This document shows, piece after piece, positions 1-41,864 of a DNA stretch of 41,864 nt. This DNA comes from Chiloscyllium plagiosum (taxonomy: Eukaryota): assembly GCF_004010195.1 (NCBI RefSeq), contig NW_025215231.1, forward strand, positions 5,170-47,033, given 5' to 3'. Under the pieces are notes generated by a model. The model saw only the letters and a program-made list of their open reading frames with translations, was not told the DNA's origin and ran no database searches. Every line of letters begins with the position of its first letter. Within the stretch, counting starts at the first letter, position 1. The translations under genes were made by a program, and so were the position numbers.

Positions 1-808
1 CACACGTTTTAGACAGCACTAATGAAAAGTGAACACTCACAAAGACATTACAAGATAAGCATAGGCAGCAACGAAGTGGCATATTAGCATGATGATGCTT
101 ACACACTGGGAAAAGACCAAACTTTAGGTGCACAAACACATGAGCACACCAGCAGTAAAGGAACAGGAATATGTTTATTCATGCACAGACTCCAACATGG
201 GCAAGAGTGAAGTAAGAGACTCTCATTATCACATACACAAACATTAAAGGAAAACCAAACACACCAAGCAGTAGATCAAATAAATGAAGGGACACACGTA
301 CAGAAACTTATTCCGAAATATACAGATCCTACAAACAAAAATATGAAGCAATGTCCTGACTGTGATGTCACTTATATTCATGATTTGCCAAACAATTGGA
401 CACCAATACATAAAGATGAGAATCACATTTGAACTTTTATTCAGGGATGGCCACACTTTTTAACTAAACTGCTTTCACAGCCTATATTTAACATATAATG
501 ATATAATTAAAATAATCTTTCGTCATAAGTATTCCTCAAATAATAATATCCTTAAACAATAGATTAAAATAAAAATAAGTTAAAACATTCTGACATGGAC
601 AATGAAGAAAGAACATGTGCAGTTAGTATTTGTGATTTCATGCTGAGAGTCAATAATGCACTAATAGATACAGATAAGAGTCACACTTGAGAAATACCTG
701 ACTGCTTTATGAAGATGTAATGGTCTCTAATTACATTACTTGAATGCAGATAGATCGATCTGGATCAATAAACAATCTAAATGGGTTCTCTCGGCTTTAT
801 ATTCATAG

Positions 809-936
809 ATTCAATAGATCGCACTTGGATTGAAGACTGTGAGGATGATAACAGCAACATCTGGAAAACTGCTTCCACGTCCATCACCTTGTTCTTCCTG
901 AGTATTTTCTACAGCGCTGCCGTCACTTTTGTGAAG
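809..936 (+). CDS. Immunoglobulin heavy-chain transmembrane exon TM1 (cartilaginous-fish type, probably IgM; IgW/IgNAR not excluded)
   Basis: Acceptor tttatattcatAG at 807-808 gives a phase-1 start. Encodes (D)SIDRTWIEDCEDDNSNIWKTASTSITLFFLSIFYSAAVTFVK: an acidic spacer plus a TM helix matching IgM [27 protein letters not shown], including the conserved YS pair. Donor AAG|GTGAGA at 937. Confidence 0.93.
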
Positions 937-1075
937 GTGAGAATAATCACATCTTTCTCACGCCAAGCAGCCCAATAGGTTTTGTGAAATCTCTCAGTGT
1001 GCCATTCAATAAACATTAAATCTGAAAGTCCCTGATCATAAATATCTGCGTCATTGTTTTATCTCTCTTTCCCAG

Positions 1076-1084
1076 GTTAAGTAA
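1076..1084 (+). CDS. IgH TM2 exon (Val-Lys-stop), completing the KVK cytoplasmic tail
   Basis: Polypyrimidine tract and acceptor atctctctttcccAG (1074-1075) are followed by GTT AAG TAA. The TM1-TM2 intron is 139 nt. This is the canonical IgM TM1/TM2 layout. Confidence 0.9.
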   Translation, partial: VK

Positions 1085-1511
1085 ATGAGTTGTGGGCTCC
1101 TTTGATTTACCTGATATGCTTCTCAAGGTCTCTGAATTGCCAATCTACAATCTGTCCTGTTGCTGACTCTAACAGTGAGATTACTTCAGTTTATCAGCGT
1201 GTAACTGAGACAATTATTGATGGATTTTCGTTTTTACTTTTATATCTTTGAGATGGTTGTGGTTGGAAGAATTTGTAGCTTCTCAGTTGTTTGAATCCGA
1301 TTTGTTTTCTTTTTATTTGTTCCTTACTCAGAATGGTTGCCTACCCTTTCTGATGAGCTTTTGTATTCCCTTTCTTGTGACTGTTACTGATGTACAGAAA
1401 ATTCCCAGCTCACAGCGCATGTGTTCTCATCTCAATGGCATCCAGCCATTATATTCACTTCTGTTAGCTTTTACATCAACTTTTTGGATAAAAATGCTTT
1501 CTGAAATGGTT

Positions 1512-1517
1512 AATAAA
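1512..1517 (+). terminator. Probable poly(A) signal of the membrane-form IgH mRNA
   Basis: First AATAAA I found after the TM2 stop, about 430 nt downstream, followed by T/GT-rich sequence. Confidence 0.55.
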
Positions 1518-2419
1518 TCTTGAATGAATATTTACTAACCTTGAGTTTGCTTAATTCTTTCTTCAAGGCCAGTCAGTAATAATACATTTTCCCACATCCT
1601 ACTCCTTTCCCAGCTAAGTAACTCACTTGTTCTGCTTGGTTGTGTTTCATCCAGTCATTTAGCTTAATACTGCGCTGCGATGCAGCCCACTAATGTAAAT
1701 ACATTTTCACACGATATGCCTGATGGAACACTCCAGAGGCAGAATGATTAGAGAACATTTCCTCTTATGCGCAAAGGGTCACGACCTCGGGTCACCTAAT
1801 GATACAAATTAGGAGCTTTGCTCCACCAGAAGCCGAAAAAAGGCAGGCAAAGGAGTTTGAAAGTTTACTTTACACCGTCTAAACTAAAAGTACTCCCAAT
1901 GTCGGGACAGCCTAGGTTAGTAATGCAGAAATCACCACCTAAAGCGCCCAACGAAACATTCATCAGCCAAAAATGTCAGATTTCAGTCAGGTATTCAGAC
2001 ACAACACGTGTACAATCCAAGGGCGGATTCTCAGAACTGGAGTTTTTCTCACACATCAATCTCATGGAGCACAATTCCTGGGATCGACTTGACACACCAC
2101 ACCTGTCAAATCCTAAGGAATGAGACTGAGATCTATCTGATACAGGGATATTACTGAACAGCAACCCTCAAAAATAATAAATCAGAGGTCGATGTTGTTC
2201 AGGCAAGGCAGAGGTCATGAGTAGTTGAAATATTCAGCCATGGGGATCTATATGACGCAAGACGGAATTGAGAACCAATAACAGCAACTGTTCACAGAGT
2301 CAGGAAACTATCAGCAGAGGAGAACAGCCCCAATTTTTCAAAGTTGGTGAGGTGTATCATCCCGGGAATAGTGTTGTGAATCAGTCACGCACCCAATCTC
2401 ATAACTTCGCTTTTTTTTT

Positions 2420-2985
2420 TCAAACACATGGCACCTGAAACTAGATGCAACATTCCAGGTGAGACAAGAGACTGTTTTATCTTAGTTTAACATAATTACT
2501 TTGTGTTTGTTCTCTACAGCGTTATTGATGAAGTAGAGTGTATTTGCTCTTCTGTCCATGTGTCATGGTACATTCCCTGATTTGTGCACATATACACGGG
2601 GGATCTTCTGCTCCTTCACCCCTTTGGGTTTACACCCTTACTATTGTATGTTCCACTGAGTTCATCACTAAACAAAGAAGCACGTCAAACCTCTCTAAGA
2701 CTGAGATCTATCTGACACACCGATATTAATGAGTAACAATCCTCAAACATTATAAATCATAGGTTGATTTCGATCAGGGAAGGCAGAGATTAGAAGTTCT
2801 GGAAACCCTGCTGCTTTCTGTGTCCTGTCCCACAACCCCTCTGTCAAACTTGATGCTCTTAGCTGTTCTTCCAATATCCTAACATTTTACCTTAAATTGC
2901 TATTAATATTTTTCTGTAATTTTGCATTATAGACCAAAGCACAGGTTGAAACAACAAGGACTCCAAACACTGAACTCTGGGAACG
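2420..2985 (-). mobile_element. Very old CR1-like LINE ORF2 3' fragment
   Basis: Degenerate similarity to the antisense RT C-terminal region of the other CR1 copies in the window (e.g. gatttgtgcacatatacac...tctgctccttcacccc). No ORF remains. Confidence 0.4.
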
Positions 2986-3329
2986 TACACGATAAGGCAA
3001 TCTACATTCTGAAACGGCAAACATCCGTTAACAAATGGTTGACAAGTACAAAACAGCGAATGAGATTAATTTGAACTCATCAAAATAAAAGGAAAGTACT
3101 CTGGAGGTACAGCGGTGTAGGCAACACCTGGGCAGACAGAATGGAGTTCGTTTTTTAAAACTCTTGTTTATATCCGGAATTTTCCTTCCACACAACGTAA
3201 CTTTTTATTTCCCAACATCAAGTCACCCATAGTACCTTTATTTTCAGCTACTAACCATCACCAGTAAATTGAATAATTTATGTTCAAAGCCCCACCTACC
3301 ATCAAAGATACGGCAGAGGTAGGAAGAGC

Positions 3330-4232
3330 TAGAAGGAGATTTGAGTCAATTTTTCTTGTCGTGAAACATTACTGCTGTTCTAACACAAGATATTTCTGAG
3401 GAATGGTCTAGTGAAGTTATGTGGATGGAACTCATAAATAAGAAAAGCATGATTACTTTGATGCAATTGTAGTAGTCCCCCCAGTAGTCAGAGTGAAATT
3501 GAGTAACAAGTATGTAGAGAGATCTTATTTATCCATAAGAATAATAGGATTGTAATAATCGCAAATTTTAACCTTCCAAACATATAGTGGAATAGCCATG
3601 TTCTTAAGAGCTTGGATGTTGAGGGATTTGGTAAGTGCTAAAGTCAATTTTCTTCATTAATATGCAGATGTAACTACCACAGAAGGAGCAAACCTGACCT
3701 ACTCTTGTGATATAAGGCAGGGCAAGTGACCGAATGGTTAGTAGGGGAGCTTTTTGGGGCCGGGGTATAATTTGATTAGTTGTAAAATATCTATGGAAAG
3801 GATTGGCATTATATATAAGTTAAAGTTCTTAATTGGACTAGGGCAAATTTTGATAGTATGAGACAAAAACTTTCAAGCGTTGATTGGAGTAGACTGTTTG
3901 CAGCTCAAGGGACGGCCGGCAAGAGTGAAGCTTTCAGAAGTGAGATAACGAGAGTTCAGAGGCGTGATGTTCCTGTTAGTGTGAAGGTATGGCTGGTAAG
4001 AGGAGGGACCACTGGAGGAATAAAAATATTGAGGCTCTGGTTCAGATTAAGAATGAATCGTATATTAGATATAGAGAAATGAGATCAAGGGAATCTCGAA
4101 GAGTACAAGAGGTGCAGGGACATTCTAAAGAGGGAAATGAGGAGGGCAAGAAAGGAAAATGAGATAGCCTTGGGAGATAATGTTAATTATAATCCAAAGA
4201 GATTCGACTAGTACATTAAGAGCAAAGGGGTA
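3330..4232 (+). mobile_element. Decayed CR1 LINE fragment (APE endonuclease to linker of ORF2)
   Basis: Translates patchily as WMELINKKSMITL and RQKLSSVDWSRLF and ends at YIKSKGV. Multiple stops and frameshifts. Confidence 0.75.
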
Positions 4233-4680
4233 GATCATAGAGTCATAGAGATGTACAACTTGGAAACAGATCTTTCAGTCTCACTTGCCCATGCTGACCA
4301 GATATCCTAAACTAATCTAGTCCCATTTGCCAGTACTTCACCCATATCCCTCTAAATCCTTCACATTCGTATACACACTCAGATTCCTTTTAAATGTTGA
4401 AATTGCACCAGCCTCCACCGCTTCCTCTGGCAGTTCATTCCATACACACCATCCTCTGCATGAAAAAGTTACTCCTTACGTACTTTCAACTTTTTCCCCT
4501 CTCATTCTAAACCTATACTCACGAGTATACGTTTAGATGAGACTCCACCCACCCCAGGGAAAAGACCTTGTCTATTCACCGCATCCATGCCTCTGATGAT
4601 TTTGTCAACCTTTATAAAGTAACCCCTCAGCCTCCAGCGCTCCAGACAAGTCAGCCCCAGCCTATTCAGCCTCTCCCTAA
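4233..4680 (-). mobile_element. CR1 LINE 3' end fragment
   Basis: Antisense short-repeat tail (catagagtcatagag), then 3' UTR, then the antisense RLNRLGL-type ORF2 end. Confidence 0.8.
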
Positions 4681-5099
4681 ATAACTCTACATGGCTGTGA
4701 ATATGTATAAGCCTAGAGGGATGGCTTCATAAATCATGTTGCATTTTATATAAATGCTGTTTTTTTTTTATTATCATTTAGTTTAAAATGTAGGATGGGT
4801 GCCTTTTAAATTTTATACCAGTAGCACAGAAAGACCTGGGGAAATAAACTGCAATAAAAAAGAAATGGACAAAAGGTTATTGCACTACGGATAATCTCAC
4901 CATATCATTCGAGTAAAATATAATTTCCTGTTTTGATCTTGCAGATAATAGAGTCTATTAATTAGTCCTGTGTTTGTAATAATTTTCATCTATCTGTCAT
5001 TCTACATTTAGTTGTCATAGTTAACGTGGGGATTACTGCAAATCTCTAAAAATTCAAAACAAAATAAAGGAGAACTGCAAATTAAATATTGTGTCTAAT

Positions 5100-5990
5100 T
5101 ACTACAAAAAATTAGCAATTCAATGACACCAAATTGGAAAGGAATGTTGAAACGTAGCCAATTCTGAGGACTACAAGAAGTTGCAAGAGATCATTAATTA
5201 ATTTACGGTATGTTCAAATAATTAGCAAATGAAGATCCACACAGATAAACGTAAGGTGTTACATCTTGGTAGGAATAATGTTCAGGTCATTTATTCGAAG
5301 ATGCTCGTCTCAGTGAGGGAGACAAACAAAGGGATCTCAGACAATTACATCAGTCACTAACAATTTCACCATAGCTTCCAAAGGCCATGAAACTGCAAAC
5401 AAAGCTCTAAGCTTTATCTCTAAAGGAACAGATTTGAAAGTAGGGTCCCTATAAAAATTTGGTTGACTATAATTAAGAGTATTGCCTGTAGTTCGAGTTG
5501 ACATATTATAGAATGTATGAGACAGTGTGAAGAGAAAATTTATAAGAATGCTACGCAAGTTTCTGGCTGTGTATATCGAGGAAGAATTGTTGTGCTGTTC
5601 ACTTTTCTCTTGAAAAGAAGGATGACAGTTCTAAAATTATGAAAGGTTTTGAAAAGAGAAGGTAAAGAGAAAACATTTTACTATGGGGTAGAACATAACT
5701 AGAGGCTGTCAATATAAGATGGTACCTCAAGCAATCCAAAAGGGAATTCAGAAGAAACCTCTTCACTGAAAGAATAATGAGAACGGAGAATATGTGACCA
5801 GACGGAATAGTTGAAATTAATAATTTAGATGTATTTCAAGGAAACTAGGCGAGCACTTGGAAGGGATGGAATAGAGAATTACAATGGGAGATTTAGATGA
5901 GGGAAGATGTGAAAGATTTTGAGTGGAACATAAGCACTGGCATGAACTGATTGTATCAAATGGTCTGTTTTTCCTCTGTAATCCTATGTA
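5100..5990 (+). mobile_element. Old CR1 LINE RT C-terminus and 3' UTR
   Basis: Remnants of DTKL, QMK...DKRKVLHLGRNN and a CR1-type 3' UTR. Heavily diverged. Confidence 0.65.
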
Positions 5991-6169
5991 GAAAATCAAC
6001 ATTGTATGAAACAAAAAAGTATATTCAGAACATCTAGAAGAATTATGAAGTTTCTCACAAAAAAGTCTGAAGTATTTTGCACTAAATGTTAATGATTTTA
6101 TCACTTGGCCACACTTCACTATTTGCTTGATAGCACTGAAACAGCAGTAATCACAGTACTCTTACTAGG

Positions 6170-6480
6170 AGTAGGAGTAACCCAGTGTCCATGCACCAAT
6201 TGGGGGATCCTAATGACTGATTAATGGCCTCAGTATGACCTGCCAAACTGGTCCTGGGAATGTTGTGTACACTCTCGCCCTCACGGCTTCTTTCACTCAC
6301 TTCTTCTGATTTCCAGTTCCCGTAATGATCGCCACCATGGACAGGAGACTGTTCCAGTATGCAGATGGGATACCCTGTTATGAGCCATAAGGTACTTCAT
6401 TAGGAGGGTCATCCTCCAGGTGTGTCTTTAGGATGCAGGAGGAGGTCTCCCACACAATGGCGAACCCACCTATTGCTAAT
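6170..6480 (-). mobile_element. Possible RTE-clade LINE 3' remnant
   Basis: The minus strand gives CILKTHLEDDPPNEVP and a frameshifted (Y)GELEIRR, resembling the RTE C-terminal RILGISWQDRVPNEEVL and LYGEL motifs. Weak. Confidence 0.3.
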
Positions 6481-6842
6481 AAACTGCCAGCATTGGCTGG
6501 AACAGACTCTACATTGACCACCTGAGTGGCCATCCTTTCCCGAATTTGGGATCAATAAAATACTACAGAGGTAGAAATATGAGAGGCACTGAAACTCCTT
6601 CCTTCCCTTATCATCTTCCACCCTATTCTCCACCTAATGACCTTGCTGCCTGTCCCTGGGGCTGATAGAACCCAGTCCCATTCCAATATTCAAGAACATG
6701 AAGAGCTGGAAAACTGGTCAAAACTGATAAAACTTAACACAAACACTCTTTACCTGACTGTCAAATTCTAAAGTGTAACTTGAGATGAGTTCACAAAAAA
6801 TGGCAGAAGTACCGAAACAACCACTTCCATCCACCAGAAACA

Positions 6843-8838
6843 AATTCCTATGATTGGAAATGGGTGGTCCGCTATTTGGAATGGAGCAGTGCATTTGGAA
6901 AGTTAATCAGGAGCAGCAATGTTTTGTGTCGGACGTGTGCACAGTTTGAAGCCGTTTGCTGAGTCAGTTTTGCTAATGGTTTGGCAAATACATTCCAAAT
7001 AGAATCAATTAAATCTGCCAAAGTGGACATTAAGTACTCACATTTATGAGTTGCTTTAACTGGAAAAGGATGCACCGAATGCCAAACAGGAGAATGTTGG
7101 TGGCATGTATCAGAAGAGTTAGGGCCAATGACCAGAAACATGAAACAGGCTTTTAAGCAAGCTTTCAAAAAGAGAATGAGTATCAGAGGGCATCTGAGGA
7201 AGTTTATCAGTAGAGTCCAGCCAATTAAGGCGGTTTGACTATACTCATGGACAAAAAGAAGACATAGAGCAATCAGAGAACCAAAGAACAGCATGTATAT
7301 ATGAAGGGTACGAGAGAGCACATGGATCAAGCCCTTGAAGACTTTAGAGATAGACATAAGTTTACATTCAATACATTTGATGATAATGAGCCAGTTGAGA
7401 TCTCTGTCCTTTCGCGAGACGCACAAATTTAAGTTTAGCTGTCTTGTCCAGGCCAGCATTAAATGGGGTTTTTATTTGCACTGTGCACATCTCCTGATTT
7501 CAGAAGGTATCTTAGCTTTGTTAATGCAATATAATGTATGCTCCACAGTTTCAGCAATTTATGAAATAGCAGATAACAGAAATGAACAACTTTCCAAATC
7601 TGTCTTTCAACAGCCAGACTAATACAATTTTCAAAGATGATCTGCATTAACAAAGTGGCAAAGTGGGCTTGTCAGGGGGTTAATATCATTTCAAATTCTA
7701 AAACTAGATTCCATTTTAATCATATCATCTGGATGTTGGATTCTCCATTAGCAAAAGGTTCCCATATTCAAATGGTTGCTTGCAAATACAGCAAATAATT
7801 GCTGTAAAATATGACTTCTTTTTCTTTTTCTGTCTTGCATTCAGCATGATCGTTGCAAGAATTTTGACATAAAGGGACAAGAACATTTTACACTACACAA
7901 GAAAAGAGTTTTGATGTTTTGGAAAGTGCACAATGATTGATTGAGATTTTACCAATGGAAAATGGACTGGTCAGATGGTGACAGTCAGTTGACAGCTAAA
8001 CTTTGTTAAATTTTCAATTGGCAGATTGCCTGAGTGATCACGGTGTTGCCCTGCCACATAAATCAGGGAATGGCCATCATCAAATTAGCCGAATCACAAC
8101 AAGCATTGGCAGTTAACTGCCAATCATTACCTGGTCAATTCTCCACGCCTTTAACAATCAGGACTCATTGCCCAGACAGATTGAATGCTTTCTCCCTTTT
8201 GATTGGTATTCTTGAGGGTGTCCTGATGTGTACAATACTAAAGACTTAAATTTGAAAACAAAAACTTTACTTTTATCAATACTCAAATTTCCATGTCGTT
8301 CCACCTGGCAGAGGTGAAAAGGTATCACACCTGCAATGAACTGGGAAAGTTCTGCACTGGTCTCAGAGAAAAAAAAAACAGCAACAATGTTCTTGTGGAG
8401 AGAGAAGAATAGTATTACTTTGCCTTTGATTCTATACAGCAAGAATTTCAAACCAACGAGGAACAGAAATAAACAGAGACAAACCACATGCACATACAAA
8501 CAGCACTCGATTGTTTAAAGTAACAGAGAGAAATTCTGCACGAGCAGAAAAACTACTTGTTATTCTGAATAGTGAATGTGGCACCAAAAGCACCCTTGTG
8601 ATAATGACAGTTTGAAAATCTAGCCCACAGTTTGCAGTAGTTGAAGAATTGTTCATTCTGTTATGGGCCCCGCTCAGTTCCGACGCCAGTATGTGACCAC
8701 AGATTCAGATTGTTTTTAAAGGCAGATATCAATATGACGTTGCACAGTGGCAGCAGCACGGCTATCTTATGGACAGCACAAAAGAGATCTCACACACATT
8801 GGCTCTTTAATAAAGAAATGGGCAAACCTCAGAGATAG
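6843..8838 (+). pseudogene. Highly decayed hAT-family (ZNF862-like) transposase relic
   Basis: Three motifs in the expected order. TTF-type Zn-finger-like YDWKWVVRYLEW...LCRTCAQF...SFANGLANTFQIESIKS (6843-7047). TILMD...KEQHVYMK near 7238, resembling the first catalytic-Asp strand. PLSS/VCDHRFRL and HW...KPQR near 8670-8835, resembling the hATC dimerisation motif. Many stops and frameshifts; no TIRs identified. Confidence 0.45.
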
Positions 8839-10028
8839 GGAAATGTAAAAACAGGAGCCACTAACATGATTTCATCCAATTCGATAGTAACTGATACCTG
8901 ATTGCCAAATTCAGCTGCCACTTGAAAGGATGCAAGAAGCCCCATAAGGAGATACTCCAAATTTCACTTGTTTCTGTGTCACATTATCGCAAGAGAGTTT
9001 TGTAATTGCCTTCTAGCAAACATTATTTGTTTCCACAAACCACATAGGTTTGACAGAGAAGCATTGGCTCTGATCAGAGATTAGAACCGAATAGTGCAGA
9101 ACCACATCATAACTCATCTCGAGAAGCTGTGTCAATGGGTGTTTGGGTTTACAGTGCCTCTGTGTTCTGAGCTTCGGCGCCAATCTCTCGCTGTTCCCTA
9201 GTTTTTCTGGTAAGTTGCGGTTCCAGTCAGTGTGTATTTCATCATTGTCCCAGGTTATAGAGGTTTCAGTATCAGTGAGTTCACCAGGATAGCACATTGG
9301 GTAAATCAGCAGTGGCTCCACTAAAAAGGCTTTTTTAAATCCTGAGGCTCATCGAACAGCATATCTTTATCCCTGTTAAATGACCTAATAGCAATTAACA
9401 ACATTATATTTGATCTGCTATATTTTCCATTACTGACTGCAATGAAGTTACCTCGTGGGATATAGAAACTCGCCAATATCAGTAAAAACCTCTTAAAATT
9501 TGGGCAAAGCCCAGGCTATTGACTTAAGAGAATAAACTCCATACAATAATGCAACAAAGAAAAGCAGATTGAAGTCAAATAATGCACAGATTTGATGAAG
9601 AGAAAACCCCCTCTACCCTAGCAGGAAGGCAAGTAGAAAAGTTGTGCATTTATATAACATCTTAATGCAATCTCAGAGTATCCTAAACAACTATTTCCAG
9701 AACTCTGAAACAAATGCAGAACCCCTTGTGGCCACTGTCAACTACATGCTATCAAACCCAGGGAATCAGAGGTGGAAATATCAGCATGTGCCCATGTAAC
9801 AGTTTATAATGTGTGTTTAATATCTCCTCTCGAGTAACGAGCAAAATTGTTTCGCGGTATGAACACTAAATGAGAATAGGTCACTTGGCCCCTCGAGCCT
9901 GCCCCACCATTCAATAAGATCCTGACTGACCCGATTTTAACAAGCTTATAAAACATTCAGCTGACAATATCCCGCTTTACCTTCTCTTATTCTATCATTT
10001 TAATGTATTTCACTACACATCTATTCTA

Positions 10029-13000
10029 ATAGAACGTAGAACATAGGACAGTACAGCACAGAACAGGCCCTTCAGCCCACGATGTTGTGCTGACCACTGA
10101 TCCTCATGTATGCACCCTCAAATTTCTGTGACCATATGCATGTCCAGGAGTCTCTTAAATGTCCCCAATGCCCCTCCCTCCACAACTGCTGCTGGCAACA
10201 CATTTCACGCTCTCACAACTCTCTGTGTAAAGAACCCGCCTCTGACAGCCCCTCTATACCTCCCTCCAACCAGCTTAAAACTATGACCCCTCGTGTTAGT
10301 CATTTCTGGGAAATAGTCTCTGGCTATCGACTTGATTTTTGCCTCTCATTATCTTGTATATCTCAATTAGGTCCCCTCTTCTCTTCCTTTTCTCCAATGA
10401 AAAAAGTCCGAGCTCAGTTAACCTCTCCTCATAAGATAAACCCTCCAGTCCAGGCAGAATTCTGGTAAACCTCCTCTGAACCCTCTCCAAAGTATCCACA
10501 TCTTTCTTATAATAGGGCGACCAGAACTGAACGCATTATTCCAAGTACAGTCCAACCAAAGTTTTATAGAGCTGCAACAAGATCTCAGGACTCTTAAACT
10601 CAATACCCCTGTTAATGAAAGCCAAAACACCATATGCTTTCTTAACAAACCTGTCCACTTTGGTGGCCATTTTAAGAGATCTAAGTACCTGCACACCAAG
10701 ATCCCACTGTTCCTCCACACTGCCAATAATCCTATCCTTAATCCTGTACTCAGCTTTCAAATTCGACCTTCCAAAATGTATCACCTCGCATTTATCCAGG
10801 TTGAACTCCATCTGCCACCTCTCAGCCCATCTCTGCATCCTGTCAATGTCCCGCTGCATCCTACAACAGCTCTCTATACTGTCAACGACACCTCCAACCT
10901 TTGTGTCATCTGCAAACTTGCTGACCCATCCTTCAATCCATTCATCCAAGTCATTAATAAAAGTTACAAACAGTAGAGGCCCAAGGACAGAGCCCTGTGG
11001 AACACCACTCACCACAGACTTCCAGGCAGAATATTTTCCTTCTACTACCACTCGCTGTTTTCTGTTGGCCAGCCAATTCTGTATCCAGACAGCTATGTTC
11101 CCCTGAATCCCATTCCTCCTGACCTTCTGAATGAGCCTACCATGGGGAACCTTATCAAATGCCTTGCTGAAGTCCATATACACCACATCCACAGCTCGAC
11201 CCTCACCAACCCTTCTCGTCATGGCCTCAAAGAACTGTATAAGATTAGTGAGGCATGACCTGCCCCTCACAAAGCCATGTTGACTGCATTTAATCAAGTC
11301 ATGCTCTTCCAGATGGTCATAAATCTTATCCCTCAAAATCCTTTCTAACACATTGCAGACAACAGACGTGAGACTTACCGGTCTGTAATTGCCGGGGATT
11401 TCCCTATTTCCTTTCGTGAAGAGAGGAATTACATTTGCCTCTCTCCAGTCCTCAGATACGACTCCAGTGGAGAGCGAGGATGAAAAGATCTTCGCAAGTG
11501 GAGAAGCATTTCTCGTTTCCCAAAGCAGCCGGCGACAAATCTGATCAAGGCCTGGCGACTTGTCAATCTTAATGTTTAACAAAATTTTCAGCACATCAGC
11601 TTCCTCTATCTCTATCCATTTCAGCATGCACACCTGCTCTTCAAAGGTTTCATTCACTACAAACTTCATTTCTTTCGTAAAGACAGAAGCAAAAAACTCA
11701 TTGAGGGCTTCCCCTACCTCCTCAGACTCCACACACAAATTCTCTATGCTATCCCTGATCGGGCCTACTCTTTCTTTGACCATTCCTTTATTCCTCACAT
11801 AAGTGTAAAATGCCTTTGTATTTTTCCTCATCCGTTCTGCCAAGCATTTCTCGTTCCCCCTCCTGGCTCTCCTCAGACCATTTTTAAGTTCCTTCCTTGC
11901 CTGCCTGTAATCCTGCCATACTAGTTTAAACCCTCTCGAACTACTCGTGCAAAACTTCCACCCAGGACATTGATCCTCTTCCAGTTCAGATGCAACCCGT
12001 CCTTCTTGTACAGGTCCCACCTTCCCCAGAAGGCAATCCAATTATCTACATATCTGAATCCCTCCCTCCTACACCAGCTGCGCAGCCACGTGTTAAGCTT
12101 CGCCTGCTCCCTGTTACTCGCCTCGCTATCTCGTGGCACCGGTAGTAAACTAGAGAACACTACTCTGTTCGTCCTGCTTTGCAGCTTCCATCCTAATTCC
12201 CTGAAATCACTTTTTATATCCTCGATCCTTTTCCTGGCTATATCATTAGTGCCAATATGTAACAAGATTTCTGGCTGTTCGCCCTCCCCTTTTAGAACCT
12301 TATGCACCCGATCGGAGACGTCCCGGACCCTGGCAACATACCTTCCGGGAATCCCGATCGTCACCACAAAATCTCCTGTCGATTCCCCTAACTATCGAGT
12401 CCCCTACCATGAATACTTTCCTATTCTGCCCCCTTCCCTTCTTTGCCACAGTGTCAGGCTCAGTGCCAGAGAACAGACTGCTATGGTTTTCCTCTGGTAG
12501 GTCATCACCCCCCCGAGCAGTATCCAAAGCGGTATACTTATTGCTGAGGGGAATGTCCACAGGGGATCTCTGCACTGTCTGACTGTCCTTTTTCCTCCCC
12601 CCTAACTGTAACCCATTTATCCTTGTCCTGAGCCTTAGGAGTGACTAACTCCCGGTAACTCCTCTCAATTACCCCCTCAGCCTCTCGAATGATCCGTATT
12701 TCATACTTTTCCAGCTCCAATTCCCTAACATGGTTTTCAAGGAGCTGGAGTTGGGTGCACCTCCCACAGATGTAGCCAGCGGAGACGTGTGCCATGTCTC
12801 CCAGCTGCCACTTTCGGCAGGAGGAGCAAGCAACTGCCCGAGCATCCATACCCGGCTTATCTGAACACCCACTCAGTACTAAAGTAGAAAGCTTAGTTCA
12901 ACTTGCTATAAAATTAAGAACAAACTTATATTCAATAGAGGAAGTTTAGAATGAACATTAACTTATTAACTAGGTTAGAGGAGGAGGGCGGTGGGAGACT

Positions 13001-13101
13001 CTACAGTAATAGAGTCTCGGGTCTTAGCCTTGCTGATATATATGGTCACTGCTTTCCTTCCCGGCTGACCCTCTGGTCCTCGTCACTCCACCCGCTGCTC
13101 C
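10029..13101 (-). mobile_element. CR1 LINE with 5' UTR, ORF1 and RT but lacking the endonuclease domain (internal deletion near 11912)
   Basis: 3' tail (ttctatg)n at 10029. Open RT frame 10536-~11910 (PGNYRPVSLTS, QHGF, DFSKAFDKV, GVPQGSVLGP, FADDTK). Frameshifted ORF1 12849-11921 with CxxC..CxxC, a leucine zipper and SGNH blocks GDS, GTND and DGLH. Confidence 0.92.
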
Positions 13102-13900
13102 AATTATGATGAATTGGAAAACCATAGTTTGGTTAGAGATAGTCAGCATGTCTTTGTGAGGGCAGGTCATGCTTCACAAACCTTATTGAATCCTTGAAGA
13201 TGTGTCAAAATGCACTGATGAAGGCAGACCAGGGGATGTGGTGCACATGGATTTTAGCAAGGCATTTGATAAGGTTGAAAATGTGTTGCTGGAAAAGCGC
13301 AGCAGGTCAGGCTGCATCCAAGGAACAGGAGAATCGACGTTTCGGGCATAAGGCCTTCTTCAGGACCATTTGATAAGGTTGCCCATGGAACGCTAATTCA
13401 GAAAGTAAGGACGCATGGGATACTGGGAAATTTGGTTGTCTGGATACAGAGTAGGCGTGTCCATAGAAGGCAGAGGCTGGTAGTAGATGGGAAGTATTCA
13501 GCCTGAAGCTTGGTGACCAGTGATGTTCCACAGGGATGGTTCTGGGCCCTCTGCTCTCTGTGATTTTTATAAATGACCTGCATGAGGAAGTGGAAGGGTG
13601 GGTTTGTAAGTTTGCCAATGACATGAAGGTTGGTGGAGTGGTGGATAGTATGGAGGACTGCTCTAGGTTGCAACAGGGCATTGACAGGATGCAGAACTGG
13701 AGTGTTAAGTGTCAGATGGAGTTCAACCTGGAAAAGCATGAAGTGATTCACTTTGGAAACTGAAATGCAGAATGCAGGGTTAAAGGCAGCATTCTTGACA
13801 GTGTGGAGGAACAGAAGGATCTTGGGGTTCATGCCTATTGATCCCTCAAAGTCACCCAGCGCCCCCCAAATGTGTTGAGGCAACTTATAGCGTGTTTGCT
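13102..13900 (+). mobile_element. CR1 LINE RT fragment running into the assembly gap
   Basis: DFSKAFDK, VLGPLL..IFINDL, KFANDMKVGG, QMEFNLEKHEVIHFG. Confidence 0.85.
13278..13366 (-). mobile_element. 89-bp Penelope-terminus-derived insertion carrying a minimal hammerhead ribozyme core, with 15-bp TSD
   Basis: The minus strand reads CTGAAGA-A-GGCC-TTAT-GCCC-GAAAC-GTC-GATTC (CUGANGA / stem II / GAAA / GUC). It is flanked by CATTTGATAAGGTTG at 13263-13277 and 13367-13381. Confidence 0.8.
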
Positions 13901-14429
13901 NNNNNNNNNNNNNNNNNNNNNNNNNNNNNNNNNNNNNNNNNNNNNNNNNNNNNNNNNNNNNNNNNNNNNNNNNNNNNNNNNNNNNNNNNNNNNNNNNNNN
14001 NNNNNNNNNNNNNNNNNNNNNNNNNNNNNNNNNNNNNNNNNNNNNNNNNNNNNNNNNNNNNNNNNNNNNNNNNNNNNNNNNNNNNNNNNNNNNNNNNNNN
14101 NNNNNNNNNNNNNNNNNNNNNNNNNNNNNNNNNNNNNNNNNNNNNNNNNNNNNNNNNNNNNNNNNNNNNNNNNNNNNNNNNNNNNNNNNNNNNNNNNNNN
14201 NNNNNNNNNNNNNNNNNNNNNNNNNNNNNNNNNNNNNNNNNNNNNNNNNNNNNNNNNNNNNNNNNNNNNNNNNNNNNNNNNNNNNNNNNNNNNNNNNNNN
14301 NNNNNNNNNNNNNNNNNNNNNNNNNNNNNNNNNNNNNNNNNNNNNNNNNNNNNNNNNNNNNNNNNNNNNNNNNNNNNNNNNNNNNNNNNNNNNNNNNNNN
14401 NNNNNNNNNNNNNNNNNNNNNNNNNNNNN
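13901..14429. other. Assembly gap (529 N)
   Basis: Run of N. Confidence 1.
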
Positions 14430-14872
14430 CTGGACGCTGAGATCTCTCTGCTTATCTACACTACCAAGAATCTTACCATTAGCCCAGTACTCTGTATTCT
14501 TGTTCCTCCTTCCAAAGTGAATCACCTCACACTTTTCCACATTAAGTTCCATTTGCCAACTCTCAGCCCAGCTCTGCAGCTTATCGATGTCCCTCTGTAG
14601 ACTGCAACATCCTTCAACACTATCCACAACTCCAGCGACCTTATTGTCATCCACAAATGTACTAACCCATCCTTCTAGACCCTCATCTAGGTCATTTATA
14701 AAAATGACAAACAGCAGTGCAGCCAAAACAAATCCTTGCGATACACCACTAGTAACGAACTCCAGGGTGAATATTTCCCACCAGCCACCACCCTCTGTCT
14801 TCTTTCAACCAGCCACCTTCTGATCCAAACTGCTGAAACACCCTCAATCCCGTGTCTCTGTGTTTTGTGCAA
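14430..14872 (-). mobile_element. CR1 RT fragment, followed by a plus-strand CR1 3' end (about 14873-14987)
   Basis: Minus-strand LLFVIFINDLDEGLEGWVSTFVDDNKVAGVVDS...WQMELNVEKCEVIHFG. Then a plus-strand 3' UTR ending tatgttctatgtt. Confidence 0.8.
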
Positions 14873-15388
14873 TTTAAGCGACTCTTGGATAGGCACATAG
14901 AGGAGAGAATAGAGTCAGATAAATGGTCGGCACAACATCAAAGGCTGAAGGGCCTATACTATGCTGTATTATAGTATGTTCTATGTTTACATCACAGGTT
15001 CAGTCCCCACACTGGCTGAGATCATCATGAAGGTCCTACCTTCCCAACCTCACCGTTCCCCTGAGGCACGGTGACCCTCAGGTTAAACTCACAGCCAGTT
15101 GTCTCTCACTAATGAGAGAGCAGCCCTATGGTGCACAGGGACTATGGCGATTTTACTGAAGGAATATATACCCAAGTCAGGATGGCGAGTGGCTTGGAAG
15201 GGAACATGCAGGTCATGGTGTTCTCATGCATCTACTGCCTTTGTCTTTAGGAAGGTAGTGAGCATAGATGTTGAAGGTGAGTCTCTGCAATGTGTATTGT
15301 CAATGATACTCAGTGGTGCCAATGAGCACCGGTGGTGGATAGACATTGTTTGTAGAAGTGGTGCCGATCAAACTGGTTACTTCATCGT

Positions 15389-15624
15389 AAAAGAGAAAAT
15401 GTTGGAGAAACTCAGCAGGCCTAGTGTAACTATGAAGAGAGAGAGTGAATGAATGTTTCTAGTCCGACATGACACCTTGTCAGCACTGTTTTGAAGGAGG
15501 GTGATATTGGACTCAAAGTTTAACTTTATGTATCTCTCCAAATTTGTTGCCAGATTTGCTGAATTTCTCCAGCACTTTCTGATTTCATGTCGGAATTTGA
15601 GTGTCTGCAACATTGTGCTTTTTT
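15389..15624. repeat. Palindromic (head-to-head) Penelope-terminus-derived element with degenerate hammerhead cores
   Basis: The left arm agaaaatgttggagaaactcagcagg (15394-15419) is the near reverse complement of atttgctgaatttctccagcactttct (about 15553-15580). Both arms are related to the 13278-13366 insert. Confidence 0.65.
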
Positions 15625-15925
15625 GTGGCTGCTTGGTCATGCTGGGATTCCATTTCTTGAAGGATCTTGGAGATATTTCCATCCAGGCAAGTGGGAAGTA
15701 TTTCATCACACTCCTGACGTGTGCCTTGGAGATGGTGGAGAGGCTTTTGGAGCCATGAGGTACATCCCTCACTGCAGTGTTCCTGCCACCTGAGCTGCTC
15801 TTATAGCCACAGTACTTACATTGTAAACCCATTTCATTTTCAGCTCAAAGCTCTCTTCTTGGAGGTGATAATTGTTTTACATTTGTGTGGCACGGATGCT
15901 AATTGCCATTTGACAGCCAGGCCTG

Positions 15926-18900
15926 GAACATAGAACATTAAACATTACAGCACAGTACAGGCCCTTCGGCCCTCGATGTTGCGCCGACCTGTGAAACCAA
16001 TCTCAAGCCCATCTAACCTACATCATTCCATGATCATCCATATGTTTATCCAATGACCATGTAAATGTTCTTAAAGTTGGCAAGTCTGCTACTGTTGCAG
16101 GCGGGGCATTCCATGCCCCGACTACTCTCTGAATAAGGAAGCTACCTCTGACAGTAAAGCTCTGTCCCTTCGTACCAGCCATCTCCATTCAAGGAAAAGG
16201 ACTTTCACTGTCCACCCTATCTAATCCTCTGATCATCTTGTATGTCTCTATGAAGTCACCTCTCAACTTTCTTCTCTCTAACAAAAACAGCCTCAAGTCC
16301 CTCAGCCTTCCCTCATAAGACCATCTCTCCACACCAGGCAACATCCTGATAAATCCTCTCTGCATCCTTTCCAATGTTTCCACATCCTACTTTTAATATC
16401 AGAACTGTACGCAATACGCCAAGTGCGGCCGCACCAGAGTTTTGTACAGCTGCAACATGACCTCATGGCTCTGAACCTCAATCACTCTACTAATTAAAGC
16501 TAACACACTGTGCGCTTTCTTAACAACCCTATCAACCTGGGTGGCAACTTTTTGGGATCTATGTACATCGACACAGAGATCTCTATGCTCACCACACCAC
16601 CAAAGCCTTTAACCAAGTATTCCGTATTCCTGTTCCTCCTTCCAAAATGAATCACCTCACACTTTTCTGCATTAAACTCCACTTGCCAAATCTCAGCCCA
16701 GCTCTGCAGCTAATCTTTGTCCTTTTGTAACCTGCAGCATTTTTCTGCACTGTCCACAACTCCACTGACCTAGTGTCATCCGCAAATTTAATGAACCCAT
16801 CCTTCTACAACCTGATTCAAGTCATTTATAAAAATGACAAACACCAGTGAATGAAAAACAGATCCTTGTGATACACCACTAGTAACTGAACTCCAGGATA
16901 AACATTTCCCATCAACAACCACCCTTACAGCTCACCAATTTCTGATGCAAAAAGCTAAATCACCCTCAATCCCATGTCTCCATGCCTCCGTATTTTGTGC
17001 AATAACATATCATGGAGACCCTTATCAAAAGCCTGACTGAAACCAATATCCACCACATTGACCACCTAATCTGCTGCTTGGTTTGTCAGGCACGATCTAC
17101 CCTTCACAAAACCATGTTGACTAGCCCTAATCAACTTCGTCCTTTCTGGATGATTGAAGGATGATTATAAATCTGAACTCTTATAACTTTTTCCAACACT
17201 CTATCCACAATCGAAGTAAGGCTCACTGGTCTATAAATGCCAGGGTCGTCTCTACTCCCCTTCTTGAACAAGGGAACAACTTTTACTGTCCTCCAGTCTT
17301 CTGGCACCATTCCTGTAGACAATGATGACATAAAGATCAAAGTCTCCGCAATCTCCTCTCTGGCTTCCCAGAGAATCCTACAATAAATCCCCTTCAACCC
17401 AGGGGACTTATCTATGTTCACACTTTCCAGAATTGCTAACACTTCCTCTCATGAACCTCAATCCCGTCTTGTCTAATAATCTGGATCTCAGTATTCTCCT
17501 CGACAACATTGTTTTTTTCAGTCTGAACACGAATGTGAAATATTCATTTACTGCCTCTCCTATCTCGTCAGACTTCACGCACAACTTCCCATTATTGTCT
17601 TTGTCTGGTCCTAATCTTAATTTAGTCATTTTTTAATTCCTGATATACTGATAGAAAGCTTTTAGGTTTTCCTTGATGCGACCTGCCAAAAACTTCTCAT
17701 ATCCCCTCCTGGCCCTTCTTTGCTTTCTCTTTTGGTCCTTCCTGGCTAATTTGTAACTCTCAAACACCTAACTGAGCCTTCATGTCTCATCTTTACATAA
17801 GCCTCCTTCTTCCTCTTAACAACAGACACAACTTCTTTACTAAATCAAGGTTCACTCGTTCCACTACCTTCTTGCTGCCTGACAGGTACATACTTATCAA
17901 GGACATGTAGTAGCTGATCCTTGAAAAAGCTCCACATTTCAATTGTGCCCATCCTCTGCAGTTTCCTTCCCATCCTATGCATCCTAAATCTTGCCAAATC
18001 ACAGCATAATTACCTTTCCCCCAACTATATCACTTTCCCTGCGATATATCCCTGTCCCTTTTCATCACTAAAGTAAACGTAACCTAATTGTGGTCACTAT
18101 CACGAAAGTGCTCACCTTCCTCCAAATCAAAACCTGGACGGGTTCATTATCTAGTACCAAATCCAATGAGGCCTCGCCCCTTGTTGGCCTGTCTATATAC
18201 TCTGTCAAGAAATGCTCCTGCACACATTGGACAAAAACTGACACATCTAAAGTACTCGAACTACAATGTTTCCAGTCAATACTTGGAAAGTCAAAGGCCC
18301 CCATAGCAACCACTCTATTACTTTCTCTCCTATCCAGAATCATCTTTGTAATCCTTTCCTCTACATTTCTGGAAGCCAACAGAAAACCCCCAACAGCATG
18401 ACCTCTGCTTTCTTGTTTCTAACCTCAGCCCATTCTACCTCAGTGGACCAGTCCTCATCAAATGTCCTTTCTGCCACCATAACACTGACCTTAACGAACA
18501 TAGCCACACCTCCCCCTCTTTTACCACCTTCCCGGTTCTAACTGAAACATCTCAACCCTGGAACTTGTAATAACCATTCCTATCACTGCTCGATCCAGGT
18601 CTCTGAAATGGCTACAACATTGAAGTCCCAACCCATGCTGCAAGGTCACCCACCTTATTCTGGATGCTCCTGGTGTTGAAGTAGACACACTTGAAACCAA
18701 ATTCCTTCCTGCCGCTGCATTCCTGCAACCTTGAAAGCCTATTCCGGACCTTATTGTTCTCCACCTCCTGTGCACTGATGCTACAATTCAGGTTCCCATC
18801 TCCTGCTTTATTAGTTTAAACCCTCCCAAAGAGCATTAGCAAACCTGCCCCCAGGTTAGTGTACCTCTCTGGTTCAGGTGTAGACCATCCTGTTTGTAGA

Positions 18901-20030
18901 AGACCCACCTACTCCAGAATAAGCCCCAATTATCCAGGTACCTAAATCCCTCCCTCCTGCATCATCCTTGTAGCCACATGTTCAACTTTTCTCTCTCCCT
19001 ATTCCTTGCTCGCATGCGGCATAGGTAACAAACCAGAGTTGACATCTCTGTTTGTTTCAGCTCTAAACTTCCACCCTAACTCCCTGAATATCTGCTTTAA
19101 AACCCCATCCTTTTTCCTACCCATGTCGTTGGTGCCTATGTGGACCATGAGTTCGGGCTGTTCCCCTTCCACCTCAAGGATCCAGAAAACACGATCTGAG
19201 ATGTCATGAACCCTGGCACCTGGGAGGCAGCACATCAACCCTGATTCTCTCTCGTTCCTACAGATTCTCCTATCTGTCCCCTCACTGTAAAGTCCCCAAT
19301 GACTAATCCTCTGCTCCTCTTTCACTCCAAACAACAAAGAGCCAAGAAACTTTACAGCCCAAGAACAGGCCCCTCAGCCCTCCAAGCCTGAGCCAACTCA
19401 AACCTACTCTCTAAACCTGTCGCCCAATTCATAAGTATCTGTATCCCTCTGTTCCCCACCTACTCATGCATCTGTCCAGTCGCATCTTAAATGAATCTAA
19501 CATACCTGCCTCTAATACCTCTGCTGGCAATGCATTCCAGACACCTACCATCTTCCGTGTAAAGTACTTGCCGTGTGTATCCCCCCTTAAACTTTTCACC
19601 TTTCACCTTGAAAGCGTGACCTCTCATTACTGACTCCTTCACCCTGGGAAAAAGCTTATCTCTATCTACCCTGTCTATACCCTTCATACGCTCAATCAGG
19701 TCCCCCCTCAATCTTCTTTTTTCTAATCCTTCCTTTCTGAGCAACATGGACAGATTCTGTGCCAGAGACCTGTGCCCCATTGCTTACCCCTGGTAAGTTG
19801 TCCCTCCCCAGCAGTAACCAAAACCGTATGCTTGTTATTGAGGGGAACGGCCACAAGGGAACTCTGCACTGTCTGCCTGTTCCTTTCTGTCTCCTGACTG
19901 TAATCTACCTTTTCCCTCGTACTTGAGGTGTGACTACCTCCCTGTAACTCCTCTCAATTACTCCCTCAGCCTCCCGAATGATCCGAAGTTCATCCAGCTC
20001 CCTTACCGTTTCTGAGGAGCTGAAGTTGCC
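15926..20030 (-). mobile_element. Near full-length, 5'-truncated decayed CR1 LINE (ORF1 esterase, APE endonuclease, RT)
   Basis: Tail at 15926. RT remnants 16189-17442, endonuclease remnants (DFPSIDW, PTRGEASLDLVL) 18068-18379, and SGNH ORF1 CCLPGARVHD...HIGTND 18999-19337. Many disablements. Confidence 0.9.
19335..19728 (-). mobile_element. 5'-truncated CR1 3' fragment nested in ORF1 of the preceding element
   Basis: LEKRRLRGDLIE...DRDKLFPRV...RGHAFKV plus 3' UTR. Same subfamily as 26478-26895. Confidence 0.8.
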
Positions 20031-20354
20031 CAGATCTTACTGCAGAGCCACATGGAGGGCTTCAGGGAAAAATGCTGCTGAACATTGTGTGAGTATTAGC
20101 GAACCCTCGGACTCATGACATTCTGCCTGAGGGAAGGTCAGTGATACAGTCACTAAAGATCGTTAGGGCTGGGACACAATCTTGAGGACCTCCTGCTGTG
20201 ATGGCCTGGAGCTCAGATGGCTGACTTCCACCAACCGCACCAATTGCTGTGGGTCTGGAGTCACATGTAGCCCAGACAAGACAAGGACAGCCCTAATCCC
20301 TAAAGGGAATTAGAGAACCAGATGGGTTTTAACAACAATTGACAATGGTTTTGT

Positions 20355-20905
20355 GGAGAGATAAGTGAGAGGAGGGTGAGGGTGGGGAGAAAGTAGCATA
20401 GAGTAAAATAGGTGAGTGGGGGAGGGGATGAAGGTGATAGTTCGGGAGCGGGGGGAGGGTGGAGTGGATAGGTGGAAAAGAAGATAGGCAGGTAGGACAG
20501 GTCATGGGGACAGTGCTGAGCTGTAAGTTCGGAACTGGGGTGAGGTGGGGGAAGGGGAAATGAGGAAACTGTTGAAGTCCACATTGATGCCCTGTGGTTG
20601 AATTGTTCTGAGGCGTTCTTCCTCCAGGTGTCTGGTGGTGAGGGAGCGGCGGTGAAGGATGCCCAGGATCTCCATGTCCTCGGTAGAGTGGGAGGGAGAG
20701 TTGAAATGTTGGGCAATAGGGCGGTGTGTTTGATTGGTGCGGGTGTCCCGGAGATGTTCCCTAAAGCGCTCTGCTAGGAGGCGTCCAGTCTCCCCAATGT
20801 AGAGGAGACCGCATCGGGAGCAATGGATACAATAAATGATATTGTTGGATGTGCAGGTAAAACTTTGATGGATGTGGAAGGCTCCTTTAGGGCCTTGGAA
20901 GGAGG
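20355..20905 (-). mobile_element. Penelope-like element 3' fragment (GIY-YIG endonuclease)
   Basis: Minus strand: FHIHQSFTCTSNNIIYCIHCSRCGLLYIGETGRLLAERFREHL...AQHFNSPSHS...QPQGINVDF. Confidence 0.88.
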
Positions 20906-20929
20906 TTCAGCAACAAACCCCATTAGTGT

Positions 20930-22640
20930 ATAACTCTTGCTCTAATTTGTCTTTTCAAAATACAGCACCTCACATTTATCTAAATTAAACTCCATCTGTC
21001 ACTCCTTGGCCTATTGACCCATCTGAATAAGATCCTGTGTACTCTGAGGTAACTTCCAATTTTGGTGTCATCTGCAAACTTACGAACTATACCTGCTATT
21101 TTCACATCCAAATCATTTATGGAAATGATTAGATTCATGATTAGATTAGATTCCTTACAGTGTGGAAACAGGCCCTTCGGCCCAAGTCCACACCGACCCT
21201 CCGAAGAGCAGCCCACCCAGACGCATTCCCCTACATTTACGCTTACACCCAACACTACGGGCAATTCAGCGTGGGCATTTCACCTAACCTACACATCTTT
21301 GTACTGTGGGAGGAAACTGGAGCACCCGGAGGAAACCCACATAGACACGGAGAGAATGAGCAAACTCCACACAGACAGTTGTCTGAGGAAGGAATTGAAT
21401 CCGGGTCTCTGGTGCTGTGAGGCAGCAATGCTAACCACTGTGCCACCGTGCCACTCCAACTTGCTTCTCACTTTACTTGCTTCTCACTGATTTCTAAGGT
21501 ACACCTGATCAGGTCCTAGGATTTATCTATTTTTATGCATTTTGAGATGTCCACTGTAACATGATGAAAAGCAATGGACCCAACACTGATCCTTGTGGCA
21601 CACCATGGATGTCAGGCCTCCAGTCTGAAAAGCAACCCTCCATCAACAACCTCTGTCTGCTATCTTTGAGCCAGTTCTGCATCCAAATAACTAGTTCCCC
21701 CTGCATTCCATCATCTCTAATCTTGCTAACCAGTCCACCGTGAAGACCCTTGTTGAATGCCTAACTAAAAGTTCATGTAGATTACAGCCACTGCTCTGCC
21801 CTCATCAATCCTCTTCACACGCACAGAGTCATGCTGACTATCCCTAAACAGTCCTTGCCTTTCCAAATATATGTAAACCCTATCCCTTAGGATTACCTTC
21901 ATCGACTTTTCCACCATCAATCAGGCTCACTGGTCTATAGATCCCTAGCTTTTCCTTACCACCTTTTTTAAATAATGGCACCCTGTTAGCCAACAGTCAG
22001 CCTTCCAGCGCCTCACCTGTGACTATTGATGATACAAATATCTCAGCAAGAGGCTCAGCAATCACTTTACTTGCTTCTCACTGATTTCTAGCGTACACCT
22101 GATCTGGTCCAGGGATTTAACTATCTTTATGCATTTTGAGATGTTCACTGTAACAAGGACATTTTTTCAGATATCACCATCTCATTCCCCACATTCTATA
22201 TCTTACATGACCTTCTCCACAGTAAATACTGATGCAACATATTTGTTTAGTATCACCCCATCTCCTGTGGTTCCACATATAGGGTGCCTTGCTGATCTTT
22301 GAGGGGCACTATTCTCTTCCCAGTTAATCTTTTATCCTGAATGTATTCATTGAATCTGTTTGGATTCTCCTTACCCCGATTTGCCAGTGCTATCTCATGT
22401 TCCATTTTTGCCTTCCTGATTCTCCTCTTAAATATATTCCTACTGCATTTATTCTCATCTCAGGATTCACTTGATTTCTGCTGCCTGACATATGCTTCCT
22501 TCTTTTTCTCAAATAAAACCTCATATTTCAAATCATCCAGTATTCCCTGCATCTACCAGCCTTGCCTTTCACCCGAACAGGAACATACTGTCTCTGGACT
22601 CTCATTATCTCATGTTTGAAGGCTTCCCATTGTCCAGCCC
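20930..22640 (-). mobile_element. Decayed CR1 ORF2 fragment interrupted by an HE1 SINE
   Basis: INDLDVKIAGIVRKFADDTKIG, antisense VPQGSVLGP, and QWEAFKHEIMRVQRQYVPVRVK. Confidence 0.8.
21130..21454 (-). mobile_element. HE1-type tRNA-derived SINE
   Basis: Minus-strand A box TGGCACAGTGG and B box GATTCAATTCC, the shared body, and a CR1-derived 3' end with (TAATC)n tail. Confidence 0.88.
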
Positions 22641-23348
22641 TGAGTAGCTTTGAGTGTGAGTTTAGAGATAAAAACTCGACGGAGCGACGGGCCATCTCTA
22701 CCCTGTATGATGTCATCATTCTATGGTTTTGAACTGAAGGATCCGATTATTTTTGTCTTTGTTTTGAGAAAATGTGACCGAGTGGAAGTTCCAGCTGTTG
22801 GTGTGGTCAGTATCAGCTTCAGCTTCTGTGTTAGAGTGCTCATTCACAGAAAGAATTTCCCAAATCAGTTGTATTAACAAGGAAAGCTGTGGGATAACCG
22901 TGTGCAGGAGAAAAGCTCTCAAAAACTTCAACAGCATGAGGCATTGAACGACTGAATGACCTCAGCAGAATGAAGGTCATCACTGAAAAGAATGTGAAAA
23001 GGTATTTAGCTATTGAAAGGATTGATAGTGAGTGAAGTATTGCAAATATTTTTAGTTGAAAACATGAATGTTTGAGACTTAACAGGATCAGATCAATCCA
23101 GCCTTTGGGGTATTAAAATATAGCTGTTATTCTCAATGCTATCATCATTAAAATAAACCTGCTGTCGTAACTTGTTTGTTCAAAATGCGTTAAAAAATTT
23201 GAAGATATAATCACGGTTTCCCAGTGGAGATACCACACAATATAAAATAAATTCTCCTGAACTGTGTCAACTCCATCTCTGAGAGAATTCTCCAATTTCA
23301 ACAGATTGCCAGCAGCACGAAGGGAAAGGTTGTGTCATAAACAACGAA

Positions 23349-23415
23349 ATGCATCTTCTCAGGGAAAGGATCAATAGAGCGTACAACACCATCCTTGTTG
23401 CTGCTGGTGTTCCTG
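23349..23415 (+). CDS. GPR139/GPR142-like GPCR, coding exon 1
   Basis: ATG...MHLLRERINRAYNTILVAAGVP-G|GTAAGC. The phase-1 donor joins exon 2 in frame to rebuild TM1 GVPVNLVVIVIL. Confidence 0.85.
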
Positions 23416-24194
23416 GTAAGCTTTGGAACAACTTACATAAACCACTGAATTGAATCATCCTTATTTCTACAGATAACTGATAAATTATTATATTTCCATT
23501 TTGCAAGGCAAATCCTGATGTCAGACATTAGTGTCCTCACTGACTGAGTTTAAAGTGAATAGTTTGTCAGTTCGGAGGCTCCTCAGTAATGTGCAGCATT
23601 GTGTGTTTCCCTATACTGTGCAGAATGGGTTTACACTGAGGTCACATTGATGGAGTTTGGCTGAGCACCGGCCCTGGCTGGTCTAGAAAGGGTTTCGGAA
23701 GACCACCCTCTCTCTGTGGTAGTTCACAGCCTGCTATCGGTCAGACATGTTTTGTAACAACCCACCTCGCAGTGACACCTGGTGTTTCCCATTCCTTGAT
23801 GGAAAGGGATTGTGTTGATGGATCTTGTTCAGGCAGCTTGCTCCAAATGGGTGGGTTCAGCAGGTCATTAGGAATTAGGAAATAATGGGGACTGCAGATA
23901 GGGCGATGTGCTGGAAAAGGCACAGCAGGCAAGATTGCATCTGAGGTGCAGGCGAAATCGATTGCTGCTGACCCAAAAACATCCTGAGTATGTGACTGTG
24001 TTTCTGTGAGTAATCTGCTGCTCATGTTCTTCCCTGTGTCCTTTAAAAGAGCAAATGATTCATTGAGAGAGATTTTTTAAACTTCATATAACATGGAACA
24101 ACAATTATCTTTGTGTCATTAATTACAGTCTGGGCTCACGTACAGAGAATGTTTCATTAGTGACTTCAAATCTATTTTTTACTTTCTCTTACAG

Positions 24195-25081
24195 TTAATC
24201 TCGTGGTGATTGTAATCTTAGCTCGGGGCAAATGTGGTCTTTCTACATGCAGCACTCGCTACCTGGTGGCCATGACAATGTCAGATCTACTGTTCATTGT
24301 TTTTTATATCATTCTTCACCTATTTAGAAACCGATATTGTCCACTGTGTTTCCTGCAAATCACTCCTGTTTGTGGTGCTATCTATGCACTCAACCGCTTG
24401 AGCATTGATTGGTCTGCGTGGTTCACCATTGCTTTTTCCTTTGATCGATTTGTTGCCATTTGTTTACATGAGATGAAAACTAAGTATTGCACAGGGAAGA
24501 CTGCAACCAGGGTTCTAGCAATAATCTCCATCTTCTTTTTTTTAAAGAACATTCCCAACTCCTTTGTGTATTACCCTAGAAAGATTATCAATAATGTTCC
24601 ATGGTACTGTTATATTAGGCCTGGTTATTTTAATGACCCGCTGTGGATAGGTTTTAAATATTTTCAGACTTTTTTAACACCAATGTTCCCATTCACCTTT
24701 ATTCTCTTTATCAACATCCTGACTGTCAGACATATCTTCGAGGCCATTAAGGTGCGGAAAGAACTGAGAGGTCAGAGAAAAACAGAGATTGATCCAGAGG
24801 TAGAGAGCAGGAAGAATTCTGTGATTTTACTCTTTGCCATATCTGCCAGCTTCATACTTCTCTGGTTGTTGCATATTTTAGATTTCTTTAATGCTGGTTA
24901 TTCCTTGGATTCTGTTTCCTATCGTCTCTTTGTTCAGATTGGATATATGCTGAGGAACTTAAGTTGCTGCACAAATGCCCTTACTTATGTGGTGACACAG
25001 AAACATTTCAGAGACCAGTTAAAGTACGCGATGACATATCCAGTTAGAAAAATAATTCAATTGATGAATCAATCCAAGTAA
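24195..25081 (+). CDS. GPR139/GPR142-like class A GPCR, coding exon 2 (spliced protein 317 aa, intact)
   Basis: Acceptor ttttactttctcttacAG (24193-24194). Motifs: ARGKCGLS, TM2 YLVAMTMSDLL, TM3 FSFDRFVAIC, ECL2 Cys (WYC), TM6 FILLWL, TM7 NLSCCTNALTY, helix 8 KHFRDQL. No stops. A paralog of the family rather than a demonstrable GPR139 ortholog. Confidence 0.88.
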
Positions 25082-25523
25082 CTGAGAGCCAACATTAGGT
25101 GCAGCAGAGAACGGAACGAGGAGTCCACGTGAGGAATGGACCGAAAGGAGAAGGAGGAGCAGCAACATGATAACACTCCTTTCCTCATGGGCAAGGAATG
25201 ACTCCATCTGAGGAGCAAAATGACAGAGACTAGAGGTGTAAACCAGTGTAAAGTGCTGTTAGTGATCAGCAACAATTAGTAGGAAGTGGGACTCAAAAGC
25301 AAATCCAAATATACACAAAAGCTACACTTATCCCAAGTAATCCATTGTCAGTGAGTGAAGTGGGTAGAAACATAAATGATGTGGAGGAAGGTGTAATTGT
25401 TCACGGCAGGCCAGAGAGGGAAATGCAGCGATAGGCTCCTGTCCACTCTTCCTCACTGAATTCTCTGACCCACTCACCTCGACAATTTTTTTTTAAAACG
25501 AGAAGTTTCCTGTTGAAAAAGGA

Positions 25524-25529
25524 AATAAA
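25524..25529 (+). terminator. Probable poly(A) signal of the GPCR gene
   Basis: AATAAA about 440 nt after the stop, followed by tgtgtctttattt (GT/T-rich). Confidence 0.55.
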
Positions 25530-26042
25530 ATATTGTAAATATTCTGTGTCTTTATTTGCACCTTTATTTTCAACAATAATTTACTTTGTTTCCATTCAAT
25601 TCCTCGTGATGGTTTCTGGCAATCGCACTTTTAGATTTTCTCATTGATCAATAGGAAACCCCAAAGAGAAAAGGAATTGGGTCAGTTTGTGAATACACGT
25701 GGCTTTCATTCTAAAACAATAAAATGCAAAGCAGGAGGAGACAAAGGCAGTCTGGACTAAACCAGTTCTCTGACATCAACCCGTTTCTTTATTTGCTTCT
25801 TTCCATGAACCAGCTGATGCATTGCCCGGGAATCCAAGCCCAAACAGAGGGCTTTCTGGACTCCCTCCCTGCACCCACCCAATGACCCAGCTCCCTCTCC
25901 GATTTCAGATGCTCCTTCAAATCTACCTCTTCATATAAGGTATTGTCACCTGACCCAATATCACTTTCAGTGAATCAACATGAACTCTGTTTGATTTGTC
26001 ATGATATAGGTCTTTTTAACTATGTTTGGGGACGGTGGTGGT

Positions 26043-26119
26043 GCACGGTGGTGGTGCTATCGTGGTTAGTGGAGCTGTCTTCCAAACAGGTGACCTGGGT
26101 TAGATTCCTGACAATTGCA
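26043..26119 (+). pseudogene. tRNA-Gly(TCC) pseudogene
   Basis: GGTG..TATCGTGGTTAGTGGAGCTGT-CTTCCAA-ACAGGTGACCTGGGTTAGATTCCTGACAATTGCA aligns to vertebrate tRNA-Gly(TCC). Anticodon TCC is at 26081-26083. The T loop (TTAGA) and acceptor stem are damaged. Confidence 0.7.
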
Positions 26120-26477
26120 AGTTGAGATTTGTCACATTGATCAATAGGAAACCACAAAGACAAAAGGAATTTTATCAGTTTGAAAATACATTTGTTTTTT
26201 TTTTTCCAAGACAACAAAATGCAGACCAGGAGTAGACAAAGGCAGACTGGATGAAACTGTTTACCTGCTGCATTCTTTCACACCTCCTCGTTACCTCCCT
26301 CCCTCCCCCGTCTCATCCCACTGAGATGACTCTGGCTATGCTCCATCCCTGAGGGAGGTATGCCCTGGGTAGAAGGAGCTGGGAGCTAACTGGATGAGCT
26401 GGGACTTGGGCAGAGAGGGTGCTTTCAGGGAGAGACTTGGGGATATTTTAAACAGGTTCTGGCAGCCATTTTCCCTT

Positions 26478-26895
26478 CAAAGACATTTACAGCCCAGAAA
26501 CAGGCCCTTCGGCCATTCAAGCCTGAGCCAATCCAAAGCCTCTGTCTAAACCTGTCGCCCATTTCCTAAGCATTTGTCTCCCTCTGCTCCCCACCTACTC
26601 ATGCTTCTGCCCAGACGCATTTTCAATGAAACTACCGTGTCTGCCTCTACAATCTCTGCTGGCAACGTGTTCCAGACACCCACCACTCTGTGTGCAGTCC
26701 TTGCCGCGTGCATCCCCATTCAACTTTTCACCTCTCACCATGAAAGTGTGGCTTCTCATTATTGAATCCTTCACTCTGGGCAAAAGGCTTATCTTTGTCT
26801 ACCCTGTCTATACCCTTCATAATTTTGTAGACCTCATAGGTCTCCTCTCATTCTCCTTTTTTCTAATGTAAACTATCCTAACCTACTCAACTTTC
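26478..26895 (-). mobile_element. CR1 3' fragment
   Basis: Collinear with and similar to 19335-19728. Confidence 0.8.
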
Positions 26896-27119
26896 ACAGT
26901 GTGCACTGAGCAGGGGGTGCGTTTCTGTGGGTTTCTCTCTGTCTCTGTGTGTGAGAGTGTGGGGAATGGTTGAATCTCAAAAGCAAGCCCCTGGAGCAGA
27001 GTCTGTCCTGAATGGGAGCGAAGAGTGTGAGAGACCATCGCGAGAGCTTAGACCAACCGGAATGGTGAATATCAATTGTAAAATCACACCATATCTTTCC
27101 TTAGCACGTGCTTATATCT

Positions 27120-27290
27120 GTCTGATTTTTCCTCTTTTCTCTCTCTGTCCCTCTCTTTGCCTCTGTCTCTCACCCTCTGTCTGTATCACACTACATCTCT
27201 CTCTCCCTCTCAACCTTTCCCATTCTCTTGCTCTTTCTTCTTCTCTCATTTTTCTCTCTCTTTCCTTCTTTCCTTCCCTGGTTCTGTTGT
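27120..27290. repeat. Degenerate (CT)n low-complexity tract
   Basis: Pyrimidine-rich CT repeats. Confidence 0.8.
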
Positions 27291-30200
27291 TCAATCCTGA
27301 GATGGAATCTGCACCCCCCCCCCTTCAATATTGGACAATCCCGCCACCCCACCGCAAATTTAGCCCCTGTCCCCCTCCATGGCCCCTATCTAATTGCCCT
27401 CCCTTGTGCAGCTTCATCAATCCTGATCTGTCCATTTGTAGTTCCTCTATTATATAAAAGCCCCTCAGTATCTCCATCCATCAACATTACCCTTCCCCGT
27501 GCTGCATCCCAGACTATGAGCTGGAGGGCAAAGTGAGCGTGCGCAGAGACTAACGTGTCTTTTGACTGCGTACCGTAATGACATGGAGTCAACGAGTCAT
27601 ACAGCACGGAGACAGACCCTTTGGACCAACCAGGCCACACCGACCATGTTCCAAAACTAAACTATTCCCACATGTCTGCGCTGGACCCATATTCCTCCAA
27701 ACCTTTCCTATTCATGAACTTGTCCAAATGTATTTTAAACATTGTACCTGTACCTACATCCACCATTTCCTCTGATAGTTCATTCCACATCCAAAATTCT
27801 AAAAACATTGCCCCTCGTGTCCTTTTACAATCTTTCTCCTCTCACCTTAAAAATATACCCCCCAGGTTTGAACTCCCTTATCGTTCATCTTATCTGTGCC
27901 CCACATGATAGTTTAAACATCAATAAGGTCACCCCTCACACTCCAATGCAACAGCCCATGTCTATATCTCAAACTCTTCATTCCTGACAACATCTCGGGA
28001 AACCTTTACTGAACCCTCTGCACTTTAATAATATCCTTCCTATAACAGGGCGATGAGAATTGCACACATTAATCCAGAAGAGGCCTCATCACTGTCCTGT
28101 ACAAGTTCAATATAATGTCAGAACTCTGATACTCAATGGTCTGGGCAATGAAGGCGTGTGTGCTAAGTACCTTCTTAACTACCCTGTTTAACTGGAATGC
28201 AAATTTCAAAGAAGCATGTCCCTGAACCCTGAGGTGTCTCTCTGCTCTCCCACACTACCCAGGGCACTACTATTAAGTCCTTGTTTGTATTACCACAATT
28301 CAATACCTCACGTTTATCGAATTAAACTCCATCTGCTACTCCTCAGCCCAATTCATCCCAAGATCTCTTTGTAATTTTGGGTCACATTCTTCACTATCTA
28401 TTTACCATTTTGGTGTCATCCACAAACTTACTAACCATGTCTCCTACATTCTCATTCAAATCCTTTGTATAAATGAAAAACAGAAGCGGAGCCAGTACCG
28501 ATCCCTGTGGGACACTGCTGGTCACAGGCCTCCAGTCTGAATAACAATGATCCACCATCTTCTGCCATAAAGCCAATTATGTATTCAGTTGGCAAGTCCA
28601 CCCTGAATCCTATGTGATCTAACTTTACCAATTAGTCGATCATCCAGAGCCTCATCAAAGGCTTTACTAAAGGCCAAGCAAACACCATCTAACTCTCTGT
28701 CCTCATTTTGGTTACTTCCAAAAACAAACCCAATCAAAGGTGAGATATGATTTTGCTCATACTTAATCAGACTGACCATCTCTAATCAATCCTTTCCTCT
28801 CCAACCTCTATAAATCCTATCTTTCAGGATCATCTCTAAAAACCTACCCAGCACCGAGGACAGGGTCACAGGTCGATAGTCCCCAGGCTTCTCCTCGCAT
28901 CCCTTCTTAAAGAATGACATATTAGCCACACCCCAGTACTCCAGTTCTTTCCCCATGGTTTACAGATGATACAAATATTCTGCTCGGGGCCGTATAATTT
29001 TCTCTCTAACTTCCCACAATGTCCTGGGACACACTTGATCAGGTTTATCTATCTTTATATTTTTTTAAGATCTCCAGCACTTCCTCTTCTGTCTAGTGAA
29101 CTGTTTCCAAAACATCAATATTTATATCCCTGATTTAACAGCATCCATTTCTTTCCCAACAATAAAAATGGATGCAAAATATTTTTATATCCCTCCCATC
29201 TCTTGAGCTATTCCCACATGTCTGCGCTGGACCCATATTCCTCCAAACCTTTCCTATTCATGAACTTGTCCAAATGTATTTATGGAACCTCTTTGAATAT
29301 TTTTTACCCTACCTGCCAAGGCTATCTCCTGTCGCTTCTTTGCCTTCCTCATTTCCTTCTGAAGAATGTTCCTACACTCTTTACACTCTTCAAGACATTC
29401 AGTTGATCCCAATTGTCATTCTAATAGATGTGTTTTTTTAATTCTTGACTTGAACTTCAACATCTTTATTCATCCATTGTTCTGTAATCTTACCAGCCTT
29501 GCCTTTCACTCCAACAGGAACAAAATGCTTCTGAACTCTTGTTATCACACTTTGGAAGGCCTCCCACTTGCCAGTCATCCTTTTACCTGCGATCTTTCTG
29601 CTCCAATCAACTTTTGAAAGTTTTTGTTTCATACCCTTTCATACCCATTTGCCTCACTCCAATTGAGAACTTTAACTTTTATCCTTTTAAACAACTGTTT
29701 TAAAGTTACTGGCATTACGATCACTGGTCCAAAAGTGTTCCCTGACTCACACTTCAGTCACTTGCCACGCCTTATATCCCAAGAGAAGATAGTAACTGTA
29801 ATAGCAATGATGTCCCAGACCCATGTTTCCTTCCATGCTCCGAGTTCATCAGCCTTTTCCATAAGACCTTGTGTATTGAAATAAATGCAGTTTAAGTGTT
29901 CAGTGTCCCTTTGTTCTCTGACTTGTTCTTGACTGTCTTTTCTAAAGAACGTGCTGTTTTCTGATTCAGAATCATTGTCATCTTTCTTTCTATTTTCAAT
30001 GTTGTTTAGAAAGCCCCCGCCCTACCTCTCTCACATCTTACAATCTCCTGAAATAGAGCGAGCAAATCTCCCCACCAGGATATTGGTCTAGTTCAGGTGA
30101 AACCCATCCTTTTAAAAAGGTCTTTTCTGTCCCAGAAGAGATCCCAATGTCCCAAGAATGTGACTCCCTGCACGTTGCAAAACCTCGTCAACCATTGATT

Positions 30201-30317
30201 TACCTGCCCTGTCCAGTTATTCCTTCCCTCATTAGAACTTGGCACCAGAAGTAAACCAGAGATTACTATTTTTTTATATTCTTTTTTTCATCTTCTACCT
30301 AACCAGTTACACTCACT

Positions 30318-30634
30318 GATTAGATTCGATTCCCTTCAGAGTGGAAACAGGCCCTTCGGCCCAACAAGTCCATAACGACCCTCCAAAGAGTACCCACCCA
30401 AACCCATTTCCCTCTCACTAATACACCTAACACTGTGGGCAATTTAGCATGGCCAACTCACCTAACCTGCACATCTTTGGATTGTGGGAGGAAACCGGAA
30501 CACCCGGAGGAAACCCATGCAGACACAAAGAGAACGTGCAATCTCCACACAGGCAGTCACCCGAGGCTGGAATTGAACCTGGTACCCTGGTGCTATGAGA
30601 CAGCAGTGCTAACCACTGAGTCACCGTGCTGCCC
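30318..30634 (-). mobile_element. HE1-type SINE
   Basis: Same A/B boxes, body and (TAATC)n tail as the other copies. Confidence 0.88.
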
Positions 30635-31279
30635 CCATGCCACTCTATAACCCCTTAACCCTATCTCTAACTATGTCATTCCTTTCAATGTGTATAACAA
30701 CTTCCGGTTTCTCACTCATCCACTTGACAATCTGCTTCAAACATTTTGAGACATCCTTCACCCTGGCAGTGGGAAAGCAATGTACTATCCTCGATTCACA
30801 CTCACTCCCACAGAATCTCCTGACTGTGCCCCTCTCAGGAGAGTTCCCGAAAACATTTAATCTTTTAAATCTTGACAAACAAGTTGAATATGGTGCCCAA
30901 GATCTGATGACCATTTCTATTTTTCTCATTCAACAATATTCAAAATGGAATATCTGTCTGATAGAGGAATGGCCACAGGAGACTTCGAAACCACTTTCAA
31001 ACCCTTCCTGATGGACAGTTATCGATCTGAATGATCTTGCTGTGTAATCACTTCGCTAAGTCTATTTGTCATCACACTCAATGCAGCACCTCGTCAACCA
31101 TTGATTTATCTGCCCTGTCCTTTTATTCCTTCCCTCATTAGAACTTGGCACCAGAAGTAAACCAGAGATTACTTTTTTTTATATTCTGTTTTTTTTAACC
31201 TTCTACCTAACCAGGTATACTCACTGATTAGATTAGATTCCCTCCAGAGTGGAAACAGGTCCTTCAGCCCAACAAGTCT

Positions 31280-31583
31280 GGGCGGCACGATGGCACAGTG
31301 GTTAGCACTGCTGCCTCACAGCGCCAGTGACCCGGGTTCAATTCCCGCCTCAGATGACTGACTGTGTGGAGTTTGCACGTTCTCCCCATCTCTGCGTGGG
31401 TTTTCTCCGTGTGCTCCGGTTTCCTCCCACAGTCCAAAGATGTGCAGGTCAGGTGAATTGGCCATGGGAAATTGTCCGTAGTGTTAGGTAAGGGGTAAAT
31501 GTAGAGGTTGCGCTTCGGCGGGTCGGTGTGGACTTGTTGGGCCGAAGGGCCTGTTTCCACACTGTAAGTAATCTAATCTAATC
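31280..31583 (+). mobile_element. HE1-type SINE
   Basis: gggcggcacgaTGGCACAGTGG...GGTTCAATTCC...gtaagtaatctaatctaatc. Confidence 0.9.
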
Positions 31584-32149
31584 AATATTCAAAATGGAAT
31601 ATCTGTCTGAGAGAGGAATAGCCACAGGAGTCTTGGAAACCACCTTCAAACCCTTCCTGAGGCATAGTTATCTATCTGAATGATCTTGCTGAGTAATCAC
31701 TTCGCTAAGTCTATTTGTCATCGCACTCAATATTTCTTACATGCCATCAGTAACATTAATCCAACAAAGAAGAAGCTCTCAATAGCACATTAAATGTTAA
31801 GTTAAACTATCTTTCCTTACCCACAGATTTAATATGAAGCATGAAAAGAAAAAATAACAATATAAATATTAAAAAGAAATCAAACACTTAACTGAAAAAA
31901 ATGAAAAAAACAAGCTCCTCCTCAAATAATCCAACATTCAACTTTCACTGTCTGGATACAAAAACCTCTCCCGAGCCGTCCCTTTACAGGCCTCTCCATA
32001 AGCTCCGTGTATAAACAATCTGTCCTTCTTCATGTACTTTTTTAGCTTGATTGATTTTTCTCAAAACTCACCCACCACTGACAACAGGTTCACCAGTCTA
32101 TAGTTCCCTGGCTTTTCCTTACCACCTTCTTAAATAATGGCACCATGTT

Positions 32150-33092
32150 CGGAAGGGATCTTTCCCCTTTCTCCTTCCTGGGCTCTCTATCTCCATTTCC
32201 AGCAACCGACTCAACACGGACATCTACCTCAAACACACAGACTCCCACAGCTACCTGTATTACACCTCCTCCCACCCCCACTCCCTGCTCCCCAATTCCT
32301 CCGTCTCTGCCACATTTGCTCCCATGTGGACCAATTCCACCATTGAACATCCCAGATGGCTTCCTTCTTCAATGACCACAGTTTCCCCTCCCACGTGCCT
32401 GACAATGCCCTCCAATGCAACTCCTCCACTTCCTGCACCTCTGTCCTTGAACCCCACCTCTCCAATTACACCAAGGACAGAACCCCCATGTCCTCAGCTT
32501 CTACTCCGCCATCCTCCGGATACAACGCATCATCCTCTGCCATTACTGCCACCTACAAACAGACCCCACTACCAGGTATATATTTCCCTCCCTACTCCAT
32601 CTTCGTTCCGCAGTGACCATTCCCTCTGTGACTCCCTTGTCAGATTCACACCCCACACCAACACACCTTCCCCTCCTGGCACCTTCCTTGGCCACTGCAA
32701 GAAGTGCAAAACCTGCACTCACACCTCCCCCTCACCTCCGTCCTCGGCCCCAAAGGATCCTTCCAAATCCAGCAGAGATTTACCTGTACTTCCACACACA
32801 TCATCCACTGTGTCCATTGCTCTCGGTGTGGTTTCCTCTATATTAGGGAGACAGGGCGCCTAGTTGTGGAATATTGCAGAGAATATCTCTGGGATATGTG
32901 GCTGAACACTTTAACTCCCCCTCCCAGTCTGCCAAGTAAATGCAAGTCCTGGGCCTGCTCCACTGTGAAACCCAAGCCACCTGATACTGGAGGAAGAACA
33001 CCTCATCTTCCACCTTGGGACCCTCCAACCACATCGGATCAATGTAGATTTCAGCAGATTCTTCATTTCACCTCCCCCACCTTATCCCAGGT
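32150..33092 (+). mobile_element. Penelope-like element fragment (RT thumb, linker, GIY-YIG)
   Basis: SISISSNRLNTDIYLKHTDSHSYLYYTSSHP, then CKKCKTC, then GPKGSFQIQQRFTCTSTHIIHCVHCSRCGFLYIRETGR. Frameshifted. Confidence 0.88.
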
Positions 33093-33605
33093 CATCTCCA
33101 ACAACAGAGGATCAAACCATCATCCTTTGATATTCAATGGGGTTACCGTTGCTGAATCCTCTCCTGTCTTGGGGTTACCATTGACCAGAAACTGAATTGT
33201 ACTGGCGATATAAATACAGTGACAACGGAGCAGGTCAGGAGCTCGGAATATTGCAGTGAATAACTCACCTCCTGATCCCCCACAGATCGTCTACCATCTA
33301 CAATACACCAGTAAGGATTGTGATGGAATACTCCCCACAGGCCTGGATGGGGGCAGCTCCAACAGTATTTCAGAAGCTTGGCACCAGTCGGGATAAAAGA
33401 GCCCACTTGATTGCCACGATATCCACAAACATCCATGTTATTTTCACCACTGACCCGCAGGAGCAGCAATGTGCACCAGCGACAAGGTGCCCTGCAGAAA
33501 TTCACAGAAGCTCCTTAGACAGCACTTTCCAAACCCACAGCACATTCTCAACGACCACTAGGGATGCGCAATAATTGCCGGCCCAACCAGCGATGCCCAG
33601 GAATG
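33093..33605 (+). mobile_element. 3' fragment of the second CR1/L2-group LINE family
   Basis: MMEYSPQAWMGAAPTVFQKLGTSRDKRAHLI; homologous to 15625-15925. Confidence 0.65.
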
Positions 33606-34098
33606 GATTAGAATTCATTTAAAGTGTTACCCAATCACAACCAATGGTGGGCACTGGGTTTTAGGTTTTGTGAGTGTAAGCTGGTTGGGTCCAGGCAGTA
33701 ACTGTTTGTTGTGAAGACCTGAAGAGAAATGCTGTTTGGAACAATCTGTCAGTCTTTCAGAGGCATGGTCGACATACATAGCATCACACAGACACTGACA
33801 TTCATATGCCAGATTACTCACACGGGACAGAGGTGGAAGCAATTTAAAACGTATTTGTATCTGGACTGAAGAATATTTGAAAACACAGTTAAAATATAGT
33901 CATGAAAATAATTTGGTAAGGAAGTTAGTATCTGAATGAGATATTTTCAAAGTGCTTGAACTTTATAATAACTTGATCTGGGTGTGATAACCAGGCACAT
34001 GTGTGCACTTTGTGTTCAACAGATTTCAGTCTGAAAATTAAACCAAACAAATGGCTGGACCTGTGTGCATTGGACAATTAAGGTGCACACAGTTAGTA

Positions 34099-34216
34099 TT
34101 GAAGAACAATCACTGGACACGAAAGTTTAACTCTGATTTCTCTTCACAGATGCTGCTGAGCTTTTCCAGCAAGTTTTGCTTTTGTTTCTGATTTAAAGCA
34201 TCTGCAGGATTTTTTT
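34099..34216 (+). repeat. Single-arm Penelope-terminus relic with degenerate hammerhead core
   Basis: ttgaaga...gaaagtttaactctgatttctcttcacagatgctgctgagcttttccagca; homologous to the right arm of 15389-15624. Confidence 0.55.
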
Positions 34217-34469
34217 GGATATGATCAAAAGATTTATGACCTTCAATAATTAGACTTTGCTGCTGAAGGTCAGGACAATCTTGAAATCATTGCCATTCTG
34301 ACTTGAGTCACACACAAAGATGTTGGCTGGGGTTAGGCCGGATATCAATGTTAATGCACAATTCTGTTTGGACACTGAAGTTGTGGAGCTGACAGACACT
34401 GGATATGGTTGATGAGGGATTCAATGTAAGCGCCATGTGCTGCAGTATTCCATCGCCTTTGTAACACCT

Positions 34470-34582
34470 TCATAGAACATAGAACATAGAACAGTACAGC
34501 GCAGAACAGGCCCTTCAGCCCACGATGTTGTGTCGACCGTTGATCCTCATGTAAGGTAAACATAATGTACGAACCCTCAAAT
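34470..34582 (-). mobile_element. Short CR1 3' tail insertion
   Basis: (catagaa)3 plus a 3' UTR nearly identical to the tail of the 10029 element. Confidence 0.8.
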
Positions 34583-34619
34583 TAAGGATCTGGTCCAGGT
34601 GGCAGAATTACAGAGCTTT

Positions 34620-35170
34620 TCTTGGTCAGTGCATTGAGTGTAGGCGTGTGGTTGTACATGACATTGGTTAGGCCACTTTTGAAATATTACATTCAGTTCT
34701 GGTCTCCCTGCTATAGGAAAGATGTTGTAAAAGTTGAAATGTTGCAGAAAAGATTTCTAAGGATGTTACTGGGGCTCAAGTGTGTGAGGTATCGGAGGCT
34801 GAGGGGTGACCTCATAGAGGTTTGTAAAATCATCAAGGGCATGGATAGGGTGATAGCCAAGGTCTTTTCTCCAGGGAAGAGGAATTCAAAACGAGAGCGC
34901 ACAGGTTTCAGTTGAGATGGGGAAATTTAAAAGGTCGTAAGTGGCAACTTTTCTTGCACAGAAGTTCGTGCGTGCATGGAATCAGCTGCCAGAGGAAGTG
35001 GTGGAGGCTGGTACAATGACAGCATTTGCAAAGGTATCTGGATGGGAAAAGGAATAGGAAGGGTTTAGAGGGATATGGGCCAAATGCTGGCAAATAGGAC
35101 TAAATCTGTTCACGGTGAATGGGTAGAATGAAAGGGTCAATTTCTGTGCTGTACAAGTCTGTGACAATTT
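34620..35170 (+). mobile_element. CR1 3' fragment
   Basis: LYMTLVRPLLKYYIQFWSPCYRKDVVK...RRLRGDLIEV. Confidence 0.8.
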
Positions 35171-35304
35171 AACCCTATGTCACCAGCACAGAGAAAACCG
35201 GGAGACATGGTTTTGGCAGATCATTGATCTAAATGTTGAACAGTGTTTAGATCAGTCCTGGGCCAATGCTTAGTTCACCTGCTCCATGCACTTCCTACCT
35301 TTAA

Positions 35305-36270
35305 TAGAGACATAGTGTCATGGAGATGTACAGCATGGAAACAGACCCTTCGGATCAACCCATCCAGACTGACCAGAGATCCGCAATTAATCGAGTCCCA
35401 TTCGCCAGCATTTAGCCCTCATCCCTCTCAACCCTTCCTATTAATATACCCATCCAGATACCTTTTCAATGTTAGAATTGTTTCCGCTTTCACAACTTGC
35501 GGATCTCTAGTGGGCGGCACGGTGGCACAGTGGTTAGCACTGCTGCCTCGCAGCGCCAGAGACCCGGGTTCAATTCCCGACTCAGGCGACTGACTGTGTG
35601 GAGTTTGCACGTTCTCCCCGTGTCTGCGTGGGTTTCCTCCGGGGGCTCCGGTTTCCTCCCACAGTCCAAAGATGTGCAGGTTAGGTGAATTGGCCATGCT
35701 AAATTGCCCGTAGTGTTAGGTAAAGGGGTAAATGTAGGGGTATGGGTGGGTTACGCTTCGGCGGGTCGGTGTGGACTTGTTGGGCCGAAGGGCCTGTTTC
35801 CACACTGTAAGTAATCTAATCTAAGTAATCTAATCTAAAACTTCCTCTGGCAGCTCATTTCATACACACATCACCCTCTGCAAGAGGAAAACTGCCCCTT
35901 CGGTCCCTTTTAAATCATTCCCCTCCAAACTTTACCTCTGACCTCTCGTCTTGGACTCCTCTCGCCTGGGAAATAGACATTAGCTATTTACCTGATGCCT
36001 GCCCCTCATAACTTTATAAATCTCTATCCGGTCACCCCTCAGGCTCCGACACTCCAGGGAAAACAGGCCCAGCCTATTCAGCCCCTCTCGATAGCTCAAT
36101 CCCTTCAACCTGGCAACATTCTTGAAAACCTTTTCTGAACCCTTTCAAGTTTCACAACGACCTTCCGATGGGGGGAGACGAGAATTGAAAGCAGTCTTCC
36201 AATAGTGGGCTAACCAATGTCCTTCACAGAAACAACATGGCCTCCCAACTCCTATGCTCAATGCACTGAC
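35305..36270 (-). mobile_element. CR1 3' fragment interrupted by an HE1 SINE
   Basis: Same subfamily as 4233-4680; the sequence resumes collinearly after 35837. Confidence 0.8.
35512..35837 (+). mobile_element. HE1-type SINE (young, CpG-rich)
   Basis: Intact A box TGGCACAGTGG, B box GGTTCAATTCC and (TAATC)n tail. Confidence 0.92.
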
Positions 36271-36289
36271 CAAGAAAAACAACAGAGTG

Positions 36290-36533
36290 AGACCCAGTTG
36301 TGCAGAGGAGAGAGAGGAATGGAGTGGGGGTGTCAGGGAGAGAGAGAGTGGGACTCAGTAATGTGAGGGAGAGTGTGGGAGCCGGCAGTGTGAGGGAGAG
36401 AGTGTGGGAGCGGACAGTGTAAGGGAGAGAGAGTGGGAGCGGGCAGTGTGAGGGAGAGTGAGTGGGAGCGGCAGTGTGATGCAGAGAGAGAATGAGAGTG
36501 GGCAGTGTGAGGGAGAGAGAGAGTGGGAGAGCA
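36290..36533. repeat. GA-rich minisatellite (about 30-33 nt unit GAGAGAGAGTGGGAGCGGGCAGTGTGAGG); continues at 40668-40720
   Basis: About 7 imperfect units to the left of the CR1 and about 1.5 units to the right. Confidence 0.85.
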
Positions 36534-39500
36534 AAGCCGGTCGGGAGGGTAAGTGATTATTTGAGTGGGTGTGTTCTGGAACCTAGGTCCTCCAAAGTAG
36601 GGCCTCCCTCCCTCCCTCCTCCTCTAACCTAAATTAAATGTTCACAGAATTGCCCCCAAAAAGAGGGTCAAAGGCAGTTCCTGTGGATTGAAGAGTGAGG
36701 CTTCAGCTCAGGAGTCTTTGACAAGCAGGTTGAGTGAAGTGATTACGCCACAGTTGAAGAGGGTGAAGACATGGCTGCCAAGCTGCTTCAGTGTGCTACG
36801 TGCTTGATGTGGGAGGTCAACGACTCTGGTGTGTCTGGCTCGTATAAGTGTGGAAAGTGCGTGCACGTTCAGCTACTGACAGAACCTATTGCAGCACAGA
36901 TGAAAGAACTCGAGGATCTTTGTCTCATCCGAGAGAACGAGATATTTCTGGACAAGACCTTCAGTGAGGTTATTACACCAATCGTACCAGAAGAGAGCAG
37001 AAGAGAGAGCAGATGATGAGGAAGGCAGAGAGGAGACAGGTGCAAGAGACCCCGGCGGAAGTACCTGTCAGGAACAAGTTGAAACTTTTGGAAACAGTAG
37101 AGACAGATGACACTGCCAGTCCGCGAGGCGGCCAGGTCTGTCAATCAAAGGTTGGCGCAGAGGCAGAGCGGAAGAGTCGGACTTTGCGCAGAGCCGGGGT
37201 AATAGGGGACTCCACAATGAGTGGAACGAACTGGGCTTTTTGTGGCAGCAGGCGGGACTTAAGGATGGTGTGTTGCCTTCCTGATGCCAGGGTTAAAGAC
37301 ATCACAGACAGATTGCAGGACATCCTCAAGGACGAAGGTGAAGAGCCAGAGGTGGTGGTACAAGTCGGCACAAATGATGGCGGGAAGAAGACGAGGAAAG
37401 TACTACAGCGGGACTTCGGAGAACTGGGAAGAAGGCTGAAAAGCAGGACGTCCAAGGTGGTTATCTCCGGTTTGTTTCCACTTCCTCGGGCTGGTGAAGG
37501 CAGAAACAGGGAGATAATGGACTTGAACATGTGGCTGGGCAACTGGTGCAGGAAGCAAGGATTTAAATTCTTGGATCACTGGGTTATGTTTAGTAGTAAG
37601 CATAAATTCTACAATAGAGGTGGTTTGCACATTAATAGGTTAGGGACCAGCATTCTGGCAGGCAGGTTTGCTACTGCAACGCAGCTACGTAGTGGGGAGG
37701 GGAATGGGGGTGGCGGGGGGGGGGGGAAACAAACTGGATGTTTAAAAAGGAAATTGGAGGGAAAGTTAGAACAAGGGAAGTCAAGAAAGACAATTGTATC
37801 ATTTCTGTATCAATGAAACAGAAAACTCAAAAAGGGATCATGCTGTAAGGTTGAGTGAAATAGGAGTTGATGGGAAGGGTGAGGGCAGTAACAAATTAAA
37901 AATACTATATATGAATGCACGAAGCATTAGAAATAAGATGGATGAGCTTGAGGGTCTTTTGGAAATTGGCCGATACGATATAATGGGGGTAACTGAGACG
38001 TGGCTTCAAGTGGACAGGGCCTTGGAAATGAATATTCAAGGCTACACGTGCTATCGTAAGGACAGACTGACGGGCAGAGGGGGTGGGGTGGCCATGTTGG
38101 TAAGGGATGATATTCAGTCCCTTGCGCGGGGGGACCTAGGATCAGGGGATGTAGAGTCAGCGTGGATAGAGCTGAGAAATACGAAGGGTAAAAAGACCCT
38201 CTTGGGAGTTACCTACAGGCCCCCAGTCTGGATGCCGGATGTAAGTTAAATCAGGAGCTGAAATTGGCCTGTCGCAGAGATGTTACTGCAGTTGATATGG
38301 GGGATTTCAACATGCAGGTAGACTGGGAGAATCAGGATGGTATTGGACCTCAAGAAAGAGTTTTGTGGAGTGTCTCAGAGATGGATTCTTAGAACAGCTG
38401 GTGTTGGAGCCGACCAGAGAGAAGGCAATTCTGGATCTGGTATTGTGCAACGAACCAGAATTGCTCAGACACCTCAAAGTGAAGGAGCCATTGGGAAGTA
38501 GTGACCATAATACAATAAGCTTCAAGCTGCACTTTGAGAGGGAGAAGGTACAATCGGAAGTGACAATATTTCTGTGGAATAAAGGGAATAATGGAGCTAT
38601 GAGGGAGGAGCTGGCCAAAGTTCAATGGTTCAATACCTTAGCAGGGATGACAGTGGAGGAACAATGGCGGATATAATCTGTGTATAATGCAGAAGTTGCA
38701 GGATGAGTTCATTCCAAGAAGGAAGAAAGATCCTAGGAGGAGGCAGGGGTGGCCATGGCTGATGAGGGAAGTTAAGAAACATATAAAGTCAAAAGAGAAA
38801 AAGTATAACATAGCAAAGATAAGTGGGAAAACGGAGGACTGGGAAGCTTTAGGTATGTGAAAGGCAAAAAAATGTTTAGGACTAAAATTGGGCGCTTGAA
38901 GACAGAAACAGGGTAATATATTGCGGGGAACAAAGACATGGCAGAAGAATTGAATAGGTACTTCAGATCTGTGTTCACTGGGGAACACACAAGCAATCTC
39001 CCTGAGGTAACAATAGCTGAAGGACCTGAACTGAAGGGAATTTATATTTGCCAGGAATTGGTGTTGGAGAGACTGTTAGGTCTGAAGGTTGATAAGTCCC
39101 CGGGGCCTGATGGTCTACATCCCAGGGTACTGAAGGAGGATGCTCGAGAAATCGTGGATGAGTTGGTGATTATTTTCCAGAGTTCGATAGATTCGGGATC
39201 AGTTCCTCCGGATTGGAGGGGGACTAATGTTGTACCACTTTTTAAGAAAGTTGGGAGAGAGAAAGCAGGAAATTATAGACCAGTTAGTCTGACCTCAGTG
39301 GGGGGAAAGATGCTGGTGTCTATTTCAAAGGATGAAATTACGATACATCTGGATAGTAGTAACAGGATAGGTCAGAGTCAGCATGGATTTATGAAGGGGA
39401 AATCATGCTTGACTAATCTTCAGGCAGTTTTTGAGGATGTAACTCTGAAGATGGACGAGGGAGGTCCAGTAGATTTAGTGTACCTGGAGTTTCAGAAAGC

Positions 39501-40667
39501 TTTTGATAAAGTCCCACATAAGAGGTTTGTGAGCAAAATTAGGGCGCATGGTATGGGGGGCAAAGTACTAACTTGGATTGAAAGTTGGTTGGCCTATAGG
39601 AAACAAAGAGTAGTGATAAACGGCTCCATTTTGGAATGGCAGGCAGTGACCAGTGTGGTTCCACAGTGATCAGTACTGGGACCGCAGCTTTTAAAAATAT
39701 ATGTTAATTATATAAAAGAGGGTGTTAGTAATAACATGAGCAAATTTGCTAATAATACTAAGTTGGGTGGCAGGGTGAAATGTGATTAGGATGTTAGGAG
39801 ATTACAGGGTGACCTGGGCAAGTTGGATGAGTGGGAAGATGCATGGCAGACGCAGTGTAATGTGGATAAATGTATGGTTATCCACTTTGGTGGCAAGAAC
39901 AGGAAGACAGATTACTACCTAGATGGAATCAATTTAGGTAAAGGGGCAGTACAGAGAGATCTGGATATTCTTGTACACCAGTCAATGAAGGTAAGCATGC
40001 ACGTAGAGCAGGTAGTGAAGAAGGCTAATAGCATGCTGGCCTTCATAACAAGAGGGATTGAGTATAGAAGCAAAGAGGTTCTTCTACAGCTGTACAGGGC
40101 CCTGGGTGAGACCACACCTGGAGTACTGTGTGCAGTTCTGGTCCCCAAATTTGAGGAAAGACATTCTGGTTAGTGAGGGAGTGCAACGAAGGTTCACGAG
40201 GTCAATTCCTGGAATGGCGGGATTACGTTACACTGAAAGACTGGAGCGACTGGGCTTGTATACCCTTGAGTTTAGAAGACTGAGAGGGGATCTGATTGAG
40301 ACATATAAGATTATTAAAGGATTGCGCACTCTGGAGGCAGGAAACATGTTTCCGCTGATGAGTGAGTGTCGAACCAGAGGACACAGCTTAAGATACGGGA
40401 TAGACATTTAGGACAGCGATGAGGAGAAACTTCTTCACACAGAGTGGTGGTTGTGTGGAATGCTCTGCCCCAGAGGGCAGTGAAGGCTCAGTCTCTGGAT
40501 TCATTTAAGAAAGAGTTGGATAGAGCTCTCAAGGATTGTGGAATCAAGGGTTATGGAGATAAGGCAGGAACAGGATACTGATTAAGGATGATCAGCCATG
40601 ATCATATTGAATGGTGGTGCAGGCTCGAAGGGCAGAATGGCCTACTCCTGCACCTATTGTCTATTGA
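36534..40667 (+). mobile_element. Full-length but disabled CR1 LINE (5' UTR, Zn-finger/SGNH ORF1, APE-RT ORF2, 3' tail)
   Basis: ORF1 from 36771 (CATC..CGKC; GDS, GTND, GGLH). Endonuclease LYMNARSIRNK, GVTETWL, GSSDHN. RT GNYRPVSLTS, QHGF, FQKAFDKV, with the catalytic motif mutated to FANNTK. Tail ctattgtctattg. Candidate TSD GAGAGCA at 36527-36533 and 40668-40674. Confidence 0.93.
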
Positions 40668-40767
40668 GAGAGCAGTGTGATGGAGAGAGAGAGTGGGAGC
40701 GGGCAATGTGAGGGAGAGAGTAAGCAAGTGTTCCAAGATTGCGGAACAGACACATTCGGCCCATCTT

Positions 40768-41864
40768 AGAACATAGAACATAGAAGAATACAGCGCAGTA
40801 CAGGCCCTTTGGCCCTCGATGTTGCGCCGATCCAAGCCCACCTAACCTATACTAACCCACTATCCTCCATATACCTATCCAATGCCCGCTTAAATGCCCA
40901 TAAAGAAGGAGAGTCCACCACTGCTACTGGCAGGGCATTCCATGAACTTACGACTCGCTGAGTGAAGAACCTACCCCTAACTTCAATCCTATATCTACCC
41001 CCCCTTAATTTAAAACTATGCCCCCTTGTAATACCCGACTCAATACGCGGGAAAAGGTTCATACTGTCGACCCTATCTAACCCCCTAATCATCTTGTACA
41101 CCTCAATCAAGTCACCCCAAACCTTCTTTTCTCTAATGAAAACAGCCCCAAGTGTCTCAGTCTTTCCTCATACGATCTTCCTTCCATACCAGGCAACATC
41201 CTGGTAAACCTCCTCTGCACCCGTTCCAATGCCTCCACATCCTTCCTATAGTATGGCGACCAAAACTGCACACAATATTCCAGATGCGGCCGTACCAGAG
41301 TCTTATACAACTGCATCAGGACTCCGGAACTCAATTCCTCTAACAATAAAAGCCAGTACGCCATATGCCTTCCTCACCGCACTATTTACCTGGGTGGCAA
41401 CTTTCAGAGATCTGTGTACATGGACACCAAGATCCCTCTGCTCATCCACACTACCAAGTATCCGACCATTAGCCCAGTACCCCATCTTTTTGTTACTCTT
41501 ACCAAAGTGAATCACCTCACACTTACCTACATTGAACTCCATTTGCCACCTTTCTGCCCAGCTCTGCAGCTTATCTATATCCAGCTGTAACCTGCCACAT
41601 CCTTCCTCACTGTCAACAACTCCTCCGACTTTCGTATCATCCACAAACTTGCTCACCCAACCTTCTAACCCCTCTTCCAGGTCATTTATAAAAATGACAA
41701 ACAGCAATGGTCCCAAAACAGATCCTTGCGGAACACCGCTAGTGACGGCACTCCAAGATGAACCTTTGCCATCAACTACTACCCTCTGTCTTCTTCCACC
41801 CAGCCAATTCCTAATCCAAACCTCCAACTCACCCTCAATGCCATACCTACGTATTTTTTGCAGT
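40768..41864 (-). mobile_element. Relatively young CR1 LINE, 3' portion (runs off the window end)
   Basis: (ttctatg)n tail. GVPQGSVLGPLLFVIFINDL...KFVDDTKVGG and [19 protein letters not shown]. Confidence 0.92.

What the first reader, a model, noticed from the sequence alone, without database searches (positions are those of the whole stretch)
36534..36650. Conserved structured motif (covarying hairpin + invariant 18-nt CT box) in the 5' leaders of two divergent CR1 LINEs
Seen: this leader and the leader of the minus-strand element (12961-13065) are otherwise unalignable, and their ORF1 proteins are clearly divergent. Yet both carry ACC - hairpin - short C-rich spacer - CCCTCCTCCTCTAACCTA, identical at 18/18 nt (36614-36631; reverse complement at 12971-12988). 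Hairpin A is GAGACTCTA-ttactg-TAGAGTCTC, a perfect 9-bp stem (12995-13018). Hairpin B is AGGTCCTCC-aaa-GTAGGGCCT (36585-36605). Aligned, the stems show two compensatory changes (A-U to G-C, U-A to C-G) and one C-G to U-G wobble. Inference: a selected cis-element of shark CR1s, such as an internal promoter, an RNA structure for translation/packaging/splicing, or, on the opposite (cDNA) strand, a GG-run quadruplex-duplex junction. It does not fit the HDV-like or hammerhead ribozyme topologies known from retroelement ends, and I know of no description of it.
Basis: partly seen in the sequence, partly recalled or inferred. Interest (0 to 1): 0.7.

Follow-up and report, generated by a model that had tools for sequence, protein, structure and literature searches.

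The report
Conserved hairpin-branch-box in shark LINE leaders
Many otherwise divergent families of a shark jumping gene keep the same 60-letter hairpin-plus-C-rich module between their promoter repeats and their first gene, and it likely acts on the RNA as a weak, rarely used intron-end signal rather than as a self-cutting RNA.

Summary
The 16-nt box occurs 1,682 times in the genome (control 4) and sits behind the same 10-bp hairpin in at least eight CR1 leader types. The two window copies share only 30% identity over the first 75 ORF1 residues. The module is larger than reported. An AT-rich patch lies at near-fixed distance upstream; the box ends in a branch-point-like CTAAC; an AG follows 11-14 nt later (91 of 111 copies); and splice donors flank it. 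Covariation is real but rests on about four independent double changes, and three family-level mismatches exist. The leaders are not wholly unalignable. The C-run spacer is missing in 8 of 70 family-B copies, which weakens quadruplex and poly-C-only ideas. Best reading (0.4): an RNA module that likely mimics a weak intron 3' end. One genomic copy is joined exactly donor-to-AG, but microhomology deletion could explain it (10-18% chance). Function is untested; RNA data were uninformative. Nothing reached Rfam's thresholds and my paper searches found no description. This scan noted what is probably the same module in another genome (e1-9856610).

The parts
36307..36529 (+). 29-bp purine-rich minisatellite standing where family-B copies have a promoter monomer
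   Evidence: compare family copies
36535..36554 (+). Element B: end of monomer-type segment with 5' splice donor (GT at 36549-36550)
   Evidence: family form is the donor joined in L334
36558..36565 (+). Element B: AT-rich patch (TATA- or initiator-like), first T 27 positions before the stem
36581..36606 (+). Element B: ACC plus hairpin (5' arm 36584-36593, loop 36594-36596, 3' arm 36597-36606)
36607..36631 (+). Element B: C-run spacer and box; branch-point-like CTAAC 36624-36628 (A at 36627)
36632..36647 (+). Element B: A/T-rich run; the family AG at +13 is mutated to TG in this copy (36639-36640); second CAG at 36645-36647
36771..37816 (+). Element B: ORF1 (CxxC..CxxC N-terminus, GDSL/SGNH esterase), broken by a frameshift
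   Evidence: PF13472, E 4.8e-8
38917..39669 (+). Element B: ORF2 fragment with reverse transcriptase
   Evidence: PF00078, E 3.1e-13
13051..13089 (-). Element A: monomer remnant with ETS/CRE-like word (label recalled) and a dead donor (GA for GT)
13035..13044 (-). Element A: TATA-like patch
12995..13022 (-). Element A: ACCC plus hairpin (12995-13018)
   Evidence: (z -2.9 for the 69-nt region)
12962..12994 (-). Element A: spacer, box (12971-12988; branch-like A 12975) and AG at +13 (12963-12962)
12906..12961 (-). Element A: leader-intron-like stretch (family donor decayed in this copy) ending in a TAG acceptor-like site
10536..12849 (-). Element A: broken ORF1 (esterase) and ORF2 (reverse transcriptase)
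   Evidence: PF13472 E 5.6e-11; PF00078 E 2.7e-30

Best explanation
This is a ~60-nt module shared by at least eight CR1 leader types, lying between the promoter repeats and ORF1, and it likely works on the nascent sense RNA as a weak intron 3'-end mimic. Shown: an AT-rich patch, ~20 variable nt, ACCC, a 10-bp stem with a CUAC/GUAG core and a variable loop, a C-rich pyrimidine run ending in CUAAC, an AG 11-14 nt further on, and donors upstream and (in most types) 11-33 nt downstream of the box. Inferred: the hairpin would bound and present the pyrimidine strand; branch-point and poly-C readers (SF1/U2, PCBP-type) would bind it; the AG sits at the edge of the zone that bound U2 blocks and has no pyrimidine tract in front of it, so splicing would rarely complete. 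The element would then attract splicing factors, which may help transcription, stability or export, while almost always keeping the unspliced RNA that carries its promoter.
For: AG ends at +11..+14 from the branch-like A in 91 of 111 box-anchored copies, with a peak of 66 at +13, although the 11 nt between are only 0.59 identical across families. [quoted passage not shown] One genomic copy (L334) joins the family-B donor exactly to that AG and loses 95 nt that begin GT and end AG; the junction was predicted before the search. Four copies (L034, L039, L046, L068) lack an 87-nt GT..AG stretch of the promoter monomer exactly, so leader splice sites seem to have been used at least once. The stem core folds at 0.99-1.0 probability in 11 of 14 representatives. 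G.U outnumbers A.C 49 to 15. PCBPs enhance acceptors through C-rich tracts and associate with U2 snRNP (PMC4797308, abstract). Distance from box to ATG varies from about 50 to 147 nt, while distance to the AT-rich patch is mostly 27.
Against: Only 1 spliced-like copy was found against about 625 family-B copies, and the looser search found the same one. None was found for the second B acceptor or for family D (0 against 624); the A/C search gave one non-LINE chance hit. Microhomology deletions touch the module in 9 of 140 ORF1-anchored copies, and the L334 junction has 3 nt of microhomology, so chance per junction is about 10-18%. 20 of 111 copies lack the AG at +11..+14, including a whole D subfamily and family E. 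U2 pairing with the box is only the generic 4-bp core (-0.3 to -0.5 kcal/mol). In context the box is often predicted to pair with upstream purines (mean unpaired 0.16-0.74). The AG could simply be inherited. Covariation rests on about four independent double changes, with U.U, A.C and C.C family-level mismatches.
Confidence: 0.4

Rival explanations
1. It is a DNA-level downstream promoter element. The CCC-N-CCC runs are SP/KLF-type sites (motif recalled) at a fixed distance from a TATA box or initiator, and the palindrome is kept by a dimeric factor or by template-switch repair.
For: The first T of the AT-rich patch lies 27 positions before the stem in families A, B, D and H and 25-29 in E, F and G, while the sequence between diverges. 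C runs are kept while linker letters vary among G, T and A. In upstream monomers, copy 5' ends fall about 31 nt after TATA, so these are promoter repeats.
Against: Spacing is 23 in family C. The C-run spacer varies from 0 to more than 20 nt and is absent in 8 of 70 family-B copies. Pair changes pass through G.U states, which a duplex-DNA reader would not need.
Confidence: 0.25
2. It is an RNA platform unrelated to splicing: hairpin plus C-rich strand bind PCBP/hnRNP K-type proteins or ORF1p to set translation, stability or packaging.
For: Stable stem with variable loop; C triplets with variable linkers; always upstream of ORF1.
Against: Distance to the ATG is not fixed. The C triplets are recurrently lost while CCTCTAACC and the AG stay. 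It does not explain the AG peak at +13.
Confidence: 0.2
3. It is inherited sequence kept alike by recombination: leaders swap parts by template switching at this shared stretch, with little selection on its function.
For: Chimeric leaders switch type at or near the box (for example L062, L043, family C). Upstream monomers are also related between families. Samples were chosen by the box or by ORF1 starts of two families, so lineages lacking it were not counted.
Against: Family B differs from the others on both sides (0.36 and 0.41 identity) and inside the stem (0.60, 0.76) yet keeps the pairing and the box; ORF1 starts of the two window copies are 30% identical in protein.
Confidence: 0.1
4. 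It is a self-cleaving ribozyme, or a quadruplex-duplex junction on the cDNA strand that acts during integration.
For: The antisense strand holds two or three GGG runs plus GG runs. 10 of 90 copies have their 5' end within the spacer or hairpin.
Against: No Rfam family reaches its threshold. Those 5' ends are scattered from -3 to -27, at a rate within about twofold of neighbouring windows. Loops are unconserved, so no pseudoknot partner exists. The GGG runs are lost in 8 of 70 family-B copies.
Confidence: 0.05

Closest known systems
Chondrichthyan canonical CR1 with esterase ORF1 (PMC13343379; passages read)
   Same: ORF1 with GDSL/SGNH esterase followed by a reverse-transcriptase ORF2.
   Different: The word 'UTR' occurs once in the main text, about repeating subunits in ORF1-less elements; 'motif' and 'promoter' do not occur. 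Supplements were not read.
Human L1 5' UTR splice sites and SpIREs (PMC5860796; abstract, outline and section 7 read)
   Same: Splice signals in a LINE leader; rare spliced copies in the genome (about 2% of full-length L1PA1-6); splicing costs the promoter.
   Different: Here spliced-like copies are at most 1 in about 625, and the branch-like site is part of a hairpin module shared across families rather than subfamily-specific.
Amniote CR1 5' UTRs with E boxes and 32-bp repeats (PMC2734521 and PMC4316615; passages read)
   Same: CR1 5' UTRs act as promoters, hold repeats and are replaced between subfamilies.
   Different: The conserved words described there are E boxes; the conserved CR1 hairpin described is in the 3' UTR. 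No 5' hairpin-CUAAC module appears in the passages seen.
PCBP (alphaCP)-enhanced acceptors with C-rich pyrimidine tracts (PMC4797308; abstract read)
   Same: A C-rich tract near an acceptor that could link poly-C proteins to U2.
   Different: In this module the tract lies before the branch-like site and the stretch before the AG is A-rich.
Mouse L1 monomer array plus tether
   Same: Tandem promoter monomers in front of a retained unique segment before ORF1.
   Different: No hairpin-CUAAC-AG module is known to me there; not tested.

Membership tests
CR1 LINE with esterase ORF1 | ORF1 with SGNH/GDSL esterase | tested here: met
   PF13472 above its cut-off in both elements
CR1 LINE with esterase ORF1 | ORF2 with reverse transcriptase | tested here: met
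   PF00078 in both
CR1 LINE with esterase ORF1 | RT phylogeny in the CR1 rather than the L2 clade | not tested
   no tree built
Conserved structured RNA motif | Two-sided compensatory changes across lineages | tested here: inconclusive
   3 of 10 pairs; 86 of 500 shuffles reach that count; cell count and score 0 of 500 but inflated by relatedness; about four independent double changes
Conserved structured RNA motif | More conserved than its flanks | tested here: met
   0.78-0.94 vs 0.47-0.49 among 8 representatives; box itself selected by the search, but present in ORF1-anchored sets
Spliceosomal intron 3' end (U2 type) | Branch-point word yUnAy | tested here: met
   CTAAC ends the box; pairing with the genome's U2 limited to the 4-bp core
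Spliceosomal intron 3' end (U2 type) | Pyrimidine tract between branch point and AG | tested here: not met
   the 11 nt are A/T-rich; the tract lies upstream; family E is an exception with its own later tract
Spliceosomal intron 3' end (U2 type) | Spliced product observed | tested here: inconclusive
   1 genomic copy; 0; microhomology chance 10-18%
U12-type intron | UCCUUAAC-type branch site and GTATCCTT-type donor (consensus recalled) | tested here: not met
   box has an extra C; flanking donors are GTAAG/GTAGG type; only the short spacing resembles U12
HDV-like or hammerhead ribozyme | Match to Rfam models | tested here: not met
   no hit near a gathering score
HDV-like or hammerhead ribozyme | Nested double pseudoknot or hammerhead core | tested here: inconclusive
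   0 hits in 14 representatives on both strands, but my descriptor had no positive control
HDV-like or hammerhead ribozyme | Self-cleavage in vitro | not testable with these tools
   needs a bench assay

The most novel reading that the evidence does not exclude
Shark CR1s carry a structured decoy 3' splice site: a hairpin-bounded C-rich tract, a branch point and an AG placed too close to be used, flanked by donors. It lets an intronless retroelement recruit U1 and U2 as if it were a spliced gene, to gain expression and escape silencing of intronless RNA, while almost never being spliced.
Probability: 0.2. Interest if true: 0.75.

Novelty: new variant of a known kind. Interest (0 to 1): 0.48.

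Why it matters
LINE 5' leaders are usually replaced wholesale between subfamilies, so a module that survives promoter turnover marks a host interaction the element cannot drop. CR1-group elements make up 22-34% of elasmobranch genomes (PMC13343379, passage), and 1,682 exact copies of the box place branch-point- and donor-like signals throughout this genome. If the decoy reading holds, it gives a compact natural reagent for testing whether spliceosome binding without splicing licenses intronless RNA. If it is a promoter element, it defines the core of the shark CR1 promoter.

Tried and rejected
RNA: the run search listed no holder on record as RNA. In raw run X19, 173 reads were laid on a family-D copy; most had the first mate on + and several began with poly-T at the element's T runs, which points to antisense, internally primed RNA, and depth on the other strand was 0-9. 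X20 gave 0 reads on a family-B copy. No GT..AG joint and no start or end pile-up appeared in either lay, so these are no test of splicing or start sites. Metagenome scan: 119 exact hits; none of the rows I could see had the hairpin (output partly cut). A U2 snRNA-mimic idea (3' arm GUAG pairing with the box in place of U2) was rejected: -0.3 to -5.1 kcal/mol against -6.4 to -17.0 for the hairpin. RT stalling at the hairpin: 10 of 90 ends in 31 nt, not clearly above background. L043 as a splice product of family 5: the deleted stretch does not read GT..AG in any register. A transcript start inside the 5' arm (TATA+31): only 1 of 90 copies starts there (L037). Papers: the exact 16-mer is in none; 12-mers in DNA or RNA letters hit 9 papers whose titles are unrelated; topic searches gave no listing on a CR1 5' hairpin module. 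Repbase, Dfam, Haas 2001, Kajikawa 1997 and all supplements were not seen and could mention it.

Full report
Observation. Both motifs are present as described. The 16-nt box has 2 exact hits in the window and 1,682 in the genome against 4 for the reversed control. Both window elements are LINEs with an esterase ORF1 and a reverse-transcriptase ORF2. Their first 75 ORF1 residues are 30% identical.

Sampling. I read 90 of the first 100 listed box hits, 19 further hits from a search for boxes not followed by T (the other 11 loci repeated earlier ones), and the two window copies: 111 in all. Independently I read 70 of 625 family-B and 70 of 624 family-D copies anchored on the ORF1 start. The box-anchored copies fall into at least eight leader types, which I call A-H.

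Anatomy. Copies begin with one or more promoter-like monomers that hold a GGAAGTGA word, a GTAAG donor and a TATA box. Copy 5' ends cluster at monomer starts (-131 to -143 from the box in B and C types), about 31 nt after the TATA of the preceding monomer where one is present. The labels ETS/CRE, initiator and the TATA+30/31 rule are recalled. After the last monomer comes an AT-rich patch whose first T lies 27 positions before the stem in A, B, D and H, 25-29 in E, F and G, and 23 in C. In some types it matches the monomer TATA; in others it looks like a monomer start. Then follow about 15 unconserved nt, ACCC, the 10-bp stem, a 7-nt C-run spacer, the box ending in CTAAC, an A/T-rich run and an AG. 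In 7 of 12 family representatives a donor follows 11-33 nt after the box, with an intron-like stretch before the ATG.

Conservation. Among 8 real representative copies, mean identity is 0.47 upstream, 0.47 between patch and stem, 0.94 for ACCC, 0.78 and 0.86 for the arms, 0.72 for the spacer, 0.59 for the 11 nt after the box and 0.49 downstream. In the ORF1-anchored sets, 49 of 70 D copies and 46 of 70 B copies hold box and hairpin core. Most of the rest are 5'-truncated, 9 of 140 have internal deletions touching the module, and 8 of 70 B copies lack the spacer and the first box letters, so the hairpin abuts CCTCTAACC. The shortest retained form is therefore hairpin + CCTCTAACC + AG. Contigs from runs labelled as two other organisms also cover the module.

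Structure. I aligned 78 of the first 92 copies, dropping 14 with truncated, deleted or duplicated modules. 91.8% of cells pair; 3 of 10 pairs change on both sides, which 86 of 500 shuffles also reach; cell count and covariation score beat all 500 shuffles but count related copies many times. RNAalifold recovers 5 of the pairs. By family, position 4 is A-U, G-U or G-C, position 5 C-G, U-G or U-A, and position 6 A-U, C-G, U-A or U.U; position 1 is C.C in B and position 3 is A.C in H. About four independent double changes all keep pairing; single changes keep it about as often as chance would. G.U outnumbers A.C 49 to 15 in the 73 copies with an intact core, a mild pointer to the sense RNA. Loops vary freely. 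Nothing in Rfam matches.

The splice-like end. The AG ends at +11..+14 from the branch-like A in 91 of 111 copies, with 66 at +13. A D subfamily and family E lack it, and the window's B copy has TG there. AGs closer than 12-18 nt to a branch point are described as hindered by bound U2 (PMC5378181, passages). I searched for five predicted junctions. B donor to the +20 CAG: 0. D donors to +13: 0 and 0. A/C: 1 hit with 3 control hits, not a LINE. B donor to +13: 1, the same locus in a looser search. That locus, L334, keeps the monomer and exon and lacks exactly the 95-nt GT..AG stretch holding the module, like an L1 SpIRE (PMC5860796). But the junction has 3 nt of microhomology, there are about 300 such possible products, and 30-60 deletions are expected in the family, so chance is 10-18% per junction. 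It is a hint only. Separately, four copies lack an 87-nt GT..AG stretch of the monomer exactly, probably one founding splice event. RNA lays were uninformative.

Mechanism. Shown: the module, its conservation across leader types, its position and spacing. Inferred: that it folds in the nascent RNA, binds branch-point and poly-C readers (precedent for PCBP-U2 links in PMC4797308, abstract), and is a poor acceptor because the AG is close and has no tract in front of it. Selection would favour this if splicing-factor binding helps the RNA while completed splicing removes promoter sequence. In A and E types the nearest upstream donor reads GA instead of GT, which fits pressure against completed splicing. 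I give this 0.4; a DNA promoter element 0.25; a splicing-independent protein platform 0.2; recombination-maintained inheritance 0.1; ribozyme or quadruplex 0.05.

Novelty. The element class and splice signals in LINE leaders are known. I found no description of this module in the searches listed under Tried and rejected, but Repbase, Dfam, two older CR1 papers and all supplements were not seen. This scan noted what is probably the same module in another genome (e1-9856610) and orphan donors in shark CR1 leaders (e1-9078445); both are unchecked AI notes, seen after my reading was recorded. Verdict: real, conserved and undescribed in what I could search, with function untested. New variant of a known kind, interest 0.48.

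Noticed in passing
L034, L039, L046, L068 leaders vs L067, L042, L071: A subfamily lacks an 87-nt GT..AG stretch of the promoter monomer exactly, as if a spliced RNA founded a lineage that kept amplifying. The same subfamily carries two tandem copies of the module, the second with an expanded C run.
   Followed up: partly
L334 (G000:C30:36971029): SpIRE-like CR1 copy joined donor to AG with the whole module missing.
   Followed up: yes
monomers, e.g. L024:1277-1310, L008, L003, L055: Donors (GGTAAG) are often followed within 15-30 nt by their own complement (ACTTACC), which could fold back and hide the donor from U1.
   Followed up: no
L062, L043, L072, L060, family C leaders: Leaders are mosaics that switch family type at or next to the box, which suggests template switching between CR1 families.
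   Followed up: partly
   Followed up: partly
window 36307-36529: A 29-bp purine-rich minisatellite replaces the usual monomer in front of element B; it may be an expanded, decayed monomer piece.
   Followed up: no
window 18900-20080 (-): A third esterase-ORF1 LINE, truncated inside ORF1 and interrupted by another LINE 3' piece; it has no module.
   Followed up: partly
window 24164-25081 (+): A 305-aa single-exon frame that looks like a seven-transmembrane receptor (judged by eye).
   Followed up: no
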